Shown: positions 1-64,000 of the stretch, piece after piece
Numbering within the stretch: the stretch's first letter is position 1
Layout of the letters: every line of letters starts with the position of its first letter
Source of the DNA: Dehalococcoidia bacterium
GTDB lineage: Bacteria > Chloroflexota > Dehalococcoidia > UBA2979
NCBI GenBank assembly: GCA_965219085.1
Contig: OZ244720.1
Location: 3,136,001 to 3,200,000, forward strand
Reading direction: 5' to 3'
DNA: 64,000 nucleotides
Translations under genes and position numbers: made by a program
Notes under the pieces: generated by a model
Told to the model about the DNA's origin: nothing
Databases searched by the model: none
What the model saw: only the letters and a program-made list of their open reading frames with translations

Positions 1-664
1 CGCACCCCGGTTCGCCGAAGTCAGTATGACGCCCCAACAGGCCCTCCGGAGCCGCGCGTTCTGGGCCATCTCGTTCGCCCACGCAGCCGCGCTGCTCGTG
101 GTCTCGGCGGTGATGGTGCACTTCGTCGCGCATGTCGAGGAGCAGCTCGGTTACTCTCGGGCCGAGGCCGCCTCGCTCATCACGCTGCTCACATTCATGG
201 TGATCATAGGCCAGGTGGCCGGGGGTTGGGCGGGTGACCGCCTCAACACGAGGGCGATCATCGCCGTGTGCCTGCTCGGCCACGGCACGGCGATGCTGCT
301 GCTCACCTTCGCAAGCTCCCTCTGGATGGTGGTGGGGTTCGCGGTGCTGCATGGCATCGCGTGGGGCGTCCGAGGCCCCGTGATTCTCTCGATGCGCGCC
401 GAGTACTTCGGGCCGCACTCCTTCGGCACGATCATGGGTTTCTCGTCGTTGATTGTGATGCTCGGGATGATCGTGGGGCCGATCTTCGCGGGCCTGGTCT
501 ACGACAACACGGGCTCGTACGAGATCGGCTTCACGCTGCTCGCGCTCATCGCCGGCGCCGGCTCGCTGCTGATGCTCTGGGCCGGGAGCCCACCACCCCG
601 TCCGGCGCGCCAGCCTGCGGGGGCATCGCTCGATGCCGCTGCGGGCGAGGCGCCTGCCGCGTAG
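1..664 (+). CDS. MFS transporter, C-terminal part (starts before window)
   Basis: Hydrophobic TM helices, motif GWAGDRLNTR, similar to the MFS at 8302-9678. Confidence 0.85.
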   Translation, partial: APRFAEVSMTPQQALRSRAFWAISFAHAAALLVVSAVMVHFVAHVEEQLGYSRAEAASLITLLTFMVIIGQVAGGWAGDRLNTRAIIAVCLLGHGTAMLLLTFASSLWMVVGFAVLHGIAWGVRGPVILSMRAEYFGPHSFGTIMGFSSLIVMLGMIVGPIFAGLVYDNTGSYEIGFTLLALIAGAGSLLMLWAGSPPPRPARQPAGASLDAAAGEAPAA

Positions 665-676
665 CCGCGCTCGCGC

Positions 677-1636
677 TTACCTTCGGCCCACTGCCGCGTC
701 GATCCGCGCCATCAACTCGCCGTCGAGGACGCCCCGCGCCTCTGCCTCGACGCACTCGCGCAACTCCTCGCGGTTCTTTACGCCGAGGACCACCGTCGAG
801 ACGCCCGGCATCGACAGCGCGTAGCGGTGTGCCAGGGCGGCCGGCGACTCGCCGACTGCGCGCGCGAGTGCGCGGAACGGGGCGGCGCGATGGAAGTCCA
901 CGGCGTCTCCGTGCCCCTCGGGCAGCTCGCGGTCGATCGCGTCGGTGAGCGCGCCCGCCTGCACGGCGCGGATACCCATCACGCCCACGCCGCGCTCGGC
1001 GGCTGTCGCGATGACCTCGCGGGGGCGTAACGCAGCGTCGAAGCGCCGGATCGCGCCGGCCGAGTCGAGGAGGTTCGCGATGCACTGCACCGCGCCCGGC
1101 GGTGAGTCGGACTCGAGCGCCGTGATCACGGCGCCGGGCACGCCGATGCCCGTGATGCCCCAGGCGCCCGCCATCCCCTCCGCCACCAAGCCCTCGAGTG
1201 CGGGCCGCACCGCCTCCCCGAAGAGCGTCAGCGGCGTCCCCGCGTAGCGGTCGGCGTCCGCATCCGCGACGAGCATGTTATGTACGATGAACACGTCGAC
1301 GCGCTCCAGTCGGAGCCGCTCGAGGCTCGCCGTCAGGCTGGACCTCAGCAGCTCCGCCACCTCGCCGGCGGGCGGGTTGTTGACCCGGCACTTGGTGGAG
1401 ACGAGCACGCCGTCCGGGAGCCGGCCGTCGAAGGCCACGCCGACCACGCGCTCGGCCTCACCGTCGCCGTAGCTGGGCGCGACGTCGAGCAGGTTGATGC
1501 CGAGCTCGATCGCCTCGCGCGTGGTCGCAACGGACTCCTCGCGGGTCGTCGGCCCCCACACCTGGCCAATCCCACCGCCGCCGAGTGAGAGGGCGCTGAC
1601 GTTGTATCCGAGGCTGCCGAAGGTGCGTTGTTCCAT
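677..1636 (-). CDS. Aldo/keto reductase
   Basis: LSLGGGG, LDVAPSYGDGEAE, VSTKC, SLERLRLERVD motifs. Confidence 0.9.
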   Translation of the reverse strand: MEQRTFGSLGYNVSALSLGGGGIGQVWGPTTREESVATTREAIELGINLLDVAPSYGDGEAERVVGVAFDGRLPDGVLVSTKCRVNNPPAGEVAELLRSSLTASLERLRLERVDVFIVHNMLVADADADRYAGTPLTLFGEAVRPALEGLVAEGMAGAWGITGIGVPGAVITALESDSPPGAVQCIANLLDSAGAIRRFDAALRPREVIATAAERGVGVMGIRAVQAGALTDAIDRELPEGHGDAVDFHRAAPFRALARAVGESPAALAHRYALSMPGVSTVVLGVKNREELRECVEAEARGVLDGELMARIDAAVGRR

Positions 1637-1850
1637 GGGCGCGAGCGTAGTCGCCGCCCGCGCGGCGCGGCAAGGAGCGCGCCCCCAGGGAGCGTGGTCA
1701 CGAGCCTCGACCCGGCGTCCGGAACCGCGCCGTCACGAGAGTGACCCTACCGGGCTCGGAGTGGCGCGCGCTCCACGGCTCGGTGTGCCGGCGTGACGGG
1801 GGTCGCCGACCGGGACGGCGCCACGGGACGCGGTGGGCGGGTGCTCTGTC

Positions 1851-2665
1851 CTACGTCATCGGAGCCCCAACATTCGATCTCGCGATCGTCGCGTAGCCCG
1901 CATGAGTGCAGGGCGCCCGCGGAGACGGAGCGGAATGCGCCTTGGGTGCGTCGGTCTGCCCCCTGTGGTCATCGCCCCAGCACTCGATGGCCCCATCGCT
2001 GTGCAACGCGCACGTGTGGTCCAGGCCGGCGGAGACCGCGAGGAAGGTCCCGGATGGTGCGGCGGCCTGCCCCTCGGAGTTGTCGCCCCAGGAAGTTCGA
2101 GCCCCAGCACTCGATCGCCTGGTCGCCGCGCAACCCGCAGCCATGATCCCACCCGGTCGCGACGGCGCTGAAGCCACTCGGGACGATGCTGTCGAGCGGC
2201 TGGCCATCCAGGTGCACGCCGCCGCTGTAGAGCCAGCGGCCAGCCGCCACGGTGGCCGGGAAGAGCCGGGGTCGCGGTAGGAGGCGATCGCTCCACTCGT
2301 CGCCGACCGCTGGTACAGCGCGAACTCGATCCGTCCGTCTCGTAGCGGTCGTGCGCTGATCCGCAGAGCGTGACCGGTCTCAAACGTCAGCTCGGAGCTG
2401 TGCAGCCAGCGGTTGACCGGGCGCTCACCGGGACGAAGCCGGCCCGCGGTAGCAACCGCGCGCCCCAGCCATCCGCGCCGCGAACCTGCAACGCCACCTC
2501 GGTGCGACCATCGGCGAGCCGTTGCGCTGCGATGCGTATCTCGACGACGCCGGAACCCGGCCCCGGCGCAGTCGCGTTGGCCGGTGAGCCCAGCATCAAT
2601 GCCGCAGTGGTCAGCGCGAAGCATGCAAGCGCGCACAGCGCGTGCGCTGAAAGCGGGATGCGCAT
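1851..2665 (-). pseudogene. Frameshifted secreted protein with two RIxARxLxDGRxEFAL domains and RCC1-like repeats
   Basis: Signal peptide in 2387-2665; repeats AVATGWDHGCGLRGDQAIECWG and AVSAGLDHTCALHSDGAIECWG lie in different frames. Confidence 0.7.
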
Positions 2666-2801
2666 CGACGTTCCCCAGGGCGAGGCTTCACGAAGCCGCA
2701 GCCCGGTTGGCAGGGTAGCAGTGCCAACGGCCGCGCATCGCCGGTCGGCGGCGCACTGCGGATTGCGATCAGGGGCGAGCGCTGGGGCGCCGGTAGCGTG
2801 C

Positions 2802-4079
2802 CTAACCCAGGGCGCCAGCCTCGCGCAGGGCGGCGATCTCGTCAGGCGTCAGGCCGTGCTCGGACAGCACCTCGTCGGTGTCGCCGCCGAGTCCTGGAGA
2901 TGGCCGGTCCGTGCCTGTCGGGGAGTTCGTCATGCGCAGGATCGGCCCGACCATGCGCTCGGGGCCCGTGAGCGGATGGTCGATGTCGATCATGTAGCCC
3001 ATCGCCTCGACCTGCGGGTCGTCGGCCATCTCCTCGGGGAAGTTCACCTTCGTGGCGGGCGCCCCCTGCGCGTCCATGCGCTCAATCCACTCGTCCATCG
3101 TCCTGGTGCGGAACAGCGCACGTACGCGATCCTGGAACGCGACCGCCTGGTCGTTCCAATCGGGATCGAGGGCGTCGAACTCGGGATCCTCCAGCGGGTC
3201 CTCGCCGGTGAGCCCGAGTGCCTCGCGGATCTGCGCCTGGTTGCGAAGCGTCAGCGCCCCGACCACGATCGCGCCGTCCTGCGCGACATACGTGCCGTAG
3301 TACGTGAGGAACGCCGTGCTGATGGCGCGACTGCCTTCGTGGATGTCGATCAGCTCCCGGTAGTTCGCGCCCGCCTGGCGCGCCTCCCTGAGCGCTTCCA
3401 GCATCGGCTGGACGGTGGTCGCGTCCTGGACCGGCATCCGCCCCACCGAGGCCCCCAGCAGTGAGAGCGCCGAGTTGAGCAGCGAGGTCTGGATGAACTC
3501 GCCCTGCCCAGTGATCTGCCTGCGGAACAGCGCGGCGCACACGCCCATGGCCATCGCCAGGCCGGTGCTCATGTCGCCGATGGCGATCGACATCATCTGC
3601 GGTGCGCCGTGCTCATCGAGCTTGTGGTTGTTCGCCATCACGCCCGAGTAGCCCTGCGAGACGACGTCGGAGCCCGAGCGCACCGCGCTTGGCCCCTCGG
3701 TGCCGAACCCCGTGCTGTCGACGTACACGAGATCCGGGCGGAACTGCCGCAGCGTGTCGTAGTCGACCCGCAGGCGGCCCGAGACGCCGGGGCGGGCGTT
3801 GATGATGAAGACGTCGTAGTCGGTGATGATGCGATGCACCAGCTCTTGCGCCTCGGGGCGCTGGAGGTTCAGCACGAGTCCGCGCTTACCGCGGTTCACG
3901 ACGTGGAAGAACTTCCCTTCACCGGGAACTATGGCGCCCAGGTTGCGCGTGTTGTCGCCCTCCGGCGACTCGACCTTGAGGACATCCGCCCCCAGGTCGG
4001 CGAGCATCATCCCGCCGTACGGCGCCGCCAGGATCTGCGACACCTCGAACACCTTGACGCCTTCGAGTGGACCGCCCAC
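2802..4079 (-). CDS. Family III (CaiB/BaiF) CoA-transferase
   Basis: PLEGVKV, LADLGADVLKVE, NRGKR, IGDMSTG; GTG start at 4079 inferred. Confidence 0.9.
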   Translation of the reverse strand: MGGPLEGVKVFEVSQILAAPYGGMMLADLGADVLKVESPEGDNTRNLGAIVPGEGKFFHVVNRGKRGLVLNLQRPEAQELVHRIITDYDVFIINARPGVSGRLRVDYDTLRQFRPDLVYVDSTGFGTEGPSAVRSGSDVVSQGYSGVMANNHKLDEHGAPQMMSIAIGDMSTGLAMAMGVCAALFRRQITGQGEFIQTSLLNSALSLLGASVGRMPVQDATTVQPMLEALREARQAGANYRELIDIHEGSRAISTAFLTYYGTYVAQDGAIVVGALTLRNQAQIREALGLTGEDPLEDPEFDALDPDWNDQAVAFQDRVRALFRTRTMDEWIERMDAQGAPATKVNFPEEMADDPQVEAMGYMIDIDHPLTGPERMVGPILRMTNSPTGTDRPSPGLGGDTDEVLSEHGLTPDEIAALREAGALG

Positions 4080-4146
4080 GAGGTAGCTCCCTGCAGCTGT
4101 ACGGGTGTACGGGTGCGGGCGCAGGAGCGCCCGCACCCTCAGCTTA

Positions 4147-5328
4147 CTAGGACTCGATGGGCGTGTCGGTGCGGTTGCCCCACTCGACCCAGGAGCCGTC
4201 GTAGACCTTCACGCTCTCGAAGCCCAGCAGCTCGGAGAGCACGAACCACGTGTGGGTCGCGCGCACGGCCGTCTGGCAGAGCGTGTAGATCGTCTTGTCG
4301 GAAACCACGCCCTCGCTGTCGTAGAGGGCGCGCAGCTCGTCGGCGGACAGGAACCGGCCGTCCTCGGCGAGGGCGCGGTCCCAGTTGACGTTCACAGCCT
4401 CGGGAATGTGGCCGCCACGGTCGGCGCGCACGTCACGACCGGCGTACTCCTCCGGCGATCGCGCGTCGCAGACCAGCGTCGAGGGGTCCTCGATGGACGC
4501 GACCACTTCTTGCCAGCCGGCGATCAGGTTCTCGTTCGGCGCGCCGCTGAAGGCGTAGTCCGCTGCCGTCGGCGAGGGCACGTCGGTGCTGACCGCACGG
4601 CCTTCCGCTTCCCAGAGCGGGAAGTCGCCGTCGAGCAGGCGCGCATCGCCGTGGCCGTAGACCGCGAGCACCCAGATGGCGCGCGATGCCCAGATGGAGC
4701 CACGGGCGTCGTAGAAGATGATCGTGTGGTCCGGCGTCGCGCCGATCGAGCCGAGCACTGCTGCCATGTCCTCCGGAGGCGGGATCAGGCCGGGCACGCC
4801 GTCGATCTCCTTCTGGAAGGAGCCACCGGCTGCGAGCCGGATCGCGCCGGGGATGTGGCCCGCGACGTAGGCGTCCTCACCACGCAGGTCGACCAGGATC
4901 ACCGCGTCGTTGTCGAGGTTCTCCTCGATCCACTGGGTGGTGACCAGCCGGTCGGTGCTGGCGTAGCCCCGGTCTTCGAGGCCCGTAACGGCCGGAACGC
5001 CCGTGTCGTCGGCGGCGTCGTCATCCGCCGCGGCGACAGTGTCGTCCGCGTCGGCGGCGTCGTCATCGGCTGCGGCGTCGTCATCGGCCGCGTCCGCGCC
5101 GTCGTCGGCCTCGGCCGCGTCGTCGGCGTCGTCATCAGCATCGTCGGCGGCGGTGGTGGCCAAGACGGCGGTGGCGACCGGAGCCTCGGTTGCGGCCGTG
5201 TCGTCATCGTCGTCGCCGCAGCCCGCGATGAGCGCAGAGCCTGCCAGTAGCATCAGCACCAGCAGCCCGGCGGCGCGGCCCAACAGGCCCCAGCCTCGCT
5301 TCTTCGTGGTTCGTTCCCTCGTATGCAT
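4147..5328 (-). CDS. Tandem-domain rhodanese/sulfurtransferase lipoprotein with Asp/Ala-rich linker
   Basis: Lipobox LIAGC, GHIPGA, active-site loop CQTAVRA, C-terminal YDGSWVEW. Confidence 0.9.
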   Translation of the reverse strand: MHTRERTTKKRGWGLLGRAAGLLVLMLLAGSALIAGCGDDDDDTAATEAPVATAVLATTAADDADDDADDAAEADDGADAADDDAAADDDAADADDTVAAADDDAADDTGVPAVTGLEDRGYASTDRLVTTQWIEENLDNDAVILVDLRGEDAYVAGHIPGAIRLAAGGSFQKEIDGVPGLIPPPEDMAAVLGSIGATPDHTIIFYDARGSIWASRAIWVLAVYGHGDARLLDGDFPLWEAEGRAVSTDVPSPTAADYAFSGAPNENLIAGWQEVVASIEDPSTLVCDARSPEEYAGRDVRADRGGHIPEAVNVNWDRALAEDGRFLSADELRALYDSEGVVSDKTIYTLCQTAVRATHTWFVLSELLGFESVKVYDGSWVEWGNRTDTPIES

Positions 5329-5365
5329 CAGGCACCTTTCCTTCGAACGCGGTTTCTCTGTCTGT

Positions 5366-5623
5366 CTAAGCCTCGACGTGCGCCTCGGCGTTGAAGATGC
5401 GGATCTCCCACTCGCCGGGGCGCCGCTCGGCGATCTCGCAGCCGTAGCCGCGCTTCATCGCCTCGGGCGGGATCGTCGACAGCGCGGGCGGGTGGTCCGT
5501 CCACACCCGCAGCTCCGGCACGCCGGGCCGCACGTCGTCGAGCTCCCGGTTGGTGCGCAGCATCGGGTACGGGCAGATCTCGCCCCGCACGTCGAGGACT
5601 GGCGCCTCGCTCTCGTTGGTCAT
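5366..5623 (-). CDS. TusA/YeeD-family sulfur carrier
   Basis: LDVRGEICPYP motif. Confidence 0.85.
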   Translation of the reverse strand: MTNESEAPVLDVRGEICPYPMLRTNRELDDVRPGVPELRVWTDHPPALSTIPPEAMKRGYGCEIAERRPGEWEIRIFNAEAHVEA

Positions 5624-5637
5624 GGAGTTCCCTCCTT

Positions 5638-5683
5638 GCTCCCCATTGGTGGGCTCCCTATTGGCGGGCTCCCTATTCGGTGG
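5638..5683. repeat. Three ~15-bp tandem repeats (gctcccYattggYgg)
   Basis: gctccccattggtgg / gctccctattggcgg / gctccctattcggtgg. Confidence 0.8.
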
Positions 5684-5930
5684 CCGCCACCGGGCGTACA
5701 CCCGGCGACAGCGTCATCTCGCGCACGCCCTCCGAGGGCGGCTCGAGCCGACATCGCACGCCCCGCTCGGCTGCGGCTGGCAGCACGTACGTGGCGACAA
5801 CGTCGAGGTCGGTGATGATCCGCACCGCTGTCCCCTCGGCGGCCTGCTCGACCGCGGCGTGCGCGCTCTGCATCTGCTCTGGCGGGGGCTTCCCGCGCAG
5901 GTCCAGCACCTCGACTGCTTCCCCACTCAT
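5673..5930 (-). CDS. TusA-like protein lacking the CPxP cysteine
   Basis: MSGEAVEVLDLRGKPPPEQM...VRIITD; ATGA overlap with the YeeE stop codon. Confidence 0.7.
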   Translation of the reverse strand: MSGEAVEVLDLRGKPPPEQMQSAHAAVEQAAEGTAVRIITDLDVVATYVLPAAAERGVRCRLEPPSEGVREMTLSPGVRPVAATE

Positions 5931-7180
5931 GGGAACCGCCGGATGAACGTGGTGCCACCGTACGCCCCGATCGCCAGCGCGATGGCGTAGATCCACCCGT
6001 TGAGCGCGAGCGACGGGATCGCGGAGAAGAACGCGCCGACCGTGCAGCCGAGGCCGAGCCCCGCCCCGTAGCCCATCACGAGCCCGCCGGCGAGCGACTG
6101 CACGTAGCGTCGCGGGCCGCGCGGCACGCGCAGCCGGAACTCGCGCGCCAGCAGTGCGGCGGTGAACGCCCCGGCGATGATGCCGATGTTGAGCATGAAC
6201 GCGTCGGTGAGCCACGTCCCCTCGACGAAGCGCGGGACGCAGCCGGGGATGTCGCTGATGCCCTTGAGCTCGCCGACGCCGGCGCCGAGGTTGTCCGCGA
6301 AGTCCACTGACCAGCGCGACAGCTCGCCGACGACACCGACGGGGCGGTAGCGGATGAACAGCAGGATGTTGACGGCCGCCAGCGCAATACCCCCGATGAC
6401 GGGCGTCCACTCGGCGCGGAAGACCTTCCGCGCGACCGCTCCCAGCGTCGTGTCCGACCCCGGAGCCGCCTGGGCGCCGCTCGCCCCCGGAATCACCGGG
6501 AGCGTGAAGTTCATACCCGCGAAGGCCCGTCGCTCCCACCACGAGACGGCGACGTAGGCGAGCCCGAGCAGCACGAACGTGATCACGACGGCGCCGGTGT
6601 AGTTGAGGTCCGTCGGCAGCCACGAGAGGCGATCCATGCTGATCTGGTTGTCCCACCACCAGTTCCACGTGCGCGCCATCGCGTAGAGCCCGACGAGCAC
6701 GCCGCCGATCGCGACCCACGAGCCGATGTAGCCCTCGCCCATGCGGTACAGCGAGCCGCTGACGCAGCCGCCCGAGAGCACCATCCCGAAGCCGAACATC
6801 ACGCCGCCGAGGACGGTCGCGATGCCGAGCGGGAGGATGTGCGCGTCGGAGGGGAGGACGCCCGAGCCGGGGTTGGGGACAACGGTCGCCATGATCATCG
6901 CGAAGCCCGCCGTCGCGACGGCGAGGCCGGCGATGATGCCTCGCATCATCCGTCCCTGGCGCATGAGGATCAGGTCGCGGAACCCGGCGACGAAGCAGAA
7001 GCGGCTGCGCTGACAGATCGCGCCGAAGGCGACGCCCGTCACCCAGAACACCGGCCATGCCGCGTCGGTGCGCAGCGCGAGCACGTACACGATCGCGAGC
7101 CCTGCCACGGCGAGGATGCCGGCGCCTGTGGAGCGGTCCATCGTGCGGACAGTTGTCAGCGACATCGGGAGGGCGCTCAT
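5927..7180 (-). CDS. YeeE/YedE-family thiosulfate/sulfur transporter
   Basis: QRSRFCF, GGCVSGSLYR, GLGCTVG conserved Cys motifs; many TM helices; start uncertain. Confidence 0.9.
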   Translation of the reverse strand: MSALPMSLTTVRTMDRSTGAGILAVAGLAIVYVLALRTDAAWPVFWVTGVAFGAICQRSRFCFVAGFRDLILMRQGRMMRGIIAGLAVATAGFAMIMATVVPNPGSGVLPSDAHILPLGIATVLGGVMFGFGMVLSGGCVSGSLYRMGEGYIGSWVAIGGVLVGLYAMARTWNWWWDNQISMDRLSWLPTDLNYTGAVVITFVLLGLAYVAVSWWERRAFAGMNFTLPVIPGASGAQAAPGSDTTLGAVARKVFRAEWTPVIGGIALAAVNILLFIRYRPVGVVGELSRWSVDFADNLGAGVGELKGISDIPGCVPRFVEGTWLTDAFMLNIGIIAGAFTAALLAREFRLRVPRGPRRYVQSLAGGLVMGYGAGLGLGCTVGAFFSAIPSLALNGWIYAIALAIGAYGGTTFIRRFP

Positions 7181-7195
7181 GCCCGCAATGTTCAC

Positions 7196-7220
7196 ATAAT
7201 TGAGTCGGCTACTCAACATC
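7196..7220. promoter_or_regulatory. Rrf2-family (IscR/CymR-like) operator
   Basis: ATAATTGAGT-CGGCT-ACTCAACATC palindrome, AT-rich, just upstream of yeeE. Confidence 0.55.
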
Positions 7221-7323
7221 TCTGGGTGATGGCGGTACAGGCAGGTGTGATGCGTCGCCAGCCTCTGTATCATCGCGACCGCAGGCGACAGCAGCAGCGG
7301 CCGGAAGGCCAGAGAGGGAACCT

Positions 7324-8145
7324 ATGCCACCGAACACAAACACCGTCCTGTACGAGAAGCGCGACCGTGTCGCGTGGGTGACGCTCAACCGCCCCGAGGC
7401 GATGAACTCGCTCAACCCGGAGATCAGCCTCGGCATCAAGGAGGCAGTCGACGAGGCGACCGCGGACGACGACGTGCTCGTGGTCGTTCTCATCGGCAAC
7501 GGCGGCCGCGCGTTCTGCGCGGGCATGGACCTGAAGTGGCGGGCCCAGGAGGACGCCGCGGGTGGGACCGACATGTCAGGGGATCAAGTGGGTCCTGGCA
7601 CCGGCCTGGACGCGGTCGGGGCCTGCCCGAAGCCGGTGATCGCGGCCATCGACGGCTACGCGCTGGCCGGCGGGATGCAGCTCACCAACCGCTGCGACAT
7701 GCGCATCGCAACGCGCAAGTCGCGGTTCGGGATGCCGGAAGCACGGCGAGCCCTCGCGGCCGTCGGCGGCGAGGACACGCCCGAGCTGTTCACGAGCGCC
7801 GGCGAGGCGGCGTGGATCCTCCTGACCGGCGGCCACATGACCGCCGAGCGCGCCTACCAGAACGGGCTCATCCAGGTCCTCGTCGAGGACCGCGACGAGC
7901 TGATCCAGGCGACCGAGGAGCTCGCGGGCGAGGTCAAGCTCTGCGCGCCGCTCGCGATCCGCGCGATCAAGGAAACGCTGCGCACGAAGCGCAACATGGC
8001 GGCGCCCAACCCCGGCCAGAAGCAGCTCGCAAAGCTGTCCGAGCTGACCGCCGATGTCAAGGAGATCAACAACAGCAGCGAAGACCGGCTCGAGGGACCG
8101 CTGGCGTTCGCCGAAAAGCGCGACCCGAACTGGAAGAACCGCTAA
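7324..8145 (+). CDS. Enoyl-CoA hydratase/isomerase
   Basis: TLNRPEAMN, AFCAGMDL, PKPVIAAIDGYALAGG. Confidence 0.9.
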   Translation: MPPNTNTVLYEKRDRVAWVTLNRPEAMNSLNPEISLGIKEAVDEATADDDVLVVVLIGNGGRAFCAGMDLKWRAQEDAAGGTDMSGDQVGPGTGLDAVGACPKPVIAAIDGYALAGGMQLTNRCDMRIATRKSRFGMPEARRALAAVGGEDTPELFTSAGEAAWILLTGGHMTAERAYQNGLIQVLVEDRDELIQATEELAGEVKLCAPLAIRAIKETLRTKRNMAAPNPGQKQLAKLSELTADVKEINNSSEDRLEGPLAFAEKRDPNWKNR

Positions 8146-8250
8146 CCGGAGGACCCGGCAGGAGCCAACCAGATTCCTTGCATGCAGCCATGCTGCATGC
8201 ATCCAGCGCGCGAGCCGGCTGCGGTTCGGCGTGCCGGGAGTAGAGCGAAC

Positions 8251-8276
8251 AGGAGCCCTCCGCACGGAGGGCTCCT
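8251..8276. terminator. GC-rich hairpin, probable terminator
   Basis: aggagccctccg-ca-cggagggctcct. Confidence 0.6.
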
Positions 8277-8301
8277 TCGCTACTACCCCTGAGATGAGCT
8301 G

Positions 8302-9678
8302 ATGGCCGTCACGCACGCGGGCATGGCCGAAATCGCCGAGGTCGCCGAGCGCGCGGCTGTCATCGCGCGCCGCGGGATCTTCTACGGCTGGTACATCGTC
8401 GCGGCCGGGGCCGGCACGAACTTCATCGTGATCGGCCTCGTCACGTTCAGCTTCGGCGTCTTTATCGGACCGATCCGCGACGAGCTTGGCTGGAGCGTCG
8501 CCGCGATCTCGCTCGGCGTCTCGCTGCGCAGCTTCGAGCAGGGCCTGCTCGCGCCGATCACCGGCATCCTCATCGACCGGCTTGGCCCGCGCCGCATGGC
8601 GATGACCGGGATCGTCTTCACCAGCATCGGGCTCGTGGTCTTCTCGCAGGCCCGCACGCTCGAGATCTACTACGCGTCGAGCCTGCTACTCGCCTTCGGC
8701 CAGAGCCTGGGCTCGCTGCAGCCGTTCTCGGCGGCCCTGATGTTCTGGTTCCAGCGCAAGCGCGGCCGCGCGATGGGCCTGCTCAACACGGGTAACGGCG
8801 CCGGCTACCTGATGACGCCGGGCGTCGCCATCCTCGTCACGCAGGTGGGCTGGCGCGAGACGCTGCTGATGGCCGCGGTGGTCGTGCTCTTCGCCGGCAT
8901 CCCGCTCGCGATGGTGCTGCGCAACCGCCCCGAGCCCTACGGCTACTCCGCCGACGGCGACGAGCCCGAGCCCGGCGAGGCCGGGGTGACGCCCGAGGCG
9001 AGCGGCATGACGGTCGGCGAGGGTCTCCGCACGCCGACGTTCTACCTGCTGGCCGTGTCCACGGCGCTCAGCGGCGGGGTGATCATCTCCTGGATCGTCC
9101 ACCAGATACCGCACCTGGAGAGCGTCGGGTTCTCGCTCAGCGGCGCGGCGACCATCGCCGGCATCTACGGCGCGTGCCAGCTCGCGCTCCGACCGCTCGT
9201 CGGGTGGATGGGCGACCGCTTCGGGCGCGTGGGAATGTACTCGCTCGCGTTCGTGGCGCAGGGCGTGGGCATGGTCATCTTCGCGAACATGACCTCGGAC
9301 CGGCTGTGGCTGCTGCCGTTCTATTACGCCACCTTCGCGTTCGGGAACTCGACGTGGATCGTGCTGCAGATGACGCTCGTCGCTGACTACTTCGGGCCGA
9401 GGCGGTTCGCCACGCTGCGCGGGTTTGCCTCCTCGCTCAACATGCCGGTCGGCATCATCTCGCCGTTCCTCGCCGGCTACATCTTCGACCAGACCGGGAG
9501 CTACCGGGAGATCTTCATGATCTACGCGGCGCTCGCCGCCTGCGGTTCGGTCATGATCCTGATGATCCGCCGCCCGTTCTGGGCCGACGTGGTGCGCCAG
9601 CGCGAGGAGGCGGCAGCCGCCGCGCGCGCCGCACAGGGTGCGGGGCCGTCCCCCGGACGCATACAATCGCGGCCCTGA
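8302..9678 (+). CDS. MFS transporter
   Basis: FYGWYIV, GILIDRLGPRR, multi-TM pattern. Confidence 0.9.
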   Translation: MAVTHAGMAEIAEVAERAAVIARRGIFYGWYIVAAGAGTNFIVIGLVTFSFGVFIGPIRDELGWSVAAISLGVSLRSFEQGLLAPITGILIDRLGPRRMAMTGIVFTSIGLVVFSQARTLEIYYASSLLLAFGQSLGSLQPFSAALMFWFQRKRGRAMGLLNTGNGAGYLMTPGVAILVTQVGWRETLLMAAVVVLFAGIPLAMVLRNRPEPYGYSADGDEPEPGEAGVTPEASGMTVGEGLRTPTFYLLAVSTALSGGVIISWIVHQIPHLESVGFSLSGAATIAGIYGACQLALRPLVGWMGDRFGRVGMYSLAFVAQGVGMVIFANMTSDRLWLLPFYYATFAFGNSTWIVLQMTLVADYFGPRRFATLRGFASSLNMPVGIISPFLAGYIFDQTGSYREIFMIYAALAACGSVMILMIRRPFWADVVRQREEAAAAARAAQGAGPSPGRIQSRP

Positions 9679-9707
9679 TAACGGTCGCAGATAGGCTGGA
9701 GCGACTC

Positions 9708-12140
9708 GTGCCTGACACCGCGCTGGACGATCTCCGCATCATCGAACTCGCCGAGGGGGTGGCCGGCCCCTACTGCGGCAAGCTCTTCGCCGACCTCGGC
9801 GCCGACGTCATCAAGGTCGAACCGCCCGAGGGCGACCGCGCGCGCCGCGCCGGTCCGTTCAGGAACGGTGAGCCCAACCCCGAGGGCAGCGGCGTCTTCC
9901 TCTACCTCAACACCAACAAGCGCGGCGTCACCGCCGACCTCGCCACCGACGAGGGCCGCGAGGCCGTGCTCGGCCTCCTCGCGGGCGCCGACGTGCTCGT
10001 CACCGACATGTACGAGGACGACCTGCGTGCGCTGGGCCTCGACTACGCAGACGTGCGCGAGCGCTTCCCGGCGCTCGTCTTCACCTCGCTCACCCCCTTC
10101 GGGCGAGGCGGACCGCATGGGTCGTACCGGGGCAACGCGTTCACCGTCTACCACTCGAGCGGGATGAGCACGGAGACACCGATGCAGCAGGTGCGCGATC
10201 CGGCCAACGAGCCGCCCCTCGTGCCCGGCAACCCGCAGGCCGACTACCTCACAGGCGTGACAGCGGCGGCCGCGACGATGGGCGCTATCTTCCAGCGCGA
10301 GTCGACCGGTCGTGGCCAACTCGTCGACATCTCCGGGCAGGAGGCGAACGCCAACCACGTCCGCACGACGATCTCCTCCGTCTTCCACACGCCTGACCTT
10401 GTCGCCGGCCGCGCGAAGGCCAACTTTGACTTCCTGGTGCCGGCCAGTGACGGTTATGTCTTCCTCACTCCGTACAACCTCGACCACTGGTGGGAGCGCT
10501 TCCAGCACGTCATGGGCGACCCTGAGTGGGCGACGAGCGACGCTTTCCTCACCGCGGCGGACCGCATGCTCAACTGCGACGCCATCGAGCCGCTGGTGCA
10601 CCTCTGGTCGGTGCAGCACACCCGCGCTGAGCTCTACCAGATGGCGCTCGACATCGGCTTCCCGTGCTTCCCGGTCTACTCCCCCGCCGAGATGATGGAG
10701 TCGGCCCAGTTCCAGCACCGTGGGTTCCTCGAATCCGTCGAGGACCCCGAAGCCGGGTCGTACGTGCGCCCCGGCGGGGCAGCACTGTTCTCGGGCACGC
10801 CGTTCAGGCAGGACGGCCGCGCGCCACGACTCGGCGAGCACAACGCCGAACTGCTCTCGCAGCCCGCGGCGGAGGCCGCGCCGCCGCCGTCCGGCGACCG
10901 CCGTCCGGCGCACCGCCGGGCCGCGGGGAACCTGCCGCTCAGCGGCGTGCGCGTCACGGACTTCGGGTGGATCCTCTCCGTCCCGCACTCGACGGCCTGG
11001 CTGGGCGCCCTCGGTGCCGAGGTCATCCGCATCGAGTCCGAACAACGCCTCGATCTGCTGCGCACGATGGGCATGACCCGCGGCACCGGCGGCATCCCCG
11101 GCATCGAGCGCTCAGGCCCGTTCAACGGGCTCAACTACTCGAAGCGCGGCGTGACGCTGAACATCCGGACAGACCGCGGGAAGGAACTCGCGAAGGAGCT
11201 CGTGAGCCGCAGCGACATCGTCACGATGAACTTCGCCGCCGGGGTGGGCGATCGCCTCGGCCTCGGTTACGAGGACCTCAAGGCCGTCAAGCCGGACATC
11301 ATCATGATGTCGGGCTCGCCCCTCGGTCAGACCGGCCCGGAAGCCCACTCGACCGGCTGGGGTCCGACGACGCTCGCGTACACCATGCTGCCCCACATCA
11401 CCGGCTACCCCGGTGGGACGCCGAGCTCGATGGGCGGCTCGTACCCGGACTTCATGGTCGGCGTGCACATGGCGCTCGCAATGATGAGCGCGCTGCGCTA
11501 CCGCGACCGGAGTGGCCACGGCCAGCACATCGACGTTGCGATGGGCGAGTCAGTCGTGGCGATGACGCCCGAACCGCTCCTCGAGTGGACGATGCTCGGC
11601 GTCGACCCGCAGATGCGCGGCAACCGGGACCCCGCCCGCGCGCCCCAGGGCGTCTATCCCTCGGCCGGCGACGACCGCTGGGTTGCCGTGTCCGTCGAGG
11701 ACGAGGCGATGTGGGCAGGCTTGCGCGAGGTCCTCGGCGACCCCGCCTGGGCGCGGGAACCCGAGCTCGACACCCTCCAGGGCAGGCAGGCGCGCCACGA
11801 TGACATCGACCGCGAGTTGAGCGCGTGGACGGCCACGCGCACGTCGCATGAGGCCGCCACGCTGCTCCAGCGCGCGGGCGTAGCCGCGGCGCCCGTGCTC
11901 GCCGGGCCGGAACTGGTCGAGGATCCGCAGTTGCGTCATCGGGGCTTCTTCGTGGACATCGACCACCCCGAGGTGGGCGTGAAGGCCTCAGCCGGCATCC
12001 CGCTTCGGTTCAGCGAGACGCAGCTCCACTACAGTTCGGCGCCGATGCTCGGTCAGCACAACCGCGAGGTGTTCACGGACCTCGTCGGCATGGAACCGGA
12101 GGAGTTCGATCGGCTCATCCGGGACTCCGTCATCGTCTAG
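9708..12140 (+). CDS. Fused two-domain family III CoA-transferase, copy 1
   Basis: Two CaiB domains (ADLGADVIKVE...NTNKR; LGAEVIRIE...NYSKR), 810 aa. Confidence 0.92.
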   Translation: MPDTALDDLRIIELAEGVAGPYCGKLFADLGADVIKVEPPEGDRARRAGPFRNGEPNPEGSGVFLYLNTNKRGVTADLATDEGREAVLGLLAGADVLVTDMYEDDLRALGLDYADVRERFPALVFTSLTPFGRGGPHGSYRGNAFTVYHSSGMSTETPMQQVRDPANEPPLVPGNPQADYLTGVTAAAATMGAIFQRESTGRGQLVDISGQEANANHVRTTISSVFHTPDLVAGRAKANFDFLVPASDGYVFLTPYNLDHWWERFQHVMGDPEWATSDAFLTAADRMLNCDAIEPLVHLWSVQHTRAELYQMALDIGFPCFPVYSPAEMMESAQFQHRGFLESVEDPEAGSYVRPGGAALFSGTPFRQDGRAPRLGEHNAELLSQPAAEAAPPPSGDRRPAHRRAAGNLPLSGVRVTDFGWILSVPHSTAWLGALGAEVIRIESEQRLDLLRTMGMTRGTGGIPGIERSGPFNGLNYSKRGVTLNIRTDRGKELAKELVSRSDIVTMNFAAGVGDRLGLGYEDLKAVKPDIIMMSGSPLGQTGPEAHSTGWGPTTLAYTMLPHITGYPGGTPSSMGGSYPDFMVGVHMALAMMSALRYRDRSGHGQHIDVAMGESVVAMTPEPLLEWTMLGVDPQMRGNRDPARAPQGVYPSAGDDRWVAVSVEDEAMWAGLREVLGDPAWAREPELDTLQGRQARHDDIDRELSAWTATRTSHEAATLLQRAGVAAAPVLAGPELVEDPQLRHRGFFVDIDHPEVGVKASAGIPLRFSETQLHYSSAPMLGQHNREVFTDLVGMEPEEFDRLIRDSVIV

Positions 12141-12223
12141 CTGCCATACCTGCAGGGGCCTCCGCCGCCCACATACGCGCGCATCCTCTATAACGGGAGG
12201 AGCAAACACGGCGGGAGGAACCC

Positions 12224-14656
12224 GTGCCTGACACCGCGTTGGACGATCTCCGCATCATCGAACTCGCCGAGGGGGTGGCCGGCCCCTACTGCGGCAAGCT
12301 CTTCGCCGACCTCGGCGCCGACGTCATCAAGGTCGAACCGCCCGAGGGCGACCGCGCGCGCCGCGCCGGTCCGTTCAGGGACGGTGAGCCGAACCCCGAG
12401 GGCAGCGGCGTCTTCCTCTACCTCAACACCAACAAGCGCGGCGTCACCGCCGACATCGCCACCGACGAGGGCCGCGAGGCGGTGCTCGCCCTCCTCGCCG
12501 GCGCCGACGTGCTCGTCACCGACATGTACGAGGACGACCTGCGTGCGCTCGGCCTCGACTACGCCGACCTGCGCGAGCGCTTCCCCGCGCTTGTCTTCAC
12601 CTCGCTCACGCCGTACGGGCGCGGCGGGCCGCATGGGTCGTACCGGGGCAACGCGTTCACCGTGTACCACTCCAGCGGGCTCGGCTGGGAGACGCCGCCG
12701 CAGCAGGTGAGCGACCCGGCTAACCAGCCGCCACTCGCACCCGGCAACCCACAGGCCGACTACTTCACCGGTATCACGGGCGCCGCGGCGACGATGGGTG
12801 CGCTGTTCCAGCGCGAGTCGAGCGGCCGCGGCCAGCTCGTCGACATCTCCGGGCAGGAGGCGAACGCCAACCACGTGCGCCTGACGATCTCCTCGGTCGT
12901 CCACACGCCCGACCTCGTCCCCGGGCGCGAGAAGGGCAACTTCGACTTCCTCGTGCCGGCCAGTGACGGTTATGTCTTCCTCACTCCGTACAACCTCGAC
13001 CACTGGTGGGTGCGATTCCAGCACCTCATGGGCGACCCCGACTGGGCGGCGAGCGACGCCTTCCTCACCGCCGAGGACCGAGGGCTCAACTGCGACGCCA
13101 TCGAGCCGCTGGTGCACTTGTGGTCGGTGCAGTACACGCGCGCCGAGCTGTACCAGATGGCGCTCGACATCAGCATCCCGTGCTTCCCCGTCTACTCCCC
13201 CGCCGAGATGATGGAGTCCGCGCAGTTCAAGGACCGAGGGTTCCTCGAGTCCGTCGAACACCCCGAGGCCGGGTCGTACACGCGTCCGGGACCGGCCGCC
13301 GTGCTCTCCCGCACTCCCTCGAGCCAGGACGGGCCCGCGCCGCGCCTGGGCGAGCACAACGCCGAGTTGCTCTCGCAGCCAGCAGTGGAGGCCCCGCCAG
13401 CCCCGTCCGGCGACCGCCGTCCCGCACACCGCAGGGCGGCCGGCAACCTACCGCTGAGCGGCGTGCGCGTGGCCGACTTCGGGTGGATCCTCTCCGCCCC
13501 GCACTCGACGGCCTGGCTGGGCGCCCTCGGCGCCGAGGTCATCCGAGTCGAGTCCGAGCAGCGCCTCGACCTGCTGCGCACGATGGGCCTCACGCGCGGT
13601 ACCGGCGGCATCCCCGGCCTCGAGCGTTCCGGTTCATTCAACGGGCTCAACTACTCGAAGCACGGCGTGACGCTCAACCTGCACTCGGAGCGCGGCAAGG
13701 AGCTCGCGAAGGAGCTGGTCAGCCGCAGCGATATCGTCACCGCGAACTTCGCGGCCGGGGTCATCGAGCGCCTCGGCCTGGGCTACGAGGACCTCAAGGC
13801 GGTGAAGCCGGACATCATCATGATGTCGGGCTCGCCGCTCGGGCAGACCGGCCCCGAGAGCCACTCGACGGGCTGGGGTCCGACGACGCTCGCGTACACC
13901 ACCCTGCCCTACGTCACCGGCTACCGCGGCGGCACGCCCAGCTCGATGGGCGGCGCCTACCCCGACTTCGCCATCGGCGTGCAGATGGCCTTCTCGATGA
14001 TGACGGCGCTGCGCTACCGCGACCGCACCGGCCACGGCCAGCACGTCGACGTCGCGATGGGCGAGACGGTCGTCGCGATGACGCCCGAGCCGCTCCTCGA
14101 ATGGACGATGGCCGGCATCGACCCGCAGATGCGCGGCAACCGCGACCCGGACTGCGCGCCGCAGGGCGTGTACCCGTCGGCGGGCGAGGACGCATGGGTG
14201 GCGATCTCCGTCGAGGACGACGACGGCTGGTCACGACTGCGGAGCGCCCTCGGTGATCCGCAGTGGGCGCAGGACCCTGGATTCGCCACACTCGAAGGCC
14301 GCCAGGCGCGACACGACGACATCGACCGCGAGTTGAGCGCGTGGACGGCCGGCCGCACCGCGGACGAGGCGACCGAGCTGCTCCAGCAGGCCGGGATCGC
14401 GTCGACGCCGGTGCTCAACGGCCCGGCGCTGGTCGACGACCCGCAGTTGCGGCACCGCGGCTTCCTCGTCGATATCGACCACCCCGAGGTGGGCGTGAAG
14501 GCGTCGGCCGGTATCCCCCTGCGCTACAGCGAGACGCAGCTCCACTATGGCTCGGCGCCGCTGCTCGGCGAGCACAACCGCGAGGTGTTCACGGGCCTCG
14601 TCGGCGTCGAGCCCGAGGAGTTCGAGCAACTCATCCGGGACTCGGTTATCGTCTGA
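12224..14656 (+). CDS. Fused two-domain family III CoA-transferase, copy 2
   Basis: 810 aa, colinear tandem paralog of 9708-12140. Confidence 0.92.
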   Translation: MPDTALDDLRIIELAEGVAGPYCGKLFADLGADVIKVEPPEGDRARRAGPFRDGEPNPEGSGVFLYLNTNKRGVTADIATDEGREAVLALLAGADVLVTDMYEDDLRALGLDYADLRERFPALVFTSLTPYGRGGPHGSYRGNAFTVYHSSGLGWETPPQQVSDPANQPPLAPGNPQADYFTGITGAAATMGALFQRESSGRGQLVDISGQEANANHVRLTISSVVHTPDLVPGREKGNFDFLVPASDGYVFLTPYNLDHWWVRFQHLMGDPDWAASDAFLTAEDRGLNCDAIEPLVHLWSVQYTRAELYQMALDISIPCFPVYSPAEMMESAQFKDRGFLESVEHPEAGSYTRPGPAAVLSRTPSSQDGPAPRLGEHNAELLSQPAVEAPPAPSGDRRPAHRRAAGNLPLSGVRVADFGWILSAPHSTAWLGALGAEVIRVESEQRLDLLRTMGLTRGTGGIPGLERSGSFNGLNYSKHGVTLNLHSERGKELAKELVSRSDIVTANFAAGVIERLGLGYEDLKAVKPDIIMMSGSPLGQTGPESHSTGWGPTTLAYTTLPYVTGYRGGTPSSMGGAYPDFAIGVQMAFSMMTALRYRDRTGHGQHVDVAMGETVVAMTPEPLLEWTMAGIDPQMRGNRDPDCAPQGVYPSAGEDAWVAISVEDDDGWSRLRSALGDPQWAQDPGFATLEGRQARHDDIDRELSAWTAGRTADEATELLQQAGIASTPVLNGPALVDDPQLRHRGFLVDIDHPEVGVKASAGIPLRYSETQLHYGSAPLLGEHNREVFTGLVGVEPEEFEQLIRDSVIV

Positions 14657-14795
14657 CGGACCCGCCGCCCGGCGGGCGCAATCAGGTTCGAGCGCGGCAG
14701 CCCGCGGCTGTTACGTGTGCACGGGATCGGCAGCCGGGGGCTGCCTGAAGGCCTGCGAGGAATCCTCGCGTCCCAGAAAGGGAGTCGGGAACGGT

Positions 14796-15653
14796 ATGGA
14801 GTACCACCACATCCTCGTCGATCGGGAAGACGGCGTCGTCACGATCACGATGAACCAGCCGCAGCACCTCAACCCGTGGCTGATCCCGATGATGGAAGAG
14901 ATGATGGTCGAAATCGACCTCGTCGCGGTGAACCCGGACGACAAGGTGCTGGTCTTCACCGGCGCGGGTACCGCCTTCTCCGCCGGCGGCGACGTCCACT
15001 CGATGGGCGGCATCGACCACGCCGACCCGCACTTCATGAAGTGGCTGCCCGACCACAAGCGCGGCTTCCTGACGTACCCGACGATGACCGCCGAGGAGCG
15101 GATGGAGAATAAGACGTTCAGCGGGACGCCGATTCACAAGAAGGTGTTCAACCTCGACAAGCCGACGATCGCGGCCGTCAACGGCGTCGCCGCCGGCGCC
15201 GGCGCGGACCTCGCGCTGACGTGCGACCTGCGCATCGCCTCGGATACCGCGCGCTTCATCGAGGTCTACATCAGGCGCGCGTTCATCCCCCTCGACGGCG
15301 GCGCCTTCTGGGCCCCGTACCACCTGCCGCACGCCAAGGCGATGGAGATGCTGCTGACCGGCGACGCGATGAGCGCCGAGGAGGCGAAGCACTTCGGCCT
15401 CGTCAACGACGTGGTGCCGCCCGACGAGCTGATGCCTCGCACGATGGAGCTGGCGAAGCGTCTCGCTCGAGGCCCGTCGTTGGCCATCCAGTTGACGAAG
15501 CACATGGTGCGCGAGATCCACATGCGCAAGGGCTACGAGCAGATGTGGGACCTCGCGGCGCAGGCGGGACCTCAAGCGATGCAGAGTGCGGACGCGGACG
15601 AGGGCGTGCAGTCGTTCCTGGAGAAGCGCCGGCCGGAGTTCAAGGGGTTCTAG
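14796..15653 (+). CDS. Enoyl-CoA hydratase/isomerase
   Basis: AFSAGGDV, KPTIAAVNGVAAGAG, FLEKRRPEFKG. Confidence 0.9.
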   Translation: MEYHHILVDREDGVVTITMNQPQHLNPWLIPMMEEMMVEIDLVAVNPDDKVLVFTGAGTAFSAGGDVHSMGGIDHADPHFMKWLPDHKRGFLTYPTMTAEERMENKTFSGTPIHKKVFNLDKPTIAAVNGVAAGAGADLALTCDLRIASDTARFIEVYIRRAFIPLDGGAFWAPYHLPHAKAMEMLLTGDAMSAEEAKHFGLVNDVVPPDELMPRTMELAKRLARGPSLAIQLTKHMVREIHMRKGYEQMWDLAAQAGPQAMQSADADEGVQSFLEKRRPEFKGF

Positions 15654-15672
15654 CGAGCGAAGCTCCGGGGAG

Positions 15673-16143
15673 TCAGAGCCTCGGCGCGGCTCCGTTACCA
15701 CCCTCGGTGGCGAGCACGGCGTCGCGCCAATTGTCGATGTCGGCGGGGTCCAGGCGAATCACGCCCGGGATACCGTCGAACTCCCGGTCGGCGGAAACGA
15801 CTCGTTCTACACGCAGGCGTCGCATCACCGCGACGTGGATCAGGTCACGGGCGCTCGCCCGGATGGCGCGGTCCGCCAGCTCAATCGCGACGCCGACATC
15901 CTCCGCGTAGACCGGCTCTGTCCTGCCCCGCATCAGCGCGACGAAGCGCTCAAGCGTATAGCGGCCGGCGGGCCACCGCCTCGGTGTGCTGAAGCGGTGC
16001 AAGAGCTCCTGTAACACCTCGACGTTCGTGACGAAGTTTCCTGGGTGGCCCGAAGCCAGGTCGAGCACTTCGATGCACGGTCGCTTCTGTGGATGCGCAC
16101 CGCCCGCCGCGTAGATCGGGACGTTGGTGTCAAGGAAGGCCAT
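15673..16143 (-). CDS. vapC: VapC PIN-domain toxin
   Basis: FLDTNVPIY, EVLQE, RDLIHVA, VSADREFD. Confidence 0.9.
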   Translation of the reverse strand: MAFLDTNVPIYAAGGAHPQKRPCIEVLDLASGHPGNFVTNVEVLQELLHRFSTPRRWPAGRYTLERFVALMRGRTEPVYAEDVGVAIELADRAIRASARDLIHVAVMRRLRVERVVSADREFDGIPGVIRLDPADIDNWRDAVLATEGGNGAAPRL

Positions 16144-16381
16144 CGGACTCATACCGCGACTCCAACTCCCGAAAGAGGTCCTGCGGATCGTCTGGGACAT
16201 CCATCTCCATCGCGGCGATCTCGCGCACGAGCTGGCGGCGCCGCTCACGCATGACGGCTTCCCATGCATCGTCGATCAGGCGGCGGACGACCTCGGAAAT
16301 CGTGGCGTCCTGCTCCTCCGCGATATCGTCGAGCCGTTGGCGCTGCTCGTCGTCCAACCGGACTTCGACTCGCGAGACCAT
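16130..16381 (-). CDS. vapB: Ribbon-helix-helix (CopG) antitoxin
   Basis: RVEVRLDDEQRQRL...ISEVVRRLID; overlaps the vapC start. Confidence 0.8.
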   Translation of the reverse strand: MVSRVEVRLDDEQRQRLDDIAEEQDATISEVVRRLIDDAWEAVMRERRRQLVREIAAMEMDVPDDPQDLFRELESRYESDGLP

Positions 16382-16522
16382 GGTGCCCTCCCGTCCGGCT
16401 TCTCCTGTACGGTACAGAGTGTACGGCAGAACACGTACGGCACGCACGCACCGGGGCCGCTCACCTCGCGATCTGCGATACTCCCCGCTGGCCCACGCGC
16501 ACGACGGCAAGCGGAGGACACC

Positions 16523-17521
16523 ATGCAGGCGTACCAGCTCACCCCCGGCGGCGGCATCGACGGCATCACGCAGGTCGGGTTGCCCGATCCCGAGCCCGCC
16601 GCCGACGAGGTGGTGATCCGCGTCCGCGCCACCTCGCTCAACTACCGCGACCTCATGCTCGCGAGCGGTACCCGCGAGCCGATCATCCCGCTCTCCGACG
16701 GCGCCGGCGAGGTCGTCGCCGTGGGCGACGAGGTCACCCGCTTCGCCGCCGGCGACCGCGTCACGAGCTGCTTCTTCCTCGACTGGGTCGACGGCGCCGG
16801 CACGCCCGCGAACACGCGCCGCGCACTCGGCGGTGGCGACACCAACGGCACGCTCGCCGAACTGATAGCGCTGCCTGAGCGCGCGGTCGTCGCTACGCCC
16901 GCGCACATGACCGACGAGGAGGCCTCGACGCTGCCATGCGCCGCGCTCACGGCGTGGTGCTCGATGTTCCCAGTCGCCGGGCTGCAGCCTGGGGCAAGCG
17001 TGCTGCTGCTCGGCACCGGCGGCGTCTCCATCGCCGGGCTACAGCTCGCCGCGGTCGCCGGGGTGCGCAGCTTCATTACCTCGAGTAGCGACGAGAAGCT
17101 GGCGCGCGCCCGCGAGCACGGCGCGGACCACACCATCAACTACGTCGACGATGACAACTGGGGCCGCACCGTCCGCGAACTCACGGACGGCCGAGGCGTC
17201 GACCTCACGCTCGAGGTCGGCGGCGAGGGCACGTTCGCGAAGTCGATGACCGCGACGCGCTTCGGTGGGGACATCGCGCTCATCGGCGGGCTCGCCCGCG
17301 AGGAGTCGGACGACACGCAGGTGCCCCTCGTCGGCCGCGGGCTGCGTGCGACACGTATCTACGTCGGCAGCCGCGCGATGTTCGAGGCGATGAACCGCGC
17401 GCTGGAGCTGCGCGAGGTGCACCCCGTCGTCGATCGCGTGTTCGAGTTCGGCGAGGCGCGCGAGGCGTACCGCTACCTCGAATCGCAGGCGCACTTCGGC
17501 AAGGTCGTCATCCGGGTGTAG
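16523..17521 (+). CDS. MDR-family NAD(P)-dependent alcohol dehydrogenase/quinone reductase
   Basis: SLNYRD, PLSDGAG, LPCAALTAW, GTGGVS, HFGKVVI. Confidence 0.9.
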   Translation: MQAYQLTPGGGIDGITQVGLPDPEPAADEVVIRVRATSLNYRDLMLASGTREPIIPLSDGAGEVVAVGDEVTRFAAGDRVTSCFFLDWVDGAGTPANTRRALGGGDTNGTLAELIALPERAVVATPAHMTDEEASTLPCAALTAWCSMFPVAGLQPGASVLLLGTGGVSIAGLQLAAVAGVRSFITSSSDEKLARAREHGADHTINYVDDDNWGRTVRELTDGRGVDLTLEVGGEGTFAKSMTATRFGGDIALIGGLAREESDDTQVPLVGRGLRATRIYVGSRAMFEAMNRALELREVHPVVDRVFEFGEAREAYRYLESQAHFGKVVIRV

Positions 17522-17561
17522 CGACGCTCCGTACGGCTGACCGCGCCCGCCCGAGACGAGC

Positions 17562-17590
17562 ATTGGGCCGCCCTCGAAGGGCGGCCCAAT
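17562..17590. terminator. Hairpin between convergent genes
   Basis: attgggccgccct-cga-agggcggcccaat. Confidence 0.7.
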
Positions 17591-17611
17591 TCGCTGGGTT
17601 GCCGGGATGCG

Positions 17612-18823
17612 CTACCCGCGAGGCAGCCCCAGCCCGCGCGTCGCGATGATGTTGCGCTGGATCTCCGAGGACCCCCCGCCGATCGTCGAGGGGATCGAGC
17701 GGACGTAGCCGCGGATGTGCTTGCCGTTCAGCGGCGCCCTCGGGTCGCCCGGCCACAGGTCGCCGTACAGCCCGAACGTGCGGATGCCGACGCGGTACAG
17801 CTCCTGGCCGTGCTCAGTCGAGAACATCTTGCCGATCGACGCCTCGTAGTTCGGCACCATGCCCGCAGCCTGCATCGACGCGATGCGCATCGAGAGCTGG
17901 TAGCAGACCTCGATCGCGACTGCGCGGTCGACGAGCCGGTCGCGCAGCGCGGGGTTCCGTGCGAGCGTCGAGCGGTCGTCGTTGCGAGCCGCCTCGAGCA
18001 ACTCGTTGAGGTCCTGGAGTTGCGTGACTGCGCCGGAGATGCCGGAGCGCTCGTAGTCGAGCAGCGTCATGCCGACATACCAGCCACGGTCGACCTCGCC
18101 GAGCACGTTGGCCGCGGGGACGCGCACGTCCTCGAAGAACGTCTCGTTGACGTGGTGGCCCCACGCCATGTCGATCAGCGGGCGCACGGTCAGGCCCGGC
18201 GTCTTGATGTCGTCGATGAGCAGGAACGAGATGCCGCGGTGCTTCGGCGCGTCCGGGTTGGTGCGCACGAGCGCGAAGATGGCCGTGGCCTGGTGCGCCG
18301 ACGACGTCCAGATCTTCTGCCCGTTCACCACGAACTCGTCGCCGTCGCGCGTCGCGCGCGTCTGCAGCGAGCCGAGATCGGACCCGGCGCCCGGCTCCGA
18401 GTAGCCCTGCGTCCAGCGGGTCTCGCCGGAGAGGATGGCCGGCAGGTACTTCTGCTTCTGCTCGTCGGTGCCATGCACCAGCAGCGTCGGGCCGAGCAGC
18501 ATCACGCCGCTGCCGCCGACGGGCGGGGCCATGGCCCTTGCCATCTCCTCGTTGAAGATGAACTGCTCCATCGCGGTCAGGCCCGCGCCGCCGTACTCCG
18601 ACGGCCAGTGCGGCGCCACCCATCCGCGCTCGGAGAGGGCGTTCGCCCACTCGCGCGCGGCGTCGCGGACCTCGGCGCTGTCGTTGTGCAGGTCCTCGTA
18701 CCACGTGTACATGCCGACGTCGTGCCGTGGTATGTCGGTGAGCGTCCTGGGGAGCCGGGCCCGGATGAAGGTGGCGACGTCCTCGCGGAAAGTCGCTTGC
18801 TCGGCGTTGTCGCTCCAGTCCAT
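17612..18823 (-). CDS. Acyl-CoA dehydrogenase
   Basis: QGYSEPGAGSDL, NGQKIWTS, TIGGGSSEIQRNII. Confidence 0.93.
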   Translation of the reverse strand: MDWSDNAEQATFREDVATFIRARLPRTLTDIPRHDVGMYTWYEDLHNDSAEVRDAAREWANALSERGWVAPHWPSEYGGAGLTAMEQFIFNEEMARAMAPPVGGSGVMLLGPTLLVHGTDEQKQKYLPAILSGETRWTQGYSEPGAGSDLGSLQTRATRDGDEFVVNGQKIWTSSAHQATAIFALVRTNPDAPKHRGISFLLIDDIKTPGLTVRPLIDMAWGHHVNETFFEDVRVPAANVLGEVDRGWYVGMTLLDYERSGISGAVTQLQDLNELLEAARNDDRSTLARNPALRDRLVDRAVAIEVCYQLSMRIASMQAAGMVPNYEASIGKMFSTEHGQELYRVGIRTFGLYGDLWPGDPRAPLNGKHIRGYVRSIPSTIGGGSSEIQRNIIATRGLGLPRG

Positions 18824-18903
18824 AGTGTGCCTCCATTCGCAGCCGGCGCGCTCGCGCCGTGCCGCGACTATACCCAAACGTGGTCGATCGCGGCGTCCGG
18901 CGC

Positions 18904-19431
18904 CTATCCGCCGAGGCGATCCGCGAACTCGGCGGCGGTGAGCACCGTCGCCTGCCGCGGGAACACCTTCTCGGTGAGCACGCGGTGCACTTCCTCGTCG
19001 CCGTCGTCGCAGCCGTCTTTCACGACGACGATTTGGTAGCTGATGTCGGCGCCCCAGCGCAGCGTCGAGAGCACGCAGCCGCTGGTGGCGACGCCCATCA
19101 GCACGAGGGTGTCGCGACCGTCCTCGCGCAGGATCGCGTCGAGGCCCGTCGTCGAGAACGAGCCGGCGCGCACCTTGCGGATGATCTGCTCACCCTCGAC
19201 CGGCGCGACGCCGGGGTGGATCTCCACGTCGGGCGAATCGGCCTCGAACTGCGCGCCGCGGTGCACGATGTAGAAGACGGGTATGCCCGCCCCTCGCGCC
19301 GCCGCGAGCGCCGACGCTGCGCGTTCGACGACCCCTTCGGGGTCGCTGGCGTAGGGCCCGACGATCCCGACCTGGAAGTCCATGATCACGACTGCCGTAC
19401 GTCCGGGGTCGATCGTCGCTTCCTGTGTCAC
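18904..19431 (-). CDS. Isochorismatase-family cysteine hydrolase
   Basis: VVIMDFQ, KVRAGSF, GVATSGCVLST. Confidence 0.88.
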   Translation of the reverse strand: MTQEATIDPGRTAVVIMDFQVGIVGPYASDPEGVVERAASALAAARGAGIPVFYIVHRGAQFEADSPDVEIHPGVAPVEGEQIIRKVRAGSFSTTGLDAILREDGRDTLVLMGVATSGCVLSTLRWGADISYQIVVVKDGCDDGDEEVHRVLTEKVFPRQATVLTAAEFADRLGG

Positions 19432-19478
19432 GTTGTCCTGCCTCCTCCGTTGCCGCCCTGAGCGCGCACATTGCGCGC

Positions 19479-20192
19479 TCACCAGGCGAGCGTGCCTCCG
19501 TCTACCGTGCGGAACGTGCCGGCATCGTCGGGCCCCGCGCCCAGCACGAGGTCGGCGAGCCGGCGCGCCGACTCCTCGGGCGTCAGCGGCGCCGCCGAGC
19601 CGCCCATCGAGGTCGAAACCCAGCCCGGGCTCGCCGAGAACGCGACGATGCCGTCGCGCCGCACCGTCGCCGCGAGCTGCTTTGTGAGCGCGTTCTGGAG
19701 CGCCTTCGCCGGCGCGTAGTACGTCGACCCCGCGTTCATGTCGGCGATGCTGCCGAGGCTGGACGAGATGCTCACGGCGACCGCACCACGCCCCATCAGC
19801 GGCAATAGCGCCCGCGTCACGCGCAGCATCCCGACGCCGTGCACCTGCAACTGGTACTCGAGGTCCTCGATCGGGGCGGTCACGATCGAAGGGCCGTCCG
19901 CGGAACCGATGCCGGCGTTGTTCACGAGCAGGTCGACGCGGTCGAGGTGCTCCGTGCACCAGCGCCCGAACGCCGCGACCGATGCGTCCGAGGTCACCTC
20001 GACCTGGGCCGCGAGCACGTCGGGGTCCGCGTCCGCCGCTTCGAGGAGTGCGCGGGCGGTGGCGGGGTCGCGGTACGTGCCGGCGACGGGCGCACAGCCG
20101 CGGGCGCGCAACTCGTGCACGAGCGCGAGTCCGATGCCGTCGGCGCGGTTCGCGCCGGTCACGACGGCTGTGCGCGGCGCGTGTGCGGTCAT
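19479..20192 (-). CDS. Short-chain dehydrogenase (CsgA-like)
   Basis: VTGANRADGIG, LVNNAG, YAPAK, PGWVST. Confidence 0.88.
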   Translation of the reverse strand: MTAHAPRTAVVTGANRADGIGLALVHELRARGCAPVAGTYRDPATARALLEAADADPDVLAAQVEVTSDASVAAFGRWCTEHLDRVDLLVNNAGIGSADGPSIVTAPIEDLEYQLQVHGVGMLRVTRALLPLMGRGAVAVSISSSLGSIADMNAGSTYYAPAKALQNALTKQLAATVRRDGIVAFSASPGWVSTSMGGSAAPLTPEESARRLADLVLGAGPDDAGTFRTVDGGTLAW

Positions 20193-20356
20193 CGGCGCCT
20201 CCGCGGGCAGTCTAGCGCGGACCGGCGCGCGGGGTCAGCGGCGTGGTGGCCCCGGTGCGTGGTACGTTGCCGCCGCCAGCCTGTCTGGCACTCCCGCCCT
20301 GGTGTGCGCCGAGGCCGCCGGCCGGGACACGGCGGCTGCTTTGAACGGAGGACGAG

Positions 20357-21769
20357 ATGAGCGGCACGCCCAGCTTCCTCTCCAGCGTGATGGAGCAGTT
20401 CGACCGGGCCGCCGCCTACTCGAACCTGCCGCCGGGCCTGATCGACCAGGTTCGCTCGTGCAACGCCGTCTACCACGTGCGCTTCCCGGTCGAACTCGAG
20501 GACGGCACCATCGAGGTCATCGAGGCGTACCGGGCGGAGCACAGTCACCACCGGCTGCCCACGAAGGGCGGCCTCCGCGTCAGCCCCGACATCAGCGAGG
20601 ACGAAGTGACGGCGCTCGCGGCGCTGATGACCTTCAAGTGCGCCGTGGTCGAGGTCCCCTTCGGCGGCGCCAAGGGCGGCATTCGCTTCGACCCGAACGC
20701 GCCGGAGGCCGTGCGCCGACGCGTGATCCGTCGCTACACCGCCGAGCTGATCGCGAAGAACTTCGTGGGTCCCGGCGTCGACGTGCCCGCGCCGGACTAT
20801 GGCACGGGCGAGCAGGAGATGGCGTGGATCGCCGACACCTACCGCGCGCTCCGCGGCGCGGACCTCGATGCCTGGGGTTGCGTCACCGGCAAGCCCGTCA
20901 CGCTCCACGGCATTCCCGGACGCGTCGAGGCAACCGGCCTCGGCGTCTACTACGGCATCTCCGAGGTGGTGGCCGACGCCGACGAGATGGCGAAGCTGGG
21001 CCTGACGCCCGGCACCGCGGGCAAGCGGGTCATCGTGCAGGGGCTGGGTAACGTGGGCTCGCACGCCGCACGCTGCCTACAGGACCAGGGCGGCGCGAGC
21101 ATCGTCGGCGTCGCGGAGATCGACGGCGGCATCTACAACCCGGACGGCCTCGACATCGAAGCTGTGCTGGCCCACCGCGGCGAGCGCGGCTCGATCCTCG
21201 ACTTCCCCGGCGCGACCAATATGTCGACGTGGCAGGACACGATCGAGATGGACTGCGACATCCTCGTGCCCGCCGCGGTCGAAGGCGCCATCACCGCGGA
21301 GAACGCGTCCCGCATCAAGGCGCGCATCATCGCCGAGGCGGCGAACGGTCCCGTCTACTCCGACGCCGAGCCGATCCTCGCCGAGATGGGCACGCTGCTC
21401 ATCCCGGATGTCTGGCTCAACGCAGGCGGCGTCACGGTCTCCTACTTCGAGTGGCTGAAGAACCTCTCCCACGTCAGCTTCGACCGCATGTACAAGCGCT
21501 ACGAGGAGATCTCGACGCGTCGCCAGTTGGAGGCGACCGAGCGGCTCGCCGGCATGGAGTTCCCGCCCGACGAGATGAGGATCCTCACCCGCGGCCCGTC
21601 GGAGATCGACTTCGTCCGCTCCGCCCTCCAGGAGACGATGAGCGAGTCGTACCGGCAGATCTACGAGAAGTGGCGGTCCGAGGACTTGCCCGACCTGCGC
21701 ACCGCCGCGTTCCTGATCGCGATCGAACGCGTAGCGGCGAACTACGTCGCGCTCGGCATCTTCCCCTGA
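20357..21769 (+). CDS. gdhA: Glu/Leu/Phe/Val dehydrogenase (glutamate dehydrogenase)
   Basis: PTKGGLR, GGAKGG, DVPAPD, QGLGNVG, NAGGVTVSYFEW. Confidence 0.92.
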   Translation: MSGTPSFLSSVMEQFDRAAAYSNLPPGLIDQVRSCNAVYHVRFPVELEDGTIEVIEAYRAEHSHHRLPTKGGLRVSPDISEDEVTALAALMTFKCAVVEVPFGGAKGGIRFDPNAPEAVRRRVIRRYTAELIAKNFVGPGVDVPAPDYGTGEQEMAWIADTYRALRGADLDAWGCVTGKPVTLHGIPGRVEATGLGVYYGISEVVADADEMAKLGLTPGTAGKRVIVQGLGNVGSHAARCLQDQGGASIVGVAEIDGGIYNPDGLDIEAVLAHRGERGSILDFPGATNMSTWQDTIEMDCDILVPAAVEGAITAENASRIKARIIAEAANGPVYSDAEPILAEMGTLLIPDVWLNAGGVTVSYFEWLKNLSHVSFDRMYKRYEEISTRRQLEATERLAGMEFPPDEMRILTRGPSEIDFVRSALQETMSESYRQIYEKWRSEDLPDLRTAAFLIAIERVAANYVALGIFP

Positions 21770-23565
21770 TCGGGTTCCCCTGATTGGGAAGCAAATGGCG
21801 TCGGCAATCCCTGCGGCTGTTCGTCGACGGCCTCGATCCACTCGCCGGTTGCCCCGGTGAAGTCGCCGACGGTCGACGAAGCGAGCGCTCCGCTGATCCC
21901 GGAACGAATCGCGGCCGCGTCGAGACCCAGCAGGCGCAGCACCCACGCGGACATCTCCGTGCCGCCCTCGAGCTCCTCGCAGACGACCTGGGCGGCGCCC
22001 AGCGCCAAGAGCCCGTCGCGCTCGGCGACGTATCGGGTCCGGACGAGGATCGGCACGTTCGGCCACTCCGCGTGCGCCGTGGCGATCGCGCGGCGCGCGG
22101 CAGGTGGGTCGCTGATCAGCAACACGAGCACGCGTGCGTGGCCGAGGCGCGCGTGCGCAAGCGCCTCCGGACTGGTGACGTCGCCGTAGTACACGTGCGC
22201 GTACTCGCGGCGAGCCTCGCGCACGGTCTCGGCGTTGAGTTCGAGGATCACGTAGGGGATCTGCGCCTGCGCGAGCGTCCGGGCGAGCAGCCGCCCGGCC
22301 ACCCCATAGCCCGCAATCACCACGTGGTCCGTCAGGAACGCGTCCTGCGCGGTGGGCTCATCGATACCACGGGCGCGGAGCAACCGCTCCAGGGGCCGCA
22401 GCAGCGCCTCACCGGCGTGCAGCCCGCCGGTCCAGTGCATCAGCGCCCGCGACAGCACGATGCTCAGCACGCCGGTGGTGACGACGAGGCGGAGCTCGGA
22501 GGAGGTGATGAGGCCCTCGCTCGCGCCGAGCAGGAGCACCACGTAGCCGAACTCACCGAACTGTGCGAGGTACACGCCGGAGCGCCACGCGACGCTCGCC
22601 GGGTTGCGCATCGCCAGTGCCGCCAGCGAGGCGACAAAGGCCTTGCCGAGCACGAGGCCGGCCACGATCAGCACGGCGAGCACCGGCTCGTCGGTGAAGA
22701 CCCGCCAGTCCACGAGCATCCCGAGCGAGATGAAGAAGAAGCTTGTGAACGCGTCGCGCAGCGGGATGATGTCGCTCGTCGCGCGGTGGCTGTAGTCGGT
22801 GTCGGCGAGGAGGACGCCCGCGAGGAACGCGCCGAGGGCGAACGAGAGCCCGATCTGGTTCATGAGCCACGCCGAACCCAGGGCGATGGAAATCACGGTC
22901 AGCAGGAACACCTCGCGCGTGCGAGTGGTGTCCACGGCGTTGAACAGCCGCGGGACCAGGAACCGGGCCACGAAGAGCACAGCGCCAATCGCCAGCGTGG
23001 CGCGCGCCAGCGCCCACGCGACCTCGAACATGAAGCCGCTGCTGTCACCACTGGCGAGTACCGGCACGAGCAGCGTGAGCGGAACCACGAGCAGGTCCTG
23101 GAAGATCAATGCGCCCACGATGAACCGACCGTGTGGCGCATCGATCTCGCCTCGGACATCGAGCACGCGCAGCACCACGACCGTGCTCGACAGCGCCACG
23201 ACGAGCCCGAAGACGATCCCGCGCTCCACCGTGTCGCCCATCACCACGAGGATGGCGAGCGCGGCGAGGGTCGTCACGCCTACTTGCAGGGAGCCGCCGA
23301 TGGCGACTGCCCTCCAGATGAATCGCAGGCGCGAGAGCGAGAACTCGAGCCCGATGGCGAAGAGCAGCAGGATGACGCCGATCTCGGCGATCTGCGTGAT
23401 GTGCTCGGTGTCCCCGACGAGCCCGAGGCCGTGTGGTCCAGCCAGGGCGCCGGTGATGAGGAACCCGATGGTCGAGGGCAGGCCGAAGCGGTGCAGACCG
23501 ACGGTGGTCGCCACGGCTAGCGCGCCAATGACGGCCAGCTCGCCGAAGAGCTCTTGTTCCGCCAC
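21742..23565 (-). CDS. CPA2 cation:proton antiporter with KTN domain (KefC-like)
   Basis: AEIGVILLLFAIGLEFS, LIFQDL, HVVIAGYGVAG. Confidence 0.9.
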   Translation of the reverse strand: MAEQELFGELAVIGALAVATTVGLHRFGLPSTIGFLITGALAGPHGLGLVGDTEHITQIAEIGVILLLFAIGLEFSLSRLRFIWRAVAIGGSLQVGVTTLAALAILVVMGDTVERGIVFGLVVALSSTVVVLRVLDVRGEIDAPHGRFIVGALIFQDLLVVPLTLLVPVLASGDSSGFMFEVAWALARATLAIGAVLFVARFLVPRLFNAVDTTRTREVFLLTVISIALGSAWLMNQIGLSFALGAFLAGVLLADTDYSHRATSDIIPLRDAFTSFFFISLGMLVDWRVFTDEPVLAVLIVAGLVLGKAFVASLAALAMRNPASVAWRSGVYLAQFGEFGYVVLLLGASEGLITSSELRLVVTTGVLSIVLSRALMHWTGGLHAGEALLRPLERLLRARGIDEPTAQDAFLTDHVVIAGYGVAGRLLARTLAQAQIPYVILELNAETVREARREYAHVYYGDVTSPEALAHARLGHARVLVLLISDPPAARRAIATAHAEWPNVPILVRTRYVAERDGLLALGAAQVVCEELEGGTEMSAWVLRLLGLDAAAIRSGISGALASSTVGDFTGATGEWIEAVDEQPQGLPTPFASQSGEPDQGKMPSAT

Positions 23566-23678
23566 GGCGCGCCCCCGGCCGATGAACCCCCGCTCGCGCA
23601 GGCCCCGTGCTGGTTGAGGTTACGTCTACCGGCGCGGCACGGTCAGCGCCGGCAGACGGCCGGCCGGGGCGCTCTCGC

Positions 23679-24821
23679 CTAGCCGCACCCCGATTCGTAG
23701 AGCGCGCGCTCGAGTGCGGCGACTTCGTCGTTGAGCCGGTGCTCGCGTGCGGGCAGCGCGATGCCCACGTCGCCCTCCGACAGCGCCTGGATGCGGGCGA
23801 GCTGGCTGCGAGCTGTGTCGGCGGCGTGGCGCAGCCGCGTGCAGTACTCGTCCCGGGCGGCCGGGTTGTCGGACGGCGCCTGGTACGCGATGACGTGATC
23901 GACCGGGATGTCCAGCCGGCGCTCCACCTGGTGCGCGGTGTCCATGCGGACCCAGCGCGACATCCCCGGCGGGAATGTGCACAGGATCACCGTGTCGTAC
24001 ACGTCCGGGTGCTCGTGCAGTTCATCCTCGATGGCGAGCAGCGGCGTCGGGTCGCCCACCTTTGCGGTGGCGAGTTCGATGCCGGCGTCGCGCAGCACGG
24101 CCCGCGTCTCGACAACCGCGGACTCCGCACTCGCCACGTCGTCGCTCGAGTCGCCGAGCAAGCCCGAGGAGTGCGTCGCGGGAATCAGCAGCGTGAACGT
24201 CGCACGCGTGTCGTTCATGGCGATGTCCGCGAGGTGGTCACGCAGCTCAATGCTGCGGGCGGTGTCGTGCGCAACGACCAGGTAGTGGGCGCCGGGCTGC
24301 ATCACGGAGCCCTGGTGGACGACGAAGACCGGGATGCGCGCGTGGCGAATCACCTCCTCGGCGACGCTGCCCTCGAGGACACGGCGCAGGCCGCGACGGC
24401 CGTGCGTGCCGATCGCGATCATGTCCGCGCCGTAGTCCGCGGCGGCGTCCAGGATCGCCTCCGGCACGTCCTCGGAACCCTCGACGGCGACGTTGAAGTC
24501 CCCGCTGAGATGCCGGTTGCCGAGCACCTGGAGCGACACTATCCGCTCGTTGCGGATGCGTTCGATCATCTGCGAGCGGTCCTCGTTGCGGTGCTGTCCT
24601 TCGTCGTAGTCCACGGGCGCACGGGCCCAGCTGTCGGAGGTCACGACCGGGTCGCCAACGACCAGGTCCTGGGGATGCTGTGGCGCCTCGGGGTGAGTGC
24701 GCTTCGAGTCCCACACCATCATCAGGCGCGCCTCGGCGCCCGCGGCGGATAGCCACGGGGCGAGCGCCTCGACGACCTCGTCGGCAAGTTCGCTGTCGTC
24801 CAGCGCAGCCAGCACACGCAT
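23679..24821 (-). CDS. Universal stress protein, two Usp-like domains
   Basis: DMIAIGTHGRRGLRRVLEGSVAEEVIR, followed by a second degenerate Usp domain. Confidence 0.8.
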   Translation of the reverse strand: MRVLAALDDSELADEVVEALAPWLSAAGAEARLMMVWDSKRTHPEAPQHPQDLVVGDPVVTSDSWARAPVDYDEGQHRNEDRSQMIERIRNERIVSLQVLGNRHLSGDFNVAVEGSEDVPEAILDAAADYGADMIAIGTHGRRGLRRVLEGSVAEEVIRHARIPVFVVHQGSVMQPGAHYLVVAHDTARSIELRDHLADIAMNDTRATFTLLIPATHSSGLLGDSSDDVASAESAVVETRAVLRDAGIELATAKVGDPTPLLAIEDELHEHPDVYDTVILCTFPPGMSRWVRMDTAHQVERRLDIPVDHVIAYQAPSDNPAARDEYCTRLRHAADTARSQLARIQALSEGDVGIALPAREHRLNDEVAALERALYESGCG

Positions 24822-24837
24822 TGGTGGCTCCCCTCAT

Positions 24838-24887
24838 CTTCAGTCAGGCTTCCGGCCATCCGCTTCAGTCAGGCTTCCGGCCATCCG
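24838..24887. repeat. Perfect 25-bp tandem duplication
   Basis: cttcagtcaggcttccggccatccg x2 upstream of usp. Confidence 0.9.
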
Positions 24888-25080
24888 CCGGTGGTTCCAT
24901 GGTACAGACTGCCCGCGTATCGAGGCAGATCCACATTCGCGATTGCTCCACCGTGGCCCGCGGAGCCGCTGCCGCCGTGAGGCATGCCGTCGCGCGCTCT
25001 CGGCCGGCTGCAACGGCTCTCGCTGTGCGGGGCTACGTCTCGGCGGGACCCGGCCGCAAGGATCACCTTCGCTGCGCCGA

Positions 25081-26266
25081 TGTACCTCCCGTGACGCTCA
25101 CAGCCGCTGTGCTCATCGTTCTGGGCCTGCCCTCAGCACAGCCTGCGCTCGCGTGCGGTGGCTTCTTCTGTACGAACAGTCCCGTCGATCAGAACGCGGC
25201 GCATCATCTTCGCGCAGAACGACGATGGAACCGTGTCAGCGTACGTGCAGATCGAGTACACGGGCTCGGCGCCGGACTTCTCATGGATACTGCCGCTGCC
25301 CGAGGCCATCGGCGTCGAGGACGTCGAGGCGCCCGAGGCCGCCATGGCGGCCTTCCGGGAGCTCGAGATCGCCACCGTCCCGGTGTTCAGGCTGCCTCCC
25401 GAACCTGAGTGCGTACGATCGAGACTGATGATGACCACCACCTCATCCTTCAGCTCCGTGGATGTCGTGGCGAGCGGTGAGGTGGGGCCCTACGGATTCG
25501 ATGTGGTTCACTCGGACGATCCGGACGCCCTGGTCGGGTGGCTCCGCGAGTACAACTATCGCGTCACCGCGGAGATGGAGCCGCTCATCGACCTGTACGT
25601 AGACGACGGATTCGTACTCCTTGCCATGAAGTTGCGCCCCGGCCAGGGGGTTCAGGACGCGGCGCCGGTCAAGGTCACGTACCCCTCGAGTGCGCCGATG
25701 ATCCCGCTGCGCCTGACTGCCGTGGCGGCCAATCCAGACATGGCGGTCATGGTCTGGATCTATGCCGACGCACAGGCGACCCCGATCAACTACGACAGCA
25801 TGGAAATCCCGAGTGAAGATCTCGTCTTCTCCCCCTTCGGCGGGAGTGGGAACTATCGACAGCTGATGGCGGTGCGGCCGATGAGGATGGAGGCCAGGCT
25901 TTCATTACCGAGTACGCGGGACCGACGACCGACCTCGCAGTGACGCATCCCCTGCTCCGATCCCTGGGCGATCGCTTCAGCTGCGTGACGCGCCTCAACA
26001 CGGTGATCTCGCCCGAGGAGATGACCGTCGATCCGGTCTTCGGCTACGACCGCGACCTCGACGACGTATCCAACGTGCGCAACCTGGGAGAGATGCGAGG
26101 CGTGTACGGCTGCGAGGACCAGAGGTCCGGCAGGCTCGCGGAGCGCCCGGCGATGATCGCGGAGGCAGGCTTCTGGGGAGTTACGGTCGTCGCGGTGCTG
26201 CTGATCCTGGTGGCGGCGTCCGTGGTGTGGCGCCGCAGCGCCGCCCGGCGGCGCCGTGATTCCTGA
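25081..26266 (+). pseudogene. DUF2330-like secreted protein, frameshifted
   Basis: ACGGFFC, FSWILPLP, PMIPLRLT and a C-terminal TM segment split over several frames; start approximate. Confidence 0.75.
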
Positions 26267-26374
26267 GTCAGGTCGCCGCACGGATGGAGCGCCGCAACCG
26301 GCCGAACGAGCGCGGCGCAACGCCCCCTGCGTTGCCGTCGGCGCGACCGCGCCCGTACTATTGGTGACGGTCCG

Positions 26375-26449
26375 GCGGAAGTAGCTCAGTGGTAGAGCGC
26401 CTCCTTGCCAAGGAGGAGGTCGCGGGTTCGACCCCCGTCTTCCGCTCCA
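26375..26449 (+). tRNA. tRNA-Gly(GCC)
   Basis: Cloverleaf, anticodon GCC at 26407-26409, GGTTCGA T-loop, encoded CCA. Confidence 0.97.
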
Positions 26450-26523
26450 CTCCACCATCCCCCGAGTACGCGTCGACGCGCCCGCTTGAGGGCGGCGCGC
26501 GGTCGCGCGATGCTGTGAGCCGG

Positions 26524-26612
26524 GCCGAAGTGGCGGAATGGGTAGACGCGACGGTCTCAAACACCGTTGGGGTTAATGCCCCGTGTGGGTTCGAGTCCCA
26601 CCTTCGGCACCA
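26524..26612 (+). tRNA. tRNA-Leu(CAA)
   Basis: Anticodon CAA at 26558-26560, long variable arm, encoded CCA. Confidence 0.96.
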
Positions 26613-26798
26613 GTGTTCTCAACGGTTTCCCGGAATCGGGCCTCGGCGAATTGTACTCACCAGGGTGATCAGTTGTGGCCATCTTGTGGCCATCGTTGGA
26701 TCGCACGGCGCGCGCGGCCGTGCGAACTGCGGGATCTCACCCGCGCGATCGGCTCCGCGGGGTCACGCTTCTGTCGGATCGCCGTCGCTTCTCGCGGC

Positions 26799-27788
26799 TC
26801 ATTCTCGGCCTTGCGAGACCCGCGCCCTGTAGGCACGCTGCTTCTCGGCATTCAGGCACTGTTTGCTGCAGAACCGGGTGTTCACTCGGACGGCTCGGAA
26901 CATCCTTTTGCAGGAGGCGCGCTCACAGAGTCGGAAGTCGTGCCCTGCCGCAAGGTCGTTAGCAGCCATGATGGCGAGGCCAGCGAGCGCAGAGGGCGCC
27001 GACCATCGAAGCGAGGCCCGTCTCCCGTCGCTGCTCGGCGACAAGGCCTGCCGAGCGGGGGCCTGGAGGTGATTGAGCGGCACGAAGGCCCGGACCTGCT
27101 CCTCGACCGACCGGCCCGACTCGATGCCCCACTTCGCCGAGTGGAGGGCCGTGCGGAACGCTAACGCCGCAGCCATGAAGTCAGGTACGCATTCGCGATA
27201 TGACGCACGAAACTCAGCCCTGCCGGGCTCGGGCCATTCCCTCTCGAGCATCACCGAGGCCTCAGGGTCCAGTGGTTTTTGTGAGACGCGGAGATGCGGA
27301 TCCCACTAATGTAGGTCGCGCCACAGGCGCGGGAAGAATCTCCACCACGTTTGCGTCATGGTCTCACGGCTCAGTCTGTCGTCCCACCCTATCGTCGAAT
27401 CGAGCTTGCGTAGCAAGACATGCGGCTTCGAACTAGAAGTCTGCGCGAGCCATCCGTCGCCGGCCCACCGATAGAGCGTCCCCTGCGGCAGCGTGACCTC
27501 AGCGGTACGTTGCAGGAGTACCCCCGTCGGTCCGTAGCGATCTGACCACTCGATGATACGCTTAGCTTCGAGGGCAGTGGGCGGCGTGAATTCGCTCTCA
27601 CGGTCGGGATCAGGGACGTCCGCGATGTCGACGTATGCCGGATTCCGCGTGCGGCTCTTCGCGCCGTCCGGGTCCTCCCTCCACAGGTCGAACCGCAAGG
27701 GGGCCTGTCCTTCGCTTACTGGCACCACATAGCCGTCACGGATCGTGTACTGATCGAACCGCCACCACGGGAAAGCGTGTAGATCCAT
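26799..27788 (-). pseudogene. CGNR-type zinc-finger protein interrupted by an in-frame TAG (27306-27308)
   Basis: C-terminal CERASC...RFCSKQC...KQRAYRAR; the two ORFs share one frame. Confidence 0.6.
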
Positions 27789-27800
27789 ACGTTACCCTAT

Positions 27801-27821
27801 CGTTACTCTGTAAGAGTAACG
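27801..27821. promoter_or_regulatory. Palindromic operator candidate
   Basis: cgttactct-gta-agagtaacg between divergent genes. Confidence 0.5.
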
Positions 27822-27891
27822 CAGGCGAGCCTACTCTGCAGGCGTAGCAGGCCTTCACCCGAGGGCCGCCGCAGTCCGAATCGAGAAGACA

Positions 27892-28305
27892 ATGTCGCTC
27901 ACCCCGGAGCCGAGTGACGCGAATGCCACCAGCATTCGTGTTGGCATCTACGTCGACGGCCCCAATCTCTACGGAGGCGCGCGGCGCCTCACTGGTGATG
28001 GCCGTCTCGAGATCCCTGCCCTGGTGCGGTCGATCGCGAGAGGCCGGGAGATTACGGACATGTGCTTCTGGACCGGGGTCCTGAACCAGGCTCAGGGACC
28101 AGAAGCCTACGCGAAGCAACGGCGCTTCTTTGCCAACATCGAACGCCGAGTTCCCAACGGGAGGATCGGGCGCGCTACGATTCGGGACCGCGGCACTCGA
28201 CAAGTAGAGAAGGGTGTCGATGTTGGGATCGCACTCGACCTCGTCATGGGCGCCTACGAGGATAGGTGGGATGTCGTCCAAGTCGCGATGTATCTGAGCA
28301 CTTGA
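27892..28305 (+). pseudogene. NYN-domain (LabA/DUF88) protein, C-terminally truncated
   Basis: IYVDGPNLY and EKGVDVGIALD present; SGDxD motif missing. Confidence 0.75.
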
Positions 28306-28339
28306 CCTGGTGTATGACGAGGTTGCCCGATACCGCTAG

Positions 28340-29135
28340 GGATGGTCTGATCAGGTGGCGTGTCGGGCGCGGTGGGTATCGATCAGCGGGCCGAGCCGCG
28401 CTGTGGGGGCCCGATACCGCGGTCCATGGGTGGTCTCGCCTCCATGTCGCTCCGGAAGCGCTCCGGCGGGCGATTCGGGACGCACGGCTCCCGCGATCAC
28501 GCGAGCTGAGGCTCAGCTCGCAACAGGTTCGTGAAACCGAGCAGCAGCATGAGACGCTGGCGGTTCTTCTCAAGACCCCGGTAGCGCACCTGCGCGTACC
28601 CGAAGTGCCGCTTCACGTAGAGAAACGGATGCTCAGCCTTGGCGCGCACCGAGGCCTTGCGCCGCTCCGCCTGCGCCTCCTCGCCCCCCGGCGCCAGCTG
28701 CCGCCTGAGACCCGGGCGCAGCGCCACCTGCCAGCAGGTGGCGGAAGTTGAGGATCGTCGTCTCATCGGGGATCGGCTCGGAGAGGCTGAGACCGGCGAA
28801 CTCGAGCATCGAGCGGGAGTCGTAGAGTTCCTGCTCCATGCCGGGGTCGCTGAGGTTGAACCAGAGCTGCAGGCAGTGGATGCGCAGCATCACGCGCAGC
28901 GCGTAGGGGCGGCGTCCGCGGCCGCGCTTCGGGTAGACGGGCGCGATGCGCTGCTCCAGCTCAGCCCAGGGGACGAGCCTGTCCATGCGCTCGAGGAACG
29001 TCTGCCGCCTCGTCTTGACCTTCTTGTGCTCGTACTCGACGCTGCCGAACGAACGCTGCTGCATGGGGCGCCCCTCTCCGGGTCGCCCCATGATCGCATC
29101 TGCTCACCCGCTCAGGCGAGTTGTTCAGACCATCC
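28340..29135 (-). mobile_element. IS5-family element with internally deleted transposase
   Basis: IRs ggatggtctga / tcagaccatcc, flanks CTAG and CTAA; IPDETTILNFRHLL joined out of frame to RAKAEHPF...RYRGLEKN. Confidence 0.88.
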
Positions 29136-29399
29136 CTAAACCTGAGCACGCAGCCTGGTAGAGTGCTGAAAGTTTCTGGCACCGAAGGCCGTAGTTGTCT
29201 GGTCCAGGGCGATCTGGCCACGCCCTATGGTTCGTCGATGGTTGTCCGCTGCCACGGCGGCCTCGCGCAGCACGAGCGCGGGCAACTCCGGGATCGCTAC
29301 AGCGACGGCTGACTCGGCGTGGATATCTAGCGACGAGCGCGCGTCTGTAGTCAGTGTCGACGTGCAGCGATTCTGTCAGTCCAACGGAGCAGCGACTTT

Positions 29400-29803
29400 G
29401 TCAGTACCGCGCTGGCCGCCGGAGGGTGCCGACCAGGACGCTCAGGCGGCGCTACTTCGCTCTCGCCGGACGGCTCACCCACTCGGCACGGCGCTGGACC
29501 CTGCACCTCCCGAAGCGCTGGCCCTCGGCCGGGCAGCTGGCAGCCGCGCTCGCGCGACTACGGGCGATACCACTCCCGGCCTGACGCGCTCACAGCGCCG
29601 GCCCGGGTCCGAGCCTCGCGCCAGCATGCCGCGCACGCCTCGCGCTCCCCAGCTCCCGCGCCCTCAGCGCCCCCGAGCTACGCTGAGCGACGGCTCATGG
29701 CTCCGGCCCGCCCCTGGCACCGCCCGGCGAACGCCGGCACGCCCGCCGAACTCTCCGGCAGCCCGGCACCCCGTCCCCTCAAGCTTCGATCGGTGGATCC
29801 GAG
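29400..29803 (+). mobile_element. IS1380-family 3' remnant
   Basis: TLRRRYFALAGRLTHSARRWTLHLPKRWP C-terminus; end tcggtggatccgag; left boundary approximate. Confidence 0.75.
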
Positions 29804-29830
29804 ATAAGGACGGTGCACTGTGACACCACC

Positions 29831-30320
29831 TTGCGCGAGTGCGCCCTGAAGTCGAAGGACGGTGCGGGATGACCTGAGTCGTCTGGAGGCATGCTCGTCG
29901 TCGCCAGCCGGTGCAAGTCCGGTCCGGGTAACTGCCAGGAGGCCCGGTAGCAGATCGGCGGCTCGGACCGGAAACGGTCCGGGTCGAAGCCCGATGTCGA
30001 AAGCCCTTGTAGGGGGAGCGACCACACGGTCCGCAGCATGAAGCGAAGCCTGCCGCGTCGTTAGGGTGCCCGCCGTAGCGCGGGGAAGAGGAGGAGCCGA
30101 GCCCAGTCCCTCGGGGTGAAGGCCATGGAAGGGGTGAAGCACCTGGAAGCAACCCCGAAGAACCTCCCGGCGTAGGGGGCGTGGAACGTGTGGAAGGTGG
30201 CGACGGGAACAGGGGAGGCCCTCCCCGGCCCGGCACGACTGCGGAGTGGTGCTGGAGCGGGGCGTCCTATAACCGGTGAGTAGCCGGGAAGTGGGCGGCC
30301 AGCCGGGAGGGAGTCGTACC
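29831..30320 (+). ncRNA. Group II intron 5' fragment (domain I onward; no RT ORF, DV or DVI)
   Basis: TTGCG (29831) or GTGCG (29839) start; ccggtgcaagtccgg, gaagcgaagcctgc, gggtgaaggcc, gggaacaggggaggccct, gaagtggg...gggagtcg motifs typical of bacterial IIB-like introns. Confidence 0.7.
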
Positions 30321-30516
30321 GCGCCAATCCCTTACCCGACCGTGACCCCGGACGGGGTACGACCTCGCAACGAGGCGGCACGACCGGCAGGTGGAACCTC
30401 TGGGTCTGACCGGGTAGCGTGCTACGGAGCTACGCCGACCTCCCCGAGCAGCCCCAGCACCTTCTGCCCACTCACAGCGCGAACCACCCTCTCACTCCGG
30501 GCCTGGATCCGTGCCC

Positions 30517-31882
30517 GGTCACGTCCCTGCAAGTGGTGTAGCAGTGCACCATCCTGATCATTTGCTAGCTGGCAGCTTGCAGCAGCACCTCCTCGCCTGA
30601 GGCGACCTCGGCCACGGCCGCCGGCAGCGACTGCAGCATCGTCATGTAGCGCCTCCCCTCCGCCCACTCGTCGTGCTGCTCGGCGAGCACGGCGCCGACC
30701 AGCCGCACGACCGCGGCGCGGTTGGGGAAGATGCCGACGACGTTGGTGCGCCGCCGGATCTCCTTGTTGAGGCGTTCCAGCGGGTTGTTCGACCAGACCT
30801 GCCGCCAGTGCTGGGACGGGAAGGCCGTGAACGCCAGGATCTCGGGTCCGGCGTCGGCGAGCAGCGCCGCGGCCTCGGGGAAGCGCTCGGCGAGCTGCTC
30901 CACCACACGGGCGTGCTGGGCCTGCACCTCGGCCGCAGAGGACTGCTCGTAGATCGTCCGCACCGTCGTCGCCACCAGCTTCTCGGCGCTCTTCGGCACC
31001 CGGGTGAGCAGGTTGCGCATGAAGTGCGTCCTGCAGCGCTGCCAGGAGGCGCCGGCGAAGACGGTCGCGATCGCGTCTCTGAGCCCCTGGTGGGCGTCCG
31101 AGGTCACCAGCTCGACCCCGGACAGACCGCGCGCCACGAGCCCGCGCAGGAAGCTCAGCCAGAACGCCCCGTCCTCGGAGGTACCGACGTCGATGCCCAG
31201 CAGCTCGCGCTTGCCTGTCGCGTTGACGGCGGTGGCGACGACCACGCTCACCTGGACGACGCGGCCCTCCTCGCGCACGAGCTGGGTGAGCGCGTCGAGC
31301 CAGAGGTAGCGGTAGGGGCCCGAGTCGAGCGGCCGCTCGAGGAAGCTCTCCACGACCTCGTCGAGCTCGGCGCAGATGCGCGAGACCTGGCTCTTCGAGA
31401 TGCCATCACAGCCGAGCGAGCGCACGAGGTCGTCGACGCGGCGCGTCGAGACGCCCTCGACGTAGGCCTGCGTGACCACGGAGAGGAGGGCGCGCTCCGA
31501 GCGCCGCCGCGGCTCGAGCAGCGAGGGGAAGTAGCTGCCCTCGCGCAGCTTCGGGATGCCCAGTTCGATCGTGCCCACGCGCGTGTCCCAGCGCCTGGGC
31601 CGGTAGCCGTTACGCCGGGTGAGGCGCGTCTCGCTGCGCTCGCCGTGGGCGGCGCCGATCTGCGCCGAGACCTCGGCGTCCATCACCGCCTGGGCGAGCA
31701 CCGCGACCGCCTCGCGCAGGAAGTCAATGTCAGCTCCGTCCGCCTGCTTGCGAAGCAACTCCAACAAGTCCACGCTCTCCTTGACCACCGTAGTCCTCCT
31801 TCACGTGACTGTTTCCTGTGTGAAGGATGGCGCGGTGGTCTCCTACGTCCACCTCTGTGACACCACTTCCTGGGACGCTACC
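30517..31882 (-). mobile_element. IS256-family element, intact
   Basis: IRs ggtcacgtccctgcaagtggtgt / acaccacttcctgggacgctacc; 8-bp TSD ccgtgccc at 30509-30516 and 31883-31890. Confidence 0.95.
30565..31788 (-). CDS. IS256 transposase
   Basis: RNGYR, YLWLDA, LVTSDAHQGL, WQRCRTHF, NNPLERLNKEIRRR. Confidence 0.95.
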   Translation of the reverse strand: MVKESVDLLELLRKQADGADIDFLREAVAVLAQAVMDAEVSAQIGAAHGERSETRLTRRNGYRPRRWDTRVGTIELGIPKLREGSYFPSLLEPRRRSERALLSVVTQAYVEGVSTRRVDDLVRSLGCDGISKSQVSRICAELDEVVESFLERPLDSGPYRYLWLDALTQLVREEGRVVQVSVVVATAVNATGKRELLGIDVGTSEDGAFWLSFLRGLVARGLSGVELVTSDAHQGLRDAIATVFAGASWQRCRTHFMRNLLTRVPKSAEKLVATTVRTIYEQSSAAEVQAQHARVVEQLAERFPEAAALLADAGPEILAFTAFPSQHWRQVWSNNPLERLNKEIRRRTNVVGIFPNRAAVVRLVGAVLAEQHDEWAEGRRYMTMLQSLPAAVAEVASGEEVLLQAAS

Positions 31883-32067
31883 CCGTGCCCCCGCCCGTGG
31901 TCCGGCGAGGGCAACTCGCGCGCGCTGTCCCGACTGCCAACGACGCCACGGCCGATCGGCCTGCGTCGCTACAGCCGCTCCCCGTGCGGACGCAAAGCCG
32001 TGGGCGTTCGAGCGCGCCGCTGGCGCTAGAATCCGGCCGAAGCCAATTCCTATCCCGGGGGGTCACG

Positions 32068-33168
32068 ATGGAGATCAAGGCGGCGGTCCTCTACGAGGCG
32101 AACACCCCACTGGTCGTCGAGCGTGTGCAGCTCGACGGCCCGAAGGACGGCGAGGTCCTCGTGCGCATCGCCGCCTCGGGCGTGTGTCACTCCGACTACC
32201 ACGTGATGAAGGGCGAGTGGACGCCGCCGCTGCCGATGGTGCTCGGCCACGAAGCCGCGGGCGTCGTTGAGCAGGTGGGCGCGGGAGTCGGGCGGGTGCG
32301 GCCAGGCGACCACGTGATCCTGAACTTCCGCCCGAACTGCGGCTGGTGCGACCACTGCAGCCGCGGAGAGCCGGTGCTCTGCAACGGAGCGGACAGCGAG
32401 CGCTGGCTGCTGTTCGACGGCACCACACGGCTGCACACCAGCGGCGGCCGGGACCTCCATCACTTCGCGCGAGTCGCCTCGTTCGCGGAGTACGCGGTCG
32501 TCCCCGAGTCGGGCGCGGTGCCCGTGCGCCGCGACGTGCCGCTCGACAAGGCGGCGCTCATTGGCTGCGCGGTGATGACCGGGGTCGGTGCGGTCATCAA
32601 CACGGCGCGCGTCGAGGCCGGCAGCTCAGTGCTGGTGATCGGCTGCGGTGGAGTGGGCCTGAACTGTATCCAGGGCGCCGTGCTTGCGGGGGCAGAGCGG
32701 ATCATCGCCGTCGACGTGAAGGCCAACAAGCTCGAGTACGCGAAGCAGTTCGGCGCGACCGACCTCCTCGGCCCGAGCGAGGGCGACACCGCGGCCCGGG
32801 TGATCGAACTGACGGGCGGAGGCGTGGATTACGCGTTCGAGGCGATCGGCTTCTCCAAGACGATCGTCGACTGCTACGAGTCAACGCGGCCTGGCGGCAC
32901 AACGGTGGTCGTGGGTATGGGGCCCGAGGACGACATGATGACTATCCCCGCGCTCTCGCTGCCGCGCACGGAGAAGGTGCTCCGCGGCTCGTGGTACGGA
33001 TCCGCCCGCCCCTGGATCGACCTCCCGAAGATGGTCGACCTCTACCTGGGCGGCCGCCTGCAGGTCGATCCGCTCCTCAGCCGCACCTACCCGCTCGATG
33101 AGATCAACGAGGCATACGCGGCTCTCGATCGCGGCGACGTGGCGCGCAGCCTGCTCCTCATGGACTGA
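32068..33168 (+). CDS. Zn-dependent alcohol dehydrogenase (class III-like)
   Basis: GVCHSD, GHEAAG, CGWCDHC...C, GCGGVG. Confidence 0.92.
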   Translation: MEIKAAVLYEANTPLVVERVQLDGPKDGEVLVRIAASGVCHSDYHVMKGEWTPPLPMVLGHEAAGVVEQVGAGVGRVRPGDHVILNFRPNCGWCDHCSRGEPVLCNGADSERWLLFDGTTRLHTSGGRDLHHFARVASFAEYAVVPESGAVPVRRDVPLDKAALIGCAVMTGVGAVINTARVEAGSSVLVIGCGGVGLNCIQGAVLAGAERIIAVDVKANKLEYAKQFGATDLLGPSEGDTAARVIELTGGGVDYAFEAIGFSKTIVDCYESTRPGGTTVVVGMGPEDDMMTIPALSLPRTEKVLRGSWYGSARPWIDLPKMVDLYLGGRLQVDPLLSRTYPLDEINEAYAALDRGDVARSLLLMD

Positions 33169-33251
33169 GCAGCGCACACAGCGGGATATTCGTCGACGCG
33201 CGGTTCCGCCGACGGGTGATCCATGACGAGGTCGAGCGCCGGCCAGGGTCG

Positions 33252-34334
33252 CTACGCCAAAGGCAGGCGATCCTCGAGGCCGAGTTCGGCCAGGATGCCG
33301 CGGAACCACTCGATCACCTCGGGGTGGTAGGGGATGCCGAGCTCGCGGCGGGCGGCCTCCTCCTCGTGCTCGGGCAGGCCGGCGTAGTAGACGCGCTCCT
33401 CGCCGGGCGCCGTCTTCGCATCACGCAGGCGCCGCAGGTAGGCGTCCATGTCGTCCTTGAACTGCTCGAGGTCGGTGAACGCATCGATGCGATAGGCGAG
33501 CAGGTGGTGCGCCTGGCGTGCGCGGCGGTCCGGCCCTCCCGCGCCGCCCGAGAGCAGACTCGTCAGCACCTCGACCATCACCGCGAGGCCGTACCCCTTG
33601 TGCGAGCCGATCTCACGCGTGCCGCCCAGGGGCAGCATCAGGTACGGCTCGGGGATCGGTCGCTCCTCCATGATCGGCGCACCGTCCTCGCCGGCAATCC
33701 AGCCCGGCATGGTGTCGCGGCCGAGGCGCTGCACGAGCCGCACCTTGTTGCCGGCGATCGAGCTCATCGAGCCGTCGAAGATGAACGGCGGCTCCTCGCG
33801 CGTGGGCACGGCGATCGCGATCGGGTTGAGGCCGACGAGCGGCTCGGCGCCGAAAGTGGGCGTCACGCTGACGCCGCCGGCGGTCATCGAGACGCCGATC
33901 ATGTCCTCATCGAGGGCCATCGCGGCGGTGTAGGCGGCGGCGCCGTAGTGCCCGCCGTTGTAGACGGCGACCGAGCCGATCCCGTACTGGCGCGCCCGCT
34001 CGATCGCGATGCGCATCGCCTCCGGCCCGATCACGCCGCCGTGCGCGCCGTCCGAGTCGATCGTGCAGGCGGCCGGGCTGTCGTGGGTGATGCGCCAGCG
34101 CGCCTGGAGGTTGATGCCGCCGTCGCGGATCGCGTCCACGTAGTAGCGCAGCATGTTCGAGACGCCGTGCGAGTCGATGCCGCGGATGTCCGCATACAGC
34201 AGCACGTCCGCCGACTGCTCGGCGTGGCCGCGTGGCATGCCGAGGGCGACGAAGAGCTCTTCGACGGCGCCGCGCATCACCGCAGGGTCGACTCGCACCT
34301 CGATCTCCGGGGGGACGTGGAAGCGTTCGAGCAT
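33252..34334 (-). CDS. Ldh_2-family oxidoreductase (malate/sulfolactate/ureidoglycolate dehydrogenase-like)
   Basis: ADIRGIDSHG, GHYGAA, GLNPIA, HKGYGLA. Confidence 0.9.
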   Translation of the reverse strand: MLERFHVPPEIEVRVDPAVMRGAVEELFVALGMPRGHAEQSADVLLYADIRGIDSHGVSNMLRYYVDAIRDGGINLQARWRITHDSPAACTIDSDGAHGGVIGPEAMRIAIERARQYGIGSVAVYNGGHYGAAAYTAAMALDEDMIGVSMTAGGVSVTPTFGAEPLVGLNPIAIAVPTREEPPFIFDGSMSSIAGNKVRLVQRLGRDTMPGWIAGEDGAPIMEERPIPEPYLMLPLGGTREIGSHKGYGLAVMVEVLTSLLSGGAGGPDRRARQAHHLLAYRIDAFTDLEQFKDDMDAYLRRLRDAKTAPGEERVYYAGLPEHEEEAARRELGIPYHPEVIEWFRGILAELGLEDRLPLA

Positions 34335-34475
34335 TGGAACCGCCTTACTGCCCGAGAGCCCTTGCTGTTCGGCCCGCGCGCCGGGGTACCGGGCGATGGT
34401 ACGACTACTGCCGTGAGGGTCCGCCGCGCCGGGACAGCGCGGTGGGATAGGAACTAAGCGCGGGCAGGACCAGCC

Positions 34476-34868
34476 ATGACTACGACCGTGAAAGCCACCC
34501 ACGCCAGCGGCGTACTCACGCCCTCGGAGCCCCTCGACATCGAGGAAGGCACGGAGGTGACGCTGTCGATCGAGGACGCGGGGTCGCCGAAGCGAGGGCT
34601 GGCCGGCATCGTTGAGGCAGTCCAGGAGCTTCACAGGACCATCCCGCCGGACGCGTGGGACGTTCTGCCGACGGACGGCGCGAAGAACGACAACCACTAC
34701 CTGTACGGCAGCCCGAAGGAAGAGGACTCATGCGAGTGGCCTACGCGGACGCGGGCTACCGGATCGCGCTGTGGAATTCCCGGGATCCGCTGCACCAGCG
34801 GCTGTTGGCCGTCGCTGGAACGTGGCGGCGGCTGCCGTCGTGACCACACAGATTGTCCGGTTGAGTAG
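34476..34868 (+). pseudogene. AF2212/DUF104-like antitoxin plus decayed PIN toxin
   Basis: VKATHASGVLTPSEPLDIEEG...NHYLYGSPK, then MRVAYADAGYRIALWNSRDPLHQ fragment. Confidence 0.65.
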
Positions 34869-35275
34869 CTGACGGCAGCAGGGGCGTGAGATACGGCATC
34901 GGGCGGGAAGCCGCCGAGCGAGCAGCGCCGATAGCATCTCACGTGCGCCGCCCGCATCCGGTGCCCGATGGTTGGTGGCGAGGCCCACTACGGCAACCCC
35001 GTCATTGCGTGCCAGGTTGTGCGCAGCGCAAGGCGGCACCAGCCCACCGTGGTTTCGCCAACTGGCCCCGTAAGTTCCTTCATCGGTGCCCGACCCGAAG
35101 CGCGCCGCACACCCTCCGATGGCACGCTGCCTGCCATATGGCGCTGATCTCGCAGCACAGGCGCAGAGGTCACAGCGTGCGGACCATGATCTGATGCCAC
35201 TCGAGCGGTTCCGATAATCCAGCGATCGGTGGTCCGGGGATCGAGCCTCCCGCGGCGCCCGCCTGCGGGCGAAGG

Positions 35276-35689
35276 CTACGAGGCCGACAAGACACGCCGA
35301 CCGTCAAACGGGCGGGGGGGCTTCACCCGGTCTTCGAGCCAGCTCACCAGCTCCGCGAACCGGAACGCGTTGGTCTCGAACAGCTTCATGAAGAACTCGT
35401 GGGCTGCACGGTCGTCGCAGTCGATGAAGTGGCCATTCCCGCGCAGGAAGACATCCGTGACGAAGAAGGCCACTCGCTTGTTCCCGTCCACGAAGGGGTG
35501 GTTCACGGCAAGGCTCTCCATGAGTGCCGCCGCCTCCTCGGTCAGGCTCTCCTAGTACCCGAGTTGCGGCCGCATCACTGCCGCCGCGAGGGCGCCTTCA
35601 TCACGGATCCCAGCACTGCCACCGAATTCGTCGATCAGGACGACGTGCATGGCCACGACTTCCTCGATCGTCGGGAAGTCGTGGGTCAC
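35276..35689 (-). pseudogene. doc: Doc/Fic-family toxin with in-frame TAG (35552-35554)
   Basis: NHPFVDGNKRVA motif; GTGA overlap with the antitoxin. Confidence 0.8.
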
Positions 35690-35913
35690 TTCGCCAAGAG
35701 CTCACCAAGGAGGCGATGTCGCTCGACACTCGCCCGGAAGTGCTCGATTATCTCCGGGCGGATCGTCTGGCGGGCCTTCTTCTCGAGATACCCACTCATC
35801 GCGTCTTCGAGCACTGCCTGGAAATGACGCCCTTCTTCCCGGGCAGCCGCTCGCAGCGCGGCCAGTAGCTCGGGCGATGCCTGGCTGGAAAACTTCTGGC
35901 GCGTCTGAGCCAT
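35686..35913 (-). CDS. Antitoxin of the Doc toxin (RHH-like)
   Basis: 75 aa, KFSSQASPELL, coupled to doc. Confidence 0.75.
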   Translation of the reverse strand: MAQTRQKFSSQASPELLAALRAAAREEGRHFQAVLEDAMSGYLEKKARQTIRPEIIEHFRASVERHRLLGELLAK

Positions 35914-36054
35914 CGCGCACCCCCCTCGCTGGTTGCTGTCCCTATTGTCGCGTCGGGCGATCCCGTGTCAAGAACCAGCTTGACGCCACGAGCTCATCGA
36001 GGACATCGGCGAGTGTGAAGGAGTCACCCCCGCAGCGTAGCCCCGATTCGGCGG

Positions 36055-36327
36055 TTACTTGCGTCGGCGCTCGGTCCAGGTCGCGTGCCGCGGCTGACCG
36101 GCTTCGCGGACACGATCGCGAAGCCGCCCGAAGTAGTCCGCATCGGCGGTGACTGCCTGCGGCGACGCCGCGCCTTCGAGGAACGGGCCGCGTAGGCGCT
36201 GGCGATCCCGGTCCTTGCGGATTAACTCACCGACGTACTCGCTTGACGAGCTGTAGCCGCGGGCGCTGACCTGCTGGTCCACGAAGGCCTTAAGGGCCGC
36301 GGGGAGCGATATGTTCATCGTGCTCAT
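36055..36327 (-). CDS. ParD-like RHH antitoxin (partner toxin lost)
   Basis: MNISLPAALKAFVDQQV..RGYSSSSEY. Confidence 0.75.
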   Translation of the reverse strand: MSTMNISLPAALKAFVDQQVSARGYSSSSEYVGELIRKDRDRQRLRGPFLEGAASPQAVTADADYFGRLRDRVREAGQPRHATWTERRRK

Positions 36328-36479
36328 GATGCAACGCTCGCAGGTTTGGCAAGCGTTGCCAATACGCCCCTCGGGCCTTGCACTGCGGATTCCCGGCGGA
36401 GGTCGCCAGCGCTACCCGACGGTGGGGCCAGGCGATCCGGTTGAACCGGCCGTCCTGCTGGAGATGCAGCGCCTGCTGC

Positions 36480-36962
36480 TCGCCCGGCACGCCGCTCGAG
36501 GAGCACGGCGGGCGCCTGCGAGACCAACAGAACTAGATCGGAGGCTCCGGGTACAACCCGTGCGCGGCGGCGTTCGTGCCGCCACCCCCGGAGGTCGTGG
36601 AGGACCTGTTCGACGACCTCTGCGCCTTCGCCAGCACCGATGCGTGGCCACCGCTGGTCCAGGCAGCGATCGCGCAGGCGCAGTCCGAAACCATCCACCC
36701 GTTCGTGGACGGCAACGGGCGCGTGGGCCGTGCCCTGATCCATTTGGTGCTGCGGCGCCGCGGGCTGGGGCTCCGGGTCCCACCACCCATCTCGCTGGTG
36801 CTGGCGACGTGGCCGTCGGCCTACGTACGTCGGGCCGCCCGACAGCGCCGGAGCGCGCGACGGCTTCGAGCACTGGGTGGAGCTCGCCGCCGCGGCGTGC
36901 CTGCGTGCGGCGGGCGATGCCGCACGTTTCGAGGAGCGGGTGCAGGCGCTCCAGGCGGAGTG
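36480..36962 (+). pseudogene. Fic-domain protein fragment
   Basis: ETIHPFVDGNGRVGR; truncated by the IS1111-type element; start approximate. Confidence 0.8.
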
Positions 36963-37053
36963 GCTCGACCGTATGGAGTGACCGGCTCCGAGTTCGCAAA
37001 CTCGCGGGTTACAGACGCGAGGCATGCAGAGCCGCATGCGAAAGGAGCCGGTC

Positions 37054-38166
37054 ATGGAGATGACTACCACATACGCAGGGATGGATGCACACGTGCGGGC
37101 GATCCACGTGGCGGTGCTGGCGCCGGGGGCCGAGCGGCCCGAGGAGTGGCAGTTGACGAACGAGTCGCGCTCGGTGAAGCGGCTCGCGCAACGCCTGAAG
37201 CGCATGGCGCCGGGGCCGGTCGTGGCCTGCTACGAGGCCGGTCCGGGCGGCTTCGCGCTGCAGCGCCAGCTCGAGGCCGAAGGCATCGAATGCCAGGTGA
37301 TCGCGCCAGCGCTGATCCCCAGGCGGCCCGGCGACCGCGTCAAGACCGACCGTCGCGACGCACGGAAGCTCGCCGAGCTGCTGCGCGCGGACCTGCTCAC
37401 GGCGGTGCATCCCCCCACCGTCGACCAGGAGGCGGTGCGCGACCTCTGCCGGGCGCGCGAGGACGCCGTGACCGACCGCACCCGCGCGCGCCACCGCCTG
37501 GCGAAGCTGCTGCTGCGGCGCGGCATCGCCTACGACGGGCGGAACTGGACGAAGCGGCACCGCAACTGGCTGCTGACGCTGCGCTTCGAGCACCCGGCCG
37601 CGCAGGCCACCTTCGACGACTACCTGCGCGCGCTCGAGGGCGTGGAGGAGCGGCTGCGCGCGCTGGAGCAGGAACTGGCCGCGTGTGCCGCCGGCGACGA
37701 CTACCGCGAGGCGGTGGGGCTGCTGCGCTGCTTCCGCGGCATCGACACGGTAACGGCGCTGACGGTGCTGGCCGAGCTCGGCGACATCACCCGCTTCGGC
37801 AGCGGGCGGCAGTTGATGTCGTACCTCGGGCTCACGCCCAGCGAGTACAGCAGCGGCGCCCGTCAGCGGCGGGGACCGATCACCAAGACCGGCAACGCCC
37901 ACGTGCGCCGGCTGCTCGTAGAGAGCGCCTGGCACTACCGCCACCCACCACGGGTGGGGGTGGCGCTCCGCAAGCGGCGCGAGGGCCAGCCGGGCTGGGC
38001 GGTGGCGCTGGCCGACCGGGCGCAAGCCCGGCTCCACCGTCGCCACCGGCGGCTGATCGCTCGCGGCAAGCCGTCGGTGGTGGCGAACGTCGCCGTGGCG
38101 CGCGAGCTCGCCGGCTGCCTGTGGGCGGTGCTGCACAACAGCGCGGAGCAGCGCGCGGCGGCCTGA
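37054..38166 (+). CDS. IS110-family DEDD recombinase A
   Basis: GMDAH, CYEAG, KTDRRDA, SEYSSG, ITKTGN. Confidence 0.95.
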   Translation: MEMTTTYAGMDAHVRAIHVAVLAPGAERPEEWQLTNESRSVKRLAQRLKRMAPGPVVACYEAGPGGFALQRQLEAEGIECQVIAPALIPRRPGDRVKTDRRDARKLAELLRADLLTAVHPPTVDQEAVRDLCRAREDAVTDRTRARHRLAKLLLRRGIAYDGRNWTKRHRNWLLTLRFEHPAAQATFDDYLRALEGVEERLRALEQELAACAAGDDYREAVGLLRCFRGIDTVTALTVLAELGDITRFGSGRQLMSYLGLTPSEYSSGARQRRGPITKTGNAHVRRLLVESAWHYRHPPRVGVALRKRREGQPGWAVALADRAQARLHRRHRRLIARGKPSVVANVAVARELAGCLWAVLHNSAEQRAAA

Positions 38167-38377
38167 TGCAACGCGCCGCGGCGAAGGCGGAGACGGTGAT
38201 ACGCCGCTCCGGGGCTGGAGCGGATGGATGAGCGAGGACACGCTCAGGAGGATGCGCGGAAGCACTGTGCGGCAACGGCGCCTGGCGCCGCCAACCCGCG
38301 ACATCAGACGGCGAACCCTCCCGGCGAAGCACGGTCATGCGGCAAGGCCCCAGGCAACCCGACGTTCCTATAGAGAG

Positions 38378-39637
38378 TCAAGGGAGCGATCCGGCAGCCT
38401 CCCGCGCGGCGTGAGCGGCGAGGCGATTCGGGACAGAGGGATGCCCCGCTTCCAACCCCGCCCGCGCTGATCCGGGATCCGTGGATGCCCGTGTTGGCTG
38501 CCGTGGGTGCTCGCCGTCCACAGACGCGGGGGGCCCGCCCTCACAGGCGCGGGGGGCGCCGGGAGTCGAGCCGGGCGACAGCTGCGTGGCGTATCGCGCC
38601 AGATCGGCAGTGAGCGTTCGATAGAGCTGGCGAGCGACATAGCGCTTCAGGCAGCGGATGATCTCGCGTTTGGACTTACCCTCCGCAGTGCGCTTCGCCA
38701 CGTAAGCCCTGGTGCGGGCGCAATAGCGCAGGCGGACGAGCACGATCCGGTACAGCGCGCTGTTGGCCTGCCGGTCGCCGCCCGGGTTCAGGCGATGTCG
38801 CTGCGTGCGCCCGGAGGACGCCTCGAGGGGCGCGGCGCCGCAGAGCCGTGCGAAGGCGGCCTCGCTCGACAGCCGTCCGATGTTCTCGCCGGGGGTGACG
38901 AGTAACTGCGCGGCGTTCACGATGCCGACACCGGGCAGTGCGAGGGAGCCGGGTGCGACCCTCTCCACAAGTGACCGCAGCGCCTGGTCGAGATCGGCGA
39001 CCTCGCGGTCCAGCTCGGCGACGTGGTGAGCGACGCTGCGCAGCGCGAGCTTCGCGGCCTGTAGTGGTTGGTCGAGCCGGGCCCTGTCCGGACGGAATCG
39101 CGCGCACTGCCGCGCCTTCGCGGGCAGGGTCTGCTGCGGCAGCGCCTCGCGGAGTTCCGCCGGCGCCGTGGCGATCAGGTCGCGCAGCTGCAGCAGCGCC
39201 GCACTGCGGGCCTTGACCGCGGCTGAACGAGCATTTGCGAGGGTGCGGATCGACTCGACGACACCGTTCGTGGCCTTGGGCAGCACCTGCGCCGTACCCG
39301 CCAGCACCTGCCTCGCGGCGGCCTCGGCGTCGATCGGGTCTGACTTACCCTGGCGCCGGCGCGTGTGCCGGTGCGGCTGGCTGACCTCGCGCACATCCAG
39401 CCCCTGTGCGAGCAACCAGCGTGTGAGCCCGGCCCCGTAGGACGAGGCGCCCTCCACGGCGATCGTCGCGATCGTGCCGAACGCCTCCAGCCACTGGTGC
39501 AACTCCCGGTAGCCCCGCGCGGTCGCTGGGAACTCGGCATCCCCGAGTCTCTCTCCTCGATCGTCGAGTGCGACTGCGTGGTGCGTGCGGGAGTGGGTAT
39601 CCACCCCTCCGATGACACCGCTCCGCGTTTCCGGCAT
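38378..39637 (-). CDS. IS110-family DEDD recombinase B
   Basis: GGVDTH, AVEGASSYG, KSDPIDA, EASSG, GGDRQAN, RCLKRY. Confidence 0.95.
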   Translation of the reverse strand: MPETRSGVIGGVDTHSRTHHAVALDDRGERLGDAEFPATARGYRELHQWLEAFGTIATIAVEGASSYGAGLTRWLLAQGLDVREVSQPHRHTRRRQGKSDPIDAEAAARQVLAGTAQVLPKATNGVVESIRTLANARSAAVKARSAALLQLRDLIATAPAELREALPQQTLPAKARQCARFRPDRARLDQPLQAAKLALRSVAHHVAELDREVADLDQALRSLVERVAPGSLALPGVGIVNAAQLLVTPGENIGRLSSEAAFARLCGAAPLEASSGRTQRHRLNPGGDRQANSALYRIVLVRLRYCARTRAYVAKRTAEGKSKREIIRCLKRYVARQLYRTLTADLARYATQLSPGSTPGAPRACEGGPPASVDGEHPRQPTRASTDPGSARAGLEAGHPSVPNRLAAHAAREAAGSLP

Positions 39638-39666
39638 GCTCGCCGTACCTTCCTGCGGGGAGGTGT

Positions 39667-39851
39667 GTGACCGGGTCGTGGTGGGCGGACAGAACAGCGA
39701 TGAGGCAACTCTGAGCCAGGTTCCTATGAGGTCACGCCACCCGCGGCCCGGTCACTTGGTGGATGCGAGGAGGGCGGAGCCGACACGTCGGATTGAGGAC
39801 ACCGCTCGCGGTGGGTCAGCGAATATCTAGGTCAGGCTCCGTCCTTCTCGC
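39667..39851 (-). ncRNA. Bridge RNA of IS110 element B
   Basis: Two stem-loops with internal loops; target guides at 39820-39827 and 39786-39795, donor guides at 39720-39727 and 39695-39700, each matching the actual junctions. Confidence 0.85.
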
Positions 39852-39984
39852 TGTGAGTATCTTCGCTGCGAATATCAGAGTGACACGTCGTCGAAGCAGC
39901 GCCCTCGTTCGTCCATCTCCCCCCGTTCCGGAGCCGGATCGCCACGACCACCGCCGGTGCTGCTTGACAGCCGGTCACTCCATA

Positions 39985-40858
39985 TCAGCTGTACGTCGCG
40001 AAGAGCGCGAGCTGTGAGCCGGGCGTCGGCTTCACGCGCCGCACGATGAGCCGCACCGCGCTGGCGTCCGCCATGTGCTGGAACGGCGTGTACGTCGTCT
40101 CGGCGACAGCGGCGCCGCCCGGCAGCCAGTACGGGATCGGCGTCCAGTCCGCTTCCGGTATCGCCTCGATCAGCGTGCGTACGTTCGGCTGCTGGCGAAT
40201 CGTGACCGAGAAGCGGACGTCCTGCTTGCGGCAGGCGGCGACGACCCCGTGGTTGTAGAAGCCGCTGTCGGCTCGCATCGTGAGCTGCCCGCTCGCCCCG
40301 GCGTCGCGGACCCGCGCCACCGTCTCACGCAGGAAGTGGGCGGCGCCGCGCCGGGTCCCGCTCCGGCCGCCCATGCGCGGGCGAGCAATGCGCGGCTGAG
40401 GCGGTCGAGCTGGCGGACGTGGCCCCAGCGGAAGCTGCGCAGGAAGGTCCCGAGGGTGGACGGCGCCTTCACGGTGCAGCCGAGCACGCGCCCGGCGCCG
40501 CCGGCGCGCATCGCATCGGCGTCGTCGATGCAGTCGCCGCCGGCGAGCGCCGAGGCGACCAGGGTCAGCAGCTTGTCGCCGGCGTTCGCCCGCCCCGGCG
40601 CGTCACCGAGGTCGAGATAGCGCTCGGCAAGATCGGGGAGACCGAGACGACCGGCGAGCGTGGCGGGGAGCAGCAGGCCCGCGTGGTCCACGAGGCGGTC
40701 GTCGTCGAAGGCGATGTCTATCCGGTCGGGGCTGCTCGCTGCTAGCATCGAATGGTTGCTCCCTGTGGCTCGGACGTGATTCGTACAAAACCATTGTCCC
40801 AGCTACAGCGAAGCACCCAACCTCAGCCGCTCATGAGCTCTTCTTCGGTGGATCAGGG
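39985..40858 (-). mobile_element. IS1380-family 5' remnant with internal deletion
   Basis: FDDDRLVDHAGL, GGDCIDD, APSTLGTFLR, RADSGFY; IR tcggtggatcaggg at 40845-40858. Confidence 0.85.
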
Positions 40859-40963
40859 GTAAGCAGCATTGCCTATGGCCGATCGAGGTCGCAGTCGCCC
40901 AGTCCCTGAGGCGGGGGGCCTTCGCATCGGCCTCCGACGAGGCGACCATCACGTCGCGGCTGT

Positions 40964-41455
40964 CTAGTCTCGGTGCAACCAGCGCAACGGCAGAAGTACG
41001 CCGCCCGCCTGGAACTCGTGGCCCTCCGGCGGTCGACGCTCGCCTGGCGTAACCGCGGTCCGGTCGACGTATACCTCGCCATCGCGGACCTCGACGGCAA
41101 GGCGATCGAGACCGCGCGGCAAGGAAACGCGCGGGTGCGTTTCGTGGCCCGCCAGGTCGTACGTGAACGGCCGGCATGTGTCGAGACACCAGCCCGTGCG
41201 GCCGTGGAGCGAGAAGTCCGGGCGGTACGCCACGACGCACTCAGGGTCGGGATGGGGAACCCTGGCGACCAGCGCTGGGAGCTTGCCGGCGTCAACACGA
41301 ACGACGTGAAACGCCAACGGCTCGACGGCGTCGCCGAAGGGCGTGACCGAACCCGGAGGGAAGTCCTCGATGGAGCCCACGTCGACCCATGGATCCTTGC
41401 CTATCCACACGACGTTCCAGACCGGCGCCCTGGCTGAGGCGGTGAGCAGGCGCAT
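40964..41455 (-). CDS. Degenerate Rieske-like protein
   Basis: VDVGSIEDFPPG...YDLAG...LDRLAVEVRDGEVYVD fold signature; CxH and CxxH ligands incomplete. Confidence 0.5.
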   Translation of the reverse strand: MRLLTASARAPVWNVVWIGKDPWVDVGSIEDFPPGSVTPFGDAVEPLAFHVVRVDAGKLPALVARVPHPDPECVVAYRPDFSLHGRTGWCLDTCRPFTYDLAGHETHPRVSLPRGLDRLAVEVRDGEVYVDRTAVTPGERRPPEGHEFQAGGVLLPLRWLHRD

Positions 41456-41543
41456 ATCGTCTGAGCAGAAATGCTGCCGGTGTCGCTACACTGGATGCCC
41501 AGCAACGACACCGCCCGGTGTCTGTCACACAAGGACGGCAGAG

Positions 41544-42101
41544 ATGGCCGAATGGTGGGAGGGGCTTACTGGCCCCCTCCAGGCGTTCTACATGATCGGG
41601 CTCGTCGCCGCCGCGTTGCTGGCCCTGCAGCTCCTGCTGCTCGCCTTCGGGTTCGGCGGCGATTTCGAGCTGGGTGACGATGCCGGACTCTCCGGGGCTG
41701 TGTCGTTCCGAGGGCTGACCGCGTTCTTCTTCGTGTTCGGCTGGGTCGGCGTGCTCATGGAGGAGACGAACGCGCCGCTCCCCGCCTCCGTGGCCGTTGC
41801 CGGCGTGGCCGGAGCGCTGGCCATGGCGGGTGCGGTCATCATGTGGCGCAAATTCGCCAGCCTCGAGGCGGACGGCTCTCTCGACTACGCCACTGCGGTT
41901 GGAACCGTTGGGAGTGTCTACGTCACTGTTTCCGACGAACGCGCCCGCCCGGGGAAGATCATGGTCATGGTGCAGGGCCGGCTTCGGGAGGTGGCCGCCT
42001 TCGCGGAGCCAGGCAGTGGCGCAGTGGCGCCCGGAGCGCGCGTCGAAGTCGTCGACACCATCGACCCGTCCACCGTGCTGGTTCGCCCGCTCTCGGGTTG
42101 A
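41544..42101 (+). CDS. NfeD-like membrane protein
   Basis: SFRGLTAFFFVFGW, C-terminal OB-like region, upstream of flotillin. Confidence 0.8.
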   Translation: MAEWWEGLTGPLQAFYMIGLVAAALLALQLLLLAFGFGGDFELGDDAGLSGAVSFRGLTAFFFVFGWVGVLMEETNAPLPASVAVAGVAGALAMAGAVIMWRKFASLEADGSLDYATAVGTVGSVYVTVSDERARPGKIMVMVQGRLREVAAFAEPGSGAVAPGARVEVVDTIDPSTVLVRPLSG

Positions 42102-42154
42102 CGAGCCAAAACGTCGTCTCAGTCTGTGCGCACAGACACAGAAAGGAACCTCCT

Positions 42155-43615
42155 GTGGAAACTATCGTATTAGTGAGCGGGCTTGCCGCGATCGTGCTGA
42201 TCGCCGTGCTATCCATCGCGTCGCGCTACAAGCGTTGCCCGTCAGACCGCGTGCTCGTCATCTACGGGCGCGTAGGCGAAGAGGGCGAATCGGCACGCTG
42301 CCTCCACGGCGGGGGCGCGCTGGTGTGGCCGATCGTTCAAGGGCACGAGTTCCTGGACCTCACCCCGCTGCCCATCGAGATCAAGTTGGAAGGCGCGCTG
42401 TCCCAGCAGAATATCCGGGTCAACACGCCGGCCACGTTCACTGTCGGCATCTCCACCGAGCCCGGCGTGATGCAGAACGCCGCCGAGCGGTTGCTGGGAC
42501 TCGGATTGGATGATATCGAGAGCCTGGCCCAGGACATCATCTTCGGTCAGATGCGCGTGGTCATCGCCACGATGAACATCGAGGAGATCAACGCCGACCG
42601 AGAGAAGCTGATCACCAACATCACCGAATCGCTCGAGGTCGAGCTGGCCAAGGTCGGATTGCGCCTCATCAACGTCAACATTCAGGACGTGACCGACGCA
42701 TCCGGCTACATCGACGCCCTTGGCCAGGAAGCTGCGGCGCGTGCCATCAATGACGCGAAGGTCAGGGTCGCCGAGCAGGAGCGCGACGGCGAGATCGGCG
42801 CCGCCGAAGCACATACCGCGCGCCGCGTGCGGGTCGCCCAGGAGAACGCGACCGCCACTGAGGGAGAGAACGAATCGCGAGTGGTTGTCGCCAATTCGGA
42901 TAGTGCGCGCCGCCAGCAGGAGGCGGACGCCGAGCGGGGCGCGGTCGCTGCTGAGCGGGTGGCATCCGCAGCTGCCGAGGAAGAGTCGTTTGCCGCCGAG
43001 GCCACTGCCGAGGAAGCCCGCGCCGCGCGCGACAGGGCCACGCAGCACGCGGACTCCGTCGTTCCCGCTGAAGTGGAAAAGGAGCGGATTCGCGTCCTCG
43101 CCGAAGCCGCCGCCCTGCGTGTCAGCATCACCCAGGAGGGTGAAGCCACAGGCAACCTCAAGCTCATGGAAGCCGAGGCCGACGGCCAGAAGGCGATCCT
43201 GTCCAAGCGCGCCGAAGGCATCAAGGACCTCGTCGCGGCGGCGGGGAACAACCCCGGGGATGCCGTTCTGCTGCTGCTGGCCGAACAAATGCCGGCTCTG
43301 GTGGAGCACCAGGCGAAGGCGATCTCCGGGATCGACATCGACAAGATCGTCGTCTGGGATAGCGGCGCATCCCGTGGCGCTGGCGCCAACGGCACCACCG
43401 CCGACTTCCTGCGCAGCTTCGGCGCCATTCTTCCCCCGCTCCACGAGCTCGCCGCGAGCGCCGGCATGGAACTGCCCGCGTTCCTCGGATCCGTCGCGCC
43501 GACCGATGGCGTCAATCCGCACGATCTCGCGGGAGCAGCGGACGGCGAAGGCGCCGACGGACCGGATGGCGACGACACGCTTGATCGCATGGGAGCCGCG
43601 GACAACGACCAGTAG
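42155..43615 (+). CDS. Flotillin/SPFH-domain protein
   Basis: RYKRCPSDRVLVIYG, LINVNIQD, Ala/Glu coiled coil. Confidence 0.92.
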   Translation: METIVLVSGLAAIVLIAVLSIASRYKRCPSDRVLVIYGRVGEEGESARCLHGGGALVWPIVQGHEFLDLTPLPIEIKLEGALSQQNIRVNTPATFTVGISTEPGVMQNAAERLLGLGLDDIESLAQDIIFGQMRVVIATMNIEEINADREKLITNITESLEVELAKVGLRLINVNIQDVTDASGYIDALGQEAAARAINDAKVRVAEQERDGEIGAAEAHTARRVRVAQENATATEGENESRVVVANSDSARRQQEADAERGAVAAERVASAAAEEESFAAEATAEEARAARDRATQHADSVVPAEVEKERIRVLAEAAALRVSITQEGEATGNLKLMEAEADGQKAILSKRAEGIKDLVAAAGNNPGDAVLLLLAEQMPALVEHQAKAISGIDIDKIVVWDSGASRGAGANGTTADFLRSFGAILPPLHELAASAGMELPAFLGSVAPTDGVNPHDLAGAADGEGADGPDGDDTLDRMGAADNDQ

Positions 43616-43825
43616 ACAGCGTGCATCCATTTGCGTAGCCCCCTGCCGTGGTGTCTTCGCGGCAGGGCTACGCGAATCCCCTCGACGAGCGATGACGCCG
43701 AGAGGCGCAATCCCGCGGGCGGGCCGGCCGAGCAAAGGCATCCGTAAGGCGGACCATCGCACCACCTCGGTCCACCAAAAGACCGGCAGCGACGGCGCAC
43801 CAAGACCGGCAGCGACGGCGCACCG

Positions 43826-44050
43826 CTACCGGCTCCCTGTCGCAGCGCTTGGCTTACCTCCAACCGCCCAGAGGTCGTGGAAGTCCTTCATCCGTGTGTT
43901 CGTGATGGCCAGGCGGACCATCGTCTCGAACTTCTCGGCCGCGACCGTCTCGCGTGGGGACGTCCTCAGCCGTGGGGCGGGAAAGTCGAGGAGTGTTGGG
44001 AATTCGGCCTCGATCGCGCTTGGAGTCACGCCGGATCGTTCTCCACCGCG
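43826..44050 (-). pseudogene. AbiEii nucleotidyltransferase fragment
   Basis: PRETVAAEKFETMV...NTRMKDFHDLW. Confidence 0.7.
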
Positions 44051-44619
44051 GCGAGGCTCGCCGCACGGCCGCGCTCGGCCCGGCCACACCGCTACGATCA
44101 CCGCCACTGTCACGCCGCCATCGGAGGCCTTCCTCCCATCAGCCGTATCGACAACCCGCCAGAGCACCCGCCCAGGGGGCGACCTCCTCCTCGATGAGAT
44201 CGTCGGCGATGCCGGCGACGCCACTGATGAACCCGGCATCGGCCCCGCCGGGCGCCGCCGGGCGCATACGCTATTGCCCGCTGGCGGTGCGGCAGCGGCT
44301 CCATCGCCCCACCGGCGGCGGTCTCGGCCGCGGCCGTGAGTCCACAACCAGCCAGATGAGCGGGCGCTCGCGCCTGTCATCGATCCCAGCGATGAACGCT
44401 CAGGCGCCCACGAGGAACGAGAGCGCCACTGTCACGAGACATACAAGGAATTGCCGGGACCAGCGATCCGTGAACGTCTGCTGAGCTTTCGCTGCGGCGC
44501 GCGGGTGCAGACCCCACTCGATGTCGAGCATCGCCTTCACGTCCACTGATGCCGCGCCTTGACGCGCACTCGGCGGCTTTGTCTGCGGCCCGGCCGGGGG
44601 GCCGCTCCGATCAGCCGGA

Positions 44620-45210
44620 CTACGGGAGCCGGAAGGACCGTATTTCGATGGTCACGACCGCACCATCGCGATAGCCGTAGATCTCCATGAAGCCGGAAGT
44701 CACGTCTCCTGCGGCGTTCCAGTCGAGCGGGGTTGCTGCGCCCTCGTAGTTGATGTGCTGGCCGCTCCGGACAGCGTTGAGAGCAGCCTGGACGCCTGCG
44801 GCATCGGCTATGAACACGCTGCCCGGAGGCCCTGAGATGCGCACAAGCTGGTCGCGGATGGCGGCGCCGTCAGTCGAGCCCGCGGCCTCGGCGGCGAGGG
44901 CGATCGCGACCACGGCAGCGACCCCTTCCAGCCAGACATCTCCTTGGCGGTCCAGTCGCCATAGATGCGGCGCGTTGTCACGGTGCCGTACTTGGCAGCC
45001 CCGGCCAGCACGTGCTCCACGGACCAGTGCGATACGAGGATGACCCCTTCGAAGTTCTTTCCAAGGAACCGCCCGAGGCTGACAGCGACCGCCTCGGCGT
45101 CGATACGGCCGCTCAAGCCGAGGTCTTGCCGCAGCGCGGCGCCCCGTTGCTGCGCCCGGTTCATCCCGCGCCTCGCGGCTTCCAGTCGTCGGGATCCGTT
45201 GCGCGGAACT
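44620..45210 (-). pseudogene. Mosaic of fragments: possible ImmA/IrrE N-terminus, NYN domain, ABC substrate-binding C-terminus
   Basis: GLSGRIDAEAVA; YGTVTTRRIYGDW; INYEGAATPLDWNAAGDV. Confidence 0.55.
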
Positions 45211-45243
45211 CGATGATAGCTGCGGTCACGTCAGTCCGTGCGC

Positions 45244-46400
45244 TCAGTGCACACGGTCTCTGCGCCGCGGAGTCACCGATGCCCGCGCAACCCATTGGGC
45301 GACCGAGTTCTCGGCGCCAGCGTCCCCGCCTGCGTCGACTACAGGCGGCCCGTCACTCCTGGCGACTAACGGCGCCATGGGGGGCAGACCGTCGGCAAAC
45401 AGCTCGATGAATTCGCGATTCACGAAGTCCGGCGCTCCGAGGATGTAGGACACCCACTCCCCCTCGGCGAGGGCATAGAGGGCCGAGACGCCGAGCGCAG
45501 TCCTCAAGTGACTCGATGCTGCCGCCCCCGTAGACGACGAAGCTGAAGCCGATCGTGATCTCGCCGTGCGGGCAACTCGACCCCCGCAGGATCACGCGCT
45601 CCTTGTCGGTGACAGCGCCGGTGAAGGGATCCGCACTTGGAGGCCCGTTGCTCCCGGCGATTAGCGGCGTCACGGGCGGGATACCGTCCGCGTACAGCTC
45701 GCGGAAGTCCGCGTTCACGAAGTCGGGCGCGCCGACGATGTAGGGCGCGTAGACGCCGTTATCCAGCACATAGACGGCTACGACGTACCTGTTCACGGCG
45801 CAGACCACGAAGTCCTCAAGGCCGCCCCCTTTGTAGATGCCAAGACTGAAGCCCTCGAGCACATCGCCGCGGAAGCAGTCGGAGGCGGGGTCGCCAGGCG
45901 CTTCGTGCGCTGGACCGCACACGGTAGACACGCGTGCGATTCCCGTCGGCCGAGGTCACGGTGACGGTGATCTCGGAGCCCGCCGCCAAGGGCACCTGGT
46001 GGCCGTTCTCCGGGTCCTGGTCGGCATCCGAAGGTCTGATCACGACCGTCGCCCGGCGCTGCGTTGCCTCTGCCTCCACCGTCGTGGAGGACCCGATCGT
46101 CCGGAACGGCCCGTCCCCGCAAGTTGTGACGTACCGCATCCAGTTGCGCCGGCGTCCGAATCTCGATCAGCCCATCCCCGTCACTGTCGTAGTCCTTACC
46201 CACGGTCACGGTGAATCGCTGCGTTGCGCTCGAGTTGGACCCGCTCGCGTCTGTCGCCGAGACCGTGATGATCGACCGGCCCGCGGCGCCCGGCGTGATC
46301 GTGACCATCGAGATCGACACGCTCACCGTGGCGACGGAGGTCGAGGATGACGACGCCGTGTACGTCAGTGCGTCGCCGTCCGGCCCCTGAACGCGGCCGA
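45244..46400 (-). pseudogene. Fragmented surface protein: cadherin-like beta-sandwich plus two C-terminal repeat domains
   Basis: DYDSDGDGLIEI, ITVTVTSADG, GFSxxxYxGG...YIxGAPDFVN repeats. Confidence 0.7.
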
Positions 46401-46780
46401 CACGTCCACCACGACCGCGCTGGCGCCCAGAAGGAGCGTGCGGTCAGGCGGCCGCCGCTCAACGAAGGCCGCGGTCCGAACCCGACGACACAGCTCCCCG
46501 TGCTCCCAGAATCACCGGTGGTGGTTGTGGGCGGCACCGAGCCACGTCTGCCGGGCCTCCGTGGTCGTCGCCAGCCCTGAGCGTCGCTGCGCCCGTTCGT
46601 CATGCCATCGACATTGGGCTGGTAGCCGCGGTTGAGTAGAGCGCTGCTCACGGCGTCCTAGCAGAACAAGAGCGTGCGAACGCCTGAGGGTGTCCGCCTC
46701 GCGGGCGCGGCCGACACAGTGGTTCCCCCGATTGTTGCGATCGCGCGTGGCCTGGCACCGGGGGTAGGTTCGCCGGCATT

Positions 46781-47000
46781 GTGCGTCCGAATCCGGTCGA
46801 CGCTGCCGAGCAGGGGCTCGGGGCCGCCATCGGGCGCCCGGCGCTGATTGCGGACGAGCTCGCGCAGGGGGTGCTGGTTCCCGTGCTCGAGCAGCAGGCC
46901 GACGCCCCCGAGCGCTGCTGCCTCATCACCACCGCAGGCCCGCGGCGCAAACCAGAAGTCCAAGGCGTTCCGCCGGTGGATCATCGAGCAAGCCCAATCC
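46781..47000 (+). pseudogene. LysR (GcvA-like) substrate-binding C-terminal fragment
   Basis: AAEQGLGAAIGRPALIADELAQGVLV...KAFRRWIIEQA. Confidence 0.55.
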
Positions 47001-49525
47001 CCGACGCATCCAACGCGAGCACCTGTAGCCCGCAGCCCAGCACCCCGCCGCACCCCCAACGCAGTCCGCCAGCTGACACCAGCCCGCGATACGAGCCGAC
47101 AGCCAAGTAGGCACCCGTGCGGGGCGCGGGCGCCGCGGTGCAGCTCTCCCGGGCTCGATGATCTCCCTTGTTCGCGGGAACTCGCTCGTCTCGCTGGCCA
47201 AGGCTGCATTGGCCTGTGACCGATATATCTTATGTCATTGACCACGCGCATGTCCTCCTGTCCGATTCCTTCCGCGCAAGCGTTCCTGCGGGCCGAGTCG
47301 TGGAGGTTCCAGAGGTGCGTTCCAGGCGAACCCCGACCTGGGGCCTACCTCAGAAAGCGGGGTCAGCGGCAGCGCGTCCAGCGCCACCGTGCCTGCCGCC
47401 TGTAGCAGGATCAGTGGGTTGGCCGCACAGGATTTGAGCGACCCGAGCCGGCAATGCGCGACCTGTCTGTCCTGAGCTTCACCGACTACCCCAGCGGCTC
47501 TGCTGTGCTAGTCGATGATTCGGCGATCCAGATCATCACGACTGAACCAGGACCCACCTAATGGGCCAACCATCTTTGCGGGAGATTATGCGCACATCAA
47601 CTCCGTCCAATTGATCGATGGCCAGATCGTCACCTCGCTGCGTGGGTGTTCGAAGGTGCTGGGTATCGATGCGGAAAGCGGTGACGTGTTATGGCGGGTC
47701 GGCCGGAGCAACCTGAGCGAGGAGAAATGAGTCGCTCGCGACATCGGCCCAGCGTCGCTGTCCGTCGTCAACGATCCCGTGGGCGACTTCTGCGGACAGC
47801 ACGCGGCCCAGATTCTGCCAAACGGCAACCTCCTGCTGTATGACAACGGTGTTGAGTGCGTGTTCAGTCCATGGACGTTCGTTAGGATTGGCCGGGAGGG
47901 TAATGAGTACAGCCGGGCCGTGGAGTACGCGCTGGACTTCGTACACAACGAAGCCGTCTTTATGAGGGAGCACTCTCAGGACGGGGCGAAGAGCTACCTC
48001 GGATATTCCTCGGGCGGGGTCTCTGGGTTGCCCAATGGAGACTGGCTGATCCACTGGGGGTGGGTGGCGCCGAACGTCACCAGATCGGCAACAGCGGTCA
48101 CCCAGGTCGATCCTGCGACGGGCGAAGAGGAAGTTCGAGCTCCGGATCACCGACGCGAGCATGGACGAGCGAGACCGTCAGGCCGTTTCCCGCACGCCCG
48201 CCGAAGCACTGGCGCCGCAGCCGCAGCCGCTCGGGGCGACGCTGCCCCCGAGCGCTTTCACTTCGGTCTTCCACACCGGCACGAGCGACTCGCCGCAGGT
48301 CGCGGTCGCTTTCAACCGGCCCGTGGTCGACTTCGCCGCCGCCACGCCGTCGGTCACGGTCAGCGGCGCGAGCGTCAGCTCCCACGTCGTGGTCGGCGAA
48401 GCGGCCAACGCCTACATCTTCACGCTGACTCCAACGGGCAGTGGCGACATCACCTTCAGCCTGGTCGCGAACACGCCCTGCGACCCTGACGGCATCTGCA
48501 CCGCGGACGGCGCGGTGCTTTCCGAGGTTCCCGCGCCCCTGGTGATCCAGCCGCAGCCGACACTGAGCCTGACGGCCGATAGCACCGCAATCGCAGAGGC
48601 CGACGGGGGTGTAGCCGCGATCACCAACGGCATCACCCCCCCGACCCGCAGCAGATCGTGCTCTCCTTATCGGGCAGCGCCACGGCGGGCAGGGACTTCA
48701 CCTTCACCGACGCTGGGGGCCGGACGTTCACGAACCCCTTCTTGCTCAAGCTGCCGAGCGGGCAGAGCTCAGTCACGGGCGTCATCACCGCCGTCAACGA
48801 CAGCCGCGACGAGGGCGATGAGACGATCAGCGTCGAGGCCACCTACGCGGGGGCCACGATCGGCTCTGCGGTCACCGTGACCGCCAGCGACGATGACGCT
48901 GCGCCGGGGCCCGAGTTGGAGTCGCTCGCAGTTACGACGCCCTCGAGCCGGTCACTGTATCCGTCGTTCGACCCCGGCGTGCTCCACTATGCGGTTGGCT
49001 GCGAGAGTGTGGACCACGTTCTGCAGCTGAGCCTGTCGGCGAAGGACGCCGCTGTGCGACTCGCCGTCGACAGCATCCAGAGCGCGAGCCGCGATGCCAC
49101 GGTCAGGCGAAGCGGCCTGCACGCTGAGAGCGACATCGTGATCAGCCTCAGCGATGGTAGTGGCCAACATCGGACATACACGGTGCACTGTCTCGACGAC
49201 GACTTCCCCCAGGTCCGAGTGGAGAGACAGCCGCGAGCCTGGGACGGATTGTTGATGGGGACGTATGGCCCAGGCAGGAACGCCAGTTGGGCGTACTTGT
49301 GGATGATGGACAACAACGGCGTCCCCTGGCTTCGCCAGCGGCTTCCGAGCAGCCACGGCAGCCAATTTCAATTATCTTGGGAACGGTACGTATCCGTACG
49401 GGTACGTCGCCCGGGACACTACCACCGGTCTTCACGCGCAGTTGCTGGACGAGCATCTGCAACCTGCGGTCAAGGTGACGACGGGTGATGGGCATGTGAC
49501 CGGACCCCCTTCGCGAGTCCACCGC

Positions 49526-50350
49526 TTATGAGAGTCCAGCGTGTAGCTGAGTCTCCCAGCGCTCGGCGTAGGCAGCCGGAGCGAGCCAGCCCAGGCTGCT
49601 ATGCGGGCGCTTCGTGTTGTACTCGATCCGCCAGTCCTCGAGCAGCACCTGCGCCTCAAGCAGGCTGTCGAACTGCTCGACCGCCAGGAACTCGTCGCGC
49701 AGCCGGCCGTTGAACGACTCCACGTATGGGTTCTCCCACGGCGCACCGGGCTCGATGTAGCTGCTGCCCGTGCCGCTGAACCGGCACCAGTCGCGCAGCG
49801 CGTTGGCCGTGAGCTCGGGCCCATTGTCGCAACGGATGTACCCAGGCGCCGTCCCGCGCCGGGCGACGATCCCGTCGAGCGTTGAGGCCGTGGCGTCGGC
49901 GTTGATGCTCCTGGCGGCCACGATCGCCAGCGCCTCCCGTGTGTGCTCGTCGACGATGTTGAGCAGCTTCAGGACCCGCCCGTCCGCGGTCTGGTCGAAC
50001 TGGAATTCCAGCGCCCAGACGTGGTTCGGCCGCTCAGCGCGCAGCCTGGCGGCGGGCACCGCCGAGTCCCCCAGGCGCTGACGCTTGCGTCGTTTCACCG
50101 GGACGCGCAGCCCTTCCTCACGCCAGAGCCGTTGCACCCGCTTGCGATTCACGCCCCATCCCTCCTCGCGTAAGGTCGCCCAGGCCCGGCGGTAGCCCCA
50201 GCGGGGGTGGCCACGCGAGAAGGCGTGGAGTTCCGCGCGCAGCGCGTCGTCGCCGCGGCCGCGCGTCGGGAGGCGGCGCTGTGTGGAGCGGTGCTGGCCG
50301 GTGACCCGGCATGCCCGCCGTTCCGACAACTCGAGGCGGTCCTGCAACAT
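49526..50350 (-). CDS. IS3 transposase OrfB
   Basis: WGYRR, IRCDNGPE, ENPYVESFNGRLRDE; the first catalytic-region motif reads WALEF rather than WALDF. Confidence 0.9.
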   Translation of the reverse strand: MLQDRLELSERRACRVTGQHRSTQRRLPTRGRGDDALRAELHAFSRGHPRWGYRRAWATLREEGWGVNRKRVQRLWREEGLRVPVKRRKRQRLGDSAVPAARLRAERPNHVWALEFQFDQTADGRVLKLLNIVDEHTREALAIVAARSINADATASTLDGIVARRGTAPGYIRCDNGPELTANALRDWCRFSGTGSSYIEPGAPWENPYVESFNGRLRDEFLAVEQFDSLLEAQVLLEDWRIEYNTKRPHSSLGWLAPAAYAERWETQLHAGLS

Positions 50351-50379
50351 GCAGACTGCCTCGCGCCGGCGCGACGGGC

Positions 50380-50658
50380 TTACCAGTTTCCCCGGGCGAT
50401 CTCCTTGAGCGCGTCGATCTCGAGTTCCTTGTCGGCGACGATCCGCTTCAGCCGGGCGTTCTCGCGTTCCAGCTCGCGCAGCCGTTTGGCGTCGTCGGCC
50501 TTCATCGCGCCGTACTGGTTGCGCCAGCGGTGGTAGGTCTGCTCCGAGATCTCGACCTGCTTCGCCGCCTCGGCGATCGTCTGCCCCTCACCGAGCAGCC
50601 GCTCCACCTCGCGCAGCTTGCGCACGATCTGCTCGGGCGTGTGCCTGCGTCGTTTCAC
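50380..50658 (-). CDS. IS3 transposase OrfA
   Basis: HTPEQIVRKL HTH, LRELERENARLK; GGGGAAAC slippery site near the end. Confidence 0.9.
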   Translation of the reverse strand: MKRRRHTPEQIVRKLREVERLLGEGQTIAEAAKQVEISEQTYHRWRNQYGAMKADDAKRLRELERENARLKRIVADKELEIDALKEIARGNW

Positions 50659-53600
50659 CGTGATGTCCTCCTCTGCCCACTTTCATGGGCCAAAGGACTC
50701 TCATCAACGGTGGTCCCGTTTCAAGGGGTCGGGTCACATGACTTCGAACACCCCGAGGGCGACTCGATCTTCACTCTCGTCGTGAACGGGCAGGCTGTCG
50801 AGCGCGACTTGAGCGCCCTGACCATCAACGCCCCAACCCCTACGGCGCCACTGAAGAGTTGCAGGACCAGCTCGTCTACCGGGTGACGCATCAAGAGGGT
50901 CAGGCGGACGTCCTGAACTCCAAGGAACACGAACTCCTGTGGAATTCCTGAGACCACATGGCGGTGGAAGGCTGCACCCAGCATCACTTCGCCGGCGATC
51001 CTGATACACCGACTGTTCCTGGTTCAACTCGATCAAGGCAGTCGATGGCGACTACCTGCTGTCGATGCGTGGATGCGCGAAGGTATTGCTGATCGACGGC
51101 GAGACCGGCGATGTGATCTGGCGAATGGGCCGGACCAACCTGACCGATGCAGAGTGGGCGGCGAGCGGTACGGACATCAGCCCGACGACCGGCCCTGCGC
51201 CGCTCACCATCATCGATGATCTCTGGGCGAATTCTGTGGGCAGCATTCGGCGAGGATCCTCGGCAACGGCAACCTCCTGCTCTATGACAATGGCAGCCAT
51301 TGCGCGATAAACCTGGAGGACGGCAGAACCTGGCGAAGAAATAATCAGTTCACCCGGGTCGTGGAGTATTCCCTTGACCTTGAGCAGGGCGAGGCCACTT
51401 GGCTGCGTCAACACACGCTGCGGGGCCAGGAGAATGCGTTCTCTACCTCGAGCGGCTCTGTCGCGTCGGTTCCCAACGGGAACTGGCTGATCAGCTGGAG
51501 CAGACCCGCTGGCGGCTAGCAGCCACACGTCTGTGTTCAATCCCGGCGCGCCGCAGGTGGTGGTCGCCTTCAACCGGCCCGTGGTTGACTTCGCCGCCGA
51601 CACGCGCTCGGTTGAGGTCAGCGGAGCGACCATCGACAAGCGTCAGCCCACGCATCGTCGCCGGGGAAGTGGCGAATGCCTACATCTTCACGCTGACTCC
51701 GGAGGGCAGCGGCCACATCACGTTCCGCCTGGTCGCGAACAAGCCGTGCGCGGACGGTGGCATCTGTGCGGCGGACGGATTCCTGCTCTCCGTCGGCCTC
51801 TCCGTCACCACCTCCGCGGCGAACACGCCCGGAGAACGCGCTGGGGACGCCGTTCACCTACGCCGGTGGTGACGAGGTTGCAGGGCCCGAGTCGGGCGCC
51901 GCGACGAAGCGGAGTGCGCCCCAGGATCGCGAAGCAGGAGAACTTCTCAGGCACGCTCGACACCTACACGGCGACCGACCCCGAAGGGGTGACGACGTTC
52001 ACGTGGTCGCTCGAGGGTGACAATGCCAGCGACTTCACGATCGGCGAGAGCACGGGCGTGCTTCGGTTCATGGCTCCGCCCGACTTCGACATTCCCGGGG
52101 ACAGCGATCGGAACAACATCTACCTGCTGGCCGCGAAGGCGAGCGACGGGACCATGACGGGCGAGTACGCGGTGAGCGTGGAGGTCACTGGGGCCGACGA
52201 GCGTCATGGACTTCCCGGAGAACAGCCCCAGGACGAGGGTCGTCGGCCGCTACTCCGCGAGCGACCCCGAGCGCGAGGGGGTCACGTGGTCGGATCTTTC
52301 CGGGGCCGATGCGGGCAAATTCGAGCTCAACAACACCGGCCTGCTGACCTTCATGAACTCCCCGAACGACGAGGAGCAGCCGGAGTACGAGGTCACGGTC
52401 AACGCCTCCGACGGCGGCTTCACGGGCAGCCTCGACGTAACCGTGACTGTGAGCGATGTCAACGAGCCGCCAGTGGTCACGCGGCGGACGAACACAGGCG
52501 CGTTCAGCGTCGTCGAGCACAGCGGGACCTTGATCGGCGCCTTCAACGCCACGGACCCCGAGGGCGACGCGGTCAGGTGGTCGCTGACGGGGACCGACGC
52601 CGCCGACTTCGCGATCAGCAATGGCCCCGGCACGCCTGGCGAGCTCAGCTTCCGGGGCGCCTCCGGACTACGACAATGCGATCGACTCCAACAAAGACAA
52701 CGAGTACCACGTCACCGTGCAGGCCACGGAGGCGGACGACACCGACCCGCTGACTCGCGAGCTGACGGGCAGCCTGCCCGTGATCGTCAGGGTCACTGAC
52801 ATCGACGAAGTGCCAACCGTCACGGGGAATCTGACACCCAACGTGGCAGAGAACACGACCGCGGTCACGACCTACAGGGCCAGCGACCTCGACGGCGTCG
52901 AGATCACGTGGTCACTGGAAGGGGCCGGCGCCAGCAGCTTCACGATCAGCGGCACGGGCGCACTCTCGTTCCGGAGCCTCCCGAACTACGAAGCCCAGAC
53001 CCGGCACAGCGTGACCGTGCGCGCATCTGACGGGACCAACAACGTCGACCGCGCCGTCACGGTCACCGTCACCGACGTGGATGAGCTGGAGAAGCTCGTG
53101 CTCATGCCGCGCCGGCCGCTCATCGGCATCGACTACACGGCTGCCTTCCAGGAGGGGACGGGCGATGTCGTGCAGTCGGCGACGTGGGTGTGGGAGCGCT
53201 CCACCAACCACAACAGCGGCTGGACGACCATCAGCGGGGCGACGGCGGCGACGTACCGTCCGGTGGGCGCCGACCGCGACCACTACCTGCGCGTGACCGC
53301 CTTCTACAACGATGGGCACAGCGCGAAGACCCTGCTGGCGACCTCGGAGTTGAAGACGGCGCCGGACAGCACCACGAGCACCGCGCCGACGTTCCCGAGC
53401 CCGCTGTTCGCGGGCGGCGTGACCGGCCTCTCAGTCCGCGAGAACGCCGCCGCCGGCACCGACGTCGGGACCGCGCTGCCCGCGACCGACGCGCAGAACA
53501 GCCGCTCAGCTACTCCCTCGCGGTCACGGGCTTCACCAGCGATCCGCCGTTCGAGATCGACGAGCACACTCGGCAGATCACCGTCGCGACCGGCACCGTG

Positions 53601-56172
53601 CTCAACCATGAGGGGCAGGAGACGTACGGCGTCACGGTGACGGTGCAGGACGACTTCAACGCCACCGCCAGCGCCACGTTCAACATCGCCGTCGAGGACG
53701 TGAACGAGCGGCCGGTGGCGGTCCCAGACATCCCACCGGCGACCGACGAGGACACGGGCGACCACCTTCGCCGTCCTCGCGAACGACGAAGACCCCGACG
53801 ACGGCGACACCCTGGAAGTGACGCTGACGAGCAGCCCGGACCCCGGGCGCGTCGCGCTGGATCCGAGCACGCAAATGGTGACCTACACACCGGCTCAGAA
53901 CGACCACGGGACGTACACGTTCCGCTACACAGCCTCGGACGGGGTCCTTACCAGCGCCCCCCTGGTCACGGTCACGGTCAACCGGGTGAACGACGCGCCC
54001 GTGTCACCGAGTCGGCGCCCGCGCGATCCGTGTCTGAGGACGCCGAGGCCGACGCACCCGTCGGCGAACGTGTCGAGGCGACAGACGCCGACGAGGGCGA
54101 CACGGTCACGTACAGCCTCTCGGGTGCTGATGCGTCCCTCTTCGAGATCGACGCCGACGGTCAGATCACCGTCTCGAACAGCGCGATCCTCAACGCGACC
54201 ACCGACGCCACCGCCATGCTCATGCTCACCGTCACCGCCGATGACGGGAACGGAGGCGAGGCGACAGTCGAGGTGACCATCACCGTCACGGCCGGGCCGG
54301 TAGGACCACCGATCATCATCGGCGGTGGTGGTGGCGGCCCCTCCGGGCCCAGCCCGAGCGATGTCGACTTCGAGTGGAACGTGACGCGCGACATCGATGA
54401 TCTCGCCGGCGGGCAACACCATGGCGACCGGCCTCTGGTCGGACGGCGAGACGCTGGGTGGTCGACAACGCCGACGGCGCCGGCGACGCCGTCTACGCCT
54501 ACGACCTCGCGACGGGCGAACGCCTCGAGCAGCGCGAGTTCGAACTCGACAACGCCAACCTCGCGCCTCGCGGCCTCTGGTCCGACCCCAGCACCATCTG
54601 GATCTCCGACAGCGGCAAGGACAAGCTCTTCGCACACGACCTCGCGAGCGGCGAACGCCTGCCCGACTCCGACCTCGCACTGCACCCCGACAACAACGAC
54701 CCACGCGGCATCTGGTCCGACGGCTCGACCATGTGGGTCCTCGGCGACCACGACGACGCCCCCTTCGGCTACGACCTCGCGACCGGCGAGCTGGTCGCCC
54801 GGCACGCCCTCGACTCCGCCAACGACGACCCGCGCGGCCTCTGGTCGGACCGCGTCACGGTCTGGGTCTCCAACCACGACCCCAAGCGCCTCTTCGCCTA
54901 CCGCCTCGAGGACGGCGAGCTCGTGCGCAACAGCGACGGGGAGTTCGGGGATCTGAGCAGGGCCAGCAACAGCAGCCCGCGCGGCCTCTGGTCGGACGGC
55001 GACGTCATGTACGTCGCCGACAAGAGCGACGACAAGGTCTACACCTACAACATGCCCGACGCCATCGACGCCCGTCTCACCTCGCTCACCCTCAGCGGCA
55101 TCGACATCGGCGAGTTCCTGCCGGGTCGGACGGAGTACGAGGGCGTCGTCGCCGAGGGCGTGACGGAAACCACGGTCGAGGCCGAGCCCGCGCAGGACGA
55201 CGCGGGCGCTCCCACCCACCCGCCCGACGCCAACGAGGAGGCCGACGGCCACCAGGTGGCGCTGGACGGAGTCTCCGAGATCACCGTCACCGTGACCTCG
55301 GCGGACGGCAGCCGCGAACGCGTCTACCGCGTGGGGCTCGGCGATCCGGAGCGGGCAGCCACGAGCGAGCCCGGATTCGGCTGCTTCCGCGGCGATGTCG
55401 CCGTCGGCTTCAGCCTCCTCGTCTACGCAGGGGCAGCATCGAGGATCTGGAGGCTTGCGCGCGGGACCGGCACATCGTGGCCCTCTACGCGCTGCACGGC
55501 GGCGTCCACGTCTCCTACATCCTCGAAGCGCCCGAGTTCGTGTACCAGCCCTTCGTCGAGCTGTTCGCGGACGGCGTGCCCCCGGTCACACCGCTGACCG
55601 TCAGGAGCGACGGGCCGCCCTCAGCGGACCCGAACCCGGGCGCCGGCGACATCGTGGAGCCTGGGCAGGACTGCATGAGTGGCGACATCGTCGAGGGCTT
55701 CAGCCTCGTCGTCTACGAGGGCGGGAGCGTCGAGAACCTCCGGGCCTGCGCGCGGAGCCGGGGCGCCACAGCCCTCTACACGCTCGACGGCGGCGAGTTT
55801 GTCTCGCTCATCCTCGGTGCGCCGGACCTCGTCGACGACCCCTTCCGCGAGCTGTTCCCCGGCGGGCTCGCCCCGGTCACCCCGCTGATCGTCAGGAGCA
55901 ACTGACTTCCGGCAGCGAGGTCCAGCCAGTGACGTCACGGCGGACTGTCGGGGGAAGCGCGTACTGCGCTCCCCCTTCGCGCGCCAGGCAAGAGCCACGC
56001 TCAGGAGCAGCGGGACGCGCACGGTCATGTCGTCCTGGAGCAGCGACACCGATCACGAGCTAGATCTCGGCCGCGAAGCCCGCGACCACGAGCAGCGCGC
56101 GCCGGGCCCAGTCACCTCGCCCACCGCGGCGCGCCATTACCTATGATGGCCGCGCCGTCGAGGGGGTGGGCG

Positions 56173-56976
56173 ATGCCCGAGTTCGAGACGATTCGCTTCG
56201 AGGTCGAGGGGCCGCGCGCGACGATCACGCTCAACCGCCCGGAGCGCATCAACGCCTTCAACGGCGCCATGGAGCGCGAGATGCGCGACGCCTGGACGAT
56301 CGTGCGCGACAGCGACGCGATCCGCGTCGTGGTGCTGACCGGCGCAGGCGATCGCGGCTTCTGCTCCGGCGTCGACCGCCGCGCCGAGGACGGCGAGCGC
56401 CTCTCCCAGCAGTTGGCGACGAACCTGTGGAACCGCGAGGATGCCGGCGCGTTCCTCGGGCCGAAGAGCAACCGCGTCTACAAGCCGGTCATCAGCGCGG
56501 TCCACGGCATCGCCTGCGGCGGCGCGTTCTACATGCTCGGCGAGTCCGACATCATCGTCGCCTCCGAGGACGCCACCTTCTTCGACCCCCACACGACGTA
56601 CGGTCTGACCGCGGTCTTCGAACCAATCCTCGCGCGGCAGTGGCTCCCCTACGGCGAGGTGATGCGCATGGTGCTGCTCGGCAACGACGAGCGGATCAGC
56701 GCACGGCGCGCGCTCGAACTCGGGTTCGTGACCGACGTCGTGACCCGCGAGCAGTTGCTGCCGGCCGCCTACGGACTCGCCGAGCGCATCGCCGCGAAGC
56801 CACCGGCCGCCGTGCAGGGCAGCATCTACGCGCTCTGGGAGAGCCTCTCGCTGCCGCTCGGCGCCGCGATCCAGCAAGGCATGCCGCTCACCGACATCGG
56901 CAACGCGGCGGTACGTCCCGAGGAGGTCACGGCCACCTTCGGGGCGGGCGCGGACCGTACGTTCCGCGTGCGCTGA
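56173..56976 (+). CDS. Enoyl-CoA hydratase/isomerase
   Basis: TLNRPERIN, FCSGVD, KPVISAVHGIACGG. Confidence 0.9.
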   Translation: MPEFETIRFEVEGPRATITLNRPERINAFNGAMEREMRDAWTIVRDSDAIRVVVLTGAGDRGFCSGVDRRAEDGERLSQQLATNLWNREDAGAFLGPKSNRVYKPVISAVHGIACGGAFYMLGESDIIVASEDATFFDPHTTYGLTAVFEPILARQWLPYGEVMRMVLLGNDERISARRALELGFVTDVVTREQLLPAAYGLAERIAAKPPAAVQGSIYALWESLSLPLGAAIQQGMPLTDIGNAAVRPEEVTATFGAGADRTFRVR

Positions 56977-57091
56977 GGACAGCGTGATTCGGCAGGCCGG
57001 CGGCGACGGCTCGCTGCGTCGCCGCACATCGATGTGAGTTCGCGGCTGTCGCGAAGGGCGGACACCGTCCGCGGGTACGCAGGGGGACGCA

Positions 57092-58000
57092 GTGGTCACG
57101 ATCGGCGACATGTTCCACGTCATCCACATCTACGACGAGCTCCAGCCGCTCGACGACTGGTACGACAGGATCTTCGCGCCCAGGCGCTCGATGCTGGGCA
57201 ACTACAGCGCGACCGAGAAGCGCGACGCCTCGCTCTGCTACATCAGCGACTTCTGCATGGAGACGATGGCCCCGGCGCACCGGGTCGCGGGCGCGGCGGA
57301 CATGCCGGTCGGCCGGTTCCACCGGCGCTTCGGCAACCACCTGCACTCGATCGCGTGGTTCGTCAGCGACGGCATGCCCGAGCTCTTCGGGCGGTTGCAG
57401 GACGCCGGCGTGAGGCTCTTCACCGACGGGGGAGGCGCCGCGACCGACATCTCGCAGCTCGCCGCGGCGGCGTTCACGCACCCGCGCGACACGAAGCGCC
57501 AGTGGGAGCTGATGGCGGCGACGGGCGACCAGGCGGATCCGACCGCGCGCATCGGGGGCTGGTCCGTCGAGTTCTGGCGCGACGAGCACCCGATGGGCAT
57601 CCTCCCCTCGGCGTGGCACATCACCGTCAGCGTGCGCGACCTCGACGAGGGCGCCGGTCTCTACGAGCGGCTGCTCGGCGCCCACGTCGTACACGAGGAG
57701 GAGGACGCCGCGAAAGGCGCGCGCAGCCGCTACCTCAGCGTCGGCCAGAACACGCTGATCGAGGTGGCGACCCCCACCGGGTCCGACAGCCTGCTGGCAC
57801 GCGACCTCGACAGCCGGGGCGAGATCATCCACGCCGTCACATTCCGCACGAGGGACCTCGCCGCCGCGCGGCAACACGTCCTTGCGCAGGGCGTCGGCGT
57901 CGAGGAGGTCTCGCCCGAGACGTTCCTGATCAGCCCCGACGACTCGATGGGCGCCACCCTCTACATCAGCGAGCGGGCAATCCCCGGAGACCCTCGGTGA
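57092..58000 (+). CDS. VOC/glyoxalase-family protein (two domains)
   Basis: FHVIH...METMAP...HSIAW; WHITVSVRDL...IEVATP...HAVTF. Confidence 0.85.
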   Translation: MVTIGDMFHVIHIYDELQPLDDWYDRIFAPRRSMLGNYSATEKRDASLCYISDFCMETMAPAHRVAGAADMPVGRFHRRFGNHLHSIAWFVSDGMPELFGRLQDAGVRLFTDGGGAATDISQLAAAAFTHPRDTKRQWELMAATGDQADPTARIGGWSVEFWRDEHPMGILPSAWHITVSVRDLDEGAGLYERLLGAHVVHEEEDAAKGARSRYLSVGQNTLIEVATPTGSDSLLARDLDSRGEIIHAVTFRTRDLAAARQHVLAQGVGVEEVSPETFLISPDDSMGATLYISERAIPGDPR

Positions 58001-58055
58001 TGCACGGCCCCGCGCTCGCGGCGCGGCTGCGGACGGCAATGGCGAGGGGCGACGC

Positions 58056-60564
58056 GTGACGCTGACGCTGCCGCTCGACGGGCTCCGCATCGTCGACCTC
58101 ACGCAGGAGGCGATGGGGCCGTTCTGCACACGGCTGCTCGCCGACTACGGTGCGGAGGTCATCAAGATCGAGCCGCCGGCGGGCGATCCGGCGCGGGCGC
58201 TGCCTCCGTTCGCCGCCGACACGCCCGGACCGGAGCGCAGCGGGACGTTCCTGTTCCTCAACACCAACAAGCGCAGCGTGGTCCTCGATCTCGAGCTCCC
58301 GGCGGACCGTGAACGGCTGCTCGACCTCGTCGCCGGCGCGGACGCGGTGGTGGAGAGTTTCGCGCCCGGCACGCTTGACGCGCTCGGGCTGGGCTACGAG
58401 CGGCTCGCGGCGGTGAACCCCCGGGTCGTGCTGACCTCGATCACGCACTTCGGGCAGGACGGCCCCTACCGCGACTGGCAGGCGACCGACCTCACCGTCT
58501 ACGCGATGGGCGGGCCGATGCTCACCACCGGTCACATCGACCACGAACCGATCCGGGTCGCAGGCCGCATGGCGAGTTACCAGGTCGGCTACATGGCGGC
58601 GCTGGCGACCGCCGTCGGCCTGCACGCGGCGGAGGCGCGCGGCACAGGCGAGCACCTCGACGTGAGCGCGTTCGAGGCGCTCACGGACTCGATCGACACA
58701 CGCCTCACGCGGTTGCAGGGCTACCAGTACTCCGGCAGCCTCGCGCAGCGCGGTTCGCTCGCCCGGGGCGTTGGCATGGGCACGTATCCGTGCGCCGATG
58801 GCTTCGTGACGCTGTCCGGCGGATTGCCGGCGCAAATCCCCCGGCTCTTCCGCATGCTCGGCGTCGAGCACCTGCTGGAGCAGCCGGAGTGGAGCGCACC
58901 GGGCATGGCGTTCGACCCGGAGCGCGTCGACGCGTTCGCCGCGTACCTGCTCCCATGGACGCTCGCCCGCACGAAGCGCGAGGTTCGCGAGGCGTGCCAG
59001 GAGTACGGCGTGCTCGGCGCGCCGATCTCGACCGTCGCCGAGGTCCTCGACGACCCGAGCTTCGTCGAGCGCGGCTTCTTCCAGGAGATCGACCACCCGG
59101 AGACGGGCGCGGTCCGCTACCCCGGATACCACTTCACGCTGCATAGCGAGGACGGCCCGATGCCGCCGCGGCGCCGCGCACCGCTGCTCGGCGAACACAC
59201 CGACGAGATCCTCGGCGCCCTGCCCGAGCGCCGGCCTGCCGGCCGCCGGGGCGAGGACCGCCTCGGCGATCGGCTCCCGCTCGAGGGCATGCGCATCCTC
59301 GACTTCACCGTGGTGTGGGCGGGGCCCTACGCCACGATGCTGCTCGCCGACTGGGGCGCGGAGGTGATCCGCATCGAGTCCCGGCAGCACTTCGCGCCGA
59401 ACACGCGCGGCTTCATCGCCCACATGACGCGCGAGGTGGTGGCCGGCAATCCGGCGCTCGCATCGTTGTATCCGGACGGCGATCCGGGGGACGAGGCGTG
59501 GAACCGCAACGCACTGTTCAACGGGCACGGGCGCGGCAAGCGCTCGATGACGCTCGACCTCACGCGCCCCGAGGGCCAGGAGCAGTTCGAGCGGCTGGTC
59601 GCCATGGCCGACGGCCTGATCGAGAACAACCTGCCACCGAACATCGAGAAGCTCGGCATCACGTGGGAGCGGCTGTCGCGCATCAACCCCCGGCTCGTGC
59701 TGGTGCGCATGCCGGCGTTCGGCGTGAACGGCCCGTATCGCTCCTACCGGACGCTCGGCAACCACATGGAGTCGATTGCGGGGCACCCGCCGATCCGCGC
59801 CTACCCCGACCTCAGCCTCGAGTACGCGCCGACCGGCGTACCGGCCGACGCTGCCTCCGGGATCGGCGGCGCGCTCGGGTTCCTGCTCGGCCTTCGCCAC
59901 CGCGAGCGGACGGAGCGCGGCCTGATGGTGGAGCTCGCGACAGCGGAGAACATGGTGCCGTTCCTCGGCGAGTTCGTCATGGACTACGTGCTCAACGGCC
60001 GCGAGTGGGAGCACATGGGCAACGACCACTGGTGGCTCGCGCCGCACGGCGCCTACCCGTGCGCCGGCGGCGACCGCTGGATCGCGATCGCGTGCCGCAA
60101 CGACCAGGAGTGGCGGGCGCTGTGTGACGTGATGCTGCGCCCCGAACTCGCCGGGGACGTGCGCTTCGCCTCGATGGAGCAGCGCTACGCGAACCGCCGC
60201 GAGCTCGATCGCGAGATCGCCGCGTGGACGGCCGACGTCGAACCGACGTGGCTGATGGGCCGCCTGCAACGTGCCGGCATTCCCGCCGGCGTGCTGATGA
60301 ACGAGCACGACCTGTTGCACGACGAGCAGCTTCGCGCGCGACTTCTTCCAGTGGATCGACTCGCCATCGACCGGCCGCCAGCTGCACCCGACCCGGCCAT
60401 GGCGGGCCAGCCGCACGCCGGTGCGCCCGGTGCGGCACGCGGCGCGGCTCGGCGAGGACAACGAGTACGTCTACCGCGAACTCCTCGGCTTCACCGAGGA
60501 GCAGTACCGCCGCTTCGAGGAGCTGGGCCACATCGGCGCCGACTACGACCCCTCGGTGCCCTGA
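58056..60564 (+). CDS. Fused two-domain family III CoA-transferase, frameshift near 60335
   Basis: Two CaiB domains; C-terminus LGEDNEYVYRELLG continues in another frame after a cgcgcgcg run. Confidence 0.85.
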
Positions 60565-60641
60565 TCACCGGCTCACTCGGGAGGCAGTCAGGGAGATCGC
60601 GCGCTCTGAGGCGGCTCACGCCGGCGCCAGCGCCATCACGC

Positions 60642-62420
60642 TCACGGCGGCCAGACGAGCAGGATCAACGGTACGGCGACGACTGTGATCACGGCCTCGA
60701 GGGGCAGCCCCAGCCGCCAGTAGTCGCCGAAGCGGTAGCCGCCCGGGCCCATCACCAGCAGGTTCGACTGATGACCGATCGGCGTCAGGAACGCGGCCGA
60801 GGCGCCGACGGCGACGGCCATGAGGAAGGGGTCGGGTGAGGCGCTGAGCCCGCCCGCGACACCGAGCGCGATCGGCGCCATGAGCACGGCTGCCGCGGTG
60901 TTGTTGACCAGGTCCGACAGGAACATCGAGATCATCAGCACTGCCGCGACGCTCATCCAGAGCGGCAGGTCGGCGCTCACGGCGACGAGCGCCTCTGCAA
61001 CCTGCGCCGCCAGGCCGGTGTCCTCGAGCGCGCCGCCCACGGGGATCATCGCGCCGAGCAGCACGATCACCCTCCAGTCGATCGCCTCGTACACCTCTTT
61101 CGGCGAGACGAGCCCAACGAGTCCCATCACTGCCGCGGCGCCGGCCATCGCCACCTGGATCGGCAGCAGCCGGAGCGCGGCCGCCGTCACCAGGGCGCCG
61201 CCGAGGATCGACACGGCGAGCAGCGCACGGCGCTCTTGCCTGCCGATGCTGAGACCGCGTTCCGCAAGCGGTAAGCACTTCAGCGCATCGAGCACGGCCG
61301 GGAGTTCGCCGCGATTCGCCTGCAGGAGCAACACGTCGCCGACCTCGAGCAGTGTCTCCCGCATGCGCATGCGGGACTGCCGGCCGCGGCGCGAGACTGC
61401 CAGCACGTTCACGTGGTGGCGCCGGCGCAGATCAGCCTGCACCACCGTCCTGGCTCGCAGCGGGGAGTCGGGCATGACCACGGCCTCGGCCAGGACGACG
61501 TCGCCGCCAGCGAGTTCGTCCACGACGTTCGCTCTCCCGCTCGGGGTCTCCAGGCCCGCGTCGGCGACGAGCGCCTCAAGCGCATCGCCGCTGGCTTCGA
61601 CGACGAGCACGTCGCCCGCGCGCAGGAGCTCGAAGCTCGAGGGAAGCGCGATCCTGTAGTCGCTCCGCACGATCGCGACCACGACGAAGTCCGCCTGGGA
61701 CCCTCTGCCGATCTCGAAAATGCTGCGGCCATCCGTGGGGGATCCCTCCGGGATACGGAGCTCGAAGAGGTAGTCACTGATCTCGAACAGGCGTCCGCTC
61801 GCCCCTGCCTCCCGGCGTGGGATGAGCCGCCATCCGACCAGGGCGATGAACGCCAGGCCCGCGACCGCGACGCCGAGTCCGACCGGTGCGAAATCGAACA
61901 TCGCGAACGCCTCGCCGGAAGCTTCCGCGCGGAAGGTGGCGATCACGATGTTGGGCGGAGTTCCCACGAGCGTGACCAGGCCTCCGAGGAGCGAAGCGAA
62001 GGCGAGCGGCATGAGGACGGCCGACGGGCCAGCCCCGCCCTGGCGGGACATCCGGATCGCCGTGGGCATCAGGACGGCCAGCGCCCCGACGTTATTGATG
62101 AACGCCGACAGCCCCGCGGCCAGCCCGGAGGTCGCGGCTATCTGGCGAGTGGGCGAGGTTCCCGCGCTCGTGAGCCAGCGGGCCAGGAGATCGACGGCTC
62201 CCGAGTTCTCCAGGCCCCGGCTGGCAACGAGCACGGCTGCGACGGTCACGACCGCCGGGTGGCCAAAGTCGGCAAACGCCTGTTCACCGGGAATGACGCC
62301 GCCCAGCACGAGCGTCAACAGCGCGAGGAGCGCCACCGCGTCGTATCGCCACCGCCCCCACACAAAGAAGACGAACGTGACGGCGAGCACGAGGACGACG
62401 AGCAACTGATCGGTACCCAC
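60642..62420 (-). CDS. SLC13-family permease with TrkA-C domains
   Basis: SAFINNVGA, TLVGTPPN, TPIGHQSN, GYRFGDY. Confidence 0.92.
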   Translation of the reverse strand: MGTDQLLVVLVLAVTFVFFVWGRWRYDAVALLALLTLVLGGVIPGEQAFADFGHPAVVTVAAVLVASRGLENSGAVDLLARWLTSAGTSPTRQIAATSGLAAGLSAFINNVGALAVLMPTAIRMSRQGGAGPSAVLMPLAFASLLGGLVTLVGTPPNIVIATFRAEASGEAFAMFDFAPVGLGVAVAGLAFIALVGWRLIPRREAGASGRLFEISDYLFELRIPEGSPTDGRSIFEIGRGSQADFVVVAIVRSDYRIALPSSFELLRAGDVLVVEASGDALEALVADAGLETPSGRANVVDELAGGDVVLAEAVVMPDSPLRARTVVQADLRRRHHVNVLAVSRRGRQSRMRMRETLLEVGDVLLLQANRGELPAVLDALKCLPLAERGLSIGRQERRALLAVSILGGALVTAAALRLLPIQVAMAGAAAVMGLVGLVSPKEVYEAIDWRVIVLLGAMIPVGGALEDTGLAAQVAEALVAVSADLPLWMSVAAVLMISMFLSDLVNNTAAAVLMAPIALGVAGGLSASPDPFLMAVAVGASAAFLTPIGHQSNLLVMGPGGYRFGDYWRLGLPLEAVITVVAVPLILLVWPP

Positions 62421-62558
62421 GGGTGCGTAGGATAGGCGATCGCTCGTCGGCTGTTCGGTCGCTCCGGCCGAGCCCGAGCCCCGAGCACCGTCGGAGTTCA
62501 CGCCCGTGCGGGTCCCAGTCCTGCTCCTCGAAGCGGCGGCGGCCACTGCGCCAGGCAA

Positions 62559-62703
62559 CTCAGACATCGTTGGGGTTAATGCCCCGTGTGGGTTCGAGTC
62601 CCACCTTCGGCGCCAATGTTCGCAACGGTTTTCCGATCGGCCTTCGGCGAGTTGTCCTCAGCAGGGTCATCAGTCGTGGCAATCCTGTGGCTATCTTCGG
62701 ATC
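62559..62703 (+). repeat. att-type duplicate of the tRNA-Leu 3' half plus ~90 bp downstream arm
   Basis: Homologous to 26556-26702; 44 bp identical. Confidence 0.92.
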
Positions 62704-62912
62704 AGGTGTCGGCCAGGGCCGCCGACCGACTCCTGCACACCACGATCTTCACGTGTGCGCCGGCGCCGCGGCCCGCCCGCTCCATCTCCGGGATCGCGTA
62801 CTTGCAGGCGCAACCTCCGACTTCCGTAGCGACCGCAACGCCGTCGGCGCCCGTCGGCGCCCGGCGGCGCCGACGGGAGTCCGCTTCGCCGGGCCGCGAC
62901 GCCGACCGGCGC

Positions 62913-64000
62913 TCAGCGATGGCGCCAGGAGAGGAGCGGGAGCAGCTCCGTCACGTCGGGCTGCTCCTCGAGCGCCCAGACGCGGCGCTCCACCTCGCTG
63001 ACGCGCGCGTCGTCGAGGAGGCCGCTGGCGCAATCCTCGAACTTCTCCTCGACCTGCCGATCGGTCAGGGGGTTGTCGGGGCCGCCGCGGTAGGCCTCCC
63101 TGGCCTCGCGCTCGAAGCGACGGCCGTCCCGGGTCTCGAGCACGAGCCGTGAGCGAATCTTGTCGACGCCGCGGGCCTCGATCCCGGCGTCGTGGGCCGT
63201 CTCGACGCGGCGCTGCATCTCCTGGACGTCGGGCCTGTTCACGAAGTCGTCGGTGAACTCGTGCTTCCCCGCGCGCCCGGCGATGGCGATCGCCGAGAGC
63301 AGGAACGCCATCGAGAACTTCCCCTCGAGCTCGGTCGTCGCGACCCGGTAGCGGATCGGACCGAGGATGTTGTTGCCGGCGTAGAGGGTGATGCGGTCGA
63401 TGTCGCCGGAGGAGAGCCCCTCGTCCTGCATCAGCGCCAGGAGCGCGTCCATCGACGGGTGTGTGAGCACGCCGCAGGGGTAAGGCTTGATGGAGACGCC
63501 GGGGCTCTCGATGGAGAGGGGCGCGCCGAAGCGGCCGCGCACGAGCTCCGGCTCGGCGCCTCGGCCGGCGACGGCGAGGTAGCCCCACCGGCCGTCGATC
63601 GCCTCCTCGTGCGCGGTGAAGCCCTCGCTCGCGAGGAGCGCCGCCGTCACGCCGTTCTCGGCGGCGCGGCCGACGTGCAGCGGCTTGGTCATCGTCCCGA
63701 AGTTCACGCGGATCCCCGATGCCATCGAGGCGGCGATCCCGATGGTCCGCGCCGTCGTGGTCGCATCGAGCCCGAGCAGCTTCGCGGCCGCGGTCGCCGC
63801 GCCGAGCGTCCCGAACGTGCCGCTCGAATGGAAGCCACCGATGTAGTGATCCGGCGTCACCGCCTCGTTGAGCTTGCACTCCACCTCGAATCCGGCGACG
63901 AAGGCGGTGAGGAAGCGGCGGCCGCCGACGCCGCCTAGCAGTTCTGCCACGGCGAGGCAGGCGGCAAGCGGCGGCATCGTGGGGTGTGTGAGCAGCCCGT
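62913..64000 (-). CDS. MmgE/PrpD-family protein (runs off the window)
   Basis: GFHSSGT, NFGTMTKPLHVG, IKPYPCG, GKFS. Confidence 0.9.
   Translation of the reverse strand, partial: GLLTHPTMPPLAACLAVAELLGGVGGRRFLTAFVAGFEVECKLNEAVTPDHYIGGFHSSGTFGTLGAATAAAKLLGLDATTTARTIGIAASMASGIRVNFGTMTKPLHVGRAAENGVTAALLASEGFTAHEEAIDGRWGYLAVAGRGAEPELVRGRFGAPLSIESPGVSIKPYPCGVLTHPSMDALLALMQDEGLSSGDIDRITLYAGNNILGPIRYRVATTELEGKFSMAFLLSAIAIAGRAGKHEFTDDFVNRPDVQEMQRRVETAHDAGIEARGVDKIRSRLVLETRDGRRFEREAREAYRGGPDNPLTDRQVEEKFEDCASGLLDDARVSEVERRVWALEEQPDVTELLPLLSWRHR

Follow-up and report, generated by a model that had tools for sequence, protein, structure and literature searches.

A putative bridge-RNA-guided IS110-type element with its target site in the guide-RNA gene of an IS1111-type element from Dehalococcoidia

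Analysis of a 64,000-nt stretch of DNA from a Dehalococcoidia bacterium (the window; GCA_965219085.1, OZ244720.1:3136001-3200000) revealed an element of the IS110 family, designated B, that lies antisense within another IS110-family element, designated A, and interrupts the part of A that apparently encodes its bridge/seek RNA. The reading that best fits the data, to which a probability of about 0.8 is assigned, is that B is an IS110-group, bridge-RNA-guided element programmed for the DNA encoding the donor-binding loop of the IS1111-type element A, with transfer of the top strand only as the best fit to its junctions. Based on three B-bearing genomes, B appears to be recurrently on target in this guide-RNA gene. 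It is already known that IS110-family elements may be aimed at mobile elements; what seems to be new here is that the target is the bridge/seek RNA gene of the other element.

The host element A comprises the following features, with positions counted from the first nucleotide of the window.

36968-39988, plus strand: element A, IS1111-type host, 1514 bp without B; ends from copy comparison
36972-36987: left subterminal inverted repeat TATGGAGTGACCGGCT, partner at 39969-39984; arms 16/16 complementary
37024-38166, plus strand: A recombinase ORF; Pfam and translation
38247-38321, plus strand: target-binding module of the A bridge/seek RNA; alignment A1, hand-drawn and RNAalifold structures
38260-38266, plus strand: A right target guide
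38302-38307, plus strand: A left target guide
38322-38361, plus strand: donor-binding module of A, 5' part (5' strand of the inner stem and hairpin)
38331-38336, plus strand: A right donor guide ACGGUC; covaries with the left end in three variants
39869-39893, plus strand: donor-binding module of A, 3' part, severed by B; alignment-based structure
39871-39878, plus strand: A left donor guide AAUAUCAG; covaries with the right end in three variants

Both ORFs of the nested pair encode IS110-family recombinases. The product of ORF A (380 aa; plus strand, with a start that may be the ATG near 37060) matches PF01548 (DEDD_Tnp_IS110; E-value, 5.1e-20) and PF02371 (Transposase_20; E-value, 1.8e-22), and that of ORF B (419 aa; minus strand) matches the same two families with E-values of 1.3e-21 and 3.2e-15, respectively; the two recombinases share 27% identity across 279 residues. 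The B protein has weak similarity to the solved chains of IS621 and ISCro4 (E-values, 5e-4 and 1e-4, respectively), and shows both the RuvC-like DEDD domain and the Tnp domain of the IS110 group. Residues D13, E62, D100 and D103, together with an SSG motif, are visible in its translation, and are presumably the DEDD and Tnp residues.

The ends of A (ACCGTATGG... at 36968 and ...CCATATCAG at 39988) were set by comparison of seven copies or fragments within the same genome (G000). The stop codon at 38166 is followed by a non-coding stretch of about 310 nt, and A shows the DEDD/Tnp recombinase, the subterminal inverted repeats and the non-coding region 3' of the gene that are characteristic of the IS1111 group. 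Single-sequence folds of this 3' region were unstable and long-range, and were replaced by a structure based on alignment A1, which consists of 15 distinct uninterrupted A relatives from eight genomes. In the hand-drawn structure, 97.2% of the alignment cells pair; the pairs are mostly invariant, with one compensatory pair (seven GC versus seven AU), and RNAalifold independently gave the same two modules. In both modules, a closing stem is followed by a variable guide, AUGCGG, a hairpin, CAACCCGCGA, and a second variable guide.

The roles of the two modules were assigned from guide matches to the flanks and ends. In at least six A types, module 1 has a 5' guide that corresponds, as reverse complement, to the right flank of the same copy: UACACCU is found with AG-GTGTA, GUACAGCU with AG-CTGTAC, CUCACCCU with AG-GGTGAG, AGCCUGCU with AG-CAGGCT, and CGACAACCU with AG-GTTGTCG. 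Within module 2, covariation links the 3' (left donor) guide to the right end of the element (AAUAUCAG with CATATCAG, GAUAUGAG with CATATGAG, and GAUACAAG with CATACAAG), and the 5' (right donor) guide covaries with the left end (ACGGUC with GACCGT, AGGGUC with GACCCT, and ACUGUC with GACAGT). Therefore, module 1 is taken to be the loop that binds the target and module 2 the loop that binds the donor, and the covariation in three A variants bears out the donor loop and donor guide that the first-pass annotation, made from the window alone, had assigned to A. The right guide stands 5' of the left guide in both modules, and the guides fit the target and the ends of their own element. The same reversed order, with the top-strand match 5' of the bottom-strand match in the RNA, is given for the IS1111 group in the available portion of PMC11187229. 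The left donor guide AAUAUCAG is constrained, as it must match A's own right end. The earlier view that the host cannot easily change this guide is only partly true: A variants exist in which the donor guide and the right end have changed together.

Element B was delimited by empty sites and contigs, and its features are as follows.

38362-39868 (or 38361-39867), minus strand: element B, IS110-type, 1507 bp with a 1-base ambiguity
38378-39637, minus strand: B recombinase ORF; Pfam and translation
39765-39851, minus strand: target-binding loop of the B bridge RNA; fold, flank matches and shuffle test
39827-39819, minus strand: B left target guide GAUAUUCGC
39795-39789, minus strand: B right target guide CAAUCCG, followed by ACGU at 39788-39785
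39667-39755, minus strand: donor-binding loop of the B bridge RNA; fold and matches to B's own ends
39727-39720, minus strand: B left donor guide AUAGGAAC
39700-39695, minus strand: B right donor guide UCGCUG

As in other members of the IS110 group, B has a long non-coding left end (231 nt, 39638-39868), a short right end (16 nt, 38362-38377), and no long subterminal repeats. The 231-nt leader folds as two stem-loops with the guides in internal loops (-92.1 kcal/mol, with a z-score of only -2.18). In loop 1, the 5' guide GAUAUUCGC has the same sense as the left half of the target, and therefore would pair with the bottom strand. In loop 2, AUAGGAAC has the same sense as the right end of B, and UCGCUG is complementary to the left end CAGCGA, so that the donor loop fits B's own ends, ATAGGAAC... 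and CAGCGA. When the leader was shuffled 200,000 times, both target matches reappeared in 80 trials and both donor matches in 6; the guide matches of B to its target site and to its own ends thus exceed chance. Together, the fold, the matches and the shuffles agree with the two-loop RNA of the IS110 group, the loops of which pair with staggered strands of target and donor. The fit is imperfect in places: the left donor guide has one or two mismatches in every register tried, and the 3' side of the donor loop shows no clear complement to the core or handshake positions. An Rfam covariance-model search of 35000-42000 with E-values up to 1 gave no relevant match, a promoter and terminator scan of 38100-40100 found neither, including no sigma-70-like promoter in the integrated state, and public RNA runs contained at most 0.08 of the sequence words. 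Recombination by B is presumably RNA-dependent.

B interrupts module 2 of A in the 3' strand of the inner stem (CCG-CG, the hyphen marking the point of insertion), two bases before the left donor guide AAUAUCAG, and the overlap of the site with the donor guide ATATCAG that had been described for the window copy is thus confirmed. The severed 3' part of the module contains the final CG of the inner stem, along with the 3' strands that complete the closing stems. In the orientation of B, the target site reads TGATATTCG-CGGGTTG, and is roughly 16 bp long; its left half is the reverse complement of the A donor guide AAUAUCAG, and the right half is that of CAACCCG, the invariant motif of the inner stem. 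The predicted target sequence for recombination with the B RE-LE junction is CAACCCGCGAATATCAG. Re-reading of the target loop returned the matches as first noted: 39820-39827 is the reverse complement of GATATTCG (RNA-sense GAUAUUCG at 39827-39820) and agrees 8/8 with the right flank at 39869-39876, and CAAUCCGACG at 39795-39786 is complementary to the left flank at 38355-38364 at nine of ten positions, the difference being a U.G wobble.

A protein search of 99 family genomes revealed B-like copies with 92-97% protein identity in two further genomes, G076 and G004. In total, eight B copies were found (two in G000, four full-length in G076, and two truncated in G004), all at the same point and in the same orientation in A-family elements, and all reading ...CAACCCGACG-B-A(A/G)TATCAGAGTGAC. 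The second copy in G000 differs by two mismatches and occupies the same point of another A copy, whereas the four G076 copies are 100% identical to one another. In contrast to this identity, the G076 hosts, apart from L025 and L028 with their shared host type, retain only 58-71% identity over 300 nt on the left side of B and 56-67% over 115 nt on the right; they differ in their target guides, each of which fits its own flank, and their chromosomal flanks differ too. Since identical B copies are found in diverged hosts with guides that fit their own flanks, it is likely that B has moved among at least five (five or six) host lineages. The proposal of an on-target position for B, within the donor-binding loop of an IS110-family guide-RNA gene, thus holds in 8/8 copies and in at least five diverged hosts. 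The guides of B are identical in all three genomes, except for a single G-to-U change in G076, at a base beyond the right target guide, and the G004 target site has one mismatch to the guides, in the left half. Because all B leaders carry the same guides, covariation is unavailable for B's own RNA. Of the homolog check suggested earlier, the part concerning flanks came out as predicted, with A-family RNA genes in 8/8 cases.

The same distribution could arise if the A-with-B arrangement had formed only once and then spread, whether as cargo of A or through gene conversion or homologous recombination among the A copies. The two G000 copies speak for a contribution of this kind. They share the right flank up to 40832, including a 172-bp deletion in a further element (IS-C, a DDE-transposase IS), and differ in their left parts, which argues that recombination has acted at these copies. 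The flank involved is the following.

39989-40832, minus strand: IS-C remnant, into which an A copy had inserted

From 38155 to 40832, the window is 98.7% identical to the second G000 locus, including the same deleted IS-C remnant, and the 190 nt to the left of B are only 87% identical; moreover, the target guides of the window A copy (AAGCACU and CAUCAG) fit neither flank. On these grounds, the window copy is a recombinant, and the pair in G000 cannot be counted as two clean events. In G076, a single host type is found at both L025 and L028, two different chromosomal sites, and transposition of A together with B could account for this. As an account of all copies, a single origin is nevertheless very unlikely: hosts 015, 044 and 058 of G076 retain only about 12-45 nt of identity beside B on each side while B is 100% identical, the target guide of every host still fits the flank of that host, and the guides of B match the site far beyond chance. 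Repeated guided insertion of B thus remains the preferred reading.

Relatives of B with more than 90% identity were found, with one genome taken per GTDB species, only at loci L068, L069 and L077, and all others had at most 56% identity. At the 20 loci inspected in G003, G002 and G012, where the relatives have about 50% identity, an A-like recombinase was absent from the surrounding 1.5 kb or so, and these relatives therefore do not appear to share B's target. Contigs that are 98.6-99% identical to B were present in four public runs from four studies, and two exact metagenome scans, with a 23-nt stretch of the B right end and a 24-nt stretch of the B target loop, returned no match. A scan of G000 that allowed at most one mismatch located the 15-bp site nowhere except at the two A copies that are still empty. 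As these two perfect sites stay unoccupied, the activity of B may be low. Class-level matches in other families, CAACCCGACGATCATCTA and similar, were rejected, being unlike the site beyond the first ten bases.

The extent of B was determined from uninterrupted sites. Among the 99 family genomes, 26 of 26 such sites read CAACCCGCGAATATCAGAG (CAACCCG-CGAATATCAG), and none has the extra A of the empty site that the first-pass annotation had deduced by removal of B (caacccga-CG-aatatcag); an empty site containing this base was not found in 401 class genomes either, and the paralogous motif of A module 1 likewise reads CAACCCGCGA, without the extra A. Empty copies in G076 (type 044, four copies; type 058, one copy) equal the occupied hosts L021, L025 and L028 over 150 nt to the left, except for the extra base. 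In contigs from three of the four public runs (X1, X4 and X8; three studies), 38360 is followed directly by 39868, so that 1507 bases are missing, with an ambiguity of one base. Based on the empty sites, the sister copies and the contig skips, the extra base belongs to B, which is thus 1507 bp long, and the previous delimitation of 1506 bp between two CG cores has to be corrected. The idea that precise excision would restore A finds no support either, as this would require a site that no empty copy shows.

There is still a version of events in which B is 1506 bp long, has canonical, identical CG cores and the target caacccgaCGaatatcag, and hits only rare A variants with the extra A. CG is present at 38363-4 and 39869-70 and would make B look like IS621, and CAAUCCGACG (the right target guide of B with the next bases) is complementary to CGTCGGGTTG at nine of ten positions. 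We consider this version hardly credible. Besides the absence of the extra A from every empty site and from the class genomes, and contigs that skip 1507 bases and not 1506, in three host types, sister copies from the same genome differ solely by the absence of the extra base, and each of six host lineages would require the same 1-base insertion. Furthermore, in G076, the RNA base facing core position 8 is U, despite four identical copies.

At 1507 bp, B brings in right-end core base(s) of its own (...GGAACGT) that do not match the target core, and it therefore lacks a flanking duplicated dinucleotide. An identical core dinucleotide in donor and target, present on both sides of the element in the IS110 group, is thus not found in B. 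In its own orientation, the element reads CAGCGAAG...CTATAGGAACGT, and the insertion amounts to 1507 bp with a 1-base overlap. Two core registers fit (target CG with donor GT, or target GC with donor TC), with the left target guide and the left donor guide pointing to different ones; in either register, the RNA bases that follow the right target guide (..G-AC-GU or ..GA-CG) complement the right-end core of B and the two preceding bases. In the relatives with about 50% identity (G003, G002 and G012), the left boundary is not placeable without empty sites. No circle junction of B (the joint expected where the ends meet) was present in the public-run contigs, which cannot show absence.

According to the proposed mechanism, the target-binding loop of B would recognise the roughly 16-bp site in the DNA of A's donor-binding loop, and insertion would set B antisense into the 3' strand of the A inner stem, with loss of the complete bridge RNA of that A copy. 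The top strand alone would be transferred, the right-end core of B being inherited and never refreshed from the target. Since the element lacks a duplicated dinucleotide, its unequal donor and target cores are best explained by top-strand-only transfer. Holliday-junction exchange with unequal cores would leave a heteroduplex, and about half of the descendants would be expected to carry the target core on both sides, stably; this arrangement was seen in 0/6 complete copies. The strand mechanism is inferred, and would parallel what has been reported for other elements: the accessible texts describe a top-strand cut after core position 9 in IS621, and post-exchange and handshake pairing of the RNA after the right target guide with the right-end core of the donor (PMC11208158), as well as predominantly top-strand insertion and single-strand copy-out in IS110 elements (10.1101/2025.10.25.684509; 10.64898/2026.08.31.748434). 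The right-end core mismatch in every complete B copy bears on the dispute between Holliday-junction exchange and top-strand copy-and-paste, and suggests that insertion in the clade of B does not strictly require identical cores, which may serve as a hint for tool building.

Regarding the consequences for the host, the occupied A elements keep their ends, and four of six (W, L021, L025 and L028) have a full-length recombinase ORF; host copy c2 is internally deleted, and L015 aligns over residues 233-377 only. As the two parts of the donor-binding loop are split 1.5 kb apart, it is reasonable to expect that an occupied host has lost its own RNA, and B would accordingly disable host mobility, as had been suggested. 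The bridge RNA, though, is described as acting in trans in the available portion of PMC11208160, and the 044, 058 and u types each have intact sister hosts. For these two reasons, an occupied A may still be moved, carrying B with it, and L025 and L028 could be a case of an occupied host moved together with B. The W-type host of the window has no intact sister in G000.

These observations leave considerable room for a reading in which the targeting is real, and the site serves as a safe harbour, i.e., a multi-copy, conserved and dispensable landing pad, with helpers acting in trans so that hosts would suffer little, and with B perhaps gaining by riding along, rather than as a point of antagonism. 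We regard it as a serious minority possibility. It draws on the trans action of the bridge RNA, on the intact sisters, on the recombinase ORF that is intact in 4/6 occupied copies, and on the A elements of the same genomes that are aimed at a DDE transposase gene. IS110-family elements aimed at the repeats or ends of other elements are, moreover, reportedly already known. It fits less well with the window, where the W-type host lacks an intact sister, and with the insertion point, which destroys an RNA needed by that copy in cis.

The A elements aimed at a DDE transposase gene add a third level to the nest. Intact IS-C encodes a 459-aa DDE transposase (PF13701; E-value, 9.3e-58), and reads GGCGTGGT-AG-CTGTACG where the second A copy sits, a point inside the ORF; the guide GUACAGCU of this A copy matches the IS-C site. 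Empty A copies in IS-C-like sequence were also found in G077 (9/11) and G080 (4/6), with a shared flank motif, GAAGAGCGCGAGCTG, recognised by eye. Some A elements target the DDE transposase gene, and a three-level nest of DDE IS, A and B results. A bolder and rather doubtful interpretation is that B is an obligate parasite of RNA-guided transposons at the top of this chain, that its core is in-vivo evidence of top-strand transfer, and that A variants with co-changed donor guide and right end are escape lineages. If so, B would recognise the part of the guide RNA that is common to hosts with the same ends, whatever their targets, and would spread across the host family; the lineages that may speak for such an arms race are few.

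In comparison with known systems, B resembles IS621 and the IS110 group in its DEDD and Tnp recombinase, in its long left end with a two-loop RNA, and in its very short right end. The 3' side of its target loop complements the right half-site (6-7 nt) and continues with handshake-like donor-end bases, as in IS621. In the available portion of PMC11208160, the 5' sides of the IS621 RNA loops pair with 8-9 nt of the bottom strand and the 3' sides with 4-7 nt of the top strand, and the strand geometry of B agrees with that given there and in PMC11208158. B differs from IS621 in having no identical core dinucleotide in donor and target and in adding 1507 bp with a 1-base overlap; its target is the guide-RNA gene of another element, whereas that of IS621 is a REP-like repeat.

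The nesting itself has precedents. Twintrons and nested selfish elements, in which one self-targeting parasite occupies a fixed site inside another, resemble the arrangement as an analogy only, since the chemistry and the element class differ. IS1383 reportedly inserts into the inverted repeats of IS1384, and IS4321 and IS5075 are said to insert into the inverted repeats of the Tn21 family. Like B, these are site-specific IS110-family elements with a target in a conserved functional part of another transposable element. Their targets are terminal repeats recognised by protein, whereas the target of B is the DNA of a host guide RNA, in the loop that matches the host's ends. In the open-access literature, supplementary tables aside, no description was found of an IS110-family element aimed at the bridge/seek RNA gene of another, and a term search of 10.64898/2026.08.14.744561 showed no such guide-against-guide targeting. 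B would thus be a naturally occurring instance of one guide directed at another, with a bridge RNA programmed against the gene of another bridge RNA and the chosen site in the donor-binding loop, where the need to fit the ends of the host, together with a conserved stem, limits change. RNA-guided insertion sequences can apparently nest, parasite on parasite, in IS-rich genomes, and the arrangement may offer a system for the study of trans-complementation and hitch-hiking.

Element A resembles the IS1111 group as described in the accessible part of PMC11187229 in its subterminal inverted repeats, in the non-coding region 3' of the gene, and in that each variant has a target of its own; the layout with subterminal repeats and the RNA in the right end is also described in PMC11208160, in the portion available. 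A differs from the described IS1111 elements in that its RNA consists of two internally homologous modules, each with AUGCGG...CAACCCGCGA. Relatives in G082 and G085 contain two RNA modules in tandem.

The transposase ORF of IS-C, an insertion sequence with a DDE transposase (459 aa, DDE_Tnp_1_4), is interrupted by copies of the IS1111-type A family that carry the guide GUACAGCU. These copies are inserted within the ORF at GGCGTGGT-AG-CTGTACG. The loci concerned are:

window 39989-40832 (-), remnant of IS-C
G000:C1:1081858-1084723, in the genome of the window
locus L175

IS-C, A and B form a programmed nest of three levels, in which A lies within IS-C and the IS110-type element B lies within A. 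As judged by eye from a common flank motif, 9 of the 11 empty A copies (without B) in G077, and 4 of the 6 in G080, are located in IS-C-like sequences.

The A::B copy at window 36954-40832 is chimeric. Neither of its flanks is matched by the host target guides, and its left junction is CG, while AG is found in the other copies. Window 38155-40832 shares 98.7% identity with G000:C1:1082887-1085570, and the 190 nt to the left of B share 87% with the same locus. A short distance upstream of the left end of A, window 36690-36730 contains a motif translating to HPFVDGNGRVGRA, which we take to be Fic-like; the sequence carrying it looks like a disrupted gene. A Pfam search of the ORF at window 36311-37063 returned no match.

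The ORF of B is about 70 residues longer than those of its relatives (345-382 aa), the extra residues (window 38378-38600) forming a tail rich in Pro, Ala, Gly and Arg, and it ends 16 nt from the right end of the element. The left junction of B (window 39855-39880) is a near-palindrome, TTCGC A GCGAA, so that the part of the B RNA around the left target guide also includes UCGCUG, which is complementary to the left end of B itself. Seven genomes of other Dehalococcoidia families (L148-L154, L156) each have one or two occurrences of CAACCCGACGATCATCTA or of a string closely similar to it, which probably represents a conserved gene with no relation to the insertion site of B.

The second B-bearing A copy of the genome has lost part of its recombinase gene through an internal deletion at G000:C1:1082658-1082887, the deleted stretch corresponding to window 37768-38003. 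In A-family relatives from G082 and G085 the bridge-RNA module is present twice in tandem, with a spacing of about 380 nt and with guides that differ between the two modules:

L158:1085-1650, two-module A relative
L161:1023-1708, two-module A relative

In L158, the right flank is matched by the target guide of module 1, and the right end by the donor guide of module 2.

Follow-up and report, generated by a model that had tools for sequence, protein, structure and literature searches.

The described system to which the locus analysed here comes closest is that of IS621 from Escherichia coli (PMC11208160, PMC11208158). According to these papers, IS621 carries its bridge RNA in the left end of the element and on the strand of the recombinase gene, with the target loop ahead of the donor loop, handshake guides following the right-side guides, and a recombinase of the DEDD and Ser type. 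Durrant et al. (PMC11208160) predict bridge RNAs for 85.7% of IS110 elements and place the guide RNA of the IS1111 group in the long right end; supplementary tables of the same paper list predicted bridge RNAs, and the subfamily studied here may be among them.

Within the 64-kb stretch of DNA that we analysed (the window), positions 38361–39867 of the minus strand are very probably a 1507-bp IS110-group insertion sequence that carries in its left end of 231 nt the gene for a bridge RNA of about 185 nt, in the sense direction of the recombinase gene. All of the IS621 features listed above recur in this element, and the RNA is of similar size. It differs from IS621 in its distant recombinase (phmmer E 4.9e-4 to chain 8wt6_A), in a crossover of the form NC rather than CT, with donor and target unequal at the first core position, in a left donor guide that ends at position 6, in a right target guide reaching 6 nt past the core and in a handshake of 3 nt; it falls outside the set of IS621-like orthologues that share the CT core. 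The best solved relative is the ISCro4 transposase (PDB 9t56; the name comes from the structure search), with the same SG motif in the Tnp domain and low similarity. Elements of the IS1111 group belong to the same recombinase family and have the opposite layout to the long left and short right end seen here; the element that the studied one interrupts is laid out in the IS1111 manner.

We regard this as a genuine and unusually readable bridge RNA of a kind known since 2024, and it leaves knowledge of that kind of system unchanged. What it adds is an example distant from IS621, in a high-G+C lineage and in a setting where neighbouring natural empty and occupied sites allow all guide positions to be assigned without experiment, together with a family alignment that is a natural illustration of the handshake rule, with three-state covariation in 63/63 loci. 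The sole feature that we judged worth following is the unequal first core position.

Borders of the element and its recombinase

The borders were taken from the genome itself, a single 3.3-Mb contig that holds two occupied and two empty sites of the studied element. Empty and occupied sites differ by exactly 38361–39867, with an overlap of 1 base, which gives a left end of AGCGAAGAT... and a right end of ...ATAGGAACGTC on the minus strand. Both empty sites read GATATTC-GC-GGGTTG on that strand (in longer form ...CACTCTGATATTC-GC-GGGTTGCCT...), and the occupied site reads GATATTC-GC-AGCGAAG ... ATAGGAACG-TC-GGGTTG, with a left junction of ...GATATTC-GC-AGCGAAGATAC... and a right junction of ...CTCTATAGGAACG-TC-GGGTTGCC.... 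From this comparison the left half of the target, GATATTC, with its core GC (G at 39869, C at 39868), lies at 39868–39876 on the minus strand, and the donor core TC (38362–38361) followed by the right half of the target, GGGTTG (38360–38355), lies at 38355–38362 on the same strand. At the crossover the target has the dinucleotide GC and the donor has TC, so that C is the base in common, and it is also the one base that is shared between, and ambiguous to, the two junctions; in site numbering, the right side of this copy reads G7, T8, C9 and the left side reads G8, C9. The joint from 38360 to 39868 that skips the 1507 bp, again with one base fitting both sides, is also carried by contigs of two metatranscriptomes (X15 and X17) and of a DNA run (X1). 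The layout is asymmetric: the left end is long (231 nt) and the right end extends only 17 nt past the stop codon.

The two copies in the genome differ at 2 of 1507 positions, while their flanks differ at 4 positions in 965 on the right and at 32 in 206 on the left. We dropped the reading of these copies as independent insertions, since the right flank is near-identical too, and they may descend from one insertion followed by duplication. A copy in another assembly is identical at 1484/1507 positions and occupies the same 15-bp site between flanks that differ at many positions, which speaks for insertion that is specific to the site.

By its profile matches, the ORF at 38378–39637 (minus strand, 419 aa) classifies as an IS110-family recombinase of the DEDD/Ser type, with a DEDD RuvC-like domain (PF01548, 1.3e-21), a Tnp domain (PF02371, 3.2e-15), both beyond the Pfam cut-offs, and 158.2 bits to the NCBIfam model NF033542, ‘IS110 family RNA-guided transposase’, for which the cut-off is 140. 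Among solved structures it is closest to ISCro4 (E 1e-4) and next to the IS621 chain given above. The catalytic residues D13, E62, D100, D103 and S275 are conserved on evidence that varies by residue: S275 stands opposite the IS621 serine on the printed HMMER alignment, where that serine is taken as S241, the number in the deposited chain less an assumed 2-residue offset; E62/D100/D103 align with IS621 E60/D102/D105 in an N-terminal stretch that scores weakly; and D13 is matched to IS621 D11 by motif only, as the alignment begins at residue 33 (IS621 residue numbers from PMC11208158). The ORF continues about 70 aa past the point at which relatives cease to align (around residue 343–355), and this tail (38378–38590, minus strand) is low in complexity, rich in Pro, Ala and Gly, ends 17 nt from the tip of the element and is common to the relatives at 97% identity.

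A scan of contigs for relatives matched 598 stretches, 199 of them encoding a relative, and we kept 80 loci. Three loci at 93–97% identity come from assemblies labelled Dehalococcoidia, and the other 77 are 46–56% identical and mostly from Actinomycetota. The split between the close group (L008, L009 and L017) and the remainder (L010–L087) suggests that the element crossed phyla.

Guide loops, crossover register and first core position

Folding of the minus strand reproduced exactly the two hairpins proposed in the original prediction, at 39851–39765 and 39755–39667, and its reading of the locus as a bridge RNA in which the target loop precedes the donor loop and all four guides are legible is supported. 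Fold, RNA contigs and covariation place the RNA at 39658–39851 on the minus strand, with a predicted start near 39851 and exact ends that are modelled on IS621. In the target-binding hairpin (39765–39851) the outer stem pairs 39851–39835 with 39781–39765 around an apical hairpin at 39818–39797, and in the donor-binding hairpin (39667–39755) it pairs 39755–39735 with 39687–39667 around an apical hairpin at 39717–39704, all on the minus strand and all from the fold together with pairing in the family.

The left target guide GAUAUUC plus GC, or GAUAUUCGC (39819–39827, minus strand), is identical at 9/9 positions to target positions 1–9 in the flank (39876–39868) and in both empty sites, and the word occurs twice in the window, as guide and as flank, against 0.31 expected. 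The right target guide CAAUCC (39790–39795, minus strand) pairs with target positions 10–15, GGGTTG, by five Watson-Crick pairs and one G.U pair. Directly after it, at 39785–39789 of the minus strand, GA (39789–39788) complements the donor TC and the handshake guide CGU (39787–39785) complements donor positions 5–7, ACG. The target match had been put at about 16 bp and its right guide described as unusually long; by our count it spans 9 + 6 = 15 positions, one of them G.U, and the earlier figure had taken in CGU, which complements the donor end. The guide itself extends 6 nt past the core, the additional complementarity being the 3-nt handshake to donor positions 5–7, and right-target guides longer than that of IS621 are noted for some orthologues in Durrant et al. 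(PMC11208160).

On the donor side, the left guide AUAGGAAC at 39727–39720 of the minus strand is the same word as the right end of the element at 38371–38364 (8/8), as had been claimed, and it occurs three times in the window against 0.24 expected; the third occurrence, ATAGGAAC at 34447, has no element features nearby and looks like chance. The earlier match of UCGCUG (39700–39695) to the reverse complement of 39868–39863 was likewise confirmed. It belongs to the right donor guide AUCGCU plus GU (39694–39701, minus strand), which forms five Watson-Crick pairs with the left-end AGCGA (39867–39863), pairs with C9 and makes a wobble with target G8. In this copy the donor-loop guides correspond to the right end of the element joined to its left end. 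The left donor guide is unpaired with donor positions 7 and 9, and of the two handshakes that of the target loop covers 3 nt and that of the donor loop is unpaired at position 7.

In the mechanism that we propose, the RNA of about 185 nt would fold into two hairpins with an internal loop in each. The target loop would specify GATATTC-GC-GGGTTG, the CAAUCC-GA on its 3′ side reading the top strand, and in the donor loop AUAGGAAC and AUCGCU-GU would recognise the end-to-end junction of the excised element, ...ATAGGAACG-TC-AGCGAAG.... Here the CGU after the right target guide would pair with the donor only following top-strand exchange, much as the bases that directly follow the right target guide of IS621 on its 3′ side pair with donor positions 6–7 after that exchange (PMC11208158). 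With protein binding and chemistry as in IS621, both loops would be held by a DEDD/Ser recombinase tetramer, with strand exchange immediately past the shared C.

Alignment of the left ends with MAFFT gave 74 rows, the window and 73 of the 80 loci; four loci without a findable donor-guide motif (L026, L037, L058 and L072) were left out, as were three that were identical in the extracted stretch (L009, L012 and L065). The target loop has a constant frame of ...CUGAC-(variable 8–9 nt)-UGAC...GUC-(variable 5–6 nt)-GA-N-YUGUCGG and the donor loop one of GUGAC-YNAUAGGAGC...AUC-N-CUGU-YUUGUCC, and the variable words repeat the flank of each locus. Positions 1–7 of the left target guide match the locus's own flank at 4.92/7 on average and those of other loci at 2.36/7 (51 unique pairs; 63 loci had a usable flank), and the right target guide matches its own right flank at 3.74/6 and others at 1.59/6 (46 unique pairs of 52), neither value being reached in 10000 permutations, which ignore shared descent and so overstate significance; the distinct guide and flank states are numerous. 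Low-scoring rows are mostly junctions that MAFFT misplaced by a few columns, for example in the Arthrobacter group, and these were left uncorrected. The right donor guide in turn tracks the left end, as ATCTCT with AGAGAT in 17 rows, ATCACT with AGTGAT in 6, and ATCGCT with AGCGAA, ATCGCA with TGCGAG and ATTACT with AGTAAT in 3 rows each. Covariation of the guides across homologues, which had been named as a check on the original prediction, is found: over 73 related loci the loops vary with their own flanks and ends.

The stems hold through this variation. A family structure from MAFFT and alifold, computed on 70 rows (four truncated rows out) and counted on 74, comprises 25 pairs with 93.7% of cells paired and two-sided changes at 16 pairs. 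None of 500 stem shuffles reached the observed value on four of five measures, one of 500 did so for the count of two-sided pairs, and stems slid along the alignment as controls were 32–51% paired.

The register of the crossover is the point on which we depart from the original prediction, which had CG as the core and read the circle junction as ataggaa-CG-cagcga. That reading takes the element as CAGCGA...ATAGGAA plus CG and its target as GATATT-CG-TCGGGTT, so that the empty sites would stay empty for want of a T; it can point to CG at both junctions of the occupied copies and to the RNA word AAUCCGACGU, which is complementary to the entire right junction ACGTCGGGTT. We consider it very improbable. 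The T demanded by a target of ...CG-T-CGGG is missing from 2/2 empty sites and from the empty-form contigs of three runs, all of which join with an overlap of one base. Whatever flank follows, the right end finishes ATAGGAGC-N-TC at 63/63 loci with a findable right end, and the left end of relatives aligns from AG, not from C. The base of the target loop after GA is complementary to N in 63/63 loci and in three states (U-A 49, C-G 8 and A-T 6), so that N belongs to the donor as position 7 and TC is donor positions 8–9; with N as a donor base, the CG of the original prediction is not a core, and the crossover lies one base to the right. The handshake base of the donor loop is complementary to target position 7 in 40/53. 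Our register would join ...ATAGGAACGTC directly to AGCGAAGAT in the circle; a CG core would give one base fewer and no T.

In the GC/TC register the first core position is unequal between donor and target. Donor position 8 is T in 63/63 loci. Of the 53 rows whose junction is clean, 45 have A and 4 have G at position 8 of the left flank, that is of the target; the core of the target is AC in 45 of 63 relatives and GC in the studied copy, against a donor core of TC throughout (63/63 relatives and the copy). The top-strand guide of each loop complements the position-8 base of the partner and not that of its own DNA: the A of the target loop pairs with donor T8 in 63/63 and is mismatched to its own target in 49/53, and the U or C of the donor loop pairs with target position 8 in 48/53 (3 of these by wobble) and is mismatched to its own donor in 63/63. 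At the left junction the base of the target is retained and at the right junction that of the donor, the result expected if the outcome is set by the top strand.

On these alignments, C9 is the only core base common to donor and target, with position 8 behaving like a handshake base. That the shared core is a single nucleotide in the whole subfamily (mostly Actinomycetota, plus this clade), with position 8 as a third handshake position, is a tentative proposal that we hold to be a little short of probable. The pattern fits the lesser conservation of the first core base reported for IS621 (PMC11208158), and it fits the arguments for top-strand or single-strand transfer made in two preprints (10.1101/2025.10.25.684509 and 10.64898/2026.08.31.748434). 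If true, it would make these elements evidence from nature for the top-strand or copy-out models of the 2025–2026 preprints and would imply a built-in bias of insertion over excision; it bears on the number of truly fixed bases in a bridge-recombinase site and on the debate over single-strand and double-strand transfer. We found no description of unequal natural cores in the portions of the literature consulted, including PMC13626964, a thin basis for calling them unreported.

Transcribed strand and RNA libraries

The original prediction had flagged four outer-stem positions that are A.C or C.A on the minus strand and G.U on the plus strand. Read by hand from the fold, these are real and peculiar to the clade: at the aligned columns of the two stems concerned (39835–39851/39765–39781 and 39735–39755/39667–39687), relatives mostly have standard or G.U pairs. 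In this copy the plus strand folds at -123.0 kcal/mol (z -5.0) and the minus strand at -95.3 (z -2.85), and in the window copy and two near-identical relatives, all with the A.C mismatches, the plus strand is better by 20–28 kcal/mol, depending on the stretch folded. The family points the other way. Over the same columns alifold gives -22.7 for the sense strand and -4.6 for the antisense strand; G.U cells, which can pair in sense only, number 205 against 22 A.C cells, which can pair in antisense only; and restricting the count to the 16 pairs predicted for both strands leaves 59 G.U and 13 A.C cells. Folding energy taken sequence by sequence does not separate the strands among 71 family members (35 sense, 35 antisense and 1 tie). 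On the minus strand the bases complementary to the core stand at the 3′ end of each 3′-side guide, like those of IS621 (guide polarity in PMC11208160).

A -35-like box, TTGACT, lies at the right end (38376–38381, minus strand), and at the circle junction it comes to stand 18 nt from GAAGAT (39864–39859). IS110-family circles assemble a promoter across their joined ends. Among the relatives, TTGA[CA] occurs within the last 28 nt of the right end in 60/60, and in the joined ends a -10-like hexamer NAnnnT follows at 16–19 nt in 57/60, of which 55 have it at 17–18 nt. We infer by analogy with IS621 that the boxes of the joined ends would function as a promoter, with a start near 39851, the first base of the first hairpin. 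In the integrated locus (39580–39960) a simple promoter and terminator scan returned nothing, including no sigma-70-like site. Family G.U and A.C counts, guide polarity and the direction of the split promoter all point to the minus strand, and because these three agree we take it as the transcribed strand, as the original prediction had favoured.

Four of 24 sequencing runs were examined, as contigs and not as reads: three metatranscriptomes from three studies (X15, X16 and X17) and the DNA run X1. Each of the three RNA runs has one contig on the hairpins and none longer, at 39658–39843 (X15), 39670–39841 (X16) and 39662–39841 (X17), with 0–1 mismatches; the contig of the DNA run spans 38582–39827. 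The ORF is represented in the RNA runs only by loose-ended pieces of 33–37 nt and by low depth in two X15 bins, gaps that do not count as evidence of silence. The presence of the hairpin stretch alone in the RNA libraries hints at a discrete RNA of about 180 nt, from contigs that carry no strand, true ends or abundance. An Rfam scan of 36000–42000 found no bridge-RNA family; its single hit, cold-seep-1 within the ORF, scored 25.5 bits, below the gathering score of 125.8.

Three other readings of the hairpins bear on the same evidence. A functional RNA from the plus strand, antisense to the leader of the recombinase and acting as an antisense regulator or a mirror-image guide, would account for the better plus-strand fold of this copy and for the four mismatches that turn into G.U, and the strandless contigs agree with it as well as with a minus-strand RNA; it runs against the family pairing counts and consensus fold, would put the core-complement bases at the 5′ end of the guides, the reverse of the known architecture, and has the split promoter directed the opposite way, so that we regard it as highly unlikely. 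Less credible still, to the point of being nearly negligible, is a structured 5′ leader with a role in the translational control of the recombinase and none as a guide: the hairpins are stable and lie directly upstream of the start codon, and a leader would not be expected to vary in its loops with flanks and ends across dozens of loci while its stems stay paired.

That the RNA is a bridge RNA by descent, with this clade's copy decaying and the element no longer mobile, is unlikely too, if less so than either of these. Decay would fit the four stem mismatches, the poor pairing at handshake position 7 of the donor loop, the 419-aa ORF with its read-through tail beyond the part that aligns with relatives, the possible origin of the two genome copies by duplication and the two perfect target sites that stand empty. 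It fits poorly with the near-identity of those copies and with the copy in the other assembly, so similar over its length between visibly different flanks; the catalytic residues are intact, all guides still match, and the RNA stretch is present at 99–100% identity in three RNA libraries. We retain the minus-strand bridge RNA of an IS110-group element as the most probable reading of this locus.

The interrupted host element

The studied element sits in an IS1111-like element of the IS110 family, here called IS-A, on the plus strand at 36964–39997, which the insertion splits into 36964–38360 and 39868–39997. The ORF of IS-A (37024–38166) scores 261 bits with NF033542, and the element has a left end of 60 nt, a right end of 325 nt and a 14-bp sub-terminal inverted repeat of TATGGAGTGACCGG with CCGGTCACTCCATA. 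Copies or partial copies of IS-A are found at four further places in the genome. The target of the studied element is the long 3′ end of IS-A, split about 130 nt from the IS-A tip, and from this position we infer that it would insert into copies of this second IS110-family element.

In the RNA runs X15 and X17, contigs of 183 and 232 nt show an uninterrupted IS-A right end across the insertion point (about 38254–38360 plus 39868–39943), and what the insertion cuts may be IS-A's own 3′ RNA. The IS-A 3′ end folds weakly (z -1.95). Read in the orientation of IS-A, the sequence after the site is GAAUAUCAG; it is similar to the IS-A terminus CATATCAG and might be an IS-A donor guide. One possibility is that the studied element specialises in insertion into the region of another IS110-family element that holds the guide RNA.

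A repeat of about 610 bp, found at C1:3085990–3086600 and at least 17 other places, ends exactly at the start of two IS-A copies, which suggests a chain of elements, each inserted at the end of another. Adjacent ORFs of 129 and 192 aa at 39985–40748 of the window (minus strand), both matching PF13701 (DDE_Tnp_1_4), look like a transposase split by a frameshift, and the stretch at about 39987–40860 recurs at 88–94% identity in at least 8 places of the genome.
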